Part shown: positions 1-64,000 of the stretch, in pieces | Numbering within the stretch: position 1 is the first letter of the stretch | Layout of the letters: each line of letters starts with the position of its first letter | Origin: a virus | Strand: one strand, 5' to 3' | IMG/VR virus record: IMGVR_UViG_3300042691_041392 | Length of the DNA stretch: 64,000 nt | The notes under the pieces: model-generated | Database searches by the model: none | Told to the model about the DNA's origin: nothing | What the model saw: the letters and a program-made list of their open reading frames with translations, nothing else | Program-made: the position numbers and the translations under genes

Positions 1-1
1 C

Positions 2-1396
2 TTTTTAGAATATAAATATGATGGGTATGAGTTACCAGTTGATATGAATAAACACGGTAAAGGATATCCATTTCAATCTAGATTTCCATATGATAAAAAT
101 AATATCTTCGGGTTTCATTGTGTGAAGGATTTAAATGAAGTTGATAAAATTCATAATTTAATTAGTAATAGTAATTCAAATTTTGAGGAAAAACTTTTAA
201 ATTTCTATGATAATATAGAAAAATCTGATATCAATATCAATCCAAAATATGAGGATGTTAGTATTTTAAATCATTATATTGGAGGTGCTTATATTGAAGT
301 TAAGTCAAAATTGAATAAACAATTTAAAGTTGAATTCTGGAATTCAAAGGGGTTTTGTGAATATTCAACAACCATTGGTAGTAATATGTGGACAAAAACA
401 AATAAGAAGTATTTTGAAGAGTACACATGTAAAGTCTGGGATGGTGAAGAATTAATCTATGATAAAAAGTATGATGCTACGGGTAAGAGAGTTTTTATAA
501 CATTAGAATCGAGATCAATTGGCGATACATTGGCTTGGTTTCCATATGTTGATGAATTTAGAAAAAAATGGAATTGTGAGGTTATATGTTCAACTTTCTG
601 GAATCACCTATTTAAGGAAACTTATCCAGAAATTGAATTTGTTGAACCGGGATCAGTGGTGAATCACATCTATGCTATGTATAATATTGGTTGGTTTTAT
701 AATGAGGATAATACTGTACAGTTTGATAAAAATCCAACAGATTTTAAAGAAATTCCACTTGGAAAAACATCAGCTGATATACTAGGTTTGGATTTTGAAT
801 ATGTCAGAGCTAAAATTAACTTACCAAAAGTAGAAAAAAAGAAAAGAGTTGGTATAGCAATTCACTCAACTGCACAAACTAAATACTGGAATAATCCAAC
901 TGGATGGCAGGAAGTTGTTTATTTTTTGAAGGCTAGTGGATATGAAGTTATGATTCTTTCTAAAGAAGGTGATAATTATATGGGTAATAAACATCCAGAA
1001 GGATGTGTGAAATTACCAGAGGGATCAATGGAGAAACTAATGGAAACAATGTTATCTTGTGAGTTTTTTATAGGAGTTGGTTCTGGTTTGAGTTGGGTAT
1101 CTTGGACAATAGGAGTCCCAACATTCTTGATATCAGGATTTAGTAAACCAATCTCTGAATTTGAAGGTGAGAATGTATTTAGAATTTTCAATGATTCAGT
1201 TTGTAATGGTTGTTACAATAGATATAGATTAGATGCTGGTGATTGGAATTGGTGTCCGGATCATAAAGGTACTGAAAGACAGTTTGAATGTACTAAGTCA
1301 ATTACTGGTAAAATGGTTATTGACACAATAATGAATTCTGGTTTAATAAGAGTGCCAAACTTGGATGAAGATGTTTTACCACAATTTAATTTTTAA
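2..1396 (+). CDS. Glycosyltransferase, TibC/Aah (autotransporter O-heptosyltransferase)-like C-terminal domain; 5'-truncated by window edge
   Basis: Motifs SIGDTLAWFP, STAQTKYWNNPTGW, FFIGVGSGLSW, LISGFS and four Cys (CNGC...WCP...FEC) typical of the TibC/Aah GT-B family; frame is open from base 2, upstream of the ATG at 44. Confidence 0.8.
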   Translation, partial: FLEYKYDGYELPVDMNKHGKGYPFQSRFPYDKNNIFGFHCVKDLNEVDKIHNLISNSNSNFEEKLLNFYDNIEKSDININPKYEDVSILNHYIGGAYIEVKSKLNKQFKVEFWNSKGFCEYSTTIGSNMWTKTNKKYFEEYTCKVWDGEELIYDKKYDATGKRVFITLESRSIGDTLAWFPYVDEFRKKWNCEVICSTFWNHLFKETYPEIEFVEPGSVVNHIYAMYNIGWFYNEDNTVQFDKNPTDFKEIPLGKTSADILGLDFEYVRAKINLPKVEKKKRVGIAIHSTAQTKYWNNPTGWQEVVYFLKASGYEVMILSKEGDNYMGNKHPEGCVKLPEGSMEKLMETMLSCEFFIGVGSGLSWVSWTIGVPTFLISGFSKPISEFEGENVFRIFNDSVCNGCYNRYRLDAGDWNWCPDHKGTERQFECTKSITGKMVIDTIMNSGLIRVPNLDEDVLPQFNF

Positions 1397-1398
1397 AT

Positions 1399-1426
1399 AA
1401 AAAAGAGACCTTTATGGTCTCTTTTT
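1399..1426. terminator. Bidirectional intrinsic terminator
   Basis: AAAAAA-GAGACC-tttat-GGTCTC-TTTTT between convergent genes. Confidence 0.8.
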
Positions 1427-2098
1427 GTTTACTTTTACTTTTACACCAGTTTCTTTTTTAATTGGTCGTATTTTTTTATTTTCATTTAGATTAACTGTTA
1501 CCTTTTTAGATACTTTAACAATAAATTCATCTTTCCAAGGTGTGAATAAGTTACCATCAGCATTTACTTCTAGTTTTATATTACCTCTTTGTCCTTCATT
1601 AAAAAGGCTTAATTTCTTAATAGGAATGATACATTTACCGTTTTTAACCTCACCTTTAAACATAAGATTCCAATCAGCTGATTCAATTACTAATCTAACT
1701 TCTGTATCTTTTTGACTTACACCTTCAATTGCTATATCACAAATAAATTCTTCAGATTTATCTTTGTATAACACATATGAATCTTCATCATTATAACTTT
1801 CGTTATTTTCTTCCAAATCTTCCTCTTCTGAAGAATTATCAAATGAATAATCATCTTGTTCTTGTTCTTCCTCACTATTGTAGTTATTATAAGGATTTAA
1901 GCTTTGATCAATTTCATCTTCATCATCGGCGGCGTCGTTGATATTTGTAAATATTTCTTTATCTTCATCAACCTCATCATCTTCATATCTATCTGAAAAC
2001 AAACCTTCTTTTAATAGATTTGACTTCATCTTTTTAAGATCTTCCATTTTATTACCACCTAGAAAATCTTCAAATCTAAAAACATCATTATCTTCCAT
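1412..2098 (-). CDS. Hypothetical protein, acidic linker and beta-rich C-terminus; probable virion protein
   Basis: 228-aa ORF; late motif at 2103-2111; N-terminal FRFEDFL and LLKE. Confidence 0.6.
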   Translation of the reverse strand: MEDNDVFRFEDFLGGNKMEDLKKMKSNLLKEGLFSDRYEDDEVDEDKEIFTNINDAADDEDEIDQSLNPYNNYNSEEEQEQDDYSFDNSSEEEDLEENNESYNDEDSYVLYKDKSEEFICDIAIEGVSQKDTEVRLVIESADWNLMFKGEVKNGKCIIPIKKLSLFNEGQRGNIKLEVNADGNLFTPWKDEFIVKVSKKVTVNLNENKKIRPIKKETGVKVKVNKKRP

Positions 2099-2108
2099 AA
2101 TTTATATA

Positions 2109-2519
2109 TTATTTTTGAAAATCAACTTTTATATTAATTGAATCGTTTAAAAAACGATCAAACTCGTTTATTGTTACTTTTATATCTTCTCTCGGATTTT
2201 TTATTTTTTCATATTCAATACCTCTAACTCTACAATATAATTTTATTATTTTATCGGTATTTTCTCTACCTAAATCCTTATTTAGTTGCCTCCATGGATT
2301 ATTTTTTTCATATTCTCCTTTATGTGGATATCCACTTCCACCACCACTCACTCGGCGTGATACCACTTCTAATAAAATAAAAACTTCATCCCAAGTTAAT
2401 TCAACATTTTCCCATTTTAAATTTACCTCTTCCCATTTTAAATACTTTTTACCAACTGAATATTCCAAATCACTCCAGTTTACATCTTGGTTTAATAAAG
2501 GTGAGTAAATTAAAGGCAT
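2109..2519 (-). CDS. Hypothetical protein
   Basis: 136-aa ORF preceded by late motif 2538-2546. Confidence 0.6.
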   Translation of the reverse strand: MPLIYSPLLNQDVNWSDLEYSVGKKYLKWEEVNLKWENVELTWDEVFILLEVVSRRVSGGGSGYPHKGEYEKNNPWRQLNKDLGRENTDKIIKLYCRVRGIEYEKIKNPREDIKVTINEFDRFLNDSINIKVDFQK

Positions 2520-2588
2520 ATAAAATTTTATTTCTGTTATATATTAAATAATTCATGTTTGGACACATGTTACTTAATATATACTACT

Positions 2589-5500
2589 ATGAGTTATGAT
2601 TTTACTGGTGCAACCGTCTCCGGAACATATGGTAGATTGGTTCAAGTAGTACATGGTACACCGGATTTATATTATGATGGTTTTGGAAATCTTTTAGATT
2701 TAGGAAGTGGTACATCTTCTGTTGGTCCACAAGGTCCGACAGGACCACAAGGAACATCTATGTTATTCCAAGGAGAATGGGATTCGATGATGATGTATTT
2801 CTACTATGATTTTGTTACATATAATGGAAATGCTTACTTATGTATTTCTGATTTAACTGGTTCAGCTCCTTGGTCATCACCTGATATAGATACATCTCAT
2901 TGGCAACAAATGTTAATTGGTTTATCAGGAACTTCCGGAACATCAGGGATAAATGGAACATCAGGTACAAATGGAACTTCAGGTACAAATGGAACTTCAG
3001 GGACTTCTGGATCTAATGGCACTTCAGGAACATCAGGTACAAGTGTTTCTACTAATTATGCTTATATAACATCAACCTACTCGGTATCCAATACAGATCA
3101 CTATATTGAGGCTAATGGAACTTTTGATATTACTTTACCGACAGCAATAGGTTTTTCAGGGAAAGGATTCATTATAAAAAATACCGGAACTGGTATAATA
3201 ACAATAAAAACAACTTCTTCTCAGCTAATTGATAATCTATCGTCATATAATTTAGCATTCTATGATACTCTTACTGTTGAAAGTAATGGATTAAATTGGT
3301 TAGTTAATCACCCACAAACTAAACAATTTATCCGAGTTTATAATAATACTGGTTCAATTATACCTAAGGGATCTGCTCTTAAAATACAGTCATCATATAG
3401 TGGTATTCCCAGTGTCTCTTTGTCAATTGCTAATGGTGTTGGAAATCAACAAGTAATTGGTCTGGCTTATATTGATATTCCAATTGCGTCTGAGGGTATT
3501 GCCATATCATCTGGTATCTTATCGGGACTTGATTTATCAGCTTATTCGATTGGTGATATTCTTTATTTATCTGATACAACACCAGGTAGTTTTATAAACT
3601 CATCAAGTACATTAGATTTTTCATCAAGAACTAACCAAATTGGTTATATTACAAATAATAGTTCAACAATTGGAACTCTACAAGTTGAAATTAATAATGA
3701 GGATATCAATTTATCTCTTACTGATATACAGAGAAATATATTAGAAGGTAATGTCATATCAACAGGTGTTTATAATTATTCGGGACTTGTTAAAACTAGT
3801 AGTACAACATTTACAGTGGGTAGTGCTTCTGGTTGGATTATAACTAATACAGGTACATATTCTATTAAACCAACAGTTTTACAAATTACTTATGGTGGAA
3901 CTACAAGTATAACAACACCTTACTTAAACACATTTGATAGTACTTATGTTTTATTAACAGCTAGTTCTTCATTACATTTACAAGGTACATTTCCAACAGC
4001 ACAAGAAAGAAGACAAAATATCTTCTTAGGTAAAGTTGTACACCCTGATAGACAAACCATTTTAAATGTAAATAATACTGTTGATTATGATGTATCACCA
4101 ATGTCCGCATTGAGAGATTTATGGTCACCAATCAAATTAATAAATCAAGGAATTATACCATCCGCTCATAGTACAACTTTAGAGTTTAATACATCAACTG
4201 GTATTCTTTGGGGTAATGGTATAAATTGGACTAATAATGAATTAAATCCAAATAGTATTAATATTAGTGGTCAATCTCCGGTAACTTTTCAATATAGAAC
4301 TCAAATAGGTGGTACATTTTCTAATACAACATTTATAGATCCTACTCATTATGATAATGGTGGTGTTATTAGTGTAGTAGGTGGTGGTAATGGTTCGTCA
4401 ACAAATCAAAGAATATATTTATTCCCAACTGGATTGGTAAGAGTTCAATATGGTCAAACAGTATATGGATCTTTATCTGAAGCGATTTCAGCAGCACAAG
4501 AAGAATTATATGTTGAGTATCCAAATAATAGAGATAATGGTATTCTTATAGGTATTTTATCTGTTAATAAAAATGCTTCAAACTTATCAGATCCCACACA
4601 GGCAAGATTTAATTTTGTTTCTAAGTTTGGTGAGATCTTAGGTGGATCTGGTGGTATATCAACAACTACATTACAACAAGCTTATGATAACTCATCTACA
4701 CCAGAAATAGTAACTAACTCTACTTTAGGAGCTGTTACAATCAAAAGAGGAAGTTCATTAGAAACCGATAATGTATTTGAAGTTCAAAGTGGTGTTGATG
4801 GTGTTACATTTAGTGTAACTGGTCAAGGTAGAACAAATACACATAACTTAACGATAACAGGAATTGGATCAACATCAAGTTTAACTAAATATATGGTTGT
4901 TGATGATAGTGGAAATACATATTATCAAACAACTAATCCAGGTGGTGGTAGTGGTACTTCAGGAACTTCGGGGGTGGGTACTTCAGGAACATCCGGTACA
5001 TCAGGTTTGAATGGAACAAGTGGTGTAAATGGTGTTGGTGGTGCACTAGGTTATTATGGTAACTTTCTTGATCTTACGACTCAGCCATTTATTACTCCTG
5101 GTGTTGCTCAAATAGTGGGTATTAACACTAATTCAGGATCAGTTGGATTTTCCTTATCAGGTACAGGTAGTGTGGTGATTGAAAATCCAGGAACATACAC
5201 TATGATATATTCTATCCAACTACAAAATACAGATGCTGATATCCACTATGCTGATATATGGTTAAAATATAATGGATTAGATTATCCAGATAGCACAACT
5301 AGATTTTATATACCGGCTAGAAAAAATTCAAATGAGTATGGTTATACAGTAGCAACTGTAAATTATGTTGGAACTTCAATAAACCCAAATGATACTGTCG
5401 AATTGTGGTGGCATTCTGATAGTAGTTTAGTATCAATTCAATATTTACCATCAAGTATATCACCTATAATTCCTGCTATACCTAGTGTGATTTCTACATT

Positions 5501-6140
5501 TACTCAGGTTATGTACACACAGATAGGACCAACTGGATCTAATGGAACATCTGGTACGAGTGGGAGTCAAGGCACTTCTGGAACTTCTGGAATAAATGGA
5601 AATGATGGAACATCTGGTACTTCCGGAATTTCTGGATTAAATGGAAATGATGGAACATCTGGTACAAGTGGGAGTCAAGGTACTTCCGGAACTTCTGGTG
5701 TTAATGGTGTTGATGGTACTTCCGGAATTTCTGGATTAAATGGAAATGATGGAACATCTGGTACGAGTGGAAATCAAGGAACATCCGGAACAAGCGGTTC
5801 ATCAGGAACTTCTGGTTCATCAGGTACATCCGGATCATTCGGAACTTCTGGTTCATCAGGTACATCCGGATCATTCGGAACTTCTGGTTCATCAGGTACA
5901 TCCGGATCATCAGGAACTTCTGGTTTATTACTATTGAGTGGTTCAACTGACAATGGACTAATAACTTTAAATGGAACTATACCAAATGGCACGGTTGAAA
6001 ATAATCTAACATTTGATGGTACAAATTTAAATGTAACTGGTAATACTGAAATAAGCGGAACATTTAGTAGTAATTCAAATTCAATTTTAACTCAAAATTT
6101 AATACAAGCTGGACTATTATATCTATCAAATAATTTATAA
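2589..6140 (+). CDS. Collagen-like (Gly-Thr-Ser repeat) fibre protein 1
   Basis: G-X-Y blocks of GTS/GSS/GxN separated by globular beta-rich domains (one CBM5/12-like GEW...VTYNG...W); ATG at 2589 just after TAATATATA 2575-2583 preferred over TTG 2559. Confidence 0.75.
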   Translation: MSYDFTGATVSGTYGRLVQVVHGTPDLYYDGFGNLLDLGSGTSSVGPQGPTGPQGTSMLFQGEWDSMMMYFYYDFVTYNGNAYLCISDLTGSAPWSSPDIDTSHWQQMLIGLSGTSGTSGINGTSGTNGTSGTNGTSGTSGSNGTSGTSGTSVSTNYAYITSTYSVSNTDHYIEANGTFDITLPTAIGFSGKGFIIKNTGTGIITIKTTSSQLIDNLSSYNLAFYDTLTVESNGLNWLVNHPQTKQFIRVYNNTGSIIPKGSALKIQSSYSGIPSVSLSIANGVGNQQVIGLAYIDIPIASEGIAISSGILSGLDLSAYSIGDILYLSDTTPGSFINSSSTLDFSSRTNQIGYITNNSSTIGTLQVEINNEDINLSLTDIQRNILEGNVISTGVYNYSGLVKTSSTTFTVGSASGWIITNTGTYSIKPTVLQITYGGTTSITTPYLNTFDSTYVLLTASSSLHLQGTFPTAQERRQNIFLGKVVHPDRQTILNVNNTVDYDVSPMSALRDLWSPIKLINQGIIPSAHSTTLEFNTSTGILWGNGINWTNNELNPNSINISGQSPVTFQYRTQIGGTFSNTTFIDPTHYDNGGVISVVGGGNGSSTNQRIYLFPTGLVRVQYGQTVYGSLSEAISAAQEELYVEYPNNRDNGILIGILSVNKNASNLSDPTQARFNFVSKFGEILGGSGGISTTTLQQAYDNSSTPEIVTNSTLGAVTIKRGSSLETDNVFEVQSGVDGVTFSVTGQGRTNTHNLTITGIGSTSSLTKYMVVDDSGNTYYQTTNPGGGSGTSGTSGVGTSGTSGTSGLNGTSGVNGVGGALGYYGNFLDLTTQPFITPGVAQIVGINTNSGSVGFSLSGTGSVVIENPGTYTMIYSIQLQNTDADIHYADIWLKYNGLDYPDSTTRFYIPARKNSNEYGYTVATVNYVGTSINPNDTVELWWHSDSSLVSIQYLPSSISPIIPAIPSVISTFTQVMYTQIGPTGSNGTSGTSGSQGTSGTSGINGNDGTSGTSGISGLNGNDGTSGTSGSQGTSGTSGVNGVDGTSGISGLNGNDGTSGTSGNQGTSGTSGSSGTSGSSGTSGSFGTSGSSGTSGSFGTSGSSGTSGSSGTSGLLLLSGSTDNGLITLNGTIPNGTVENNLTFDGTNLNVTGNTEISGTFSSNSNSILTQNLIQAGLLYLSNNL

Positions 6141-6183
6141 GAATAATATAAAAATTAATATATAAGAAAAATATATTATAGTT

Positions 6184-9100
6184 TTGGCAAGAAATCCTAG
6201 ATATCAAATACATAATTTAGATACAGATGGTTATGGTAAGTTGGTTCAAATTATTGATGGTATTCTTTATGATGGTTTTGGAAATCAATTAATTTTTCAA
6301 GGTGGTGGTGGAACAGGAACCTCAGGGACATCAGGTGTTAATGGTAATAATGGTTTAAATGGATCTTCTGGTTATGGAGTACCATCTGGTGGTTCTACCG
6401 GTCAAGTTCTTGTTAAAGTTGATTCAACAAACTATAATACACAATGGGTAACATTTTCTGGTGGTGGTAGCACATCCGGATCATCGGGAACAAGTGGTCC
6501 ATCTGGAGCTAGTGGTGCTAATGGATCTAATGGTACATCAGGAACCCGTGGATCTTCAGGAACTTCCGGTCCAGCAGGAGAAAATGGAACAAGCGGAACT
6601 TCTGGTATTGGATCTAATGGTACATCAGGAACATCGGCGATTGGTACATCTGGAACAAGTGGTGAAAAAGGAACTTCAGGAACAAGTGGTGAAAAGGGAA
6701 CATCCGGAACTAGCGGTGGTGGTTCTGCTGGAACGAGTGGAACATCTGGTATTGGATCTAATGGTACATCAGGAACATCAGCGATTGGTACATCAGGCAC
6801 GAGTGGTTTAAATGGATCTTCAGGAACAAGTGGCGAGAATGGAACATCAGGCACGAGTGGTACATCTGGTATTGGATCTAATGGTACATCAGGAACATCG
6901 GCGATTGGTACATCAGGAACAAGTGGTGAGAACGGAACTTCCGGAATAAATGGATCTAACGGGACAGCTGGAACTTCTGGAATAAATGGCGTTAATGGTA
7001 CATCTGGAACTTCCGGTGTAAATGGTTCATCAGGAACTTCCGGAATAAATGGCGTTAATGGTACATCTGGGACTTCCGGTGTAAATGGTTCATCAGGAAC
7101 TTCTGGATCTTCTGGAACTTCCGGAATAAATGGATCTAACGGGACATCTGGAACTTCCGGAATAAATGGCGTTAATGGTTCATCAGGAACTTCGGGTTTT
7201 AATGGCTCATCAGGGACATCAGGAACAAGTGGAGAAAATGGAACTTCGGGTTCATCAGGAACTTCGGGTTTTAATGGCTCATCAGGTACATCAGGTAGTC
7301 AAGGTACATCAGGTAGCGCAGGAACTTCTGGAATAAATGGTGGTGACGGATCTTCTGGAACATCCGGATCTTCTGGAACTAGTGGAATTACAGGAACAAG
7401 CGGTAGTGCAGGAACTTCCGGAACAAGTGCAACTAGTGGAAGCTCAGGAACATCAGGTAGTCAAGGAACAAGTGGAACATCTGGTATCGGATCTAATGGT
7501 ACATCCGGCACAAGTGGAACATCAATGAGTGTATCCGGATCTAATAATGAACTTTTGACATCAGATGGTTCTGGTGGTATTGTTTCAGAATCTTTGATAA
7601 CTTTTGATGGTGCTAAATTAAGTTTATTATATCAATCTGGTGATGAAGGAGGTGAAATATTATTAAATAAATCAGTTACTAATAATACACTTGATGGTGT
7701 GGGTATAACAATAGACTCTTATCGAAATAAAATAAGGTTTTTTGAACAAGGTGGTTCAGCAAGAGGAGCATATATTGATTTGACGGAGTGTTCTGCTGGT
7801 GTTGGAACAAATCTACTTAGTGGAGTTGGTGGATCCGGTACAAGTGGAACATCAGGTGTTAATGGTTCATCTGGAACTTCCGGTGTTAATGGCGCTAATG
7901 GTTCATCAGGAACTTCCGGCGTAAGTGGTGCTAACGGCTCATCTGGAACTTCCGGTGTAAGTGGTGCTAATGGTAATGATGGATCTTCTGGAACTTCCGG
8001 TGTTAATGGTGTTAACGGTTCATCTGGAACTTCCGGTGTAAGTGGTGCTAACGGCTCATCCGGAACTTCCGGTGTAAGTGGTGCTAACGGCTCATCTGGA
8101 ACTTCTGGTGTAAGTGGTGCTAACGGATCTTCTGGAACTTCCGGTGTAAATGGTGCTAACGGAAATGATGGATCTTCTGGGACTTCTGGTGTAAGTGGTG
8201 CTAACGGATCTTCTGGAACTTCAGGTGTTAATGGCTCATCAGGAACAAGTGGTGTATCTGGTTCAAATGGTATAGATTCTGCAAGTTTTGAATATTATTA
8301 TAGTACATCCACAACAGGATCAGATCCTGGTTCAGGCTATTTTAGGTTAAATAACCTAACTATGGGTAGCGCTACTCTACTATATATAGACCAGTTTGAT
8401 AAAGGAGGTAATAACAATTTACAAGGTTTCTTAAATTCTTTATCTAACTATGGATCTACATCTAGAAGAGGTTTTATTAAGATAACAAAACAAAATGACT
8501 TAACTTGGTTTCAAACATATGAATTTAGCACTACACAAGATAATACAGGGTGGTGGACAATAACACTGTCTAATGTTATATCAGATGCAAACTTTACAAA
8601 TAATGACTTATGCTTTGTAAGTTTCAATGTTTCTGGTCCAAATGGATCGAGTGGAACTTCAGGTATAAATGGTGCTAACGGATCTTCCGGAACTTCTGGT
8701 GTAAATGGTGCTAACGGATCTTCCGGAACTTCCGGTGTAAATGGTGCTAACGGATCTTCCGGAACTTCTGGTGTTAATGGTGCTAACGGATCTTCTGGAA
8801 CATCCGGTGTTAATGGTGGTAATGGTTCATCTGGAACATCCGGTGTTAATGGTGTTAATGGTGCTAACGGCTCATCTGGAACTTCAGGTGTAAGTGGTGC
8901 TAACGGTAACGATGGATCTTCTGGAACTTTTGGTTCATCTGGAACTTCCGGTGTAAGTGGTGCTAACGGTAATGATGGTTCATCTGGAACTTCCGGTGTT
9001 AATGGAACATCCGGAACAACAGGAACTTCTGGTTTACTAACATTAACTGGAACAACAGATAATGGAGTAATAACTCTAAATGGATCTCAGCCAAATGGAA

Positions 9101-9252
9101 ATGTTGAAACAAATTTAACATTTGATGGTAGTCAATTAAATGTAACAGGATCTACTAGAATAAGTGGAACATTCTCAGGAACAACTTCTAATTATGTCAC
9201 TGCTGATTTTATAACACAAACAGTTTTACTTTATCTTTCAAATAATACTTAA
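6184..9252 (+). CDS. Collagen-like (Gly-Thr-Ser repeat) fibre protein 2
   Basis: Long G-X-Y tracts; shares N-terminal YGxLVQ...YDGFGN and C-terminal TDNG.ITLNG..PNG.VE.NLTFDG...LLYLSNN with fibre 1; TTG start. Confidence 0.75.
6301..7525 (+). repeat. Coding tandem repeat (GTS/GSS/GxN triplets)
   Basis: Degenerate 9-bp unit repeats such as ggaacttct/ggtacatca; further tracts at about 2926-3042, 5530-5925, 7830-8270 and 8640-9035. Confidence 0.9.
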
Positions 9253-9297
9253 TAGAGAAGAGTATTTAAAATATATACTCTAAAAAAGTATATAAAA

Positions 9298-9732
9298 ATG
9301 GCAAATACTTTAACATTTACAAGTACACCTTTTCTACAAGGATTTATAGCATCAACTGCTAGTAACTCATCAAATAACACTAAATATGATGTTTTAGATT
9401 CGGATGCTAATGATAGAAGAATATATGGAATGGCTATAACATCAACTGATGCAGGTGCACAAACCGTTAAAATTCACTTGAATAATGGATCGACATCATA
9501 TCAAGCTTTTACATTAAACGTTCCTTTGAATTCTGGTAACTCTACTTCTGTCGCATCAGTTGATATTATGGGTAGTGTATATGGAGCTTCAATTTTTCAA
9601 AAACAAAGAGATGCTAATGGCGTTCCATATTTTAATCTACCAGCTAACTGGAAAGTTCAAATGGAATACAACACGACATTGGCGAGTGCTGAGGTTTTAA
9701 ATGTTTTTGTTTTTGGTGAAAGTTACGCATAA
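9298..9732 (+). CDS. Virion-associated protein, paralog domain copy 1
   Basis: RRIYG...NSGNST...DANGVPYFNLPANW...GESY shared with the next two ORFs. Confidence 0.65.
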   Translation: MANTLTFTSTPFLQGFIASTASNSSNNTKYDVLDSDANDRRIYGMAITSTDAGAQTVKIHLNNGSTSYQAFTLNVPLNSGNSTSVASVDIMGSVYGASIFQKQRDANGVPYFNLPANWKVQMEYNTTLASAEVLNVFVFGESYA

Positions 9733-10157
9733 TGGGAAATAAATTAACATACACATCTAGTAGTTTTATGGAATGTACAGTAGCGACAGCTTCTAGAACA
9801 GGAGGTACTATTTATGATATTTTGGGAGCAACTTCTTCAAATAGAAGAGTATATGGGATAAGTGTTGTCAATGCTGATAATGCAGCTAACCCGGTAAAAG
9901 TCTATTTAAACGATGGGATTAATAGATACCAAGTTAGTAATGTCAACTTAGCTGCCAACTCTGGTAATAGTACATCTGTTGGATTAACTAATGTCTTTAT
10001 TAGTACAATGGGTGAATCTGTTTTTTGTAAAACAAGAGATGCTAATGGTATACCATATTTTAATTTACCTGCAAATTGGAAGATACAATTGTCATTGACA
10101 AATACACCAGGTGCTGGTGAGTACGTACATACTTTTGTTTATGGAGAAAATTATTAA
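9732..10157 (+). CDS. Virion-associated protein, paralog domain copy 2
   Basis: RRVYG...NSGNST...DANGIPYFNLPANW...GENY; TAATG stop-start overlap. Confidence 0.65.
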   Translation: MGNKLTYTSSSFMECTVATASRTGGTIYDILGATSSNRRVYGISVVNADNAANPVKVYLNDGINRYQVSNVNLAANSGNSTSVGLTNVFISTMGESVFCKTRDANGIPYFNLPANWKIQLSLTNTPGAGEYVHTFVYGENY

Positions 10158-10162
10158 TTACT

Positions 10163-11017
10163 ATGGCTGATTCATTATTATTATCAAATTCAATGTACTT
10201 AGAATGTATATCATTAACAGCGTCAAGTTCATCTGGTACTGCCTATGCAATAATAACAGCTACTTCAAGTTATGATAGAAGAATTTATGGAATTAGTATA
10301 GCAAATACATCAGCGGTTAACCACTTAACTTGTACACTTTGGTTAAGTGATGGAACCACAAATTATCAAATGGGTAAATTAGATGTTCCGGCTAACTCAG
10401 GTAACACATCAACAATCTCAGCAGTTGATTTATTTACTAAATCGGTTTTTGGTGGTTTATTAACAAATTCTATGGCTGATAATATGGGGGTTTGGTATTT
10501 TAATTTACCAAAAACTTGGAGTATGAAGTTTACTTATACGAATACTTTATCAACTGGTAATGAGATGACATTTACATCATTTGGAGAAATATATGATAGT
10601 TATAATATAAGACATACATCAAGTGGATTTGAACAGTCCGCAACATTTTCAAGTGCAACTGGTACAAATACAATTGACTTGTTGAGTTCATCAATATATG
10701 ATAGAAGAATTTATGGACTTAGTTCTACTAGTACAGATGGTACCGCAAGAACAATGACTATTAAATTAAGTAATGGTGTAAATAGTTACTTGTTATATAC
10801 CGAATCTATATTAGCAAACTCTGGTAATGCGACTACCATAGCATCAGGTGATATATTTTATGATGCTTTGATACAGGGTTTATTTACAAGAACTGCTGAC
10901 TCGGAGGGTGCTTGTTATTATTTTAATTTACCGGCTGGTTGGAGTATAACTGGTAAATTATCAGGTTCAACTACTGGTGTTATAACAATAAAAACGATTG
11001 GAGAAGTTTATGGGTAG
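10163..11017 (+). CDS. Virion-associated protein, tandem duplication of the same domain (copies 3 and 4)
   Basis: Two RRIYG...NSGN...YFNLP..W...GE.Y units. Confidence 0.65.
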   Translation: MADSLLLSNSMYLECISLTASSSSGTAYAIITATSSYDRRIYGISIANTSAVNHLTCTLWLSDGTTNYQMGKLDVPANSGNTSTISAVDLFTKSVFGGLLTNSMADNMGVWYFNLPKTWSMKFTYTNTLSTGNEMTFTSFGEIYDSYNIRHTSSGFEQSATFSSATGTNTIDLLSSSIYDRRIYGLSSTSTDGTARTMTIKLSNGVNSYLLYTESILANSGNATTIASGDIFYDALIQGLFTRTADSEGACYYFNLPAGWSITGKLSGSTTGVITIKTIGEVYG

Positions 11018-11903
11018 AAATGGTAAAAATGATGGATTAAAACAAGGTAGACTACAAGGTGCTAAAACTGGTTTTGGTTTTTCTAGAATGGAAAGTGGTT
11101 TAAAGAAAGGTGTTGTAAGTGAATCTGGAATGCACAATAAAATACAAGATCCGACTTTACTTCAAGGTAGTAAAAAACCGAGTTCTTTTTGGTTGGCTGA
11201 TTACGCAACTGCCACCGGAGCAGGAGCTACAATAACCGCTTTATCAGAATTGATATCAGGAGCAACCGCCTTTACTATATTATCATCACCCGCATATCAA
11301 CCACCATATTCAGGTAACGGTGGAGTTTATAATAATAAAGCTTATATTGATTTTAACTCAGGAGCCGATTTAATATACACAAGTTTATCAACAATGGGCT
11401 CTGGTAAAAATGAATTAACTTTGATGATGGTTGTTAGATTAAGTACTACATCAACAACAACTTTATTTTATAGTGTTGACTCAACAATTTCAACAACAGT
11501 AGGAGATATAAGAGTTGAATCAATTGGTGGTAATAAAATAAGAGTAACATTTATAGGAAATCCAACTTCAACATCATCTGTTTATGAGACATATGATTCG
11601 ACATTAGAGGGTAATAACTGGCATTTATTAACAGTGAAGTTTAGGTTATATCAACCTGGTGGTCAAGGATCGGAAATGGAGCTATGGTTAAATGGTAATT
11701 TGAATATGGCGCCAGTTACTACAACCTTTGGTGGATCTACATCAACATTTGTTGGTAACTCATACAATATAGGTAATAACTCATCACAAACGGCTGGTGG
11801 TTCAAATATGGCGGCTTTTTTAACATTGGATTATTGGGTAAATTCATCTGAACAGATGAGATTAGAAAACTTTTTTAGATGGTATTATGGTAGGAGATTT
11901 TAG
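11010..11903 (+). CDS. LamG/concanavalin-A-like lectin domain protein, putative receptor-binding protein
   Basis: NNWHLLTV...LWLNGNL...IGN pattern; ATG at 11010 chosen as start. Confidence 0.55.
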   Translation: MGRNGKNDGLKQGRLQGAKTGFGFSRMESGLKKGVVSESGMHNKIQDPTLLQGSKKPSSFWLADYATATGAGATITALSELISGATAFTILSSPAYQPPYSGNGGVYNNKAYIDFNSGADLIYTSLSTMGSGKNELTLMMVVRLSTTSTTTLFYSVDSTISTTVGDIRVESIGGNKIRVTFIGNPTSTSSVYETYDSTLEGNNWHLLTVKFRLYQPGGQGSEMELWLNGNLNMAPVTTTFGGSTSTFVGNSYNIGNNSSQTAGGSNMAAFLTLDYWVNSSEQMRLENFFRWYYGRRF

Positions 11904-12102
11904 TGTTAATAGACCGAGTTTTGATCCAGAAACTCAAAAATTAGTTCTTAAGCAAGAATATATTGGAATTGGTGAAGTTCGTAGATTTTCAGGAACAATT
12001 CTTATAATATTTGATACGAACGTAGCAACTGAAGATATGTATCCGTATTATTTCTATAATGGTTTAGATTCAATATTTGATGTTGTTCCAATTAATCAAT
12101 AA
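11887..12102 (+). CDS. Hypothetical protein
   Basis: 71-aa ORF overlapping the end of the previous gene in the operon. Confidence 0.5.
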   Translation: MVGDFSVNRPSFDPETQKLVLKQEYIGIGEVRRFSGTILIIFDTNVATEDMYPYYFYNGLDSIFDVVPINQ

Positions 12103-12130
12103 ATAAGTTTTTATTTTTAATATATAATTT

Positions 12131-12901
12131 ATGAAGAAATATTTTGAATTTGTTCAAAGTGATTTTGAACCCATTAAATCTTTTTACATCAAAGATGAGT
12201 TAAATCCTAAAGTTTGGAGTGATAATAAAATTGATCCAGAAATCAGAGAAAACTTGTTGAAAATAGCTGAAGATTTTTATAATAGTACAGATTTAAATGT
12301 TGATGTTAAAGATATAATACTAACTGGTTCTTTAGCTAATTACAATTGGTCTGAAAAATATTCAGATTATGATTTACACATATTAATCGACTTCGATGAT
12401 GTTGATGATAATGTTGAATTAGTTAAAAAGTATGTTGATTCAGCAAAAAAGAATTGGAATGACGAACATGATATAAAAATAAAGGGATATGAAGTTGAGG
12501 TTTATATACAAGATATTGATGAACCACACAAATCAACAGGTGTATTCTCATTATTGAAAGATAAGTGGAATGTTAGACCGGAGAAAGTAAAATTTGAACC
12601 AGATGAGGAGTATCTAAGAGAAAAGTCTAAATCTATTATGATGATGGTTGATGATTTAGAATCTCAAATCAATGAAGATAAGTATGATAAATTCAATGAG
12701 AAGCTAACAAAGGTTTGGAATAAAGTTAAGAACCTAAGAAAAAGTGGATTAGAAGAAAGTGGTGAATTATCTTTAGGTAATTTATTGTTCAAATTGTTAA
12801 GAAGGAATGGATATATCGGAAAGATTATTGATATGAAGATCAAATCATATGATAAACAATTCGAGTCTATTAAAAATAATTATGGTGATGATGAATATTA
12901 A
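12131..12901 (+). CDS. Pol-beta superfamily nucleotidyltransferase
   Basis: TGSLANYNW...SDYDLHI (GS...DxD) and EVEVYIQD; late motif 12118-12126. Confidence 0.75.
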   Translation: MKKYFEFVQSDFEPIKSFYIKDELNPKVWSDNKIDPEIRENLLKIAEDFYNSTDLNVDVKDIILTGSLANYNWSEKYSDYDLHILIDFDDVDDNVELVKKYVDSAKKNWNDEHDIKIKGYEVEVYIQDIDEPHKSTGVFSLLKDKWNVRPEKVKFEPDEEYLREKSKSIMMMVDDLESQINEDKYDKFNEKLTKVWNKVKNLRKSGLEESGELSLGNLLFKLLRRNGYIGKIIDMKIKSYDKQFESIKNNYGDDEY

Positions 12902-13589
12902 GATATCTGAAATAGAAAATATGTTTAAAGAAATCTTCAGTGAAGAAGATGGTAAAGTTTCATCAGTTGAAACAGTTTATGAAACTCCAGATGATGGAGA
13001 TTTTCTTAAATTGATTATTTCTTTACATGGATTAAATACCGAAAACTCCACTATAATACACACTAAATTTATATTTAAAGTTGATGCTGGTAAAAGACAT
13101 TTAATTGATAATTCATTTATTTATCTTTATGATATAAACTGTATTTATCACAAAATTGATTTTGATAATGTTATAGATCTTCAAGAAAAAATAGAAGATG
13201 TTGTTGACTCAAATGACTTTGGTGAAGATATTCAGATTTTATCTGACTTTATTGAAGCACCTGCAATGTTCTTAAACTATTACATGAAAAGAGCAAAGAT
13301 AACAGATTATTCTATTTTTGATGTTGAATATAGTCCTAAGTTTAAAACAACTCCTTGTGATCAAACAAAATTTGATTTTAAAGTGAATATAAATAATAAC
13401 TACTTTATTGAAATGTCTATTTGGAAAATTGAGGCTAATGATAAAGAAGATGTTGATAAGTATAAAATGCAGTTTCGTTTTATGGATGAAATTAAAACTG
13501 TTGAAACTGATACCTTAAATAATATACACTATTTCATAGGTTCTAATATAGCTAAATTATTAGACAGAAAACTAAAAAATAAAGATTAA
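12888..13589 (+). CDS. Hypothetical protein
   Basis: Long ORF; start chosen among ATGs at 12882, 12888 and 12891. Confidence 0.6.
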   Translation: MMNIKISEIENMFKEIFSEEDGKVSSVETVYETPDDGDFLKLIISLHGLNTENSTIIHTKFIFKVDAGKRHLIDNSFIYLYDINCIYHKIDFDNVIDLQEKIEDVVDSNDFGEDIQILSDFIEAPAMFLNYYMKRAKITDYSIFDVEYSPKFKTTPCDQTKFDFKVNINNNYFIEMSIWKIEANDKEDVDKYKMQFRFMDEIKTVETDTLNNIHYFIGSNIAKLLDRKLKNKD

Positions 13590-13591
13590 TA

Positions 13592-13966
13592 ATGACTTAT
13601 AAAGATAATCAACCAGTATTTAACGTAAATAGAAAAGTTGCTAATTTTAAAGACTTTGCTCAAGATAAAGAAAAATTAGCTAAAGCTGATTTACAAAGAA
13701 AACCTAATTCAGAAGACCAACAACATATTGGTAATAAAAGAACTGAATATAATACAGTTACTCATAAATTAACTGATTATTCAGATGATGAAATTAAAGA
13801 TAGATTGGATTCAATGGATAATTTAGAAGAGTCATTATCTAGTGAATATAAAGATTTGGTTAAAAAGATTAAAAAACTTAAATGTATGGGAACTATCGCA
13901 GAGGGTGTTGGTTATGAATACGCAAAAAAAGATATAATAGAATTAATAAGAAAAGATTTTAAATAA
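13592..13966 (+). CDS. Hypothetical protein
   Basis: 124-aa ORF in operon. Confidence 0.6.
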   Translation: MTYKDNQPVFNVNRKVANFKDFAQDKEKLAKADLQRKPNSEDQQHIGNKRTEYNTVTHKLTDYSDDEIKDRLDSMDNLEESLSSEYKDLVKKIKKLKCMGTIAEGVGYEYAKKDIIELIRKDFK

Positions 13967-13969
13967 TCT

Positions 13970-14377
13970 ATGAAATATATTAAATTATTTGAAAGTTTTG
14001 GAAGTAGAGACTTTAAATCTGATATAGATCATATTAAAATGATCATGTCTGATATTGAAGATGATGGTATTGACTTTAGAGTTATACCAAATGAAAGAGC
14101 TTTTGATGATGAAAAAGATTATATCTATATAAAAATATACAATATACCATTTTATTTACCTAATAAATTAGATTATTTTGATAGAAAATATAAACAATTA
14201 ATTGGTGAAATAGGTGATTTATATCATCTTGATAAAATAAGAGCCAAATCTTCTCTTGGATTAATAAGATCATTTAATTCTCATGACGAATATTATAAAT
14301 GGTGTAGAGGTAAAAAACAGAGTATATCAGAATTAGACTTTGAATTCTCAAGTCATGATGGAAAAGAAGTTTTTTAA
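13970..14377 (+). CDS. Hypothetical protein with MKYIKLFESF N-terminus
   Basis: 135-aa ORF with the shared N-terminal motif. Confidence 0.6.
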   Translation: MKYIKLFESFGSRDFKSDIDHIKMIMSDIEDDGIDFRVIPNERAFDDEKDYIYIKIYNIPFYLPNKLDYFDRKYKQLIGEIGDLYHLDKIRAKSSLGLIRSFNSHDEYYKWCRGKKQSISELDFEFSSHDGKEVF

Positions 14378-14392
14378 AATAATATATACTAA

Positions 14393-14860
14393 ATGAAATA
14401 TTTAAAGTTATTTGAAGCATTTGAGTCTAATATAATGTCTAAGACTCTAAAGTATTTATCAAAAGATGGTAAGGAAAGATTTTTTCAACTAATGAAAGCA
14501 TTTAGTGAAAAATATGATTATCCTTTCTCAAAATTAAATGATGATTTTTTCGAGTATTTACCGTACGCATCAGCACTTAAAAAGTATATAAGTTCTGTAG
14601 CAAAAACAGTAGATTGTAAAGCTAAATCAGAAGAATTATTAGATAGTGACGTTGCTGTACCAGGTGACGTTTGTACTGGTGGTAAAATAAAAAGAAAATG
14701 GGGTGAAGGATCAAGAAGTGTTGAATGTACAAAATGTAATGGTACGGGAAAAATTACTGTTGATGAAGCTCCAGAATTACCAGATGGTTATGAACTAACT
14801 AAAATATGGTTAGATGATGAAGGTAATATTGTTGATATTACTTACACAGTCTTTTACTGA
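14393..14860 (+). CDS. Hypothetical protein with DnaJ-like Zn finger and MKYLKLFEAF N-terminus
   Basis: C...CTGGK...CTKCNGTG; late motif 14380-14388. Confidence 0.6.
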   Translation: MKYLKLFEAFESNIMSKTLKYLSKDGKERFFQLMKAFSEKYDYPFSKLNDDFFEYLPYASALKKYISSVAKTVDCKAKSEELLDSDVAVPGDVCTGGKIKRKWGEGSRSVECTKCNGTGKITVDEAPELPDGYELTKIWLDDEGNIVDITYTVFY

Positions 14861-14870
14861 AAATGAGACT

Positions 14871-15191
14871 ATGAATAAACAAATACAATCTTTTATTGAT
14901 AATGCTGAAATAAAATGGAATGATAAATTAGTATTGAAAAAAATGATTGAATTGAGTAATGAAGTTTATGAGAAAATTAAATCATTTGGTAAACTAAATG
15001 ACTTATCCGACGTTGAATTGGTCTTACAAAAAATTAAATCTATATTAAGTTTATTTAAGAATACAAGATGGGAGTTTTGTAGATTAGGTTACACTGATAT
15101 AGCTTCTTATAAAAAGAAATTAGATGACGCTCAAAAAGATAAAGTTCTACAAAGTTTAGAAGAATTAAAGAAAACATTAAATAGAATATAA
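14871..15191 (+). CDS. Hypothetical protein
   Basis: ATG at 14871 (MNKQIQSF...) avoids the overlap in the 14814 call. Confidence 0.5.
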   Translation: MNKQIQSFIDNAEIKWNDKLVLKKMIELSNEVYEKIKSFGKLNDLSDVELVLQKIKSILSLFKNTRWEFCRLGYTDIASYKKKLDDAQKDKVLQSLEELKKTLNRI

Positions 15192-15194
15192 AAT

Positions 15195-15225
15195 AAAAAC
15201 CTCTTATTAAATAAGAGGTTTTTTT
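15195..15225. terminator. Bidirectional intrinsic terminator
   Basis: AAAAACCTCTTAT-taa-ATAAGAGGTTTTT. Confidence 0.8.
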
Positions 15226-15553
15226 ATAATAGTTTGTTTAATTTTAAGTCTCTATAAACACGTTTGGTTATATTACCAAGTGATATATCAGAAAATCCAA
15301 TTGGGTCTACCATATCGTCTAAAATCGTCTTATATTTGTTATACCACTCATAAAATATATCACAACTCATTATAATTATTTCAGCGAAAGATATATTTGT
15401 GATAAAATCATCATATTGACAAACTAAGACATTACAATCATGACCAAAACTACTATTAGTGTGATAAAAAGGATAATTTATTGTAACACACATATTCCAA
15501 TCTAATGTTACAATAAAACCCATTTTATGTATTCTATCTAACTCATCAATCAT
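15224..15553 (-). CDS. Hypothetical protein with C-terminal RDxK tag
   Basis: Ends RDLKLNKLL. Confidence 0.6.
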   Translation of the reverse strand: MIDELDRIHKMGFIVTLDWNMCVTINYPFYHTNSSFGHDCNVLVCQYDDFITNISFAEIIIMSCDIFYEWYNKYKTILDDMVDPIGFSDISLGNITKRVYRDLKLNKLL

Positions 15554-15767
15554 TTAAAATCTTTTTAATTTTAAAATCTCTTTTATCAGATTTTTCAAGA
15601 GGTTCTAAGTAGATTTCACCATCTGAAATCCTAACCTCCCATTTACCTCCAGTTTTATCATCTAATAAAACTAGTTTCTTAACTATTACATTTCCATCTG
15701 GATCAACTAAAATTGATGAATCTCCATTTGGAGTGTTTATTTCAAATCTATTTGGTTTAATTGCCAT
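15546..15767 (-). CDS. Hypothetical protein with C-terminal RDxK tag
   Basis: Ends RDFKIKKILND. Confidence 0.6.
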   Translation of the reverse strand: MAIKPNRFEINTPNGDSSILVDPDGNVIVKKLVLLDDKTGGKWEVRISDGEIYLEPLEKSDKRDFKIKKILND

Positions 15768-16461
15768 TTAAAAGTTTATCTATTTTTTCGTCTCTCATTT
15801 GAGATAATAGAATTAGTGATGATTTTTGAAACTCATCATCTATAACATAAACTACTTCATTATCACTTATTTCAAAATAAAAATCATAACTAATAATTAT
15901 TTTTGGTTGAAAAGTTGCTTCACTACGAACTTCATATTGAAAATTATTTATGTTAAATCGTATATCATTAAATAAATAAATCATTTCATCATCCCACCTA
16001 AGATATGGATCAACATAAACTTCAAAATCTAAATACTTACCAACTGGATAAATATAACCATTTGTATTCAATGTGTTTTTAGATAATTTGAAATTAAAAA
16101 AATGAAAAGATGATGAGTCTTGTAACTCAGCTGACAATCTAGCACAACTAACTAAATTTTTATACTTATATTTTGATAAATATAAGCTAGTTATGTTTAA
16201 TTTTTCATAATAACCAATATTTCTCAAATCGATAAAACCTTTATTATATTTCATCTCTTTGAATATATACTTAATTAAAGTTCTTAAAATCTCATATTTA
16301 ATCTGACTAATAAATTTATCTATATATTCATCAGTCATTGGAACTGAAACTGAAATACTCACACTATTTTTATTAGACGTTATTTTATCATCTAAAATTA
16401 AAAAGTCTTTGTTTTCAAAACTTAAAGATTTGATTATATTTTCTATTAAATCACTATACAT
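15757..16461 (-). CDS. Truncated, divergent paralog of the major capsid protein with C-terminal RDxK tag
   Basis: LSAELQD...LNTNGYIYPVG...VYVDPYLRWDD...SEATFQP aligns with MCP LAAALQD...LNGQGQLYPVG...IYVDPYMKYND...SEATFAP; ends RDEKIDKLLNGN. Confidence 0.75.
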   Translation of the reverse strand: MYSDLIENIIKSLSFENKDFLILDDKITSNKNSVSISVSVPMTDEYIDKFISQIKYEILRTLIKYIFKEMKYNKGFIDLRNIGYYEKLNITSLYLSKYKYKNLVSCARLSAELQDSSSFHFFNFKLSKNTLNTNGYIYPVGKYLDFEVYVDPYLRWDDEMIYLFNDIRFNINNFQYEVRSEATFQPKIIISYDFYFEISDNEVVYVIDDEFQKSSLILLSQMRDEKIDKLLNGN

Positions 16462-16463
16462 AA

Positions 16464-17417
16464 TTAATTTATCTTTTCACCAGTTTCGGGATTATAATTA
16501 AGAATTAAAATCTCAACACCCTTTTCTTGTTCTTTTTTAGTATCAGAATTATTACCACCTTGTGCGGAACTTCTAAATACTTCTTTCTCAAACCACATAT
16601 ATTTATCTCTTGGTAACAATTCTTCTAATAAAGGGAAATAATAATATGATAAAGACCAACGAGACTTTGACTTTTTAATCAACTCTAATAATCTTCTATG
16701 AGAAGCTGGTCCAAATACACCATCACTATCAGCACCATACCAAAACAACCTTTTAGCATCATCATCACCTTTACCTTCATTAAATCTCGCATATGGTGGA
16801 TCTAAATAGATATAAGTATCATCTGAGTCATATTTTGTAATAAGATCTTCAAAATCAATGTTAGTAAACTCTTTAATAGATTGTAGTTTCTCTGTATATT
16901 TATTCTTCTTTAATTTATCAATAAGAACTTCTAACTTTAATTTATCTTTATCTTTTTTATAACCATTGAATCCAGCACCTCGTGGATAAACTGAATTGTG
17001 AGCTGATGTAATTAAGAATGCGTAAATAGCAGCTTTTTCAAAATCACCAATCTCAAAATTCATATTATCTAAGAATTCATTTTTTTGATATTCTTTATAA
17101 ATGCCTTTATAGAAGTCCCATTTCTTTAAAGCTTCTGTTTCGTTTGTTTTTAAGAGAGTATTTTTTAGATTTTCTAAATAAGGTAGAAACTCTTGAGGTT
17201 TTGAACAACAATAATATAAATTAACTTGATGTCTATTTTTATCATTGTAAATGACAGTATCAACTTTTAATGTATCATCATCTAAATAGGTTCCCATAGA
17301 TCCACTAAATGGTTCTAAATAAGTTTTTATACTACCATCTTTAGGTATTTTTTTATTTATAAATTCGTGGAAAACATTTGAACTCTTGCCACCGAAATAT
17401 GATATCATCGCACACAT
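16464..17417 (-). CDS. DNA adenine methyltransferase, Dam/D12 class
   Basis: ISYFGGK, YLEPFSG, IYND and YLDPPY motifs. Confidence 0.85.
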   Translation of the reverse strand: MCAMISYFGGKSSNVFHEFINKKIPKDGSIKTYLEPFSGSMGTYLDDDTLKVDTVIYNDKNRHQVNLYYCCSKPQEFLPYLENLKNTLLKTNETEALKKWDFYKGIYKEYQKNEFLDNMNFEIGDFEKAAIYAFLITSAHNSVYPRGAGFNGYKKDKDKLKLEVLIDKLKKNKYTEKLQSIKEFTNIDFEDLITKYDSDDTYIYLDPPYARFNEGKGDDDAKRLFWYGADSDGVFGPASHRRLLELIKKSKSRWSLSYYYFPLLEELLPRDKYMWFEKEVFRSSAQGGNNSDTKKEQEKGVEILILNYNPETGEKIN

Positions 17418-17445
17418 ATTACTTTTCTATTTTTTTAGTTATGAT

Positions 17446-17471
17446 TTATAATCATTTTTATTAAAAAGTTT
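17446..17471 (-). promoter_or_regulatory. Putative middle promoter AAACT-N16-TATAA
   Basis: Same spacing recurs before several non-structural genes (see findings). Confidence 0.5.
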
Positions 17472-17527
17472 AAGGTAATCACTGGGATGATAAGTTTATT
17501 TATATATAAATAAAAATAATAAAATAT

Positions 17528-18169
17528 ATGATTATATACAAAATATCTAATATAATAAATGATAAGATCTATATAGGTCAGACAATAGAGACATTGGATA
17601 AGAGGTGGAGAAGACACACATGGAAGTCAACTATAAAAAGAAATGTAATGGCTATAACCAATGCGATTATAAAATATGGTGTGGAAAATTTCATGATAGA
17701 GGAAATTGATAGTGCTGAAAATATAGAGGAGTTAAATATGAAAGAGGAATATTACATAAAATATTATGATTGTATATCACCAAAGGGTTATAATATAAAA
17801 AATGGTGGTGATAATAAAAAATTATCAGAGGAGACTAAACTAAAAATTAGCATTTCGAATAAAGGTAAAAAAAGAACAAAGGAAACTATAAAAAAACTAT
17901 CAGATTCACACAAAGGATGGGTTCCATCAGAGGAAACAAAACAAAAATGGAGAGATGCGTTTGGTGGTAAAAAACCATCTGACAACACTATAAATGCAGC
18001 TATAGAAGCAAATCAGAAGGAATACACACTTTTAAATCCGGATGGTGAACTTATAACATTTATAAATATGGCAAAGTTTTGTAAGGAAAACAATTTATCA
18101 AATTCTAAATTGTGCTTAGTTGCTAGTGGTAAGATAAAATCGCATAAAGGTTGGACAAAACCTATTTAA
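17528..18169 (+). mobile_element. Free-standing GIY-YIG homing endonuclease with NUMOD3 repeats
   Basis: IIYKI...IYIGQT, E in NMKEEYYI, GYN, and SEETK repeats; inserted antisense between NADAR and the methylase. Confidence 0.85.
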
Positions 18170-18668
18170 AAAATTGTTCTAAACCAGTTTTCTTTTCAAT
18201 TCCTCTTAGTTCATCACGAACTTTCATAAGTATTTTACCAAGATGATTTTTACCTTTATTTCCACACTTTTCACAATAACATGACCCATAAAAATTGTCG
18301 TGCCAATAATTACCTTCGATTAGCTGAAGATCTTCTGTGTTTAATAGAAGTTCTGATAAATTATCATTTTTGAATTTTTCTCTAACACCCCAATTCATGA
18401 ACTCTAATTTCTTTTCATCCCAATCACTACGAACTTTTAACTTTTGACCAAGTTTTTTAACGTGACCTGGACTTGGTGTTTTCGCAATCATTTCTTTAAA
18501 GTCAGCAGGTGTGTAATAAATACCATTTATCATTTGATCATTTTTACATTTTTGTGCTACATAGAAATGTTCTACACTTGGATATTTAATTCCTTGATGT
18601 TCTATTTCAACTGGATAGAAATTGGATAGAAAATTCCATCTACCATCAAATCTATTTATATAACTCAT
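18162..18668 (-). CDS. NADAR family (YbiA-like) hydrolase
   Basis: FLSNFYP...YPSVEHFY.AQK...KF...LIEGNYWHDNFYG...GKNHLGKILMKVR. Confidence 0.9.
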   Translation of the reverse strand: MSYINRFDGRWNFLSNFYPVEIEHQGIKYPSVEHFYVAQKCKNDQMINGIYYTPADFKEMIAKTPSPGHVKKLGQKLKVRSDWDEKKLEFMNWGVREKFKNDNLSELLLNTEDLQLIEGNYWHDNFYGSCYCEKCGNKGKNHLGKILMKVRDELRGIEKKTGLEQFFK

Positions 18669-18681
18669 AGTATTTTATATG

Positions 18682-18709
18682 AAAAAACCCCACAATGTTG
18701 TGGGGTTTT
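18682..18709. terminator. Intrinsic terminator downstream of the tmRNA
   Basis: AAAACCCCACAA-tg-TTGTGGGGTTTT. Confidence 0.8.
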
Positions 18710-18715
18710 AATTTG

Positions 18716-19080
18716 TGGAGAAGACCCGGTACCGCCCCGGGTGTACTACTCAGATGACAACAATTAATCTTCACAGGTTTAGTAGAGTTTTTCTAAACTT
18801 ACAAAATAGTTAGTTGAACTGACCCATCACTCTAACAATTCTGGTTTCACATTTGGTCTGTGTGATACAGTTGGAGAATTTTTTCGATTAGTTTCTCTTA
18901 AACTAACTCTGGAGTGTTAACTCCAATTGCTTTTAGGGTCGCTACTAAATCTTCACGAGATCCTACTTCATTTGTGTTGCCATTTACGACAGTTATCGAT
19001 TAATTTATAAATCGGACATTCGACAACCCGATACCTGCATAATCACCACCAATCTGCTAGGCGAATCTAATGACTTCCCC
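18716..19080 (-). ncRNA. ssrA: tmRNA (one-piece); tag reading frame 18981-18898 encodes GNTNEVGSREDLVATLKAIGVNTPELV*
   Basis: 365 nt; 5' GGGGAAG pairs with 3' CUUCUCC-A including G3:U; GAUUCG D-loop-like segment; P2 helices CAGAU/AUCUG and GCAGGU/ACCUGU; T-arm ACCCGG-GGCGGUA-CCGGGU; UAAAU-GGC resume context; CCA not encoded. Confidence 0.88.
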
Positions 19081-19102
19081 ATATTGTTTGTAATTATTTC
19101 TA

Positions 19103-19134
19103 CAAATGTATATATAATATTTTAAATATACAAA
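19103..19134 (-). promoter_or_regulatory. Bacteroidota-type housekeeping sigma promoter for the tmRNA
   Basis: TTTG(19134-19131)-N20-TACATTTG(19110-19103). Confidence 0.65.
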
Positions 19135-19157
19135 AAAGTTGAAAATTTTATTAAAAA

Positions 19158-19183
19158 AAATAACTCACCAAAGTGAGTTATTT
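19158..19183. terminator. Intrinsic terminator after the peptidase
   Basis: AAATAACTCAC-caaa-GTGAGTTATTT. Confidence 0.7.
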
Positions 19184-19189
19184 AATATT

Positions 19190-21034
19190 TTAGAATACAT
19201 CAGTATCATCTGGCATATCACCATCATCCATTGAGTAGAAGTTGAATATAAATAGTGGTTCTACTTTTCTTGTTTCCCATATATCACATTCCAAATCAAA
19301 ATCAATTAAGACATCTTTATCAATTTTCTTTATAACTTCATAGATATGAATAACTTCATCAAGTTTATAAAAATAATTAACCATTCCGTATGTTGTTGGT
19401 ATAATTTGAACTTTTAAATTCATACCAGTATTTGTTACTTCACAGTTTTTGATACCAGCTTGAGTAATCATTTTTCTCAAAAGATATTTAAGATTATCAA
19501 TATCATCAGTGTTATTATCGTCATCATCTTCATATTGATCATAATCCTCTTCCTCTTCATCATCCCATCTATCCCACTCTTCATTTAAGAATTGGTCATA
19601 TTTCTTCAATTTATTTGACTCATAAGGATCATTATAAGTTCTATTAGTCTTAGATGAACTATCTTTACCCAATATAATTTGTAAATATGTCTCATCAAAT
19701 AAACAAGAAGTTGGTCTTTTGTGAAGTTTCATAACATTTCTAAGTTCTTTTAAACTTTCTAAAATGGTATCAATATCTTCATTTTCTAAATCAAAGTTTA
19801 CATAAACATTACCGTGATCAGTTGAAATAGTTTTATCTAAATTAACTCCTTTTAAAGCATCGACAAATTCTTTATTTGATGTTTTAACATTAGATATCAT
19901 CTGTTTAATAGCCGCTCTATCTTGAATAGTTCTCACAACTGGTAAGTTAGCCCAATCTACATTAACAGAAGCTTTACATAAATCTATTAAGTAATCCATA
20001 TTTTGAATTTCTTTACCAGTATGCTCATTTAAATAACCAACTGAAACGTTTGTACATTCAGGAATATCATCTATAAATGAAGCTGAATCGGTGAATACAC
20101 CAGTAGGGTCAATTTTCAAATTCAATCCACTTGCGTTATATTGTTCACAAAGTGCGTTACCAAATTCATCAGAACAACATCTACCACCAGCTTGTGCGGT
20201 AATAACAGAAATTGTTTTTCTTCTATCAAAAGAAACACATCTTTTAATATTTTTCAAATAACTAACTTCATCATATTTATCAGCTAAAGCTCTAGAACCA
20301 ATACCACCTCTTTCTTCTCCGATAAAGAAGTAATAAAGACCTGGTACATTTTTAGCCATCATATATAACATAACAGTTGTTCCTGCTTTATCATCAGCAC
20401 CTAATACTGTTGTTCCATCAGTTACGATGTGTTCTTGTTCATCAATTTGAACAGAAAAAAGTCTTGTAACAGCTTGTTTTCTATCGGCTGTATCTAAGTG
20501 ACAAGTAAACATAGTTGTTGGATTGTCACCAATTATTTTATAATAGTTACCAACAATATCTTTACTTAATTCAGGTAGGAATTGAAGAACTTCATCTTCA
20601 TGTCCATGTGGATAAGTTTTAGTAACTAATGAAAGGAATGTAGATCTTGGATCTAATGGATTATATTCAAATGTAGGAACCTTAATTGGAATTTTTTCAT
20701 CTTCAACAGATTCTCCTTTTTTAACTTTATTATACAAAGTAACAAAGTTTTGAATATCTTCTGATGTAAAATAATTATGAAAATAATATCTAATAAAGTT
20801 ACCACATTTCATATCAACTGTTCCTTTATCTTTTGTTGTTACTTTAAAATGAAAATCTTTATCAGAAACATCAACATTTGTTATTTTCAATCCATTGAAA
20901 TATTCTGTATCTTCATCATCTAAACATAATATTTCAAAAGCAATATATTCATTCATATCATTAAGCTTTTCTAATACATCTATTAAAGCTTTTGATAATT
21001 TTATTTTTGGTAAGTTTGTTGGTTCTCCCGCCAT
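19190..21034 (-). CDS. M28/M20-type zinc metallopeptidase with N- and C-terminal extensions
   Basis: CHLDT, LGADDKAG, GEERG, FDR, FTDS and NEHT metal-binding motifs. Confidence 0.8.
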   Translation of the reverse strand: MAGEPTNLPKIKLSKALIDVLEKLNDMNEYIAFEILCLDDEDTEYFNGLKITNVDVSDKDFHFKVTTKDKGTVDMKCGNFIRYYFHNYFTSEDIQNFVTLYNKVKKGESVEDEKIPIKVPTFEYNPLDPRSTFLSLVTKTYPHGHEDEVLQFLPELSKDIVGNYYKIIGDNPTTMFTCHLDTADRKQAVTRLFSVQIDEQEHIVTDGTTVLGADDKAGTTVMLYMMAKNVPGLYYFFIGEERGGIGSRALADKYDEVSYLKNIKRCVSFDRRKTISVITAQAGGRCCSDEFGNALCEQYNASGLNLKIDPTGVFTDSASFIDDIPECTNVSVGYLNEHTGKEIQNMDYLIDLCKASVNVDWANLPVVRTIQDRAAIKQMISNVKTSNKEFVDALKGVNLDKTISTDHGNVYVNFDLENEDIDTILESLKELRNVMKLHKRPTSCLFDETYLQIILGKDSSSKTNRTYNDPYESNKLKKYDQFLNEEWDRWDDEEEEDYDQYEDDDDNNTDDIDNLKYLLRKMITQAGIKNCEVTNTGMNLKVQIIPTTYGMVNYFYKLDEVIHIYEVIKKIDKDVLIDFDLECDIWETRKVEPLFIFNFYSMDDGDMPDDTDVF

Positions 21035-21071
21035 CTTTTAAAATTTCTTTTTTTGTATATATTAAATTCAA

Positions 21072-21686
21072 TTAATGAGTTATTTCAACTCTACCTTTAG
21101 AATATCTAACATACCTACTATTTGTATGATCTACCTGCACTTGACCAGTTACAGATCCTTGTTTTTTACTAACATAATCTTTTGTACAAACAACTATATC
21201 ACAATTTGAAAGGTCATTTAAAGAATATTTCTTTTTTTCATTACTTTCCATCTTTTCTAAATGACTGTTTTTTTTAACTATGTCAGCAGCTTGTAGAATA
21301 ACATTCTCTGGTATAATATCATCTTTTAATGTTTTAATTATAAGATGAGTTCCAATAATTCTATCACCAGTAACTTCTTCACCATTAGTTTTATAATAGT
21401 GATCAGGATTTTTTATACTTGTAGCGTGCATCCAAATATCATTTTTACTAGGCTCTGAACCACCGATTGGGTTAGCAAATTTACCGGAATACATAGTGGT
21501 TAGAAAATCATTACTTTTAGCATTTCTACCCCAATAGACATCATATACATTTTCTGGATTATTCGAATCTGATATTTTTTTATGTTTTATATCATAACCA
21601 TCCAATTTGAATTGTTCTAAATCACTTTTTGGAGTGCTTGTAGATGTCTCATATACTTTAAACGTTTTAAATCTTTTAATTCTCAT
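21072..21686 (-). CDS. Stand-alone NFACT-R (DUF814, RqcH/Rqc2 RNA-binding) domain protein
   Basis: GRNAKSNDFLT...DIWMHA...GTHLII...ILQAADIV..NS...YVSK..G...GQV matches the NFACT-R pattern GRN..QND.LT...D.W.H...GSHV....AA.LA..YS..YV.K. Confidence 0.7.
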   Translation of the reverse strand: MRIKRFKTFKVYETSTSTPKSDLEQFKLDGYDIKHKKISDSNNPENVYDVYWGRNAKSNDFLTTMYSGKFANPIGGSEPSKNDIWMHATSIKNPDHYYKTNGEEVTGDRIIGTHLIIKTLKDDIIPENVILQAADIVKKNSHLEKMESNEKKKYSLNDLSNCDIVVCTKDYVSKKQGSVTGQVQVDHTNSRYVRYSKGRVEITH

Positions 21687-21720
21687 AGTTTATATATTAA
21701 AATTGAAAAATGTATAAACA

Positions 21721-21748
21721 AAAAAAACTCTCCATCAGGAGAGTTTTT
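21721..21748. terminator. Terminator after the major capsid gene
   Basis: AAAAAACTCTCC-atca-GGAGAGTTTTTT. Confidence 0.8.
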
Positions 21749-21765
21749 TATATCTTTATTAACTA

Positions 21766-23517
21766 TTAGTTAAGTAATTGATTTCTATCAGTTACAACGA
21801 TAGTCATAAATTGTTTTTGTGGGAACCAACCAACTTCAGCTACTGCGTATCTAGATCTTAGTAACATTCTTGGAGCGAAAGTCGCTTCAGAAATAACTGA
21901 GATAGATTGAGCCATTAAGTAAGGTACGAAGATGATACCTGGTTGATCAGGATTGTTTTTTCTACCTAAAACGATTCTGTTGTCGTTATATTTCATGTAT
22001 GGATCAACATAGATAGAAATATCACCAATTGAACCAACAGGATATAATTGACCTTGTCCGTTTAATTTAGATTTAACTGGGTTAATAGTGTAACCAGCGA
22101 TATCTTGTAAAGCTGCAGCTAATCCCCCGTTTGTGATTAAGTATTGAGCTGGACCTACACGACCTTCAGTTGCGATGTAGTTAGAAGCGTGAGCAATCTT
22201 AGTGATTAACTTTCTTTGAACAGCGTGTGTAGTTTCACCTGTTACAGCAGCACTAGCATAAGCTGTGTTTAAGTCAAAGATTGTTGAAGCAGAACCAGTA
22301 ATTAAAGTACTTGATAAAGAAGTATTTAATGGAGCTGATGTTCTGTTTAACGCACCCATCTCAAAGATTTTAGCAACGATTTGTTTAGAAATTGTTTGAG
22401 ATAACTCGTTAACAAGGATAGATTCCATTTTTTGAACGATATCCATACCTGTGTTAGCTTTAATATCTTCAATTTCTGTTCTTCTTAAAGCTGAAGATAC
22501 TTCAATAGTACCAACTGCGATAGTTTTAGAAGAAATTTTTGGTCCGATAACACCAGCGTAAGAGTCATCGTCAGCATCTCTACCCATTGGGTAAGAACCA
22601 GCAGCGTTAGAAGTAGCAACACCTGTCCAGTTTGCAGAGAAACCAGGGATATGATCTTCTAATGCAGATACTAATTCAACAGTTTTTGTACTTGCACCTG
22701 ATACAGAGTGAGTACCAACAAGAACGATTTGAGATGACATAGAAGCCGTAGCTGAGAATGTATTTCTTGTAGAGTCAAAAGCCCAAGCAGTTGTAAATTG
22801 GTTTACACCTGTGTGAGATGTGTTAGCTTGTCTGTAAGCTCTGAAGATTGGGTAACCATCGATACGAGAGAAACCTAAGAACTCAGCGTAAGCAGCTTTG
22901 TTTGAAGGCTCAGTTTGAGTAAACTCACCACCTACTGGTGCTTCAGATCCTGCTGTGTTAGATGCAGTACCTAAAGTAACCCATACTCTACCACCTTGAA
23001 GACCACCACTTGTTTGAGTAATGTTATATCCAGATAATTTAGTGTTTAATGTTGTAGTAACATTTCCTAATGTAGTAGAGTCTAAGTTTAATTTGAAAAC
23101 TTGTGGTCTCTCATCAGATGCGCCTAATCTTGTATCATCATATTGGAAATCAATATAAAGTAAATCAATTTTCGGACCTGGAGAAGGTTTAACAGCTACT
23201 AAATCTAAACCGATTGTTTGAGCAGCGATTTTCATAGCTACTGGTAAAAGGTTTTGACCAACGTCTCCTGAACCAGCAACACCACCCCAGTTTGCACCAA
23301 CTGTAACACCTGAAGGTGTATTTGAACCAATAACTGGATTTAAAACAGCACCCATACCTGCTACGTTAGAAGCATTTACATATGCATTTTCATTGATTGA
23401 GTGAAACTCAGCGTATTCCGCCATCCATTCAACTCTATCACCTGTAACTCCCATGTTCTCAAGAACCGGAGCCCATTTCTTAGTTGCTTTCGCTTTGTCT
23501 ATTCTAATGTGTGACAT
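21766..23517 (-). CDS. gp23: Major capsid protein (T4 gp23-like)
   Basis: KKWAPVLE, IGLDLVAVKP, IYVDPY, FVPY and RSRYAV gp23-family motifs; biased codon usage; probable maturation site SINE. Confidence 0.9.
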   Translation of the reverse strand: MSHIRIDKAKATKKWAPVLENMGVTGDRVEWMAEYAEFHSINENAYVNASNVAGMGAVLNPVIGSNTPSGVTVGANWGGVAGSGDVGQNLLPVAMKIAAQTIGLDLVAVKPSPGPKIDLLYIDFQYDDTRLGASDERPQVFKLNLDSTTLGNVTTTLNTKLSGYNITQTSGGLQGGRVWVTLGTASNTAGSEAPVGGEFTQTEPSNKAAYAEFLGFSRIDGYPIFRAYRQANTSHTGVNQFTTAWAFDSTRNTFSATASMSSQIVLVGTHSVSGASTKTVELVSALEDHIPGFSANWTGVATSNAAGSYPMGRDADDDSYAGVIGPKISSKTIAVGTIEVSSALRRTEIEDIKANTGMDIVQKMESILVNELSQTISKQIVAKIFEMGALNRTSAPLNTSLSSTLITGSASTIFDLNTAYASAAVTGETTHAVQRKLITKIAHASNYIATEGRVGPAQYLITNGGLAAALQDIAGYTINPVKSKLNGQGQLYPVGSIGDISIYVDPYMKYNDNRIVLGRKNNPDQPGIIFVPYLMAQSISVISEATFAPRMLLRSRYAVAEVGWFPQKQFMTIVVTDRNQLLN

Positions 23518-23551
23518 AATTAATTTATTTTTTTTTATTTTTTTTATAATC

Positions 23552-23597
23552 TATATATTACCTTAATTTTACTCGTTTTTTTCAAGTGTGGATTTTT
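23552..23597 (-). promoter_or_regulatory. Late promoter TAATATATA with upstream GAAAAAA..GAGT element
   Basis: AAAAATCCAcacttGAAAAAAACGAGT...TAATATATA before the MCP; similar at 25746-25790. Confidence 0.6.
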
Positions 23598-23603
23598 TAT
23601 AGA

Positions 23604-25712
23604 TTAGATGTTTTTGAATCTTTCCATAATAGCATTTACATCATTGTCAGATAATTTATCTTCTTGAATTAAAGCATCATGTGAAACTAATTTTTTAGTT
23701 ACAGATTCATTTGTTTTAAGATTTCTAGTTGCCCAGAAATGCTCAATTTGTGACTCAGTTGTTAACATTTCAGCTGGGTATAATCTAGCTTGTGATAACA
23801 TAGATTTTTTAGCTGATTCATTTAACTGATTCCAGATAGCCTTAGTGTTTTCAGGCATCATTCTGATAACTCTTTCTTCTAGAGTTTCATTTTTAGTTGA
23901 TAATGCTTCAGAAATTAATGAAAGAACTTCTTTTTGTGTGAAGTAACTTCTTTCGTTTATGTGAAGTTTAACAGTTTCTTGTTCTTCATTAGTTAAAGCA
24001 TAGTAACTATCAACTTGTGATTTAGATAAGAATTTTAAGAAATTCAAATCTGATGTCTCGGAAACTTTACGTTTTTTAGCCTCTTCGATTAATTTATTAA
24101 TAGATTCAGATAATTCAGAATCATTGTCACCAGAAACTTCATAGTCCATTGGTCCACATTCTTCATCATCTTCTTCATCTTCTTCGTGTGCATAAGCCTC
24201 TTCAGAACCTACGTGAGAAATACCATTGTATTCTTCTTCATCTTCGTTTTCTTCTTCAGAACCCCAAGCTTCTTCTTCATCCTCATCTTCTAAAGAAGAA
24301 AAACCAGCAGCGTTTAATGTTGGGAAAGCTTCTTCAGCAGATTCGAATAATTTACCACCGTTTAATTTCTCAGCAATCATCCCAGCGTAAGAGATTGATT
24401 TGTCTAAGTTCTCAGCGATATATTCAGAGTAAGCGATATTATCATCTAAGTGTTCAGCGATATATTCTGAATAAGCGATATTACCTTCTACGTGCTCAGC
24501 TAAATACTCAGAGTAAGCAATTGAATTATCAACGTGCTCAGCGATATATTCAGAGTAAGCGATGTTTTTATCTAAGTTTTCAGCGATGTATTCAGAGTAA
24601 GCGATATTCTTATCTAAATTCTCAGCGATATACTCAGAGTAAGCGATGTTTTTATCTAAGTTTTCAGCGATATACTCAGAATAAGAGATATTCTTATCTA
24701 AGTTTTCAGCGATATACTCAGAGTAAGCGATGTTTTTATCTAAGTTTTCAGCAACGTATTCAGAATAAGCGATATTCTTATCTAAATTCTCAGCTAAATA
24801 CTCAGAGTAATTAACAGCTTTTTCTAGATTTTCAGCTAAATAGTCATTGTGTTTAATAAGTTTGTCAGTTGTTTCTTTTAACGACTTGTTCTCATTAACC
24901 ATAATTTGAACTTTTTCAGCTAAATAATCTAAATACTTAACAACTTGAGAATTAGTAGTGTTTAATTCATCATAATACTCAAGTAGTTGTTCTAATTTCT
25001 TAGGGCTTAAGTTACCTTTAGAAATAGCATTCTTAACTTCTTTCTTTGTAGAAGCTAATTCATTAACTAAATACTTAGAGTAATCAGTTAATTGTTGCTT
25101 AGTAACAAACTCATTTTTGTTCATGTTAAATAGATCATTTATTTTTGACTCATCGGACATTTCATATATCCTAAAGTTGGATTGTGGATTATCATAACCT
25201 AGTGATTCATTAAGTGTTTTAACACTCATTTTAGCTGAAGCAAAACCTGGATCAGCAACTATATCATAAGTAAATAATTTCTTTAACGAAACTGATCCGT
25301 CAGACTCAGTAATACCTGCGGCTCTAGAAGAAACAAAAACAGGACATCCGTCATCGACCAATGCCTTAGCTTCTTTACCCCAATAAGTACTTAATAATCT
25401 GATTTCACCAGTGACATTATTAGCCTCTTTAACATAGTTAGCTTTAGTAATTATGTGTGAAGCCCTTGAAAGAGATGTGTCAAATACGTCTGGATGGTCA
25501 AATTCACCATACACAGCACCTAACCCATTCATCCTTTCGTTAAGTTCTTGTAGAGCTGGTAAGAATTTTTCAGCTGTATAAATTCTTTCATTACGGTTTT
25601 TAACACCGAATTCTGTAAATATACCACCTAATACATACTTATCTTTACTCACCGAATTATTCTCAACAATAAGAGAATTAGTTGAATTTTCTACAATTAA
25701 GACTGGTTTCAT
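23604..25712 (-). CDS. gp21: Prohead protease (gp21-like) fused to a coiled-coil scaffold
   Basis: KNRNERIY, GEFDHP, VSSRAAG and YDIVADPGF in the first ~170 aa, then 14-aa repeats and an acidic region. Confidence 0.85.
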   Translation of the reverse strand: MKPVLIVENSTNSLIVENNSVSKDKYVLGGIFTEFGVKNRNERIYTAEKFLPALQELNERMNGLGAVYGEFDHPDVFDTSLSRASHIITKANYVKEANNVTGEIRLLSTYWGKEAKALVDDGCPVFVSSRAAGITESDGSVSLKKLFTYDIVADPGFASAKMSVKTLNESLGYDNPQSNFRIYEMSDESKINDLFNMNKNEFVTKQQLTDYSKYLVNELASTKKEVKNAISKGNLSPKKLEQLLEYYDELNTTNSQVVKYLDYLAEKVQIMVNENKSLKETTDKLIKHNDYLAENLEKAVNYSEYLAENLDKNIAYSEYVAENLDKNIAYSEYIAENLDKNISYSEYIAENLDKNIAYSEYIAENLDKNIAYSEYIAENLDKNIAYSEYIAEHVDNSIAYSEYLAEHVEGNIAYSEYIAEHLDDNIAYSEYIAENLDKSISYAGMIAEKLNGGKLFESAEEAFPTLNAAGFSSLEDEDEEEAWGSEEENEDEEEYNGISHVGSEEAYAHEEDEEDDEECGPMDYEVSGDNDSELSESINKLIEEAKKRKVSETSDLNFLKFLSKSQVDSYYALTNEEQETVKLHINERSYFTQKEVLSLISEALSTKNETLEERVIRMMPENTKAIWNQLNESAKKSMLSQARLYPAEMLTTESQIEHFWATRNLKTNESVTKKLVSHDALIQEDKLSDNDVNAIMERFKNI
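24360..24850 (-). repeat. 42-bp coding tandem repeat (YSEYIAENLDKNIA x10 plus degenerate flanks)
   Basis: Read directly from the translation. Confidence 0.9.
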
Positions 25713-25889
25713 GTAAAATAGTTATTTTTTGTATAAATTATAGTGTATATATTGCCTTATCAAACTCCTCTTTTTTCTATATGGATTTTTTACAGTAACT
25801 AAATTTTATAAATACCAAAAGGCTTTTTAAATCATGATTTTTAAAACATTTTCAAAATGAAAAATAAAATACATGTATATTTATATAAA

Positions 25890-26288
25890 ATGATTCTAAC
25901 TAGAGAAATAGATGTAAAGATTAGTGAGTCCAATTTTCATTACTATGAAGACTTAGGATATGATATAGGATTGGGTGAGGTTATTACCATACCAGTAGAA
26001 TTACTTTCGAAAGGTTCCCATCATAAAATAAAGTGCCAATGTGATAGTTGTGGTATAGAAAAACAGGTTATATATAAAAACTATCTTAAATACGACAATA
26101 AGAATTGGGGAGACTATTTTTGTAGAAAATGTTCAGAAATAAAAAGAAAAGAAACACTAAGAAAAAACTTTGGTGTTGATTATCCTATACAAAATAAAAA
26201 AGTATTATCTAAAATGAAAAATACCTTAGTTGAAAAATACGGTGTAGATAATATATCAAAAAAGAATAAAATAAATAAAGATGGCTAA
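25890..26288 (+). CDS. Zn-finger protein resembling homing-endonuclease DNA-binding modules, no nuclease domain
   Basis: CDSC...CRKC and FGVDYP/YGVDNI repeats; start moved to ATG 25890. Confidence 0.55.
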   Translation: MILTREIDVKISESNFHYYEDLGYDIGLGEVITIPVELLSKGSHHKIKCQCDSCGIEKQVIYKNYLKYDNKNWGDYFCRKCSEIKRKETLRKNFGVDYPIQNKKVLSKMKNTLVEKYGVDNISKKNKINKDG

Positions 26289-28185
26289 ATACAATGAAGG
26301 AGATATTCTTGAATCTCAAATAGAATTCTCCGTTAGCGGAAATGCAACTGTCAAAGTTGATGGAAAAGAATTTTTCGTACATAAAAAGAGAACGTTAAAT
26401 TCACTACACTTAGATAAAGTAAGATTTGTTCTCTTTAAAGGAGAAAAAAAATTAGAAGCAAAAGTAATAGAGGTAGTTGAAAGATTTAAATTAGAATTTG
26501 TAGGAACTACTCAAGTTAAAAAAGATCACACATTTGTTATACCAGATAACTCAAAAATACACGTTGACTTTTATATAAAAGGTAAACACTCAGCAGAAGA
26601 TAATCAAAAAGTACTTGTTAAATTTGATAGTTGGGAAAACGGTCAAAAATCACCAAATGCTAAAATTGTTAAAATTTTAGGAACTGTTGGTGAGAATGAA
26701 ACCGAAATGAACGCTATTATGTATGAATATAACTTACCAGTGGATTTCCCACAAGAAGTTTTAAATGAATCAGAGTTAATATCAGAAGTTATTACTGAGA
26801 AAGAGATATCTAAAAGAAGAGATTTGAGAAATATAACTACAATCGGTATCGATCCGTTTGATTCAAAAGATGCTGATGATACAATCGGATTAGAATTTAA
26901 AGATGGTAAAAGATATGTTTCTATAAATATCGCAGATGTTACACACTATATAAAACCAGGAAGTGCCTTAGATGAAGAAGCTTATAAAAGATCATCTTCT
27001 GTTTATTTAGTTGATAGATGTGTGCCAATGATACCAAAAAGATTGAGTAATGGTATATGTTCTTTAAAATCAGGTAGTGATAAACTATGTTACTCTGTTA
27101 TAGTTGAATTAGATACAAATGGTAGAATTGAAAACACTTGGTTTGGTAGAACTATTGTAAACGTAAATAAAGACTATTCTTATGAAATGGCTCAAGAAGT
27201 TATCGACAGAGGAACAGCATCAGAAGAAAATAAAGATTGTGATGAGGTTATTTTAGAATTACACAGATTAGCTTTAAAAATGAGAAGAAGAAGAATGTTA
27301 GGAGGTTCCATGGAAATTGGTGGTGTTGAAGTTAAATTCAAATTAGCTGATGATAATAAAAAACCAATTGGACTTTATTTAAAAGAACAAAAAGAAGCTA
27401 ATCACTTAATAGAAGAATATATGTTATTAGCGAATAGAGAAGTTGCTAAGTTTATTAAGTCTAGAGGGTTACCTTGTGTTAATAGAATTCACGAAGAACC
27501 GGATGAAACTAAATTAGAACATATTAAAACATTCATATCAACTTTAGGATATGAAGTAAATTACGGTGATACACCTGAGAAGACTAAATTAGTTATAAAT
27601 GAACTAATGAAAAGTTGCAAAGGAACTAGTGAGGAAAACATCATTACAACTTTAATAGTTAGAGCTCAGCAAAAGGCTAAATATACAACTAGAAACATTG
27701 GTCATTATGGTTTGGGATTTGAACACTATTCACACTTCACAAGTCCGATTAGAAGATATAGTGATATGTTGACACATAGATTATTATCAATGGCATTGAA
27801 AAGTGAGGGATATAGTAAAGATGTTAAACCAAACGAATTAGAAAAACAATGTGAGTGGATATCTAAACAAGAAGTAGTATCAGCAAAAGCTCAAAGAGAT
27901 TCTATTAAGTATAAACAAGCTGAATACTTAGGAGACAGAATTGGTCAAGTTTTTGATGGAATTGTTTCAGGTGTATTAGATAGAGGAATCTATGTAGAAT
28001 TGTTTGAAAGTAAATGTGAAGGTTTAATAAAACTAAGTAGTTTAGAAGGAAAATGGATGGCTTATCCAGATAATTACTATGCTGTTAGTGATTTAGGTGA
28101 TAAAGTTAGATTAGGTGATCCAATAAAGGTTGTTGTTAAGTCAGTTGATTTAGAAAAGAAACAAATCGATTTTTTAAAATTTTAA
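26281..28185 (+). CDS. rnr: Ribonuclease R (RNB family)
   Basis: IDPFDSKDADD, IADVTHY, LIEEYMLLAN, HYGLGF..YSHFTSPIRRYSD and a C-terminal S1 domain. Confidence 0.92.
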   Translation: MAKYNEGDILESQIEFSVSGNATVKVDGKEFFVHKKRTLNSLHLDKVRFVLFKGEKKLEAKVIEVVERFKLEFVGTTQVKKDHTFVIPDNSKIHVDFYIKGKHSAEDNQKVLVKFDSWENGQKSPNAKIVKILGTVGENETEMNAIMYEYNLPVDFPQEVLNESELISEVITEKEISKRRDLRNITTIGIDPFDSKDADDTIGLEFKDGKRYVSINIADVTHYIKPGSALDEEAYKRSSSVYLVDRCVPMIPKRLSNGICSLKSGSDKLCYSVIVELDTNGRIENTWFGRTIVNVNKDYSYEMAQEVIDRGTASEENKDCDEVILELHRLALKMRRRRMLGGSMEIGGVEVKFKLADDNKKPIGLYLKEQKEANHLIEEYMLLANREVAKFIKSRGLPCVNRIHEEPDETKLEHIKTFISTLGYEVNYGDTPEKTKLVINELMKSCKGTSEENIITTLIVRAQQKAKYTTRNIGHYGLGFEHYSHFTSPIRRYSDMLTHRLLSMALKSEGYSKDVKPNELEKQCEWISKQEVVSAKAQRDSIKYKQAEYLGDRIGQVFDGIVSGVLDRGIYVELFESKCEGLIKLSSLEGKWMAYPDNYYAVSDLGDKVRLGDPIKVVVKSVDLEKKQIDFLKF

Positions 28186-28187
28186 TT

Positions 28188-28646
28188 ATGGGACAATTAT
28201 ATAGAGTAGATAATGAGGATTCTCATTTAAAAAATAGAATTAAAAAATTCTATTTAGAAGGAATTAAATTATCACAATTTGAAAATAAATTAGAAAAGTG
28301 GCCCAACTGGTTACAATTTAAAAGAGAAATTAAGTTGAACTCTTTACTAGAAGGTAAAAGAGTTCAATTTGATATTGAAGATATTAATGAATGGGGTAAA
28401 ATTGATAGTGTTAAATCAAATGATATGAGTTTATCTGATGTGGTTTTTTCGGTTAAAAGAATCACAATGATTATAAAAGATGATATTGTCGATGAGTTAG
28501 AAATTGAATGGAGACCATTACAAACAGAATTGGGTAGATCAATAATTGGATTATTAGATGCTGGAATTGATGTAGATATATCTATGAGTTTCTTTGAGGA
28601 TCAATTTAGTCATTTTTATATAAAAACAGAAAAGAATGTAGCATAA
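28188..28646 (+). CDS. Catalytically degenerate prohead-protease paralog with an internal RExK tag
   Basis: WGKIDSVKSNDMSLS aligns ungapped with protease YGEFDHPDVFDTSLS; LQTELGRSIIGLLDAG aligns with LSTYWGKEAKALVDDG; both His lost. Confidence 0.6.
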   Translation: MGQLYRVDNEDSHLKNRIKKFYLEGIKLSQFENKLEKWPNWLQFKREIKLNSLLEGKRVQFDIEDINEWGKIDSVKSNDMSLSDVVFSVKRITMIIKDDIVDELEIEWRPLQTELGRSIIGLLDAGIDVDISMSFFEDQFSHFYIKTEKNVA

Positions 28647-28677
28647 AAAAGTCTCAGTTTTCACTGAGACTTTTTTT
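28645..28677. terminator. Bidirectional terminator
   Basis: AAAAAAGTCTCAG-ttttca-CTGAGACTTTTTT. Confidence 0.8.
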
Positions 28678-28683
28678 ATATCA

Positions 28684-30435
28684 TTAAAATTCAAACTCAC
28701 TACCACCTTGAGCACCACCACCTTGAGCTGGAGGAGCTTCGGGAGCCGCTTGTCCACCACCTTGAGCAGGAGCCTCAGGAGCCGCTTGTCCACCGGCTTG
28801 AGCACCACCTTGAGCACCCATTTCACCACCGACTTGAGCACCACCTTGAGCACCCATTTCACCACCGACTTGAGCACCACCTTGAGCACCCGGAGCGGCT
28901 CCGGCGCCAGCAGCATCTTTAGCCCAATATTTCTGGTTTTCAGCTTTTTCTTCAGGTGTTAATTTAAATACGTGATCCATTATCCATTCAATATGGAAAT
29001 AAGGTTTTTCACCATTCATAATACCAGTAAGTGTACCAATTGCTTCAGCTCTTTTAGCTAAATTATTAATCTTTTTCCACTCTTCAAAAATTTGATTTGA
29101 GTTGAAATCAATATCTATCTCATTCATTATAATATCATCTTCTCTGAGTTCTGGAAATTCAACTAACATTTGTAGTTTAAGAGGTTTTACTATAATTTCT
29201 TTAAAATTTGCTCTTAATCTACCAATAAAATTATGAAACTTAACTTCATCATTTGTCATACCAGCTTGATCAGCAACAAAAGTACCACCACCACCTTCAG
29301 CTTCAAATCGATTAATTGGAATTTTAGAAGCTCTTTTAAGTGCCATGTGAAACCACTTCAACATACCATCTTCATTTATATCATGTCCTTGAGGAGCAAC
29401 TAATTCCATATTAGGAGTACCAGCATCACCATCAGGAAACCATACTTGTTTATTATACGGAATATGTTTAGCACCATTTATAGAAATTGTACCCAATGTA
29501 TCATCAAATTCAATTTCTTCTGAATAATCTTGTATCAATTGACCTATTTGTTCTTCCGCCTTTTGTCTAGATAAACCTTTGATCGGAATAGTAAATTTTT
29601 GATAGACAGTAGCATTCATTATATTAAACATAATTCTTGTTTGCTCAAGAATTTTTAACTGGTTATAAGGTTTAATTAAACCTTCAACATATGAAGTCTC
29701 AGAAAAATCATTTTGAGTTGAATATGAAATAAATGCTATTTGAGAATCTAAAAATATTCTTCTCAACTGCGGATCTTCAGGAAACTGAATCCATAAGTGA
29801 CCAACGTTTGGTTCATAAGCTGGTACAATACTTTCTGGTTTTAACCTATTAAATGCGATTATATTCTTCTTTTTATCATCCCAAACTAATTCAACTGCCA
29901 AATAACCATCTATAAGAAAGTCTCTCATCATGTTAAAAGCAGTAACACTATCTGAAAATCCAAACTTATTATATATTTTTTCAAAAAATTCTTGATATTT
30001 ATCTTTTATATCTTGTGAATAGTCAGAAGATAATGGTGATGGTGAACAAAAGTCTTTAGTATCATTATAAACAATGGACTCATCCGCGATAGCACTAATA
30101 AAATCTCTAATTTCATCTTTAATTGAATATTCTCTTAGTATTCTTCTTTTATCAGGATAAGACTTATCCAAATAAGGTATAGATTTTCTATTTAAAACCG
30201 AAGCAACCGCTCTTTGAGAAAAGAAGTCATACATTGAACTACCTCTCGCTGCATAAGGATCTTCGTTAATACCAACACCAACTTGATTTCTGATGATCAT
30301 ATCATCGTAGTTCATACCATAGTTAGATAAGTTTCTTAATATTCTACTAAAAAGACCTTTATTTTCTACAGCGGAATTCACAAAACCCATTCCACCTTGA
30401 GAGTTATTATTATTTGTATAATTATATGAAGCCAT
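28684..30435 (-). CDS. gp20: Portal protein (T4 gp20-like) with Gly/Ala/Gln-rich tail
   Basis: IDGYL, SYVEGLIKPYNQLKILE, KAEEQI, LKRASKIP.NR and DEVKFHNFIGRLR motifs. Confidence 0.88.
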   Translation of the reverse strand: MASYNYTNNNNSQGGMGFVNSAVENKGLFSRILRNLSNYGMNYDDMIIRNQVGVGINEDPYAARGSSMYDFFSQRAVASVLNRKSIPYLDKSYPDKRRILREYSIKDEIRDFISAIADESIVYNDTKDFCSPSPLSSDYSQDIKDKYQEFFEKIYNKFGFSDSVTAFNMMRDFLIDGYLAVELVWDDKKKNIIAFNRLKPESIVPAYEPNVGHLWIQFPEDPQLRRIFLDSQIAFISYSTQNDFSETSYVEGLIKPYNQLKILEQTRIMFNIMNATVYQKFTIPIKGLSRQKAEEQIGQLIQDYSEEIEFDDTLGTISINGAKHIPYNKQVWFPDGDAGTPNMELVAPQGHDINEDGMLKWFHMALKRASKIPINRFEAEGGGGTFVADQAGMTNDEVKFHNFIGRLRANFKEIIVKPLKLQMLVEFPELREDDIIMNEIDIDFNSNQIFEEWKKINNLAKRAEAIGTLTGIMNGEKPYFHIEWIMDHVFKLTPEEKAENQKYWAKDAAGAGAAPGAQGGAQVGGEMGAQGGAQVGGEMGAQGGAQAGGQAAPEAPAQGGGQAAPEAPPAQGGGAQGGSEFEF

Positions 30436-30487
30436 TAAAAATTATAAATTTTAATGGTATATATAAAAATATGAACTCCCTAAAATG

Positions 30488-30514
30488 AAAAAAGAGACCC
30501 AAAGGTCTCTTTTT
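30488..30514. terminator. Intrinsic terminator
   Basis: AAAAAGAGACC-caaa-GGTCTCTTTT. Confidence 0.75.
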
Positions 30515-30739
30515 CTATATTCCTAATTCATTCAGTTTATTATCTCTCAACTTTTCTTTTAGTCTAAGTTCGTAGTCTTCTAACTTTACACTAAAACTAT
30601 TAGACCAAATAAGTTCTCTATAAGGGGCCATTATCCACTCATTGTGTAAATAAACATTTTCAAAAATGATATTTTTTCTTTTTACAGTAGGATCTTTCTC
30701 AATAATAAAATCCTTAATTAATTCATAATCATACTTCAT
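30515..30739 (-). CDS. Hypothetical protein with C-terminal RDxK tag
   Basis: Ends LRDNKLNELGI. Confidence 0.6.
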   Translation of the reverse strand: MKYDYELIKDFIIEKDPTVKRKNIIFENVYLHNEWIMAPYRELIWSNSFSVKLEDYELRLKEKLRDNKLNELGI

Positions 30740-30743
30740 ACTC

Positions 30744-31190
30744 TTAGATATAAAAAGTTCTATTTACAACATTCAAACTATTCACTGATATCTCACTTTC
30801 TTTCAAGACGTTTCTAATGTCTTTATTATAATTAGTTAAGTGATAAAATAACTTAGTAAAGTTTTTAACAGATGATCTGTTTTTAAAAAGGTTACCATCA
30901 CACCAAACAATTTCACCATTTTGTTTTAAGGTACAATTAATTCTGTGAGTATTTTGACCTGAAGTGAAAATGAACATAACCGTAATTGCTTCTTTTTCTC
31001 TTAAAACCCTAACAGAATGAAAAATAGCATTATCAAAAGCTTTTACTTTACCAACTAAAATATCAAACTTTAGATCTTCAATTTTCTTTTGCTCAATTAA
31101 ATTAGCATGTTCAATAAGTCTTTTAGCTAAATCATTTTGACCAAATGCTGATACTTTTTCAGATGCTGATACGTAAGTAGAATATTTCAT
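30744..31190 (-). CDS. Hypothetical protein, probably early
   Basis: 148-aa ORF; TATCTTTG host-type -7 box at 31222-31215. Confidence 0.6.
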   Translation of the reverse strand: MKYSTYVSASEKVSAFGQNDLAKRLIEHANLIEQKKIEDLKFDILVGKVKAFDNAIFHSVRVLREKEAITVMFIFTSGQNTHRINCTLKQNGEIVWCDGNLFKNRSSVKNFTKLFYHLTNYNKDIRNVLKESEISVNSLNVVNRTFYI

Positions 31191-31240
31191 ATTTATAGAT
31201 TTTTAATAACTATACAAAGATAGTAATTTTTTAATCTAAT

Positions 31241-31927
31241 TTAAAATCTCCTTAAAGAATTTTTTATCCTTTGTATATGTCCTTTTAATGCTTCATATTG
31301 AGCTTTGATTTTACCATCAACATCATAAAAATCAGAAATAAGAGCTTGTACCATCTCATTATGTCGTTGATCTCTTGTCTCTAATTTAGCATTCCATATC
31401 TGCATTAGTTTTTGAGGATCATATACGGCCTTTGGGTGTTGTGAATATAAAAATCTTGGAATTTGACTCATGTGTATTTTATGACATCTATAAATCTGTA
31501 TAGCATTATACTCCATTAAAGAATACTCAAATTTCCATTTTAATAGTTCTTTATACATCCCATCATAAGTAACTTTCAGAAAGGTATCATTGTCAAAAAA
31601 CTCATCTTTGAAATAAGGATCAAAGATAGCACTTCTTATTTGTAGTGGTATAAAGTTTAAATTAACACCAAATATGATAACTTTATTATCAAATTTTTTA
31701 TAACTAACAACAAATACAGGTGAATACTCCATCCATTTAGAAGGGTCTTTATAATGAATAAAATAAAAACCACCTGGTTTTATATCAGAGACATTTATAG
31801 CTTTAAACATCTTATCACTCTTACTCCACTTATCTAAAAACTCAAGTGAATTGTTTTTAAAATTTTCTTCTAATCCGTTACCATGTACCAATAAACTTAA
31901 TTTAACTCTTTCTTCTAAAGCACCCAT
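31241..31927 (-). CDS. DNA end protector (T4 gp2-like)
   Basis: PGGFYFIHY...SPVFVV...GVNLNFIP..IR pattern; divergent from the gp4-like gene. Confidence 0.55.
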   Translation of the reverse strand: MGALEERVKLSLLVHGNGLEENFKNNSLEFLDKWSKSDKMFKAINVSDIKPGGFYFIHYKDPSKWMEYSPVFVVSYKKFDNKVIIFGVNLNFIPLQIRSAIFDPYFKDEFFDNDTFLKVTYDGMYKELLKWKFEYSLMEYNAIQIYRCHKIHMSQIPRFLYSQHPKAVYDPQKLMQIWNAKLETRDQRHNEMVQALISDFYDVDGKIKAQYEALKGHIQRIKNSLRRF

Positions 31928-31970
31928 AGAAAGTTTTTTCTTTTATATATAAATAAAATGAAATAAACTT

Positions 31971-32495
31971 ATGTTAAATTCCAAGCCAAATAATTCAAAA
32001 TATCACGGTGGTCTTTATATTCCAAAAAATAAAGACAAGGTAATAAAATTAAATACTCAAGGAGGTCTTTTTTATAGAAGTTCTTGGGAGAAAAAGATAA
32101 TGACATGGTTAGATTTAAAACCGGAAATAACTAAATGGGGTGCTGAGTGCTTACAGATACCATATCAAATGACACACTTTGAAAATGGAGATACAAGAGT
32201 TAAAAACCATGTATATCATGTTGATTTTTATTATGAAATGAGAATTAATGGTGTTTTGAAACAAGTTGTAGCTGAAGTTAAACCACAAAAAGAATACGCA
32301 TTTGTACAAGCATTAACTGAAGGTAGGCTTCAAGTACCTGAGGATAAAGGTAAGAAGTTAAAAAACTTCGAGTATGACCTAAAAATGGCGTATAAAAATA
32401 AACAAAAATGGGAAACAATGATAAACTGGTGTAACAAAAAGGGTTATGACTTTATAATCATAACAGAAGAACACCTAAAGAAATTTAATGTTTAA
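31971..32495 (+). CDS. gp4: Head completion nuclease (T4 gp4/TnsA-like)
   Basis: YRSSWE...W..E...IPY...YHVDF...EVKP...NKQKWE...F.IITE. Confidence 0.85.
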   Translation: MLNSKPNNSKYHGGLYIPKNKDKVIKLNTQGGLFYRSSWEKKIMTWLDLKPEITKWGAECLQIPYQMTHFENGDTRVKNHVYHVDFYYEMRINGVLKQVVAEVKPQKEYAFVQALTEGRLQVPEDKGKKLKNFEYDLKMAYKNKQKWETMINWCNKKGYDFIIITEEHLKKFNV

Positions 32496-32833
32496 GTAAA
32501 TCTATAAAATAATATAGTTAAATAAATTGATATTAGTAATATAGGATGTAGATCTACATAAACTTTATAAATTCTATTTGAGATATGATAAAGTAAAAAT
32601 TTTGTAAATCCTAATAATATTATCATAAGAAATAAAACACTAAAACTTGAAAATAAACCAATTATTGGCCAAATAATTGAAGTTGTTTTTATCAAGTAAT
32701 AAAGTATATCAATTTTTTTTATTTGACTTGAATCTTTTTTCTTAAAAAATATATCTAATCTTTTTCTATTGGAAAAATAAAAAATCTCATTTAATGTAAA
32801 TAAAATTAAGGCTAAATAGAACAATGTATTCAT
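32492..32833 (-). CDS. Membrane protein
   Basis: Three to four hydrophobic segments. Confidence 0.55.
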   Translation of the reverse strand: MNTLFYLALILFTLNEIFYFSNRKRLDIFFKKKDSSQIKKIDILYYLIKTTSIIWPIIGLFSSFSVLFLMIILLGFTKFLLYHISNRIYKVYVDLHPILLISIYLTILFYRFT

Positions 32834-33132
32834 ATCGTTTCTTTAATTATTAATTCAGACATATTCAACAAATTTTTAAACTGGTGTTGATATATTCTAA
32901 TTGATTTATCCTTTGTGAGTTTTTCAAAGAGTGAATCTTCTATAAAAGCAACTAGCTCATCACCAACCGTTCTTTCATATTCATCTGGTATATTATTTTC
33001 ATTTCTACCATCATAAATAGAATTTATATATTTAATTCTTTCTTGTGTGTCTAAATGTATTGAACAACCATCTTGTATTGGAGACTTACCTCGAATAGAT
33101 TCTTCCCAAAATTGTAATACGACTTTATTCAT
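32830..33132 (-). CDS. Hypothetical protein
   Basis: 100-aa ORF, QFWEES.RG...DGCSIH; AAACT-N16-TACAA upstream. Confidence 0.6.
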   Translation of the reverse strand: MNKVVLQFWEESIRGKSPIQDGCSIHLDTQERIKYINSIYDGRNENNIPDEYERTVGDELVAFIEDSLFEKLTKDKSIRIYQHQFKNLLNMSELIIKETI

Positions 33133-33174
33133 AATATAATATTTAAACTTTGTATTAAAATTAATAAAAAAGTT

Positions 33175-33309
33175 TTAATTAAACTTATCAATCTTTATAT
33201 CTCTATTTACTTTACTACATAATGGTTGTAAGTTAGTATAGTGATTTAACCTTATAACATCATTTTCACTATTTACAGAAGATATTGGTATGATATGATC
33301 AATATCCAT
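33175..33309 (-). pseudogene. C-terminal remnant of an HNH endonuclease
   Basis: MDIDHIIPISSVNSENDVIRLNHYTNLQPLCSKVNRDIKIDKFN closely matches the end of the HNH gene at 38733-39422. Confidence 0.8.
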
Positions 33310-33375
33310 ACTTAATTGTTGATAGAATGGTTACAACAATTTTAAAAGAAGAAGAAATTTTAGAAGAAAAATAGA

Positions 33376-33402
33376 AAAAACCCAGTTTAAAACTGGGTTT
33401 TT
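33376..33402. terminator. Bidirectional terminator
   Basis: AAAAACCCAGTTT-a-AAACTGGGTTTTT. Confidence 0.75.
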
Positions 33403-33557
33403 CCCTTCCATATACTTTTGATTTTTCTCTTTATTCTACCTATTCTACCTTCAAGTTCAAATTTAGCCCCGCTAAAACCCGGAGAACTGACTATATCAAA
33501 TGGAAATAAAACTTGAACAGTCACTTTATCCCAATCTTTTATGTCTTTATTTTTCAT
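33387..33557 (-). CDS. Small hypothetical protein (56 aa, not in ORF track)
   Basis: MKNKDIKDWDKVTVQVLFPFDIVSSPGFSGAKFELEGRIGRIKRKIKSIWKGKTQF, starting 3 nt after the sigma gene stop. Confidence 0.5.
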   Translation of the reverse strand: MKNKDIKDWDKVTVQVLFPFDIVSSPGFSGAKFELEGRIGRIKRKIKSIWKGKTQF

Positions 33558-33560
33558 ATT

Positions 33561-33926
33561 CTATAAAGAGTGTAATCCCATACCTTCGTTAGAACCTTCG
33601 ATAGAGATCAATCTAATTTGGTGTTCATTATCACCTTTCTTTTTATAAAGGTCATTATATCCTTTTGCTATTCCTCTTTTAAAGATCTCAGTGAAATATG
33701 CAAAAGCATTTACTGATTTTTCTTCATTAAAGTTATACCAGTTTTGGAATACATAAAGTAATCCACTTTGATAACAATCTAATTTATCATCATTAGACCA
33801 ATATCTCATTTTTTTTATTGTTTTCTTAGCAAGAAGCTCTAACATTTTTTGAGCATTTCTTGTTAATCTTCCTTGTGCTTTACTTACTACTAATTCAATA
33901 TATAATTCTCTGTTATTTAAATACAT
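33561..33926 (-). CDS. gp55: Late sigma factor (T4 gp55-like, region 2 only)
   Basis: YLNNREL...YNFNEEKSVNAFAYFTEI gp55 signature. Confidence 0.75.
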   Translation of the reverse strand: MYLNNRELYIELVVSKAQGRLTRNAQKMLELLAKKTIKKMRYWSNDDKLDCYQSGLLYVFQNWYNFNEEKSVNAFAYFTEIFKRGIAKGYNDLYKKKGDNEHQIRLISIEGSNEGMGLHSL

Positions 33927-34021
33927 CCATAATCATTTATTTTTTAAGCTTATAACATCATAAGCTTATGATTTTCGATGTCCTTCATGTTATATATTAA
34001 TTATAAAAAAAAGTTTAAATG

Positions 34022-34050
34022 AAAAAACCCTCTTGAATAAGAGGGTTTTT
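34022..34050. terminator. Intrinsic terminator
   Basis: AAAAAACCCTCTT-gaat-AAGAGGGTTTTT. Confidence 0.8.
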
Positions 34051-34067
34051 AAAATATTTATATTTAA

Positions 34068-35351
34068 TTAGAATTTAATTCTTTCTTTATATTGTAATTC
34101 TTTAACACCTTTTAACTCAGCATCTAAATTTTCTTTTCTTTTATTTAGATTATTTAAAGCTGTAGTTAAAACCTCAGATTCACCAATCATCTTGATAGAA
34201 CCTTTAAGTTTATCAATGTTAAAGTTAACATCTTCTAATTTTAAGGTAATTTCTCTTTCTTTATCTTCAAGTTTTCTTTTAACTATTAACTCTTTACCTA
34301 ATTTATTTTCGAAGAAATAAGTTAGATCATAGTTTAATTCATTTCTAACTTCATTAACCAATTCTATAGCTGATTCGTATTTAAAGAATGAATTACCATA
34401 TCTTTCATCACATCTGTATAAGAAAGTTGCGTTTTTATAGTTGAATGCGAAACACTCTAAATAAGGGTTAATTAAGTTATTAACTCTTTTAACAACATCT
34501 AATTCAACAAATTTATCTAAGTTTTTAGAAGTTTCTAATAAAATTGGATAAAAGTTTTTATTTACAATAGGAATAATTGGAGAATTAAATAAACTTTCTA
34601 ATGTAGTTTCTTCATTCATTTCATCATCATTAACAAATACCTTACCTTTTTTAGCAACTGATAAACCAATATTTAAATATTCAGAAATTCTAAAATTAAC
34701 TCTATCTTCTGTAATAGTAGCATATTTCATAGCCGTTTCTAACATTCTCAATGTTTTTAAATCCTCTTCGTTTTTAACATTGTTTTCTAAAAGAGTTTTC
34801 TCAACATTGTTATCAGTTAAAAGGAACCAAGAATCTTTAACTAAAGCAATATGTCCATCTTCAACAGATTCAACAATAGTAAAAATAGATTCTCCTTTAC
34901 CACCACTCAATAAGTTAGTTTTTTGTTCAGGTGATTTAGTTAAGTTATGTACAAATAATTTAACTTCAGGAACCCAGTCATAAACAGATAACTCATTAAG
35001 AACTTTAGACATTCTATCATTATCACTCTCTAAGTTAATAGTTTGTAAAAGTACATTAATTGGTTGTCTGTAAAGTTCACCTTGATTTTTCGAATTAAGA
35101 ACATTATATAAATTTTTCAATTCATATAATAATTCAAAATTTTTCATATCATCATTTAAATTCTCTAATAGAGACTTTACACTTTTATCATAAGTATATG
35201 GCTTAAGTCTTTCATTTAAAGAAAGAATAATAGTTTTCTCAGAAGCTTCGTTACAAGCATTCATGTGACCTTCAACTATTACAGATATCTCGTCTTGTTC
35301 AAGACTTAAATTCTTCTTAAAGTTAAATAATTCAAGTTTTAGATTCTTCAT
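34068..35351 (-). CDS. Late protein of unknown function, possible prohead core component
   Basis: 427 aa, coiled-coil C-terminus, extended late promoter at 35382-35414. Confidence 0.55.
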   Translation of the reverse strand: MKNLKLELFNFKKNLSLEQDEISVIVEGHMNACNEASEKTIILSLNERLKPYTYDKSVKSLLENLNDDMKNFELLYELKNLYNVLNSKNQGELYRQPINVLLQTINLESDNDRMSKVLNELSVYDWVPEVKLFVHNLTKSPEQKTNLLSGGKGESIFTIVESVEDGHIALVKDSWFLLTDNNVEKTLLENNVKNEEDLKTLRMLETAMKYATITEDRVNFRISEYLNIGLSVAKKGKVFVNDDEMNEETTLESLFNSPIIPIVNKNFYPILLETSKNLDKFVELDVVKRVNNLINPYLECFAFNYKNATFLYRCDERYGNSFFKYESAIELVNEVRNELNYDLTYFFENKLGKELIVKRKLEDKEREITLKLEDVNFNIDKLKGSIKMIGESEVLTTALNNLNKRKENLDAELKGVKELQYKERIKF

Positions 35352-35418
35352 ATTTGTGTAATATTTTTTTAATTTATAGAGTATATATTAAGTCAAAAAA
35401 ATCATTTTTTTCCATTTT

Positions 35419-36432
35419 TTATTGACCCGGATTACCTCTATTTGGATCATTGTAATTACCACTAGCTCTTTCTCTAGCTCGTAATATTGTATCGAACCAT
35501 CTTGTTCTTTTTGGTTGAATAGATCTAAAGTCTGCGTTGGCATACGATCCATAAAAATCAGAACCACCAACAGATCCGTAAGTATTGTAAAAACTACCAG
35601 TTACCCCATATGCAACATCTGGAACTCTAGCATTTATATTAACACCAGGTATAGAATATGGATCCGTACTAACAGGTTGACCCGTCAATGAATTAGGAAG
35701 AGGTGGAGAAACATAATCTCTAACCTTACTATTTATATCATAACCATTTAAATCTGATTCACCACTACCATAAGATCTTGGGTAACCAACATCATTTATT
35801 CTATCCGCTCTAAATGCTGGATAATATGTTTCAACCGTAAAAGAAACTTTCAAAGATATTTTATTATCAGATGTTAGGTTTTTCTCTCTAGACATCTGAA
35901 CTGTATTACTATCCGGCATAGTCAATACCGCATCAATGTTCATAAAATTATGTTCAAAGTACATAAATTTGTATATCCAAAGGGTATTCATTATAGATTG
36001 ACTACATTTGAATGTATCAATCTCAGATGATAGTAGTATTTCTAAGTCATAGTTAACAGAAATTGGAACAGCTCTAACCTTAGCTAACGTTTTTCTAATT
36101 TCAACCTCATTCTCAACAACCATTCTCAACCAAACATTTGGGTTAGCAAATTCATCAGACTTTATATTAAATCCTGTTAGTGTTAGATGTCCTCTTGGTA
36201 TAATATCAGTATTAAGTTCAACATATCTATTCTCAGAAACAATATCATCCGAAAATGAATCTAAAAGAAATCTTTCATCACCAGTCAATGAATAATAAAT
36301 AGGAACTTGTACAAAAACATCACCCGATGTAAATCTATTTAACCATTTAATTTGTCCTTCTAAAGTATCAAGTACACAAACAGTTAAATCTCTGAAAAAA
36401 ACATCTTCAAAATTAAATCTTTCACCAATCAT
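35419..36432 (-). CDS. Tail sheath stabiliser/terminator (T4 gp15-like)
   Basis: QVPIYY...ERFL...IPRG...AVPISVNYDLEI...FTVETY pattern. Confidence 0.6.
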   Translation of the reverse strand: MIGERFNFEDVFFRDLTVCVLDTLEGQIKWLNRFTSGDVFVQVPIYYSLTGDERFLLDSFSDDIVSENRYVELNTDIIPRGHLTLTGFNIKSDEFANPNVWLRMVVENEVEIRKTLAKVRAVPISVNYDLEILLSSEIDTFKCSQSIMNTLWIYKFMYFEHNFMNIDAVLTMPDSNTVQMSREKNLTSDNKISLKVSFTVETYYPAFRADRINDVGYPRSYGSGESDLNGYDINSKVRDYVSPPLPNSLTGQPVSTDPYSIPGVNINARVPDVAYGVTGSFYNTYGSVGGSDFYGSYANADFRSIQPKRTRWFDTILRARERASGNYNDPNRGNPGQ

Positions 36433-36500
36433 AATGATATATATTAAATAAACTTTCTTTCTATTATCACATATATTGAATACTAAAATTGAGGAATATT

Positions 36501-37463
36501 ATGGCAGTTAACTTATTATTATGGGAAAAATGGAGACCAAAAAAAATTGAGGATTTAATTCTTTTACCAAGAATTAGAAAACATTTCGAAAATGGTGTTA
36601 ATCAACACTACATATTTTATGGTCACTGGGGTACTGGTAAAACCAGTTTATCTAGAATATTAATCGGAAAATACTCAAAAGAAACTCCATTCATGGAAGT
36701 TAACTGCTCAGAAGAAACATCCATTGACTTTTTAAGAGAAGAAATATCAACATTTTGTAGAACAAAACCAATGTTTAGTGATTCCGATGTTAAATATGTT
36801 TTTTTAGATGAGTTTGAAAGAGTATCAGCTCAATTTCAAGATGCGTTTAAAGCTTTTATTGAAAAGTATAACGATAAAGGTGTTATTTTTATTCTAACAA
36901 CAAATCACATAGAAAAGATTGGAGGTGGATTAAAATCAAGAATAAAAATGTTAAACTTTGATTGCGAAAGTGTAGAAGAAGAAAGATATCTCAAAAAAGA
37001 ATTTTTTAACAGAATTAAAAGTGTTATTCTACCAGCCGAGGGAAAAGATGTTCCGAAAGAAGAATTAATAAGAATAGTGACAAAAAGGTTTCCAGATTTC
37101 AGAAATACATTAGTTGAATTACAAGATTATTTAGAAACTGGTACAAGTAGTATTAGCGGAAATATATCAAATAAGGTTAAACAAGAACTGTATGATGTTT
37201 TATTCAATACCGATACTAATTATGATAAAATTTATCACTTTTTAATGGGTACATTTGGAGCTGAAAAAATAGATCAAATGATCAAGATATTAGGTAGACC
37301 ATTAGTTGATTATGTTGTTAATAACTATCCAGATAAAGTTGATAAATTATTTGAATGTAATTATATCATAACAGACTATTCATCGAAATTAGATTCAAAT
37401 ACAACCGATCCATTAATATTAGGAATGACAATAATTGGAAAATTAAAGGAATTACTAAATTAA
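36501..37463 (+). CDS. gp44: Clamp loader AAA+ subunit (T4 gp44/RFC-like)
   Basis: WEKWRPK, G..GTGKTS, LDEFE, TTNH, SR and FPDFR; ATG at 36501. Confidence 0.88.
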   Translation: MAVNLLLWEKWRPKKIEDLILLPRIRKHFENGVNQHYIFYGHWGTGKTSLSRILIGKYSKETPFMEVNCSEETSIDFLREEISTFCRTKPMFSDSDVKYVFLDEFERVSAQFQDAFKAFIEKYNDKGVIFILTTNHIEKIGGGLKSRIKMLNFDCESVEEERYLKKEFFNRIKSVILPAEGKDVPKEELIRIVTKRFPDFRNTLVELQDYLETGTSSISGNISNKVKQELYDVLFNTDTNYDKIYHFLMGTFGAEKIDQMIKILGRPLVDYVVNNYPDKVDKLFECNYIITDYSSKLDSNTTDPLILGMTIIGKLKELLN

Positions 37464-37473
37464 TATATAGTTT

Positions 37474-37851
37474 ATGGCAAACTATAATTTCACTGACTTT
37501 TATTTAGGATACCCAGAACATCCAAGATTTAAAGATTTAACTCTAATAGAAGATGATGTTATAAGAGTAATTGTTCAAAAGTGGGAAATGATATTATTCA
37601 CTAATAAAGGTGAGGTTTTTGCTCAGCCGGATTTTGGTGGTAATTTAAATTACTATTTATATGAAACTAGACTTTCAGCAGAAACAATTAAAGATGAGTT
37701 AAATGCTCAAATATCAGCTTATATACCAGAAATAAATGGAATTCCATATACATTAGAAGTCAGCTTTTTTGAAGATCCAGAAAGGTATCAGGAGTTCATG
37801 GAAGTATATTTTCAAATAAGAGATTTGGATGTATTCTTGGTAGTTGCTTAA
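37474..37851 (+). CDS. gp25: Baseplate wedge protein (gp25-like)
   Basis: LFTNKGEV...PDFGGNL..YLYE...I..YIPE. Confidence 0.75.
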   Translation: MANYNFTDFYLGYPEHPRFKDLTLIEDDVIRVIVQKWEMILFTNKGEVFAQPDFGGNLNYYLYETRLSAETIKDELNAQISAYIPEINGIPYTLEVSFFEDPERYQEFMEVYFQIRDLDVFLVVA

Positions 37852-38054
37852 AATCTATAATGTTCATTTATAAATCTTAAAAAATCATGAATATAATTTT
37901 CTTTTATTTTTTTAGGTAAATCTTTAAATTTTATATTATCAGTCCAATCTTTATTAAAAACCCACTTCATATTTTTCGGAGCCTTCTTTTTAGACTTATA
38001 TTTACGACGCATCGCCCAAATATATCTAAACTGTTGTTTACTTTTCGATGGCAT
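37848..38054 (-). CDS. Small basic protein
   Basis: MPSKSKQQFRY...; C-terminal FLRFINE. Confidence 0.55.
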   Translation of the reverse strand: MPSKSKQQFRYIWAMRRKYKSKKKAPKNMKWVFNKDWTDNIKFKDLPKKIKENYIHDFLRFINEHYRF

Positions 38055-38065
38055 AATTTAATATT

Positions 38066-38722
38066 TTATTTTATTGGACAAAAAGTTGCTGAATAAATGA
38101 AGTTTTCATTTCTTTTTAACTTAACACCCATAACTCTAGCAGCCTCTTCAACATCTTCTAAACATTCTCTATCAGCACCACCAACTAGAATAACATCTCT
38201 AACTTCACCTAATTCTTCATTAACACTTTGAGCCTCTGTTATTTGAATAAATAAATCATGTAGTTTTTTAGGTAAGTGATACCATTTATGATTATTACCA
38301 ATATAAATAATCATAGTACCTTCTTTAGTTGGAAAACTATCACCTTTAACTAATTCATTTTTATCTTCTTTTTCCTTAACATCTTCATAAACATCCGTAT
38401 CCAAAACTGGTTTGAAAAAGTCAGCGTTAACGTCATAATTATACCTTTTCTCAATTAAATCCTTCTGATTTGGAAAGTGATAAAGGTCTTTGTGAACTGG
38501 AATTTCAGGATCTTTATCATATAAATAATCTTTATCAACATTTTTACCTAGATGATGATTATCCCATATTTGATAAACTCTATTGAAATTCTTACAATAT
38601 TTTTTTAACTCACTTAAATAGTTTTCTGTGAAAAATTTTTTAAATGATTTTTGAACATCAACTATTATAAGAATATCATTATTATCAATATTGTATTTTT
38701 CAAACCTTTTCAAATATCTCAT
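38066..38722 (-). CDS. Isochorismatase/nicotinamidase-like cysteine hydrolase
   Basis: LIIVDVQ, D.H, K, and VGGADRECL with the catalytic Cys. Confidence 0.6.
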   Translation of the reverse strand: MRYLKRFEKYNIDNNDILIIVDVQKSFKKFFTENYLSELKKYCKNFNRVYQIWDNHHLGKNVDKDYLYDKDPEIPVHKDLYHFPNQKDLIEKRYNYDVNADFFKPVLDTDVYEDVKEKEDKNELVKGDSFPTKEGTMIIYIGNNHKWYHLPKKLHDLFIQITEAQSVNEELGEVRDVILVGGADRECLEDVEEAARVMGVKLKRNENFIYSATFCPIK

Positions 38723-38732
38723 AATATATATA

Positions 38733-39422
38733 TTAAAAATTAAAATCTAATTTATCTCTTTTAATATCTCTATTGACTCTACTACAAAGAGGTTGTAAAT
38801 TAGTATAGTGATTTAAACTCATTAATTCTTCATCTGTTTTAGCAGAAGATAGTGGTATTATATGATCAATATCCCAACCATAATTTAATTCACCATTATA
38901 TAAACCATAGTTATTCCAATCCATCCAATATTCAAATTTCGACTCTAAATGTAATTTTAATTCTTCAAATGAACATCCAACTATTTCACTTGTTTTAGTT
39001 TTCTTAACTTTTAAAAACCTTTTAACCATAGACCTTGCGGAATTTTTGATGATTTTATTAGGATCTTTCATAACAACATTGTGATAATAATTCTTTTTAT
39101 ACTCTTTTATCTTTTCAAGATTATCAGATCTCCATTTTTTATAATTTTCACTTTTTTTATCTTTATTCAAAATAGCATAATTTCTATCATATTCCTTTTT
39201 AAATTCTAAATTATCTATATACCACTTTTTGCTTTTATCATTACATTTTTGTTTATTTGAAATATAATATTCTTTTTTATACTCTTTATTTTTATTTTTA
39301 TTTTTCTCAGAGTAAACTTTTCTACAATCTTTACAATCATGTCTATATCCATCTTTACTCGAGCTTAATTTCCCAAATAGTTCAAAGCTTTTTTCTTGTT
39401 TACAAGTACAACAAATCTTCAT
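38733..39422 (-). mobile_element. Free-standing HNH homing endonuclease
   Basis: N-terminal CxxC...CKDC; M.W.NYG...WDIDHIIP...NHYTNLQPL..N. Confidence 0.8.
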
Positions 39423-39431
39423 TTCTGTAAA

Positions 39432-39890
39432 TTATTTTTCCCAAGTATATCTATATTCAAAATAAATATGAGTATCCATGAAATCAGGATAAGCTGAATA
39501 ATAAGGAATTTCACATCTTTTAAGAAACTGATTTATCCCCAAGTAAAGTTCCTCAATATCATTACCATTTATATGTTCCCATCTATCAACCCACAATTCA
39601 ATTAATAGTTCATATCTTTCACTTTCTATTATACCTTCTAAATTATCAAACCAAGGTCCTACTTTGAGTTGATCACCATCAAAACTTATCATAGTACAAT
39701 GATCCATATTACTATCCGGATATGGATATAAAACTGAAAAATTTATATCTATTGGTGTTAAAATTTTAGCAGAATCACAGGATGATAAAATAACATCTTT
39801 AAACTCATATGGATCTAAAAACCAATATTTATTAATAATCTGTTCTAATTCAGACTGACTTTTGAAATTTTCAAATAATTTTATTATCAT
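39432..39890 (-). CDS. Hypothetical protein with MIIKLFENF N-terminus
   Basis: 152-aa ORF; late motif 39895-39903. Confidence 0.6.
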   Translation of the reverse strand: MIIKLFENFKSQSELEQIINKYWFLDPYEFKDVILSSCDSAKILTPIDINFSVLYPYPDSNMDHCTMISFDGDQLKVGPWFDNLEGIIESERYELLIELWVDRWEHINGNDIEELYLGINQFLKRCEIPYYSAYPDFMDTHIYFEYRYTWEK

Positions 39891-39942
39891 TATTTATATA
39901 TTAAAAACAAAAGTGTTATATTTGCTTAAATATATATACATT

Positions 39943-40185
39943 ATGTTATTAAGTAAGTGGGATGTAGTAGCTGAAACAGAACAATGTGTCTTAGTTACCA
40001 TCGATGAGGATGTTGATTTGACAAATTTAGAATTAACTATTATAGACGAGTTTAGAATACCCGTAATAAAATTAAAAGTAAATACAAGAGATATTTCAAT
40101 TTGTTTACAAACGGGAAAGCCAATGTTTGCACAATTAGGTAACTCAGTTAAATATATAACTGGATCTGGTAAAAATTCTTATTAA
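39943..40185 (+). CDS. Hypothetical protein
   Basis: ATG at 39943 (MLLSKW...), ends at a terminator. Confidence 0.45.
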   Translation: MLLSKWDVVAETEQCVLVTIDEDVDLTNLELTIIDEFRIPVIKLKVNTRDISICLQTGKPMFAQLGNSVKYITGSGKNSY

Positions 40186-40187
40186 AT

Positions 40188-40217
40188 AAAAAAGAGACTT
40201 AAAAGTCTCTTTTTTTT
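40188..40217. terminator. Bidirectional terminator
   Basis: AAAAAGAGACTT-aa-AAGTCTCTTTTT. Confidence 0.75.
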
Positions 40218-40830
40218 ATAATGGAAGTTCTTCTTCTCCTTCTTCTCCTTCTTCTTGAGCTTGTCCTTGACCCTGAGTTTGTCCTTGACCCTGACCCTGA
40301 GCTTGTCCTTGTCCTTGACCCTGAGCTTGTCCTTGTCCTTGACCCTGAGCTTGTCCTTGAGGTTCTTCAAATTGTCCTTGATCTTGTCCTTGTCCTTGAG
40401 TTTGTCCTTGACCTTCGGCTTGAGTATCTACTTGTACCTGTCCTTGTCCTTGACCCTGAGCCTGTCCTTGTCCTTGACCCTGAGCCTGTCCTTGTCCTTG
40501 ACCTTGAGTCTGTCCTTGAGCACCACCCATCAAAGCGTTTCCTGGAATTTTTTCCAAATCTAAACCACTAATAGTAATATATTTTAATAATTCTTCAGCG
40601 ATTTCAACATCTCCAAAAAATTGACGAAGATTTTTACCAGTAGAATCTTTAACCTTCTTAACGTAAGAGTTAATCAAAGATTGTGGAATATCAACCATAG
40701 ATCTAACTTTATAAATATCACCAACTTGTAAAACTGATTCTTTAATAGCTTCTACAAAAGCAGATTTATTAATTGATTTTAATTTAACCTTTTCTGTTTT
40801 ATAAGATTCAAAAGTTCTAATATGTTTCAT
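40216..40830 (-). CDS. Late protein with MKHIRTFESY N-terminus and Gln-Gly repeat tail
   Basis: (QG)n repeats at about 40255-40525; extended late promoter 40855-40887. Confidence 0.7.
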   Translation of the reverse strand: MKHIRTFESYKTEKVKLKSINKSAFVEAIKESVLQVGDIYKVRSMVDIPQSLINSYVKKVKDSTGKNLRQFFGDVEIAEELLKYITISGLDLEKIPGNALMGGAQGQTQGQGQGQAQGQGQGQAQGQGQGQVQVDTQAEGQGQTQGQGQDQGQFEEPQGQAQGQGQGQAQGQGQGQAQGQGQGQTQGQGQAQEEGEEGEEELPL

Positions 40831-40888
40831 ATTTTAGCATAATTTTTTATAGGTTATATATTAATAATAAAAACTCATTTTTTTCACT

Positions 40889-41374
40889 TTATAAAGCGAT
40901 AACTGTTAACAATGTAACTACCACACCAGCTAAAAAACCACCACCGAGTGACAACCACTTAACTTTTTTAATATCTTTTTTTAAACCTTCAATTTCTGTA
41001 TTTTTATTTGTATTTTGTTTTTCACAAAGATTTACATCGGTTGTTAAATTTTTATTTTGTTGATTTAAATTCTCAATTTGTTTATCTTTATCGGTTATTT
41101 GATTATTCAATTCACTATTTAACTTCTCCAGTTTAACTATTTGTTTACTTTGCTCATCTATTATCTTTATATAAGATATATTTAAACTATCACATTTTAT
41201 TCTTGCAACTTTCATCAACTCCAATACTTCTAGTTTATTGTCTATATTTTGTGCTTGCTCTAGTGTAAAAATAACAATCTTCTCACCCTTTTCATTCAAT
41301 TCAATTTTTGGATAATCTTGTGAGAACGAACAAAAAGATATCAACATTATAAATAATAATAATATTTTACTCAT
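40889..41374 (-). CDS. Exported coiled-coil protein with C-terminal TM helix, putative spanin component
   Basis: Signal peptide ending SFS|Q, heptad repeats, C-terminal hydrophobic helix. Confidence 0.5.
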   Translation of the reverse strand: MSKILLLFIMLISFCSFSQDYPKIELNEKGEKIVIFTLEQAQNIDNKLEVLELMKVARIKCDSLNISYIKIIDEQSKQIVKLEKLNSELNNQITDKDKQIENLNQQNKNLTTDVNLCEKQNTNKNTEIEGLKKDIKKVKWLSLGGGFLAGVVVTLLTVIAL

Positions 41375-41784
41375 GGTTTTAATTTATTTTTTAGTGATTC
41401 TATCAAATCATCATCATTTCTTCTAATTGGATTTTTGAGTAATTCATCTATTTTTCTATCAGCTTCTAATTTCTCTTTAGCTAATCTATTAGCTTTATCA
41501 GTTGCTTGTTTAACTTTTTCTTTCGAAATATCTAAATCATTTTTTAATTTATCAATAGTTTTTTCTCTTTCATCAATTCTATCTTGTATAGTTTTGTATT
41601 CCGATTTTAGTTTGGAATTAGCTTTCACTAAAGAATCTCTAATTTTTTGTAAATTAATATTATCCTGATGTAGTTTATCATACTTAGTATCGTCTATTTT
41701 TGTACAACTTCTTATATTTAAGAACAGAGAAAATAAAAACAAAGTTGTTAGAACATAAATAGAAATCATTTTAAAATCTTTCAT
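41371..41784 (-). CDS. Membrane-anchored coiled-coil protein, putative spanin component
   Basis: N-terminal TM helix followed by RSC and a coiled coil; 4-nt overlap with the next gene. Confidence 0.5.
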   Translation of the reverse strand: MKDFKMISIYVLTTLFLFSLFLNIRSCTKIDDTKYDKLHQDNINLQKIRDSLVKANSKLKSEYKTIQDRIDEREKTIDKLKNDLDISKEKVKQATDKANRLAKEKLEADRKIDELLKNPIRRNDDDLIESLKNKLKP

Positions 41785-41846
41785 AAACTTTATAATTTTT
41801 AGCAGTATATATAAAAAATATATTATCTTTGTAAAAAATATTTATT

Positions 41847-42374
41847 ATGAAACTTGTCTGCTTTGACTTTGACGATACTTTATTCCATACACCTAAGGCT
41901 GATATAGGTAAATCTATATGGGAAGAAAAAACTGGTACTATGTGGCCATATAATGGTTGGTGGGGTAAATCCGAAACTATTGATAGTAATATATTTCACA
42001 TACCTATGAATCAATGGGTTTTGAGGAAATACCAAGAACACCGTTCCGAAGACGGTACTAAAGTAATTGTTGCCACTGGTCGTTTAGCTAAAGTAAATGG
42101 AATGCTTGATAACATAAATAAATTGTTTGAAGAAAACAATTTAGAATTTGATGAAGTTCATTTAAATTGGGGCGGAGATACTCTACGATTTAAATTGAAA
42201 CTATTTGAACAAAAGTTAAAAGAACATAAAGTAAAAGAGTTTATTATGTTTGATGATAGACATGAACACCTACCACATTTTGAAGATTGGGCAACTGAAT
42301 TTTCCAAAGAAAATGGTGTTAAAATAACTGTTGTTGATGTTATTAATAAAACCGAAAAAACATTTGAAAGATAA
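41847..42374 (+). CDS. HAD-superfamily phosphatase
   Basis: FDFDDTLF, ATGR, K and FDDR motifs I-IV. Confidence 0.8.
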   Translation: MKLVCFDFDDTLFHTPKADIGKSIWEEKTGTMWPYNGWWGKSETIDSNIFHIPMNQWVLRKYQEHRSEDGTKVIVATGRLAKVNGMLDNINKLFEENNLEFDEVHLNWGGDTLRFKLKLFEQKLKEHKVKEFIMFDDRHEHLPHFEDWATEFSKENGVKITVVDVINKTEKTFER

Positions 42375-42412
42375 TTAATATAAATATATAATGCAAAAAT
42401 AATTTTTAAACT

Positions 42413-42691
42413 ATGGCAAAAACTAAAGAACAAGTAGAGTCAAAAGTAGAAGAGATTTTATCCAAACCATATCGTTTAGATCTTCACAATGACGATTTTA
42501 ATTCTTTTGATTGGGTAATCACTTGCCTAATGAAAGTATGTAAACATGAATATGAACAAGCTAACCAATGTGCTTTTATAGTTCATCATAATGGTGTTTG
42601 TGATGTTAAATATGGAGACTATGAGACTATCTCTGATATGAAAGATAAACTACAAAATGCTGGTTTATCAGTAACAATGGAAGCTAATTAA
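42413..42691 (+). CDS. clpS: Clp protease adaptor ClpS
   Basis: LHNDDFNSFDWVI..L...QA.QCA.IVH..G...VK.G. Confidence 0.88.
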   Translation: MAKTKEQVESKVEEILSKPYRLDLHNDDFNSFDWVITCLMKVCKHEYEQANQCAFIVHHNGVCDVKYGDYETISDMKDKLQNAGLSVTMEAN

Positions 42692-42692
42692 T

Positions 42693-42724
42693 AAAAAAGT
42701 CACTCAAATTGAGTGACTTTTTTT
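42693..42724. terminator. Bidirectional terminator
   Basis: AAAAAGTCACTCAA-a-TTGAGTGACTTTTT. Confidence 0.8.
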
Positions 42725-44855
42725 AGTTTCTACCAAACCAATTACTACCTTGTGAATAGTTCGATCTTCTATTTATAAACTGTCTTCTAGCTTTAAGAAC
42801 TTGACCATAATCAAGTCCTTCCATATAATCTCCTTCATTCATACATTTTTCAATGTAAGTCATGAATTGTTTATTGGTTTTATTACCCCACTCTTCAACC
42901 ATCTCTTTGAATTCATTTTTATTAAAGATAGAACTCATGTTAACCAAAGTCATAACGGTATCATCATGACCAACATCAGCCGCATATCTAACATTACCAG
43001 AAGTTGTTGTATGTTTAACAAAAGTTGTTATCTCTCTAATATTATCTTCATTGGTAATAACCAATCCTTTATTCTGCATTAATTCTTGATAATCTTTAAC
43101 CATCATATTTTTATTATCACCAACTTTTAATCCAACTTTCTCTTCTGTTGAATCAACTCTATGTTTATATCTAACAAAAATTGAAGATCCATATTGATTA
43201 TTACCATCAAAAACATGTGGCATCTCCGCCAATAATGTATTACCATAGTTATTTAGCTCCAATACTATTTTAACATTCTCCGGATTAAAATATTCAAAAG
43301 CAATGAGATATAAAAGTTCAGCCAATTGCTTAACTGAAATGAAATTATTTCTATAAATACCTATTTGTTCTAATCGGAAAAAATCAACAATTGATTTATA
43401 CTTAAATTTTTGTTCTTCTATTAAATCAGTTGATTTCTCACCAACTTTAAATATGTTAATAACAGAATAGTCTTGTCCTAAACCTTCTGATATATCTACC
43501 GATAGTACAATTTTATATTCCTTTCTTCGTATTGGTATAAAAGTATCATCATCTTCTATCCATTTTAAATCAGTATAACTAAATCTCAATCTTCTAAGTT
43601 CATCTAATTCAGTAAAAGCGAAATGTTTTTTACCTCTTAATAAATCTTCTATGATAGCCTCATTTAAAAGTGATTTACTACCATTAATAAATCTTAGTCC
43701 ATACTCTTGGTTGAAAGCATCTTCACCACCAATATCCTTAACAGCTTCATCTTTCCAAGTTGTTATTTCAGAAATTGCTAAAATTGAGGTATCCAATCCA
43801 TTTTTATCAACAAAACTCAATGATTTAACCATTTCATCAGTACACTTATCATTATTAAATATGTGTATCACATCCTTTTGAAGATCAATATTAAAGTTCA
43901 TTTCAACCTTTGTTAAATCACCCCAAGTTTCTTTACACAAATTATGTATATCATCAGCAGTAACACCATACTCATACATCTTATGTGGATTTAATCGTAT
44001 ATAAGTAACAAAACGACCAGGTACTTGATACCAATAAACTCTAAATGGTTTATAGTTATTTTTCTGTGGATCACCATCTGGTCTTTCAGCATCAGTTAAT
44101 AACTTATGGAATAAATTCATACCATTAGGAGTTGATGTGATGATAATCTTTGAGTTTTGCACGGCTGATACAGTTGGAAAAGCCGCTGTATAGTAAGGTT
44201 CAATGATATTTGATGGGATATGAGCGAACTCATCTAAGTAAAGTAAGTCAATGGTAAAACCAATTGCTGGTGTCTTTGTTCTTGCCGATGTTTTAATTCT
44301 ACAACCATTCTCAAATGTTAATGATTTTTGGTTCCAAGTTTTAACCCCAGGCTTTAGATAGAATGGTAATAGAGTATAAATAGATTTTACTTTATCAACA
44401 ATCTCAACCGCAGTATCACCTTTGTTCGCTACAATCATTACGTTTTTATCATTATTAAAGAGAATAGTGTGTAAAATAAAAATAGCTGATGATACAGTTT
44501 TACCAACCTGACGAGAAGCCATTAGAATATTGAATCTATTACTAACAAAATTATCCAATATCTCTTCCTGATAATCTCTAAGTTTTATAGAACCAATACT
44601 ACCATCTTCTCTTTTGGTTTTACAATATTGCTCTGTAAAGTAATGTATATCTAAAGCACATCTAATATATTCTTGTTGTTCCTCAGGAGTCATTCTAAAA
44701 GAAACACCTGATCGTTTAATACCAACTTCACCTTTTAGCCAAGGGTTTTGATACCTTTTAAGGACTATACCGTCGTTTATTTTATCAGTAGCATCATCAA
44801 CAAGTCTAGTGGTAAAGACCATCTGTCTTTCTTCTTCTACGTGTTTTTTTGCCAT
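42723..44855 (-). CDS. gp17: Terminase large subunit (T4 gp17-like)
   Basis: LRDYQ, SRQVGKT, LDEFAH, TSTPNG, VDISEGLGQDYS, ELNN and HDDTVM. Confidence 0.93.
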   Translation of the reverse strand: MAKKHVEEERQMVFTTRLVDDATDKINDGIVLKRYQNPWLKGEVGIKRSGVSFRMTPEEQQEYIRCALDIHYFTEQYCKTKREDGSIGSIKLRDYQEEILDNFVSNRFNILMASRQVGKTVSSAIFILHTILFNNDKNVMIVANKGDTAVEIVDKVKSIYTLLPFYLKPGVKTWNQKSLTFENGCRIKTSARTKTPAIGFTIDLLYLDEFAHIPSNIIEPYYTAAFPTVSAVQNSKIIITSTPNGMNLFHKLLTDAERPDGDPQKNNYKPFRVYWYQVPGRFVTYIRLNPHKMYEYGVTADDIHNLCKETWGDLTKVEMNFNIDLQKDVIHIFNNDKCTDEMVKSLSFVDKNGLDTSILAISEITTWKDEAVKDIGGEDAFNQEYGLRFINGSKSLLNEAIIEDLLRGKKHFAFTELDELRRLRFSYTDLKWIEDDDTFIPIRRKEYKIVLSVDISEGLGQDYSVINIFKVGEKSTDLIEEQKFKYKSIVDFFRLEQIGIYRNNFISVKQLAELLYLIAFEYFNPENVKIVLELNNYGNTLLAEMPHVFDGNNQYGSSIFVRYKHRVDSTEEKVGLKVGDNKNMMVKDYQELMQNKGLVITNEDNIREITTFVKHTTTSGNVRYAADVGHDDTVMTLVNMSSIFNKNEFKEMVEEWGNKTNKQFMTYIEKCMNEGDYMEGLDYGQVLKARRQFINRRSNYSQGSNWFGRN

Positions 44856-44945
44856 ATTTTTAATTATTTTTTATAGTGATAATTTTTTTATATATAAAGT
44901 AGAAAAAGTGGAAATTTTACACTTTTTTGAAATAATATATACATT

Positions 44946-45113
44946 ATGGGAAGAAAATCAGGTATTAGTAAATTGAAAGTTGGATTTTCAGTTGATATAG
45001 ATACTTATCAAGAGTTTGAAAAGTATTGTGAAGATAATTTTATAAACAAGTCAAAACTAATGGATAAGATATTGAAAGATTTTCTAAAAAAACAAAAAAG
45101 TAAAGTAGAATAA
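44946..45113 (+). CDS. Ribbon-helix-helix DNA-binding protein (55 aa, not in ORF track)
   Basis: KLKVGFSVDIDTYQEFEKYC....INKSKLMDKILKDFL. Confidence 0.6.
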   Translation: MGRKSGISKLKVGFSVDIDTYQEFEKYCEDNFINKSKLMDKILKDFLKKQKSKVE

Positions 45114-45114
45114 G

Positions 45115-45753
45115 ATGTCTAAAGCTGATAAAGAAAGAAATAGAATAAAAGATGAGTTTGAACAAATACAATCAGAGTCAATAGATTTTGATATATCAAC
45201 ACATTTAGCAAGACCAGAAGATTTACCAGATTTAGGTGAAATTGAAATATATGACTATGATTCAGATCTAACGGTGGCTTCTCAACAATCAATGGATGTA
45301 TTAGAATCATTAGTAGATCTTTATTTAGGAGATGTTCCTAAGTTAAAGGAACATCCTTATATCGCCAACAAAATGAAAGAAGATGCTACTGTTTACGCAG
45401 AAGCTATCTTTTTATCAAAAATGACTAGAAAAAATTTCTTAAATCAATTAAGACAGGTTGATAATGGTGATAACTCAGCTAGAATGCATGAAGTTGTCAA
45501 TCAAACAATTGGTCAAATTAGAGAAAATGCTAAGTTTCTAAGTGGACAAAGAACAGAACTTGAAAAATTCTATAAAACTCTTAGAAAAGATTTAGGTTAT
45601 GAAGAAATTGACAATTCAACTCCAAAAATTGAAGAAATTGGAACTGATGAAGAACCAACTACAAATGATGGAATGATTACTAGCAGTAGAGATTTAAATG
45701 ATTTAATCAAAAATGCCATGTTGAATATGGATGATAAAAAGAAAAAAGGTTAA
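45115..45753 (+). CDS. Terminase small subunit (gp16-like)
   Basis: SARMHEVVNQTI and ITSSRDLNDLIK resemble gp16 PR.YEV...and GST.EL..L; divergent from the large subunit. Confidence 0.55.
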   Translation: MSKADKERNRIKDEFEQIQSESIDFDISTHLARPEDLPDLGEIEIYDYDSDLTVASQQSMDVLESLVDLYLGDVPKLKEHPYIANKMKEDATVYAEAIFLSKMTRKNFLNQLRQVDNGDNSARMHEVVNQTIGQIRENAKFLSGQRTELEKFYKTLRKDLGYEEIDNSTPKIEEIGTDEEPTTNDGMITSSRDLNDLIKNAMLNMDDKKKKG

Positions 45754-46599
45754 TTACTTTCTATAATATTTAAAACTTTCAAATGTTCTTATAAGTTTAG
45801 AGTATTCTAATAAGGTCTTTTTACTTTGAATTCGATTAACTTTATTTGGACTAACCCAGTTTATATAAACAAATTTTTGAATTGAATTTATTTCAGATAT
45901 GATTGTCTTTTTAAGAAAATCCTCTGTATTATCCAGAATAGTTTTTAGAAAATCATTAACTTTTATATTAGTATTCTGCAAATCAGTATCATAATAGTGA
46001 ACCTCATCATATCTTTCAATCTCATTATCTATGAATTTATCACCTTCTGTTTTATAACCAACTAAGTGTTGTAATATAATTCTAATCTTTTTATATAAAA
46101 TTTCATCTAAATCTCTATTATAAAATGTCTCTGATATAAAATAATAATCTTTAATTTCTAAACCTAATTTATAAAGTTTATCTTCTATTTTATCAATTAT
46201 TATTTCATAGTTCTTTTTATTGTTTTTAGAACAAATAATATAAATATGATCTGTTGTATTTTTTATATTATGAAATAAATCCATATTTATCTCATAATCC
46301 AATTCTTTTATTATTTCAGAGTTTGAAAATTCCTGCATAGAAAATCCCAAATTACTCAAATCGAATTTTATTCTCTTACTTTTTATTTTTATTTGATTCA
46401 TCAAATCTTCTGGAAACCAATAATTGGTTCCGTTTAAAGATAATCTTTGATTTTGACTTCTATAAACACCATTTCTAATTAGATTAAAGTCTGATTGTGA
46501 AATCTTTATTATAGGATTATTTGGATTATTTTTATCAATAATCCAAACTTTATTATCAATATTAACTATTGTATCTAAATCAAAAAAATGTGCTTTCAT
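45754..46599 (-). CDS. Degenerate HAD-like protein
   Basis: FFDLDT...ICSK...K...YYD; C-terminal IRTFESF. Confidence 0.45.
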   Translation of the reverse strand: MKAHFFDLDTIVNIDNKVWIIDKNNPNNPIIKISQSDFNLIRNGVYRSQNQRLSLNGTNYWFPEDLMNQIKIKSKRIKFDLSNLGFSMQEFSNSEIIKELDYEINMDLFHNIKNTTDHIYIICSKNNKKNYEIIIDKIEDKLYKLGLEIKDYYFISETFYNRDLDEILYKKIRIILQHLVGYKTEGDKFIDNEIERYDEVHYYDTDLQNTNIKVNDFLKTILDNTEDFLKKTIISEINSIQKFVYINWVSPNKVNRIQSKKTLLEYSKLIRTFESFKYYRK

Positions 46600-46838
46600 T
46601 AATAATATTTATTAATTTTATATTTTATTTCATGTGGCATACCATCAAATCTAGAACCTTCATATTCTTTATCCTTCCATTCGATACCACCACTTAGTTC
46701 ATTCTCAAAACTTCTACACTTAGAACAATTTTTAGGTGGAACTAAATCACCGTTTTCATTTTTAACCATTTCATGTTCTTTATATTCAAATCTGGCTTTA
46801 CACCAAGGACTTTGACATATCTCATATTTTGTTTCCAT
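46599..46838 (-). CDS. Zinc-ribbon protein
   Basis: CQSPWC...PKNCSKC. Confidence 0.55.
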   Translation of the reverse strand: METKYEICQSPWCKARFEYKEHEMVKNENGDLVPPKNCSKCRSFENELSGGIEWKDKEYEGSRFDGMPHEIKYKINKYY

Positions 46839-46855
46839 ATTTTATATATTAAAAT

Positions 46856-46881
46856 AAAAAACCCATCTTGTGATGGGTTTA
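46856..46881. terminator. Intrinsic terminator
   Basis: AAACCCATC-ttgt-GATGGGTTT. Confidence 0.7.
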
Positions 46882-46884
46882 ATT

Positions 46885-47337
46885 TTATTTTATCATATTC
46901 TTACTTAAAGCAAAATCATACAAAATAGGAAGATTTAAATACTTTAAAAAATTTTCTTTTATATCGTTTAAGGTTTTAGACTTTTTAACTATATTTAAAA
47001 TTAGATAACCAAACTCCTCTTGAAAATCTAAATATAACTCAGACCAAGGTTTATTATAATTTTCCAATGTTCTCCATTCTAAGTATCCACCAGTTAACCA
47101 AAAAAGTGATTTACCAGGTGATAAGTTTTCATAAACTATATCATTAATTTCCAAGTCCCAAATTGCCTCATTAGAATCCACATTTCTCATTAAAATAGCC
47201 ACAGCTTCTGCCACATCACTTGTTAACTCTTTACCAATTTCAAAGAAGTATTCTTTTTCCTCTTTGGAAACACTAACAATTCCTTTATTGTAGATGTTTT
47301 TTCCAATTGGCTTTAAACCAACTTTTCTCTTTTTCAT
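46885..47337 (-). CDS. Hypothetical protein
   Basis: 150-aa ORF. Confidence 0.6.
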   Translation of the reverse strand: MKKRKVGLKPIGKNIYNKGIVSVSKEEKEYFFEIGKELTSDVAEAVAILMRNVDSNEAIWDLEINDIVYENLSPGKSLFWLTGGYLEWRTLENYNKPWSELYLDFQEEFGYLILNIVKKSKTLNDIKENFLKYLNLPILYDFALSKNMIK

Positions 47338-47353
47338 AATTGTTTCTTATTTT

Positions 47354-47653
47354 TTATGATTGATAAGTAAGTAAATTAATACCACTTAACCATTTACCAT
47401 AGAACATACCATTTTCAAAAATTCCATTTTCCCACACACCGTAGAATTTACCATTTTTGAATATTCCATAATGCCAATTTCCAGAAATATACTCACCATT
47501 TTTCCAAATAAGAGTATCTTTTTTAATTTCTATTTCAGCATTTTCTATTTCAGAATCTAAAAGCCAATAAAATTTATTATCTTTGAGTATTTTGATTATT
47601 TGAGACTCTGTTGTATAAGTCTTATTATCATATTTCAATTCACTATATCTCAT
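47354..47653 (-). CDS. G-x-W/F pentapeptide-like repeat protein
   Basis: WKNGEYISGNWHYGIFKNGKFYGVWENGIFENG. Confidence 0.6.
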   Translation of the reverse strand: MRYSELKYDNKTYTTESQIIKILKDNKFYWLLDSEIENAEIEIKKDTLIWKNGEYISGNWHYGIFKNGKFYGVWENGIFENGMFYGKWLSGINLLTYQS

Positions 47654-47760
47654 ATCTAAGATATTATTTTAACATATATATTTAGATTTTTTTCCATCAA
47701 TTTTTCAAGTCTTAAAAAATCCATAGTTTTTTCAAGTCTTAAAAAAAATTTTTTAAATAA

Positions 47761-47790
47761 AAAAAGAGAGACTTAAAAAAGTCTCTCTTT
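47761..47790. terminator. Intrinsic terminator
   Basis: AAAAGAGAGACTT-aa-AAAAGTCTCTCTTTT. Confidence 0.75.
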
Positions 47791-47812
47791 TATATTCATT
47801 TTCAATAACTTA

Positions 47813-48967
47813 CTAAACCATAATGGAATTCTTTTCGAGAATTTCTTTCAATCTTTTTAATTCCATATCTTTTTTGTGACTGTTCATTGAGTTTAATTCA
47901 TTCTCTATATTTGAGAATATAGTATTACAATTTGACTTAGATCCATAATATTGAGAGTCTAACTTTTTATCACCAGATTTAGCAATTTTCCAAACATTAT
48001 CCATAAATAATTTAAAGAATCCATATGATGAATCATTTGTAATATCTTTATATTGATTATAGTATCTTTTATAAGCTAATACTAAAACATTCTTAGCATA
48101 ACCAGGTCTTCCAGTATCATAAAAATTATTATCATGATAAGACTTATAATTAATATCAAACCAGTTATCAATTTCTTTAGATAACTCAAACACTGATATC
48201 ATATCACTTGGTGAAATAAAGTCAATAACATTACCTTCAAAGTTTTCAATTGCCTCACTTGCAGTTACCCAAGGAGTTTCATTAAAATAAGCATTAATAA
48301 TATTATAATAGTTTTGCGACCATAAATTTATAACATTATCACCAGCTATAGTGATATCCTTTTTATTATTTAAAATATAACCTAGTTTATCCAATTCATC
48401 TTTCATGTCATTCCAATCATTTGAAATTGTATCTTTGTTACCGATTTTATTAGAAGTGTTATGAGAACTACAAGAGTTATAAGAATCATCTTCATCATAA
48501 CCAACCATTATCTGTAATTGTATGTAAACATCATCACTAATAGGAAATTTGTTATCAACAAAACTTGAAATTGATATTGTTTGTTGACCATTCCCAAATC
48601 CATGATATCTTTCAGATAAAATAATCTCATACTCATTATTTTGAATTTCATTTATAGACCCACATATTAACAAACCACCACCATTTCTATTATAGAAGTT
48701 TATAGAATCTAATGAACCATTTGAAATACTAACTAAAGTATCATTTATACCAACATGTACTTTATTTTTTTTAGAATTTTTAGAATTTGTTAATAGTCCT
48801 CTTACATTAACATCATAAATCTGACCATTAAACATTTTATGTGTATCCACTAATTGTTTTAATTGAACAACAGCTGAATAACTTCTACCCTTTGTAGAAT
48901 TACTAGGAATTTCCACAATTGAGTGGAATTTTAATTTAAATTTTTTCATAAATTTTTTATATAACAT
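47813..48967 (-). CDS. AIPR-like protein
   Basis: NVRGLL...I.DTL...NFYNRNGG..I.C...NGQQT resembles AIPR NVR.FL...F...NNGI.I...I.NG.QT. Confidence 0.6.
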   Translation of the reverse strand: MLYKKFMKKFKLKFHSIVEIPSNSTKGRSYSAVVQLKQLVDTHKMFNGQIYDVNVRGLLTNSKNSKKNKVHVGINDTLVSISNGSLDSINFYNRNGGGLLICGSINEIQNNEYEIILSERYHGFGNGQQTISISSFVDNKFPISDDVYIQLQIMVGYDEDDSYNSCSSHNTSNKIGNKDTISNDWNDMKDELDKLGYILNNKKDITIAGDNVINLWSQNYYNIINAYFNETPWVTASEAIENFEGNVIDFISPSDMISVFELSKEIDNWFDINYKSYHDNNFYDTGRPGYAKNVLVLAYKRYYNQYKDITNDSSYGFFKLFMDNVWKIAKSGDKKLDSQYYGSKSNCNTIFSNIENELNSMNSHKKDMELKRLKEILEKNSIMV

Positions 48968-49113
48968 TATTTACTCTCATGGTGGTAATAAACCAGACAC
49001 TTTAACGATTAATGTCAAACGGTCATCGCGAATAACAATAGTTCTATTTTTAATGATTAAAAAGTTTAAATTTTAAAGCAAGAATTTAATATATAAAAAA
49101 AATATATTATAAT

Positions 49114-49830
49114 ATGAAATATTTAAAAAAATTTAATGAAGAGTTAGATCCAATGACTTATAGAAGAGCAGCTGCTAAAATCATAAAAAGAGCTGAAAAG
49201 GATCCTTTTTATGATATGGAAACTGCTAAAGCAAGTGCTGAAGAACTAAGAAATTGGGCTTCTAAAAGAGAAGATGATGAAACTATCGTAAAATGGCATA
49301 AAAATATTGAGGAGTTTAAAAAATATGGTAAAATAAAAGCTAATATAAATGGTAAAGTTGGAGATTTTTATCTAAACCTAACATTTGATAGAGATGCCAC
49401 TTTAGATCAATATGAAGATACAGAAGGTTCAGAACTTAATATTGGTTTCTTTATTGGTTTAATACCAGTTGATGAATCTACTAAAGATAAGTTTATGGAT
49501 GAATTTGATGATTTTGGAAATGGGTTCTTTTGGGCATCAATTTTAAATATTAAATTTTCTATTGAGTCTGGAACATATAAATTTGAAAAAATAGAATTCT
49601 TTGATTATGGTGATTCTGTATTTAAAATTGCTGATGCTCCTTCTTCAAAAAGAGTTAAGAAATTAATAATTGACTTATTCAATAACCCAACATTAAATTA
49701 TCCGTCTGGATATACAGATTATGAATATTTCTATGAGTTATTCGAAGAAGTTGTAATACCTGTTGTATCTGGTGATACAGGTATTACGATGGAAGCAATT
49801 GCTGAAGAAATTAAAAAAATTGGATCATAA
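49114..49830 (+). CDS. Hypothetical protein with MKYLKKFNEE N-terminus
   Basis: 238 aa; late motif 49087-49095. Confidence 0.6.
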   Translation: MKYLKKFNEELDPMTYRRAAAKIIKRAEKDPFYDMETAKASAEELRNWASKREDDETIVKWHKNIEEFKKYGKIKANINGKVGDFYLNLTFDRDATLDQYEDTEGSELNIGFFIGLIPVDESTKDKFMDEFDDFGNGFFWASILNIKFSIESGTYKFEKIEFFDYGDSVFKIADAPSSKRVKKLIIDLFNNPTLNYPSGYTDYEYFYELFEEVVIPVVSGDTGITMEAIAEEIKKIGS

Positions 49831-49856
49831 ATCCAAAATAAAAATAAACTATAACT

Positions 49857-50033
49857 ATGAACATTAAGAAATTTAGTGAAATCAACGAAGCTAAGAAGGA
49901 AGACAAAGTTGAGAAAATTGAATCTTATATCGAGAAGAATAAGAAAAACAAATCATCTTACGAGATGTATAAAGAATTGAGAAATGATTTTTCTGAGAAA
50001 GATTTGAAAAAATACTTCCATGATAACTATTAA
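49857..50033 (+). CDS. Small charged protein with MNIKKFSEINEA N-terminus (58 aa, not in ORF track)
   Basis: Fills the intergenic gap and carries the shared N-terminal motif. Confidence 0.6.
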   Translation: MNIKKFSEINEAKKEDKVEKIESYIEKNKKNKSSYEMYKELRNDFSEKDLKKYFHDNY

Positions 50034-50047
50034 AATAAATTAAAATT

Positions 50048-50644
50048 ATGATAAGTAAATCTAAAGAAATTGCTAAAATTAAATTACCAGAATATAAAGG
50101 AGATAGAGTTTATATGCATGAATTCCTTATTGAAGATCCTAAAATGCCAGCAGGATACGAAAGATGGAACGAAACATTAAAAAATATTGTAGCTCACTCA
50201 CCTAAGAAAACTGGTAAAGCTTATATCACTATTGATGAAAAATTAGTTAAAGCTGGTGAATCTCATAGAAGAGGTGGTGCACACGTTGATGGTAACTACC
50301 TATTTGGTTGGGGTGGCGGAGGCGGCTGGTTAACTGGTGAAGATGGTAGAGTTTTACCAAGAGAAAAACACATACAACAATATTGTTCTGATAAAGGAGG
50401 TATGTTAATCATTTCTTCTTATGAAGCTTGTAAAGCTTGGAATGGTGAGTTTGAAGGTGAACCAAACCAAGGTGGTGATTGCTCACATATTGATCTTTCT
50501 AAATTAGAAAGTTACAATCTTAAACCAAATACTTTATATTGGGGTAACAGTACTTTCATTCACGAGTCTCTTCCAATCGAAGAAGATATTGAAAGACAAT
50601 TAGTGAGAATTACTCTCCCAGCAGACGCTGAAGAACTTGTTTAA
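50048..50644 (+). CDS. 2OG-Fe(II) oxygenase-like protein
   Basis: HVDG...FIHES...RQLVR (HxD...H...R). Confidence 0.55.
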   Translation: MISKSKEIAKIKLPEYKGDRVYMHEFLIEDPKMPAGYERWNETLKNIVAHSPKKTGKAYITIDEKLVKAGESHRRGGAHVDGNYLFGWGGGGGWLTGEDGRVLPREKHIQQYCSDKGGMLIISSYEACKAWNGEFEGEPNQGGDCSHIDLSKLESYNLKPNTLYWGNSTFIHESLPIEEDIERQLVRITLPADAEELV

Positions 50645-50645
50645 T

Positions 50646-50673
50646 AAAAAAGACCTCATTTGAGGTCTTTTTT
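50646..50673. terminator. Bidirectional terminator
   Basis: AAAAAAGACCTC-attt-GAGGTCTTTTTT. Confidence 0.8.
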
Positions 50674-51205
50674 ATTTCAATTTATTTATTTTATCTCTTA
50701 AAATGGCAGCTTTTTCATAATCTTCATTTTCTAAACATAAAATCAATTCAGATTCCATTTGTTTTAACAGTTTAGATATTTTAGAATCTAATAATTGTTT
50801 TTCTTTGATAAGTGAATCAACATCAAATGTTTCATCTTTAGATTCTTTAGATTCTACTACTTTATCAGTTACTTTAACATCTGATCTATTTTTTGGTTTC
50901 TTAGTATCGAAAACAGTTGGTTTCATTTTCAACAAACTATCCTTTTCTTTTTTAGAAAGAATAATACCATCATTGATGACCAATCCTTTATAAGTAAACG
51001 CATTATTAACTCCCATATCAGATTTAAGCATATAACCAACATCAATACCATTTACATCATCTAACCACAATTTAGCAAATCCATCTTTTTTTAACTTTTG
51101 AAGACAACCATCAACTAGATTTAACTTCTCAGTTACAACTGATAATTGTTGATCATTATACATTCTCAAATCAATCAATTTAATATTTAAATCTTTTATG
51201 TTCAT
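50672..51205 (-). CDS. Early protein with C-terminal UVR (UvrB/C) motif
   Basis: LENEDYEKAAILRDKI. Confidence 0.7.
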   Translation of the reverse strand: MNIKDLNIKLIDLRMYNDQQLSVVTEKLNLVDGCLQKLKKDGFAKLWLDDVNGIDVGYMLKSDMGVNNAFTYKGLVINDGIILSKKEKDSLLKMKPTVFDTKKPKNRSDVKVTDKVVESKESKDETFDVDSLIKEKQLLDSKISKLLKQMESELILCLENEDYEKAAILRDKINKLK

Positions 51206-51222
51206 ATCATTAGTTATTTATA

Positions 51223-51253
51223 CAAATATAATAAAGTTTTTCTTTTTTACAAA
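51223..51253 (-). promoter_or_regulatory. Bacteroidota-type housekeeping promoter
   Basis: TTTG(51253-51250)-N19-TATATTTG(51230-51223). Confidence 0.65.
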
Positions 51254-51292
51254 ATTATTATTTAATATATATTCAAAAAATATTATTTTATA

Positions 51293-53956
51293 ATGAGATA
51301 CCTTAGTAACAGAGATCAATTTTTAAAGGAATCAAAATTTACTGGTTTACAAAAATACGAAAAAACTCCATATTCTGGTGAAGAATTTAAATTATATGAA
51401 AATGAAAATGCAGGTCCATTTGTAAATGATATCGGATGGAATGATTCACTATTAGGTAGATTTATTAATCATTTAGTAAGAAAAGCTAAGATCGCAATTG
51501 GTAAAATGAGATTAAAAGGTCTTATAAGACAGTTAAAATCTACTTTTGATGAAATAATAAGTAGAGGTAGAGTATCCGCTATGAGTAACGAAGATCGTTT
51601 ACAAATAATAAAACTTCAAGTTTATGCCTTCTTTCATGAATTAATACAAGGGGTTAATGATGGTGAAAATATAGTAGTTCTAAAAAAACTTACAAAATCA
51701 GCTATGTCTGCTTTAAAATCAACTGAAGATTTTGAAAAAAAAGATGATTTAATGAATGAATTAGAAGAATTCTTGAAATTCTTAGAACAATTTGGTGATA
51801 AAGAAGGAAGTACTGATAAAAGAGAAGGTCAAGAAGAAGGTCAAGAAGAAGGTGAAGGTTCCGAATCCGAAGCTTCTTATGGAACTATGGTCAAAAACTT
51901 AAAATCTCTATCTTTAATTTTATTAAATTATAAAAAAGTTACTTTTAAAAGTAAAGAAGCATATACAACACAAAAAGGTGACACTTTTCAAAAAATACAA
52001 TCTAATCCACAAGTAAATAAAAGAAAATTGGATATAAAAACTTTAAGAAGTAGAAATCTAAAAATATCTCAAAAATATCCAAAAGATAATCAAGAGTTAC
52101 AACCTGGATTACAATTAGTAATGGAAAACTTTTTGTTTGAAAATACTATTGGTGATGGATCTGGTGTTGAAAGAGGTGTTATTAAATCAGGAGAAGATCA
52201 CTTAACACAAGCTTATAACAAACTTAAAAAGGATATAGAAGTTTTAATTTCAGCCAAAGAAAAAGGTATAGGAGTTGATTATAATTCACTTAGTGATTTA
52301 TTGAAAAATGCTAATGATTCCAAGACTAAAAATAATATAAAATCTTTATACTCAGAGATTAAAAGATATTTAGTCGGAGACAAAAAAGGAACTCTACAAG
52401 ACAAAGATGCTCTTTATAAAGAAAGTTTAAATATTTCTGTTCCAAAAGAAAGAGTTATTATTGCTGAAAAAATTGCTAGATTTGCTAAGAGAGCTTTACA
52501 GTTCAAAGGAACCAATCTTGAAGGTGGTTTAGGTGATTTAAAAGTTCCTCTTAAAGACTTCATATCATCATTAGATGAAATATTAAAATCTAAAATTAAA
52601 ATTGAAGAAAATAGATTATTTAAATATGATACGTTTACAACGTTATTAAAAGAAGCTGATGGTGATAATGATGATAACCAAGATGATGATAACGAAGTAG
52701 AAAGTCAATCTAATCAAAATGAAGGAGGATCTGGTGTATCACAAAGAGTAAGAGAATGGTTTAATAAAAATTGTAAAGGTGTTATTTCGTTCACAATTGA
52801 AGAAGCTGAGGCAAAAAGACTAAGAGTTGAATTTGATAAGGTTAAATCAACTGATTTTGTTATTGATGGATTTGATCCAATTATTGAAATAATAAGAATA
52901 TTCAACAGAGCTTATAAAATCTACACAACTAGAATAATATCAAAAAGAAGTCAAAAAGTGACGGGAGGTACCTCTGGTCCAAGTGCTGGAACAGCGATGG
53001 AATATATGCCACTAGGTAATGGTGGTGGAGAACCATACAGACACATAAAAACATTTAATATTTGGGAAGATGCTGTTTTTGATATTTTAGGAAATAGAGA
53101 ATATCAAGAGATATTTGATAAGAAAACTGGTCTTCGTGTTGGTGATGAAATTAGACCAGAAAAAGGAGTTGCTTTAAGAAGATTTATATTTGATCTTCTA
53201 GATGGTAGTAAACTATATGGTAGAGAAGATGGTGGAACAAGTACAGGTATTCAATCTAAATTTTTAGAAGAATATTTTGGTGAAGTTGATGATAAAGCTA
53301 AAAATTCGGTAACCGAAATCAACGAAGGTGAAGACGGTGCTGGTGAAGCAGCGGCAATGCAAAGTGATATAAACGATGCAGCTGTTGAAGTTTCAATGTC
53401 AAGAGATAATATGCGTATTTTAACACCAGGAGTTGGTTATGTATTCACGATAACATCCGAAACAATAAATGAAGAAGCTTCTGATAACAGTACACAATAT
53501 ACTTTCATTGTAACTGGAGTAAAAGATGGTTATATAAGATTACTTTATTTTAGTAGTATTGGTGGTCTTTTCCCAATGTTCCAAAATGCTGGTAATATCA
53601 AAAGAACAAATATTAAAGGTGACTTCCAAGGACTTAATGTTTATATAGCATCTAATAACGGAAACAAGCTATTGAAACACTACACAAAAATTAAAAAAGA
53701 AGATTTTGTTAATTTGTTCAAAAAAGATTCACAAATTTCTTTAAATCATGTAGTAAGTCCTAATTATAACACATTGAAAAAAGATAACATAAAAATAAGT
53801 AGTATTTATTGGTTATCTAAAACAGTTGATGGTAAAAAGAAACCTTTTAATTTAGAAGGGGATAGTTTAACAAGAGCTCAACAATCATTTGATAGAGGTT
53901 CTACTTGGATGCCAAATATTGATAATAGTGCAATAGTAAAAAGATATACTAAATAA
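51293..53956 (+). CDS. Large late protein with LysM-like segment, probable internal/ejected virion protein
   Basis: YTTQKGDTFQKI...LQPGLQL; N-terminal MRYL...FLKES; late motif 51263-51271. Confidence 0.55.
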   Translation: MRYLSNRDQFLKESKFTGLQKYEKTPYSGEEFKLYENENAGPFVNDIGWNDSLLGRFINHLVRKAKIAIGKMRLKGLIRQLKSTFDEIISRGRVSAMSNEDRLQIIKLQVYAFFHELIQGVNDGENIVVLKKLTKSAMSALKSTEDFEKKDDLMNELEEFLKFLEQFGDKEGSTDKREGQEEGQEEGEGSESEASYGTMVKNLKSLSLILLNYKKVTFKSKEAYTTQKGDTFQKIQSNPQVNKRKLDIKTLRSRNLKISQKYPKDNQELQPGLQLVMENFLFENTIGDGSGVERGVIKSGEDHLTQAYNKLKKDIEVLISAKEKGIGVDYNSLSDLLKNANDSKTKNNIKSLYSEIKRYLVGDKKGTLQDKDALYKESLNISVPKERVIIAEKIARFAKRALQFKGTNLEGGLGDLKVPLKDFISSLDEILKSKIKIEENRLFKYDTFTTLLKEADGDNDDNQDDDNEVESQSNQNEGGSGVSQRVREWFNKNCKGVISFTIEEAEAKRLRVEFDKVKSTDFVIDGFDPIIEIIRIFNRAYKIYTTRIISKRSQKVTGGTSGPSAGTAMEYMPLGNGGGEPYRHIKTFNIWEDAVFDILGNREYQEIFDKKTGLRVGDEIRPEKGVALRRFIFDLLDGSKLYGREDGGTSTGIQSKFLEEYFGEVDDKAKNSVTEINEGEDGAGEAAAMQSDINDAAVEVSMSRDNMRILTPGVGYVFTITSETINEEASDNSTQYTFIVTGVKDGYIRLLYFSSIGGLFPMFQNAGNIKRTNIKGDFQGLNVYIASNNGNKLLKHYTKIKKEDFVNLFKKDSQISLNHVVSPNYNTLKKDNIKISSIYWLSKTVDGKKKPFNLEGDSLTRAQQSFDRGSTWMPNIDNSAIVKRYTK

Positions 53957-54516
53957 TGAAATATTTAAAGAATTGGTCTTTATATCTTGAAGACTTTGAA
54001 GTAAATGTTACTGACACATCGGATATTAAGAAGGCTAAAGAGAAATTAAACACTCTTAGAAGTCAGATTGATGAGTTCAATAATAAGTACAAAACTATTG
54101 ATGCTGCTTATAAAACTAATGATCAGAAAAAAATTGATGATATGGAAAAAGCTCTCTTTGGTAATACCGATGTAAAAAATGGACCAGATAGAAATGAATT
54201 TTTAGTTAGATATCTAAATATAGCTAAAAAAAGAAGAGAGATTGAAAACAACACAAATAATATAGCATCAAGCAATGCTGATTTAATAAGATCTAAAGAT
54301 ATTTTAACAGCAACAACTGATAATGAAATAAAAAACAGATATACAAAAGACGTTATACCATCTATTCAAAAAAAGATAAATACGTCAAAAGAAAAAATAA
54401 AAAATAACGAAAAGGATATTAATCTACAAATAACTCAAATTCAAAAAGAGATGAGTAAAAGAGAAAAAGATTTAATGGAATTTATCAAGAAAATTGAAAT
54501 TAAAGAAAAAAAATAG
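53956..54516 (+). CDS. Coiled-coil protein with MKYLKNW..YLE N-terminus
   Basis: 186 aa; TAATG coupling to the upstream gene. Confidence 0.6.
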   Translation: MKYLKNWSLYLEDFEVNVTDTSDIKKAKEKLNTLRSQIDEFNNKYKTIDAAYKTNDQKKIDDMEKALFGNTDVKNGPDRNEFLVRYLNIAKKRREIENNTNNIASSNADLIRSKDILTATTDNEIKNRYTKDVIPSIQKKINTSKEKIKNNEKDINLQITQIQKEMSKREKDLMEFIKKIEIKEKK

Positions 54517-54575
54517 AAAAATATCGTTTTTTACATTTTATATATACACTAAGTATAAAAAATTAAAATAAAAAT

Positions 54576-57500
54576 ATGGCAATTCAAATTGGAAAATACA
54601 AAAGACCAGGAATCTTTTTAGAAGAATTTGATAACTCGGTTATCGCCACTCCTTTAGTGGAGGGAATAACTAATATGGTTATGGGTGTGTCCAAAAAAGG
54701 ACCAGTTAATACTCCTATTAGAATAACTAATGTTACGGATTTCGAAAATATTTTTGGTACATTAGACAGAAGTCTAGAAAGAAAAGGATCTTTCTTCCAC
54801 AGAACTGTTGCAAAAATGTTGGAAACTGCTCCAGTTTTCGCAATGAATTTGTTATTAACTGATGATAATTTAGATAAAATTGAATATCAATCTTTATCAG
54901 TATCATCTGATTATGCAAATGATATCGAAAGAGAAGGAGCATATAGAAGATTTTTTGACACAACTGGTTTCTGGAAAAGAGATACAGAGTCTTTTATTAA
55001 TTTAACAAAATCAAATACTGGTTATGCTGATAGATTATTAAACATAACTAACTTATCTGATAGATTCGCAACCGTTTTCATATTCAAATCTTCTTTAACT
55101 GGATTTGATAGAACATTAGTAGAATGGTATGGATCTATTGATAAAATACCTGCTTATGTGAATTCTAACGATTGGGCATCAGACTACATGGTTGATGTGG
55201 TAGTAGTAGCAGGTGATTGGTCTGATTACAAAACATTAGCGGTAGACTCTAGATGGAGTGCTTACTTCAACGCAAGTGGTCTTAGAAAATCTCAAATTAG
55301 AAACTTTGCCAATGATAGAAATGTTACCTTATTAGGTTACTATGAAGGTCTTTCTTTAATTCCATATTTTAGAGATGCTAATGGTAGAAATATATTTATT
55401 GAAACTACATTAAATAGAGATACTGATAGAACTGGTATATTCTGTTCTTTTAATGCTGATTTAGCAGAAGCTGATTTCTTTAATGGTAAAATCGACTTAA
55501 TTGGTCACACAATAGCAGGTAAGAATGAAACAACTATTAACTTCTTATCCTATAACGAAACAATAGCAGAAGAAGTTGAATTTGTAGCAACTCCACTTGA
55601 TTTACCAGGTAACGTAACTGCTTTAATGGGTACTTATTCAAATGGTACTCACTTCTTTGGTGGTGTTAGTTCATATGATAATGTATCAACTTTTCCAGTT
55701 GAACCAAGTGGAGTTCAAGGTGGTAGAAGTAATACAGGATTCAATAATAGAACCGCATGGTTCTCAGAAGGATATGTTTATGATGTTATGTCAACAGGAA
55801 CTGCTTCAGTTGGAACATCTTCTATATCAATTACTTATAGTATTACCGATAGTTCATATTTAGTTGTTGGTAATAACTACGTACCGGTTACTGCTACTGG
55901 ATCACTTGTTGTTAATTCTACTGATTACACATATTCAACAGTAACAGCTTCTTACTACGCAACTTATGTACTAGATTCATCAGGAGCTTTTAAAGTTTAC
56001 AAAACAACTGCTCAAAATACTAAACCAACAGTTGCTGCTACTGATACAGTTCTTTCATACGTTTTCTTTAAAACAAGATATGGTTCTATTTTAACAAGTG
56101 GTTATACACAATCAAATGTTACATTAAATAACACCGGAGCTGGTGGTGATGATTCATACTTAGATTTAGTACACGGAACAGCATCTGGAAAAGATTACTA
56201 CATCTCAGATTTAGGATCAGGATCAATAAAAGTAAGCTTTAATAATACTAATTCTTCACCAAGTACATCAAACTACGAGGTTTATAGAAGAATTAAATTA
56301 TTTAATAAATTGGTTTCTATATTAGATAGTGCTAATAAAGATAAAGTTGTTATGGTTTTAAAACCATCAAGTATATCAATAGATCCAGTAACCGGTGTTG
56401 GAAATGATAAATATAGTTTATCAGGAATGACTATTACTGATATTGTAACTAGTTCAACTCAAAACAAATCATTCGTTTTAAACACTGGTTTAACTACAGC
56501 TGATTTATCATATGTATTAAATGGTTTCTTATGTTTTTATACAGTAGATAATGAGTTTATCTTAGGAACAGAAGGTTTCAATACAAGAATGACTTCAGCA
56601 ACTCAATCATTTGGTATTGTATCACCTTACACCAAATTCTATACTCAATACTTTAATGGTAATATCAATACATCTGATTATTTCTATAACAACAGAATGA
56701 CTGAAGATATTCTTGTTGCGGGTGGTACAGTGAGTGTTACTTTCTTCGACGGTGAAACTTTATCATCTATCACTGGATTTAACACTGGTGTAACTTCATC
56801 ATTCGCTGGATATGATTATATCTTAATTGATACATCAGCTATATCTACATCTTTAGGAAGTAATCAAGATTTAGGATTAGAAATTGGTAAAGTTATATCA
56901 ATCAGAGGAGCTGAGACAAACACAGGAACATTTACAATTGATTCTGATAACTTAGGAGCTCCTAACACTGGAAATGGAACTGGTGATTTTAAATTATCAA
57001 GTGGAAGTAATTTACCAGATAACTATTATGTATATAGAGTTGTTGAAGAAACTTCTTATGAAGTAGTTAACAATGTTACATTTATAAACGACCACTCCGA
57101 TTACGTACATTACTTAAAAATGTATTTAACTGGTTCTAATCTTACTGTTGACTTTAAAGATTCTTCTCTAACATCTGATGAGAGACTACATTTATATAAT
57201 AACTCAACTCCATCAGAAGACTTTAGAGTAGCATCTACTTTCTATGTAAATAGTCAAGATTCTAACTATAAACAAACTTTAGAAATTGAAAGTGCTAATG
57301 GTTATACACCAGTACCTAACAAAATACTTGTTAAAGGTGAAAGATATACCGAAGTTATGATTGGTGACTTCTTAGAAGCTGAATATGACTCTTCTTTATT
57401 AAAGATCGGTGAATATCCAAGAAAACTTACAAGAGTTTTAAGTAAAAGAGCTTACGCTGGTGATACTTCTTTAGTAGAAATTACTTGTGATGCAGCTATC

Positions 57501-58610
57501 AAGAAAGTAAACTTCGAAGGTGACTACCAAACAACAAGATATAAATCTGTTGATGTTTACGCTTCAACTTATAAAGCAATCTCGTTAAAAGGATTTAGAG
57601 TAAGAGAAGCTTCACTTCCTGATGGAACTGAAACTAGACAAAATGCTATTCTTAACTTAGTTGGTAGAGGAACTCCTTTATTCAAAGCGTTAACTAACAA
57701 AGAGGCATTAGATTTTAGATACTTAATTGACTCATTTGGATTAGGATTAACAGAAAGATCTAAACAACAATATGTTGATATCTGTGGAGATAGAAAAGAC
57801 GCATTTGGTTTCTTAAATATGCCTTCAATGAAGTCATTTAAAAACTCATCATCTCCAACATTCGTTAACTCTGAAGGTGTTTTACAAACAGAATTCATCG
57901 CTAAAGGTGGTGATCCTGAAAGTGGACCAGCATTCCTTTACTCATTCGGTGACGGAGCAGGAACAACTTGTGTAGGTTATTTCTTACCTTACTTAACAGT
58001 AAATGATAATGGTAGACCATTAGATATGCCACCAGCATCTCACGTAGCTACTACTTATATGAGAAAACATATCTCTAACTTAGGTGGAATAACTCCTTGG
58101 ACTATCGCTGCTGGTGTTACAAATGGTAGAATTACTAACATCGCTGGATTAGAACAAGATTTCACACTTGAAGATATCGAATTCTTAAACCAAGCTCAAA
58201 TGAACCCTATCGTATTTAAGAGAAATAGAGGTAATATCATCGAGACTGAGAATACAGCTCAAACTCTTTATAGATCAGCTCTTTCTTACATTCACGTTAG
58301 AGAGGTATTAATTGAGTTAGAAAGAGAATTATCTAGAATGTTATTAGACTTCCAATGGCAGTTTAACACTCCAGATATCAGAGCTGAGATTAAACTTAGA
58401 GCTGACTTAATCTGTGAAACTTATGTTAGTAGAAATGGTTTATACAACTACTTCAATAAAATGGATGAGGAAAACAACACTCCTGAAATCATTGACAACC
58501 AAATTGGTGTTCTTGATACATATGTTGAACCAATCAAAGGTATGGGTATCATTGTTAACAATGTTACAATTCTTAGAACTGGAGCAATTGACGCAGGTGG
58601 TTTCCTATAA
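54576..58610 (+). CDS. gp18: Tail sheath protein (gp18-like) with large insertion
   Basis: RPGIFLEEFD, KGPVNTP, FG; C-terminal PW..AAG...G, NPI, ALSYIHVR.VLI, N.PEIID. Confidence 0.9.
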   Translation: MAIQIGKYKRPGIFLEEFDNSVIATPLVEGITNMVMGVSKKGPVNTPIRITNVTDFENIFGTLDRSLERKGSFFHRTVAKMLETAPVFAMNLLLTDDNLDKIEYQSLSVSSDYANDIEREGAYRRFFDTTGFWKRDTESFINLTKSNTGYADRLLNITNLSDRFATVFIFKSSLTGFDRTLVEWYGSIDKIPAYVNSNDWASDYMVDVVVVAGDWSDYKTLAVDSRWSAYFNASGLRKSQIRNFANDRNVTLLGYYEGLSLIPYFRDANGRNIFIETTLNRDTDRTGIFCSFNADLAEADFFNGKIDLIGHTIAGKNETTINFLSYNETIAEEVEFVATPLDLPGNVTALMGTYSNGTHFFGGVSSYDNVSTFPVEPSGVQGGRSNTGFNNRTAWFSEGYVYDVMSTGTASVGTSSISITYSITDSSYLVVGNNYVPVTATGSLVVNSTDYTYSTVTASYYATYVLDSSGAFKVYKTTAQNTKPTVAATDTVLSYVFFKTRYGSILTSGYTQSNVTLNNTGAGGDDSYLDLVHGTASGKDYYISDLGSGSIKVSFNNTNSSPSTSNYEVYRRIKLFNKLVSILDSANKDKVVMVLKPSSISIDPVTGVGNDKYSLSGMTITDIVTSSTQNKSFVLNTGLTTADLSYVLNGFLCFYTVDNEFILGTEGFNTRMTSATQSFGIVSPYTKFYTQYFNGNINTSDYFYNNRMTEDILVAGGTVSVTFFDGETLSSITGFNTGVTSSFAGYDYILIDTSAISTSLGSNQDLGLEIGKVISIRGAETNTGTFTIDSDNLGAPNTGNGTGDFKLSSGSNLPDNYYVYRVVEETSYEVVNNVTFINDHSDYVHYLKMYLTGSNLTVDFKDSSLTSDERLHLYNNSTPSEDFRVASTFYVNSQDSNYKQTLEIESANGYTPVPNKILVKGERYTEVMIGDFLEAEYDSSLLKIGEYPRKLTRVLSKRAYAGDTSLVEITCDAAIKKVNFEGDYQTTRYKSVDVYASTYKAISLKGFRVREASLPDGTETRQNAILNLVGRGTPLFKALTNKEALDFRYLIDSFGLGLTERSKQQYVDICGDRKDAFGFLNMPSMKSFKNSSSPTFVNSEGVLQTEFIAKGGDPESGPAFLYSFGDGAGTTCVGYFLPYLTVNDNGRPLDMPPASHVATTYMRKHISNLGGITPWTIAAGVTNGRITNIAGLEQDFTLEDIEFLNQAQMNPIVFKRNRGNIIETENTAQTLYRSALSYIHVREVLIELERELSRMLLDFQWQFNTPDIRAEIKLRADLICETYVSRNGLYNYFNKMDEENNTPEIIDNQIGVLDTYVEPIKGMGIIVNNVTILRTGAIDAGGFL

Positions 58611-58622
58611 AAATAAAAACTT

Positions 58623-58654
58623 AAAAAAACCTCAGAGAAATCTGAGGTTTTTTT
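58623..58654. terminator. Terminator after the sheath gene
   Basis: AAAAAAACCTCAGA-gaaa-TCTGAGGTTTTTTT. Confidence 0.8.
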
Positions 58655-58742
58655 ATTTTATAACGTATAAACTTAATTATTATCAAATTATATAATAGAG
58701 GAGATAAATTCTCAAATATATATCAAAAAATAATTAATTTAT

Positions 58743-59690
58743 ATGTCACAAAACGAAGGAATGAGTGAAGAAGACTACTTAAAAAGACATCTTCAAGATT
58801 TAGATGAAGGTAAAAAAGTAGTTGAACAAAAACAAATGAATAGTGATATACCATTTCAAGCAGTTGATAATGCTAGAGTATCAGATTTACAATACTTTAA
58901 CTTTGATATTAGAGAATTACCTTGTGGGCAATTCTATCCAGCAGGAACTCTTTTTATGGTTAGACCAGCTCAAGTAAAAGAAATACAAGCATACTCTATG
59001 GTGGACGATCAAAACTTCTATGATATTGTAGAAAAAATGAACGATATGTTACAAGCTTGTGTTAGAATTAAATATCCAGATGGTAAAATTGCATCATATT
59101 TAGATATCAAAGACCAAGATAGATTGTTCTTAATATTTTTAATCAGAGAATTAACTTTCCAACAAGGAAATGGTTTATCTGTAAATAATGTTAGATGTTC
59201 ATGTGGTCAAGAGAATTCAATTGAATTAAAAAGAGGTAACTTTGTTTACTATGATATCGATGAAAAATTAATGAAGTTTTATAACAAAGGAACTGGATCT
59301 TATAATTTCTCAACTATACACGGTAAACATTTTGATTTAACACCACCAAATATTGGTTTACAAAAAGCTTTCAGTGATTATATACTCAAAGAAAATAACG
59401 AAAAAAGAAGTCCTAATTTAGCTTTCTTAAAAATCATCCCATTCATGTTAAATGGTAGAAGTCATATTACATACGAAGGAATTAAATCAAAATTAACAGA
59501 GTTTGAAGGTATGGATGATATTTCATTCCAATTCTTAAACGCAGCTGTTGGTAAAATGACTTTCGGAATTAAAGAATTAAAAAAGACTTGTTCGTGTGGT
59601 GAGGAGGTCCACACAGATATGCAGTTTCCCAACGGAGCCTCAGGTATTTTCGTTATTCATGATGCCTTTGAAGCATATATTAAAGAATAA
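58743..59690 (+). CDS. Baseplate hub assembly protein (gp26-like)
   Basis: LPCG.FYP...VRP..VKE...DRLFL...IRE...CSCG...CSCG. Confidence 0.6.
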   Translation: MSQNEGMSEEDYLKRHLQDLDEGKKVVEQKQMNSDIPFQAVDNARVSDLQYFNFDIRELPCGQFYPAGTLFMVRPAQVKEIQAYSMVDDQNFYDIVEKMNDMLQACVRIKYPDGKIASYLDIKDQDRLFLIFLIRELTFQQGNGLSVNNVRCSCGQENSIELKRGNFVYYDIDEKLMKFYNKGTGSYNFSTIHGKHFDLTPPNIGLQKAFSDYILKENNEKRSPNLAFLKIIPFMLNGRSHITYEGIKSKLTEFEGMDDISFQFLNAAVGKMTFGIKELKKTCSCGEEVHTDMQFPNGASGIFVIHDAFEAYIKE

Positions 59691-59898
59691 GTTATTACTT
59701 CAAAAGCACTTTCACACACAAGAGTGGGCTATGGATAATTGGCCCTTCTGGATGTTTGAAGAAAATATTAAATTAGTCAATGAAATTATTGAAGATGAAG
59801 AAAAACAAAGAAAAGATCAAGAGGGTGGACAAAATGCGAACCTTCCAGATACAGGATCAATAATGAGAAATATGACAAGTAATATGCCAAAATTCTAA
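59659..59898 (+). CDS. Baseplate hub assembly chaperone (gp51-like)
   Basis: KHF...MDNWPFW.FE..I.L......EE, directly after the gp26-like gene. Confidence 0.55.
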   Translation: MMPLKHILKNKLLLQKHFHTQEWAMDNWPFWMFEENIKLVNEIIEDEEKQRKDQEGGQNANLPDTGSIMRNMTSNMPKF

Positions 59899-59904
59899 AA
59901 TAAA

Positions 59905-59935
59905 AAAAAACCACTCTTTTGAGTGGTTTTTTTTT
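59905..59935. terminator. Bidirectional terminator
   Basis: AAAAAACCACTC-tttt-GAGTGGTTTTTT. Confidence 0.8.
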
Positions 59936-59948
59936 ATTATCATAAGTA

Positions 59949-60569
59949 TTAATATCCAGTGATAAGTGGAGGAGTAATTGAGAAGTTTTGATCAATGTAC
60001 TCATCAACAAAGTAATCATAAATAAAGTCAGCTTGAACTGTTTCAATTGTGTTGTTACCATTCCAATCTAAAGAGTAACCAGCTATTTGTTTAATTTGAA
60101 CGTTTTGGAAAGTTACACGTCTTAAAACAACACCTTTTTTATCATGTTGGTTAACAATAACAGTACCAATACAATCTGATTTATAGTGCATAGAACCATT
60201 TTGAGAGTTAAATACTAAATCATACCAAGCTTTAAGTGTATTCCAAGTCTCCATTGAACCAGCTTGATTAACATTAACTTGAAATTTAATGTTAAAGTCA
60301 CCACTAGTCTTAGTAGGAGTTGTATTAAATACTCTTGTTGAATACTTAAATCTTTGTTCTTTTTGACCAACATCAAATTGTGTTAAGTTCATATCAATAT
60401 TAGTAGCATTCTCTAATAAAAGTAGAGTATTTCTACCTTGTGCTGTTAAGATGTTTGGTAATACAAATGTTATCTCAAACAAATTTAAGTAAACAATCTC
60501 ATCAGGAAGAGTACCTGGCCCCCCTGGTGAACCAACATTCGAGATTTGTGTGTAATGAGGAAGTGGCAT
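59949..60569 (-). CDS. gp19: Tail tube protein (gp19-like)
   Basis: NLFEI, L.AWYDLVFN...G...YK, Q.DK.G, LDW and F.YDYF motifs. Confidence 0.75.
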   Translation of the reverse strand: MPLPHYTQISNVGSPGGPGTLPDEIVYLNLFEITFVLPNILTAQGRNTLLLLENATNIDMNLTQFDVGQKEQRFKYSTRVFNTTPTKTSGDFNIKFQVNVNQAGSMETWNTLKAWYDLVFNSQNGSMHYKSDCIGTVIVNQHDKKGVVLRRVTFQNVQIKQIAGYSLDWNGNNTIETVQADFIYDYFVDEYIDQNFSITPPLITGY

Positions 60570-60693
60570 ATTTTTTAATTATTTTTTCTAATTGTATCCA
60601 ATTATAAAGTATATATTTTTATTTTTTTTTCTCTTGTTTTTTCTATACTTTTCTTAGTATATATTAATTATAAAAACTAATTTTTTTCCATTT

Positions 60694-61503
60694 TCACACA
60701 ATACCGGAGAAGAATCCTTTTGGATAAGAGACATCATTTTTTTTACATAAATTGTATATTTTTCTCCAATTACAATCATATATTTTAGATAATTCAACAA
60801 TATTTAAATTCTCATTAATTTTAAGAATTAATTCATTTAAATCAATTTTGGCTTTATTGGAACTACGTATAGGTGGGTTATTAATAATCTCTAAACACTT
60901 ATTATACTTTCTTTTTAAACCCATCTCATATCCACACGGATATAAATAATTATATAAAGATTCTATTTCACTATACTTCTTAATTCTTATATAAGATGAC
61001 TTATTACCATTATTACTAATAACTCTTCTTATTTCATATTGAGATATATTTAATGATTTAAATAAACTCTCAATATGAGTCCAATCTTGTTCATATGATG
61101 ATGTTACATAAAATTGCCTATTTTTATTTTTCAAATTAAAATAAAAACAACCATCACCATCAATCAACCCAAGATAGAAATATCTAACCAAATCATTTGG
61201 TATATCATTTATTAAATCCAATGGTGATTTAGTACTTTTATTTAAAAAATATTTAGATATAAAAAAATCATAAAATTTAACATCACAGAAGTAAATAGTC
61301 ATCTGTGGTCTTCTATTCTCACGATGTCTATTCATAGTACATATCTTTAAAAAATCTATTTTTTTAATATCTTCTAATATTTCAATTGCATCATTTTCTA
61401 ATATTTCTACACCAACTCTTTTTCTTTCTATAAATCCATCAGACCATAAAAATCCCAAAAAATAGATAAAATATTTATTATAAACTATATTCACATATTC
61501 CAT
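60694..61503 (-). mobile_element. Free-standing double-motif LAGLIDADG endonuclease
   Basis: YFLGFLWSDG and FYLGLIDGDG; LKRK. Confidence 0.8.
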
Positions 61504-61569
61504 ATAATTATATATACAAAAGTGTTATGTCCCTATACATATTTGTAAAAAAAAAAAATAAAATTTATT

Positions 61570-62691
61570 ATGAAGGTTTATATGATAACTGATACTCATT
61601 TTGGTATCTATTTAAACAACTTAGATAAATGGTTAAATATGATGGAAAATACTATCTATAATTTTTTAATACCATTTTTAAAAAAAAATGTGAAAGATGG
61701 TGATATACTCATACATTTAGGAGATTTATTTGATAATAGAACATCAATACCAATTAACGTTTTAAATAAAGTTGAAAAAATATTAAAAGATATATCGAAT
61801 ATAATACCGATGCATATAATGGTTGGTAATCATGATTTATTCAACAAAGGATCCAATTCAATAAACTCGGTTAGGTTATATAGTTATATAAATGATAATA
61901 TAACCGTATATGAGGAACCAACAAATATAAAAGTAATGAATAAGAATTTAGTCTTAATACCATGGGTGGAAAAAAGAATTGATTTAATAAAGGTGATTAA
62001 GGATAACCAAGGTGATTACCTATTCTGCCATTCAGATTTAAATGGATGTGTAATGCATCTAAACTCCGTAGCTCACAGAAATGTTGATAAAATAGATGTT
62101 GAAGAGTTTGTTGGATATAAAGAAGTATTTAGCGGACACGTGCATATTTGTCAACGTAATAAGAATTTTAGATTTATTGGTAGTTTATGGCAAATGGATA
62201 GAAATGACACCGGTGACCAAAAAGGGATAACATCTCTTGATTTAGAGACTGGAGAAGTTGAATTTTACCCAAATAACTATTCACCTATCTTTAGAAAGTT
62301 TAGAGTTATCACAGAAGAGGATATTGATAGATTAGATGATTTAAGAGACACTAAAGACTATATTGATATATCTATATCAAATAACCTCCTAATCAACAAC
62401 AGAAAGCTTCGTAGAAAGTTAGAAGTGATGTTAGAAAGAGGTAACTTTGCTTCAGTTGAATATATTGATGATATTGTTCAAAAAAATGAAGATGGTGAAG
62501 AAATATCAGAAGCAGTTGAAATAAACGAAGAAACTATGGATATCTCTATTAAGTTAGAATATGAGAGTTATATAAAAGAATATATTCTTAAACAAAAGTA
62601 TGAGAATGAAGATTTCAAAAGTGGTATGTTAAATGAATACGACGAAATCATCAAAATATACGGAGAAAATTATAAATCAAATATAGATTAA
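61570..62691 (+). CDS. gp47: Mre11/SbcD-like recombination nuclease (T4 gp47-like)
   Basis: TDTHFG, LGDLFDNR, GNHD and SGHVH. Confidence 0.88.
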   Translation: MKVYMITDTHFGIYLNNLDKWLNMMENTIYNFLIPFLKKNVKDGDILIHLGDLFDNRTSIPINVLNKVEKILKDISNIIPMHIMVGNHDLFNKGSNSINSVRLYSYINDNITVYEEPTNIKVMNKNLVLIPWVEKRIDLIKVIKDNQGDYLFCHSDLNGCVMHLNSVAHRNVDKIDVEEFVGYKEVFSGHVHICQRNKNFRFIGSLWQMDRNDTGDQKGITSLDLETGEVEFYPNNYSPIFRKFRVITEEDIDRLDDLRDTKDYIDISISNNLLINNRKLRRKLEVMLERGNFASVEYIDDIVQKNEDGEEISEAVEINEETMDISIKLEYESYIKEYILKQKYENEDFKSGMLNEYDEIIKIYGENYKSNID

Positions 62692-62695
62692 AAAC

Positions 62696-62722
62696 AAAAC
62701 CCATCTTTAAGATGGGTTTTTT
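62696..62722. terminator. Bidirectional terminator
   Basis: AAAACCCATCTT-t-AAGATGGGTTTT. Confidence 0.75.
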
Positions 62723-62976
62723 ATTAGTTTTATTTTTAAATCACCAGTACCTTTTATAACACGATGATAAACACCCATTGGTATAAATACTTTACCTTCA
62801 ATTTTTTTAGGTAACTCATCATCCAATTGTATCAACCAATCAGTCTCTTCTAATGACTCTATAATACGATCTTCTCGGTCTCTATGCCAAGTAAATTCAC
62901 CAGAGTCAGTATCTTGTTTAAACTCTCTAATAAAAATGTTTTCTTCTAGCTCTATTTCTTTGAATGGTAGTTTCAT
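62707..62976 (-). CDS. Small cupin-fold protein
   Basis: WHRDREDR...FIPMGVYHRVIKG. Confidence 0.6.
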   Translation of the reverse strand: MKLPFKEIELEENIFIREFKQDTDSGEFTWHRDREDRIIESLEETDWLIQLDDELPKKIEGKVFIPMGVYHRVIKGTGDLKIKLIKNPS

Positions 62977-62979
62977 ATT

Positions 62980-63999
62980 CTATATATAAAAATATTCAGG
63001 ATAATTATTTGATTTTAATCTATATCTCATTATTTGTCTATCAATACCACTCTTCTCAACAGCCATTGATATAGATTCATATTCAACACCATTTATAGAA
63101 ACTGGTTTTAACTTCGGTACACCAGTTTCCTTTAGTTCAACTACTTTATCTAAGTAAAACCATTCTGGATATGATTTAGAATTAAGTCTCCAACTTATAT
63201 AATCATATTCTTTATTAAGAATCTTTGTAGCATCGGTTATAGAACCATATTCAACACCGTCTATTGACACTCTCTCTTTTTTTGATAAATGAGGATCAAC
63301 TTCAACAAATTTATTATACTTTATATTCAAATCATTATCAACAAAAAGATAGTTTTTAAAGCGTGGTGATCTAAGTCTAAATCGAATTAATGACCTATCA
63401 ATATCTATTTTACTCACAGCATCTGAAATTGAATCATATTCAACGCCATCTATTATTATTTTTATTTTAGTTTCTTGGTCAAATCGTTTTCTTTTTTCAT
63501 TAAGTCTAATCTTTATTTTTAATTTTAAATCTTGACCAAGATATTCATAGAATTTATATCTTCTTTTGAAAAACCTATTTGGAACACAATCGAGATAAGA
63601 AATTAGACCATCTATATTTTTTTCAAAAATTAACTTATCAATCTTATCAAATTCCAAATCTTCTCTAATTTTATATTTTCCAAAAAAATATTTTAATTCA
63701 TGTCCAAAAAAATCATAGAATCCATCAGTGTTTTTAAGAAAATTATTATAAACTCTTTTTTTAATCAATTTAATTTCATTCACATATTCATCAAACCTAC
63801 CTTGATTTATTTCATTCTTAATAAATTCACACCTTTCTTTGAATTTATCATTAAATTCCTCCCACCTCTGTTTATTTTTTAATATAGAATTAATTGATAA
63901 AATATTCTTATTAATATTTACTTTGAGTTTTTCTTTATATTCAGTAGCTCTTACTTCACCAAAAGACTCTTCATATGTTCTTCCTTTAGTTTTACTACT
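62980..63999 (-). mobile_element. Homing endonuclease C-terminal DNA-binding region (NUMOD-type repeats); 5'-truncated
   Basis: Three I.GVEY.SI..A.......I..RL.S..Y repeats; frame stays open to the window end (KGRTYEESFGE..A.EYKEKL). Confidence 0.65.
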
Positions 64000-64000
64000 T

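What the first reader, a model, noticed from the sequence alone, without database searches (positions are those of the whole stretch)
18716..28185. Ribosome-rescue/quality-control toolkit interleaved with head genes
Seen: tmRNA, an M28 peptidase and a stand-alone NFACT-R domain lie in a row downstream of the capsid gene. RNase R is on the other side of the head genes, and ClpS and a UVR-motif protein are elsewhere in the window. Known: RNase R degrades nonstop mRNA during trans-translation, RqcH (NFACT) is the parallel Ala-tailing pathway, and ClpS and UVR-motif proteins engage Clp ATPases. Inference: the phage rewires both rescue pathways and downstream proteolysis. No smpB is visible here.
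Basis: partly seen in the sequence, partly recalled or inferred. Interest (0 to 1): 0.7.

Follow-up and report, generated by a model that had tools for sequence, protein, structure and literature searches.

The report
Hidden phage tmRNA beside ribosome-rescue genes
A huge uncultivated phage carries its own ribosome-rescue RNA (tmRNA), which the standard detection programs miss; next to it lie a rare stand-alone ribosome-binding domain, a peptidase and an RNA-degrading enzyme, but whether these genes act together is not shown.

Summary
At 19080-18716 (minus strand) lies a genuine tmRNA. It has an acceptor stem with G3:U in 20/20 homologues, a T arm, a long P2 helix and two pseudoknots. Its 29-31-codon tag frame ends at a TAA in a hairpin. 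Of 76 pairs, 38 show compensatory changes (slid controls 9-13). ARAGORN and Rfam miss it here and in every relative tested, including two published 634-642 kb phages, so this is a cryptic tmRNA family.

Upstream lies a probably co-transcribed pair. One gene is a stand-alone NFACT-R protein with an intact DWH motif and a CCDC25/RqcH fold. The other is a clan-MH exopeptidase closer to PepT/M42 than to M28. The RNase R-type enzyme (no Lys-rich tail), ClpS and the UVR-motif protein are also real. Complete relatives add SmpB, ClpP, an Hsp100 and a CCA-adding enzyme, but no NFACT-N.

Phage-encoded trans-translation is well supported. An integrated "toolkit" is not:
- The units have separate terminators.
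- RNase R and the tmRNA block move independently in relatives.
- A more distant relative (LR756504) has the genes dispersed and lacks NFACT-R.
- The peptidase domain is a 4-6-copy paralogue family.

Earlier notes of this scan concern this same genome only, not other DNA.

The parts
18716..19080 (-). tmRNA (365 nt without CCA). One-piece form, acceptor GGGGAAG/CUUCUCC with G3:U, discriminator A, T-loop GGCGGUA, P2, PK1, tag, helix 5, PK2 and further helices.
   Evidence: Alignment A3 of 20 distinct homologues. RNAalifold gave 59 pairs. A 76-pair structure including PK1 and PK2 gave 94.6% paired cells and 38 pairs with compensatory change. ARAGORN and Rfam were negative.
18898..18987 (-). Tag reading frame inside the tmRNA: resume codon GUA, 29 codons, stop UAA in the helix-5 hairpin. 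Tag: (A)VNGNTNEVGSREDLVATLKAIGVNTPELV.
   Evidence: The frame is open to a TAA in all 24 homologues and indels are multiples of 3. 35% of codon differences are synonymous, against 8% and 2.5% in the other two frames.
19081..19140 (-). Promoter-like region of the tmRNA: AACTTTTTTG ... TATTATATATA, then TACATTTG, then a short leader.
   Evidence: The AAACTTTTTTG-N-TATTATATATA motif lies upstream of 20/20 homologues; TAnnTTTG lies upstream of 14/20.
18680..18712 (-). Intrinsic-terminator-like hairpin (CCCCAC/GUGGGG plus a U run) directly after the tmRNA 3' end.
   Evidence: Read from the sequence. It is not listed by the consensus scan, probably because A-U pairs extend the stem.
19158..19183 (-). 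Terminator-like hairpin after the peptidase gene, separating it from the tmRNA.
   Evidence: 11 pairs, followed by a T run.
19190..21034 (-). 614-aa clan-MH dinuclear metallopeptidase. It has an N-terminal domain, a PepT/M42-like catalytic core at about residues 125-370, a small C-terminal domain, and an acidic extension after residue 460 seen in a minority of relatives.
   Evidence: The metal ligands H179, D181, D214, E240/E241, D270 and H338 are invariant in 16 orthologues.
21072..21686 (-). 204-aa stand-alone NFACT-R protein. It is a divergent copy with four insertions; the DIWMH (DWH) motif is kept.
21722..21749 (-). Terminator-like hairpin after the major capsid gene.
   Evidence: 12 pairs.
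21766..23517 (-). Major capsid protein, Gp23 family.
   Evidence: PF07068, 2e-27.
23604..25712 (-). Prohead protease (S77/gp21-like) with a long C-terminal extension.
   Evidence: phrog_207, 1e-31; the Pfam S77 match is weak.
25857..26288 (+). Conserved 143-aa gene upstream of the RNase R gene and overlapping it (DUF7487; weak resemblance to homing endonucleases).
   Evidence: It is 67-82% identical in relatives.
26281..28185 (+). RNase R-type 3'-5' exoribonuclease (CSD1-CSD2-RNB-S1). It has no N-terminal HTH and no Lys-rich tail.
28684..30435 (-). Portal protein (gp20 family), which closes the head block.
   Evidence: PF07230, 7e-57.
42413..42691 (+). ClpS adaptor, 92 aa. The N-D-D and His residues of the N-degron pocket are present.
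   Evidence: PF02617, 64.6 bits; sequence.
50672..51205 (-). 177-aa protein with a C-terminal UVR motif (residues 145-177).
   Evidence: PF02151, 36 bits.

Best explanation
The window comes from a huge (Mahaphage-type) phage that encodes its own trans-translation RNA. The tmRNA is a one-piece molecule made from its own promoter and terminator.

How it most likely works (inferred steps marked):
1. The 3' end is trimmed and CCA is added; CCA is not encoded. (Inferred.)
2. Alanyl-tRNA synthetase charges the RNA through the invariant G3:U pair. (Inferred.)
3. The RNA is delivered by a phage SmpB, which is found in all four complete or near-complete relatives but not in this window. (Inferred.)
4. 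It frees ribosomes stalled on broken mRNAs in the infected cell and adds a phage-specific tag of about 30 residues. (Inferred.)

The other genes are real and plausibly serve the same need. The RNase R-type exonuclease would clear RNA fragments or trim the tmRNA precursor. The stand-alone NFACT-R protein with an intact DWH motif would bind large ribosomal subunits or peptidyl-tRNA. The clan-MH exopeptidase and ClpS would handle peptides. None of these roles is tested.

Their interleaving with the head genes is a gene order inherited within one clade, not an operon. Only NFACT-R and the peptidase look co-transcribed. The other units are separately terminated and move independently in relatives.
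For: tmRNA:
- Anatomy and covariation.
- Coding signature of the tag frame.
- Own promoter-like motif in 20/20 homologues, and flanking terminators.
- About 90 homologous loci in IMG/VR and two published genomes.

Partners in complete relatives:
- SmpB above curated cut-offs in LR745206, LR756502, LR756504 and a 476 kb IMG/VR contig.
- CCA-adding enzyme, RNase R, ClpS, ClpP, Hsp100.

NFACT-R:
- The profile hits B. subtilis RqcH residues 447-553 at E 1e-22 and CCDC25 at 5e-12.
- The fold search returns only NFACT-R proteins in the top 14.
- D-I-W-x-H is invariant.

Gene order:
- NFACT-R and the peptidase are adjacent in 68/68 further loci, 37 nt apart here, with terminators before and after the pair.
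- RNase R is elsewhere in LR756502 and absent from that position in L063.
- The tmRNA-NADAR-Dam block is inverted in four loci.
- LR756504 has a canonical tmRNA beside tRNA genes, far from its capsid gene, and no NFACT-R.
Against: - No SmpB, AlaRS or CCA-adding enzyme can be shown for this phage itself, because no genome is held.
- The T-loop (GGCGGUA) departs from the usual tRNA-type loop, and standard models score the RNA near zero. Function as a chargeable tRNA mimic is therefore inferred, not shown.
- The tag does not end in Ala-Ala here (ELV), so its fate, degradation or something else, is unknown.
- NFACT-R, the peptidase and the tmRNA stay together in 59 of 68 loci, including a subclade where at least 4.4 kb separates them from the capsid gene. 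That could reflect a functional link which I rate low.
Confidence: 0.7

Rival explanations
1. Integrated toolkit. The tmRNA/SmpB, RNase R, NFACT-R, peptidase, ClpS and UVR protein form one coordinated system. It takes over both bacterial rescue routes (trans-translation and RqcH Ala-tailing) and channels the products into Clp proteolysis.
For: - All components except NFACT-R are present in every complete relative, including the distant LR756504.
- The NFACT-R-peptidase-tmRNA trio is kept in 59/68 loci.
- RqcH-size NFACT-R proteins occur in 75 of 101 sampled genomes of the phylum of Niabella (Bacteroidota), the phylum Al-Shayeb et al. predict as host for the >634 kb relatives (PMC7162821). A host pathway to interfere with probably exists.
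Against: - The genes are separate transcription units, and no shared promoter motif was found.
- RNase R and the tmRNA block relocate independently.
- NFACT-R is absent from LR756504, which keeps everything else.
- RNase R lacks the Lys-rich domain needed for its trans-translation role in E. coli (PMC4176180).
- The peptidase domain is a 4-6-copy family.
- The phage Hsp100 lacks the N-domain that ClpS binds in ClpA.
- The genomes compared are close kin, so co-occurrence is weak evidence.
Confidence: 0.2
2. The NFACT-R protein is a Jlp2-like release factor, possibly delivered with the DNA. It would bind large subunits carrying peptidyl-tRNA and hydrolyse the ester bond using the His of the DWH motif. 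The co-transcribed exopeptidase would then trim the released peptides. This is compatible with the best explanation.
For: - Yeast Jlp2, a stand-alone NFACT-R protein, releases peptides from ribosome-bound peptidyl-tRNA. Its His44 (CCDC25 His41) is essential (bioRxiv 10.1101/2025.09.04.673968).
- By my alignment, that His is the His of the DIWxH motif, and the phage family keeps D-I-W-x-H invariant.
- The best fold match is CCDC25.
Against: - B. subtilis RqcH also has the DWH motif. There it is needed for 50S binding at the A-site finger (bioRxiv 10.1101/2020.09.03.281279). The His therefore does not distinguish a hydrolase from a binder.
- The phage profile is closer to RqcH (E 1e-22) than to CCDC25 (E 5e-12).
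- No biochemical data exist for any bacterial or viral stand-alone NFACT-R.
- Packaging into the head is speculation.
Confidence: 0.25
3. The neighbours are unrelated cargo. RNase R and the peptidases would scavenge host RNA and protein for building blocks, or mature virion components. NFACT-R would have some other RNA-binding role. Only the tmRNA concerns ribosome rescue.
For: - The peptidase domain occurs 4-6 times per genome with different flanking domains.
- RNase R lacks the ribosome-recruitment tail.
- These genomes carry hundreds of auxiliary genes.
- The neighbours of the tmRNA on its other side are a NADAR protein, a homing endonuclease and a Dam methylase, which have nothing to do with translation.
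Against: - Every NFACT-R protein studied so far acts on ribosomes or tRNA.
- RNase R has documented links with tmRNA (PMC4176180).
- The NFACT-R-peptidase pairing is stable in 68/68 loci.
Confidence: 0.3
4. The RNA is not a working tmRNA. It would be a remnant of an integration site, or a decoy that titrates host SmpB.
For: - Phage DS6A carries little more than a tRNA-like domain, which may titrate SmpB (PMC4131195).
- Standard tmRNA models fail on this RNA.
Against: - The architecture is full length, and the pseudoknots covary.
- The tag frame is under coding selection.
- It has its own promoter and terminator.
- Relatives encode their own SmpB.
Confidence: 0.04

Closest known systems
Bacterial one-piece tmRNA (SsrA; Rfam RF00023) with SmpB
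   Same: It has an Ala-type acceptor stem with G3:U and a T arm, and a long P2 helix in place of an anticodon arm. PK1 lies upstream of the resume codon, the short ORF ends at a stop in helix 5, and further pseudoknots follow. SmpB is present in relatives.
   Different: It scores below 10 bits against RF00023, and ARAGORN does not find it. The T-loop is GGCRGUR, as in the Rfam alphaproteobacterial consensus. No CCA is encoded. The tag is 29-31 residues and in most members does not end in Ala-Ala. The resume codon is GUA/UUA/UCA rather than GCN.
Alphaproteobacterial two-piece tmRNA (Rfam RF01849)
   Same: The T stem-loop and 3' acceptor strand match the family consensus (CCGGG-GGCgGUA-CCCGG ... 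CUCCA) almost letter for letter.
   Different: The gene here is not circularly permuted. The match is only 9 bits and local. None of the 80 best cellular SmpB matches kept is named as alphaproteobacterial.
Previously reported phage tmRNAs: mycobacteriophage Bxz1 group and Bacillus phage G (PMC4131195); huge-phage tmRNA plus SmpB (Al-Shayeb et al. 2020, PMC7162821)
   Same: These are also virus-encoded tmRNAs, and in huge phages they occur together with SmpB and many other translation genes.
   Different: Al-Shayeb et al. called their tmRNAs with ARAGORN, which reports nothing at this locus in LR745206 and LR756502. This family was therefore probably not counted. It sits inside the head-gene block next to NFACT-R.
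NFACT-R domain of RqcH (B. subtilis; PDB 7AQC, 7AS8) and stand-alone NFACT-R proteins CCDC25/Jlp2 (PDB 7EOE)
   Same: Same fold and same DWH motif. Like CCDC25/Jlp2, it has no NFACT-N and no coiled coil.
   Different: It is viral. The usual form is 127-138 aa; the window copy carries four insertions and is 204 aa. It is paired with a metallopeptidase gene. Its activity is unknown.
RNase R (TIGR02063)
   Same: It has the CSD1-CSD2-RNB-S1 architecture. The RNB Asp cluster and RRYxD motif are present. It scores far higher for RNase R than for RNase II models.
   Different: It lies just under the equivalog cut-off (583.8 against 597.85). It lacks the N-terminal HTH and the C-terminal Lys-rich domain.
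PepT tripeptidase (M20B; PDB 3GB0) and TET/M42 aminopeptidases
   Same: The catalytic domain fold is shared and all dinuclear-metal ligands are conserved.
   Different: It has extra N- and C-terminal domains. It belongs to a family of 4-6 paralogues per phage genome. Sequence identity to the solved enzymes is only 12-18%.

Membership tests
tmRNA | tRNA-Ala-like acceptor stem with the G3:U70 identity pair | tested here: met
   7 bp. G:U at pair 3 in 20/20 sequences; pairs 5 and 6 covary.
tmRNA | T arm adjoining the acceptor stem | tested here: met
   6-bp stem, with compensatory changes in 4 pairs. The 7-nt loop GGCRGUR equals the Rfam alpha_tmRNA consensus and is not the usual UUCRANY.
tmRNA | Long helix P2 in place of the anticodon arm, and pseudoknot PK1 before the resume codon | tested here: met
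   P2 has 24 pairs, 97-100% paired. PK1 stem 1 is invariant. PK1 stem 2 is 91% paired, with 4 of 5 pairs covarying.
tmRNA | Short ORF without a start codon, ending at a stop in helix 5 | tested here: met
   29-31 codons; TAA in all 24 sequences; synonymous-change excess in this frame only. Helix 5 is only 69% paired in the MAFFT alignment.
tmRNA | 3'-terminal CCA | tested here: not met
   The discriminator A is followed by CAA or CUA in all members. CCA must be added after trimming. A CCA-adding enzyme is encoded by the complete relatives.
tmRNA | Partner protein SmpB in the same genome | not testable with these tools
   No genome is held for the window. SmpB is present in 4/4 complete or near-complete relatives.
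tmRNA | Reaches the Rfam gathering score, or is called by ARAGORN | tested here: not met
tmRNA | Alanylation and tagging activity | not testable with these tools
   Needs biochemistry or proteomics.
NFACT-R domain (PF05670) | Pfam gathering score | tested here: inconclusive
   The window copy scores 20.4 bits against a cut-off of 29.8. Positional orthologues score 52-62 bits. The family profile hits RqcH at E 1e-22.
NFACT-R domain (PF05670) | DWH motif and NFACT-R fold | tested here: met
   D83, W85 and H87 are invariant. The Foldseek top 14 hits are all NFACT-R proteins.
RqcH/NEMF (Ala-tailing factor) | NFACT-N domain, HhH motifs and coiled coil | tested here: not met
   The protein is 204 aa (127-138 aa in most relatives). 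PF05833 is absent from all five related records.
RNase R | CSD-RNB-S1 architecture with catalytic RNB motifs | tested here: met
RNase R | NCBIfam equivalog cut-off (TIGR02063) | tested here: not met
   583.8 bits against 597.85. This is a near miss; the RNase II models score 177-204 bits.
RNase R | C-terminal Lys-rich domain required for recruitment to tmRNA-rescued ribosomes | tested here: not met
   The protein ends 3 residues after the S1 domain. The requirement is stated in PMC4176180.
Peptidase family M28 | Pfam PF04389 gathering score | tested here: not met
   18.1 bits against 21.3. The nearest solved structures are M20B PepT and M42 TET.
Clan MH metallopeptidases | Dinuclear metal ligands H, D, E-E, D, H on the MH fold | tested here: met
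   The ligands are invariant in 16 orthologues. Fold match.
ClpS | Pfam PF02617 and N-degron pocket residues | tested here: met
   64.6 bits. The N-D-D and His residues were seen in the sequence.

The most novel reading that the evidence does not exclude
This clade of huge phages runs a self-contained rescue-and-disposal pathway that differs from the host's. A private tmRNA, invisible to current detectors, appends a ~30-residue tag that does not end in Ala-Ala. That tag is read by phage-encoded factors rather than by host ClpX. A stand-alone NFACT-R protein acts as a Jlp2-type peptidyl-tRNA hydrolase on split large subunits and is possibly injected with the DNA. It would be the first such release factor outside eukaryotes and the first in a virus.
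Probability: 0.15. Interest if true: 0.8.

Novelty: new variant of a known kind. Interest (0 to 1): 0.55.

Why it matters
Phage-encoded tmRNA and SmpB are already known, so the principle is not new. Three things are.

1. A whole tmRNA family escapes both ARAGORN and Rfam. It comprises about 90 loci, including two published genomes of more than 630 kb. Surveys of viral translation genes therefore undercount tmRNAs and may report apparently orphan SmpB genes. Its mix of features gives a natural test case for what SmpB, AlaRS and the proteases really need. Those features are an alpha-type T-loop in an unpermuted gene, no encoded CCA, and a long tag without an Ala-Ala end.

2. A stand-alone NFACT-R protein is essentially confined to this clade among 50,697 phage records. 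A recent preprint asks whether His-bearing NFACT-R domains form a new class of peptide-release factors. This small viral protein is an easy one to test.

3. The data show how far gene adjacency can be trusted. The cluster looks like a toolkit, yet comparative genomics does not support an operon.

Tried and rejected
- ARAGORN and Rfam, at gathering and at E<=10, on the window, on the 401-nt stretch alone and on relatives. There was no tmRNA call, only a 9-bit local alpha_tmRNA match.
- A covariance model of the whole RNA was not built. The alignment has 403 columns (limit 400), and a ~365-position model would exceed the calibration time. I used nhmmer profiles instead.
- Searching the window's own genome for smpB, pth and clpP was impossible, because no genome is held. 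I used complete relatives instead.
- I first inferred from the control genome (B. thetaiotaomicron lacks NFACT-N, NFACT-R and ClpS) that a Bacteroidota host would have no RqcH. I rejected this after sampling 101 genomes of the phylum of Niabella: 75 carry NFACT-R in ORFs of 520-660 aa.
- Donor of the phage SmpB: the best cellular matches are 41-49% identical and spread over many phyla, so no donor or host could be named.
- Co-regulation through the tmRNA's promoter motif: the motif occurs at only one other site in the window, so no regulon could be claimed.
- The sigma-70 promoter scan was uninformative: 49 sites found against 56 expected.
- The integration-site-remnant or decoy reading was rejected (see rival explanations).


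Full report
**What is in the sequence**

The stretch is the head-gene block of an AT-rich huge phage. On the minus strand, in order of transcription, lie:
- the portal gene (28684-30435; gp20 family);
- after a plus-strand insert, a prohead protease with a long extension (23604-25712);
- the Gp23-type major capsid gene (21766-23517);
- a 204-aa ORF (21072-21686);
- a 614-aa ORF (19190-21034);
- a 470-nt stretch without ORFs;
- a NADAR gene (18162-18668).

The plus-strand insert between portal and protease holds a conserved 143-aa gene, a 634-aa exoribonuclease (26281-28185) and a 152-aa ORF.

The nearest deposited genomes are the uncultured huge phages LR745206 (634 kb) and LR756502 (642 kb), at 66-80% nucleotide identity. 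LR756504 (636 kb) is more distant. According to Al-Shayeb et al. 2020 (PMC7162821), their genomes of more than 634 kb are Mahaphage-clade phages with predicted Bacteroidetes hosts; the three records above are of that size.

**The tmRNA**

ARAGORN and Rfam report nothing in the window, even at E<=10 on the 401-nt stretch alone. The single exception is a 9-bit local match of the 3' end to the alphaproteobacterial tmRNA model.

Read by eye on the minus strand, the RNA begins GGGGAAG and ends CUUCUCC-A. This is a 7-bp acceptor stem with G:U at the third pair, preceded by a stem-loop in the T-arm position.

A 15-mer from the conserved core pulled viral contigs from IMG/VR. An nhmmer profile then separated about 30 true homologues from chance hits. 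A later search added 59 loci, some from contigs already found. None of the 24 distinct sequences tested is called by ARAGORN.

In an alignment of 20 distinct sequences (A3), RNAalifold recovers the standard tmRNA scaffold. I added both stems of PK1 and PK2, helix 5 and one further helix, giving a 76-pair structure. Its statistics are:
- 94.6% of cells paired, against 33-45% when the partners are slid;
- 38 pairs with compensatory changes, against 9-13 in slid controls;
- none of 500 shuffles reaching the observed values;
- the G:U pair present in 20/20.

The tag frame opens at GUA (UUA or UCA in some members), directly after a GUC in many, as in E. coli. It runs 29-31 codons to a TAA in all 24 sequences, and indels come in multiples of three. 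Thirty-five per cent of codon differences are synonymous in this frame, against 8% and 2.5% in the other two.

The window's tag reads (A)VNGNTNEVGSREDLVATLKAIGVNTPELV. The first 18 residues are well conserved across the family. The ends vary (ELV, ATV, AVA, VIA, ETA ...).

CCA is not encoded in any member. The RNA has a conserved promoter-like motif upstream in 20/20 homologues. It lies between two hairpin terminators. I conclude that this is a real, expressed and coding tmRNA of a divergent family.

**Why it was missed, and what is known**

Al-Shayeb et al. state that huge phages carry tmRNAs and SmpB, and that they called tmRNAs with ARAGORN. ARAGORN finds nothing at the homologous loci of LR745206 and LR756502. 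The Rfam tmRNA model gives 8.6 bits there.

Both genomes encode SmpB about 130 kb away, well above curated cut-offs. So do LR756504 and a 476-kb, 97%-complete IMG/VR contig. The cryptic RNA is therefore the likely partner of those SmpB genes.

LR756504 has a tmRNA that Rfam does detect (65 bits). It encodes CCA and has a 26-residue tag that starts like the window family (LNDNVN...) and ends AVAA. The long tag thus looks ancestral to this group, and loss of the Ala-Ala end looks derived. That RNA lies beside tRNA genes, about 100 kb from the capsid gene.

**The NFACT-R protein**

The window copy is below the Pfam threshold. In relatives the same position holds a compact 127-138-aa protein scoring 52-62 bits for PF05670. 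The window protein aligns to these with four insertions. It keeps all invariant residues, including D-I-W-x-H.

A profile of the family hits the NFACT-R domain of B. subtilis RqcH at E 1e-22 and human CCDC25 at 5e-12. The AlphaFold model (pLDDT 75) finds only NFACT-R proteins in its 14 best PDB matches, with CCDC25 first. No NFACT-N domain is encoded in any of five related records. This is therefore a stand-alone NFACT-R, not an RqcH.

From the literature:
- The RqcH NFACT-R domain touches the A-site finger, and its DWH motif is needed for 50S binding.
- Yeast Jlp2, a stand-alone NFACT-R protein, is reported in a 2025-26 preprint to hydrolyse ribosome-bound peptidyl-tRNA. Its His44 (CCDC25 His41) is essential. 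I equate that residue with the His of the DWH motif.

Either activity is possible here, and neither has been tested.

Among 50,697 phage records, close homologues occur only in LR745206 and LR756502. The remaining 13 hits are weak (31-51% identity), most of them to short contigs labelled as Firmicute phages.

**The peptidase**

Sequence searches tie residues about 170-250 to PepT tripeptidases. The AlphaFold model of residues 1-460 (pLDDT 80) matches PepT and the M42 TET aminopeptidases. All dinuclear-metal ligands are invariant in 16 orthologues. It is a probably active clan-MH exopeptidase; 'M28' names the wrong family within the right clan.

The catalytic domain recurs 4-6 times in each complete or near-complete related genome, with different flanking domains. 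This weakens any specific tie to the tmRNA. On the other hand, the gene is adjacent to NFACT-R in 68 of 68 further loci. It lies 37 nt from NFACT-R here, with terminators before and after the pair. The two genes are probably co-transcribed.

**RNase R, ClpS and the UVR protein**

The exonuclease has CSD1-CSD2-RNB-S1 domains with intact catalytic motifs. It scores 583.8 bits on the RNase R equivalog (cut-off 597.85), against 177-204 bits on the RNase II models. It ends three residues after the S1 domain. It therefore lacks the Lys-rich domain that Venkataraman et al. describe as essential for the trans-translation role of E. coli RNase R.

ClpS (64.6 bits, N-degron residues present) and a C-terminal UVR motif are confirmed elsewhere in the window.

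**Co-occurrence and gene order**

- tmRNA, SmpB, RNase R, ClpS, one to three ClpP genes, an Hsp100 of about 710 aa lacking the N-domain, and a CCA-adding enzyme are present in all four complete or near-complete relatives.
- NFACT-R is missing from LR756504.
- Within the window's clade (capsid protein 66-86% identical), the order portal - RNase R - protease - capsid - NFACT-R - peptidase - tmRNA - NADAR - Dam is the rule.
- It is not fixed, however. RNase R lies 160 kb away in LR756502 and is absent from that site in L063.
- The tmRNA-NADAR-Dam block is inverted relative to the peptidase in four loci.
- In one subclade, at least 4.4 kb separates the capsid gene from the trio.
- In LR756504 nothing is linked.

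These genomes are kin, so shared presence says little about joint function.

**Host pathway**

The control genome B. thetaiotaomicron lacks NFACT domains. However, 75 of 101 sampled genomes of the phylum of Niabella (Bacteroidota) have NFACT-R in RqcH-sized ORFs. A Bacteroidota host would therefore probably have RqcH. Interference with that pathway remains possible but undemonstrated. The phage SmpB has no clear cellular donor.

**Verdict**

A phage-owned trans-translation system is very likely: a cryptic tmRNA here, and SmpB in relatives. The neighbours are genuine, and NFACT-R in particular is unusual. The idea of one coordinated toolkit that rewires both rescue routes and proteolysis rests on adjacency within one clade, and comparative data speak against an operon.

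I class this as a new variant of a known kind. Its interest is moderate to good. The two new points are a tmRNA family hidden from standard tools and a viral stand-alone NFACT-R protein that can test a current hypothesis about a new class of release factors.

Noticed in passing
window 13970, 14393, 38066, 39432, 40216, 49114, 53956, 51293, 21072 (gene starts): About ten of 74 ORFs begin with a shared leader of the type M-K/R-Y-L/I-K-x-F-E-x-F. The NFACT-R orthologues begin MIKKFxLFE or MRYLNYFE.
   Followed up: partly
window 15757-16461 (-): This 234-aa ORF shares a 97-residue segment (34% identity) with the C-terminal part of the major capsid protein (MCP residues 460-553). The same relation recurs in relatives.
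   Followed up: no
window 17528-18169 (+): A GIY-YIG/NUMOD3 homing endonuclease is inserted between the NADAR and Dam genes. Among relatives the same insertion was seen only in L051.
   Followed up: partly
window 18162-18668 (-): A NADAR-domain protein lies directly downstream of the tmRNA. It stays with the tmRNA when the block is inverted in some contigs, and it matches the NCBIfam 'NADAR family anti-phage protein' model weakly.
   Followed up: no
window 18930-18961 (-) (tmRNA positions 120-151): A conserved hairpin lies inside the tag coding region (alignment columns 123-154). It has compensatory changes (CG/AU split 10:10 at one pair), so part of the tag's conservation may serve RNA structure.
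   Followed up: partly
L132 2039-2114 (LR756504): ARAGORN reports a tRNA with a four-base anticodon (tcta) next to tRNA-Met and the canonical tmRNA of LR756504.
   Followed up: no
L163 244-2376 (IMG/VR 476 kb contig) and homologues in LR745206, LR756502: The relatives encode a two-ring Hsp100 (ClpA/ClpB-like, about 710 aa) that starts near ClpA position 146. It therefore lacks the N-domain that ClpS normally binds, even though the same genomes carry ClpS and ClpP.
   Followed up: partly
window 19190-19660 (-), C-terminal part of the peptidase: The window's peptidase has a 150-residue C-terminal extension with a strongly acidic stretch. Most orthologues lack it; they end near residue 455 with ...YLKIEL. 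It is present in L095, L213, L215 and L225.
   Followed up: no
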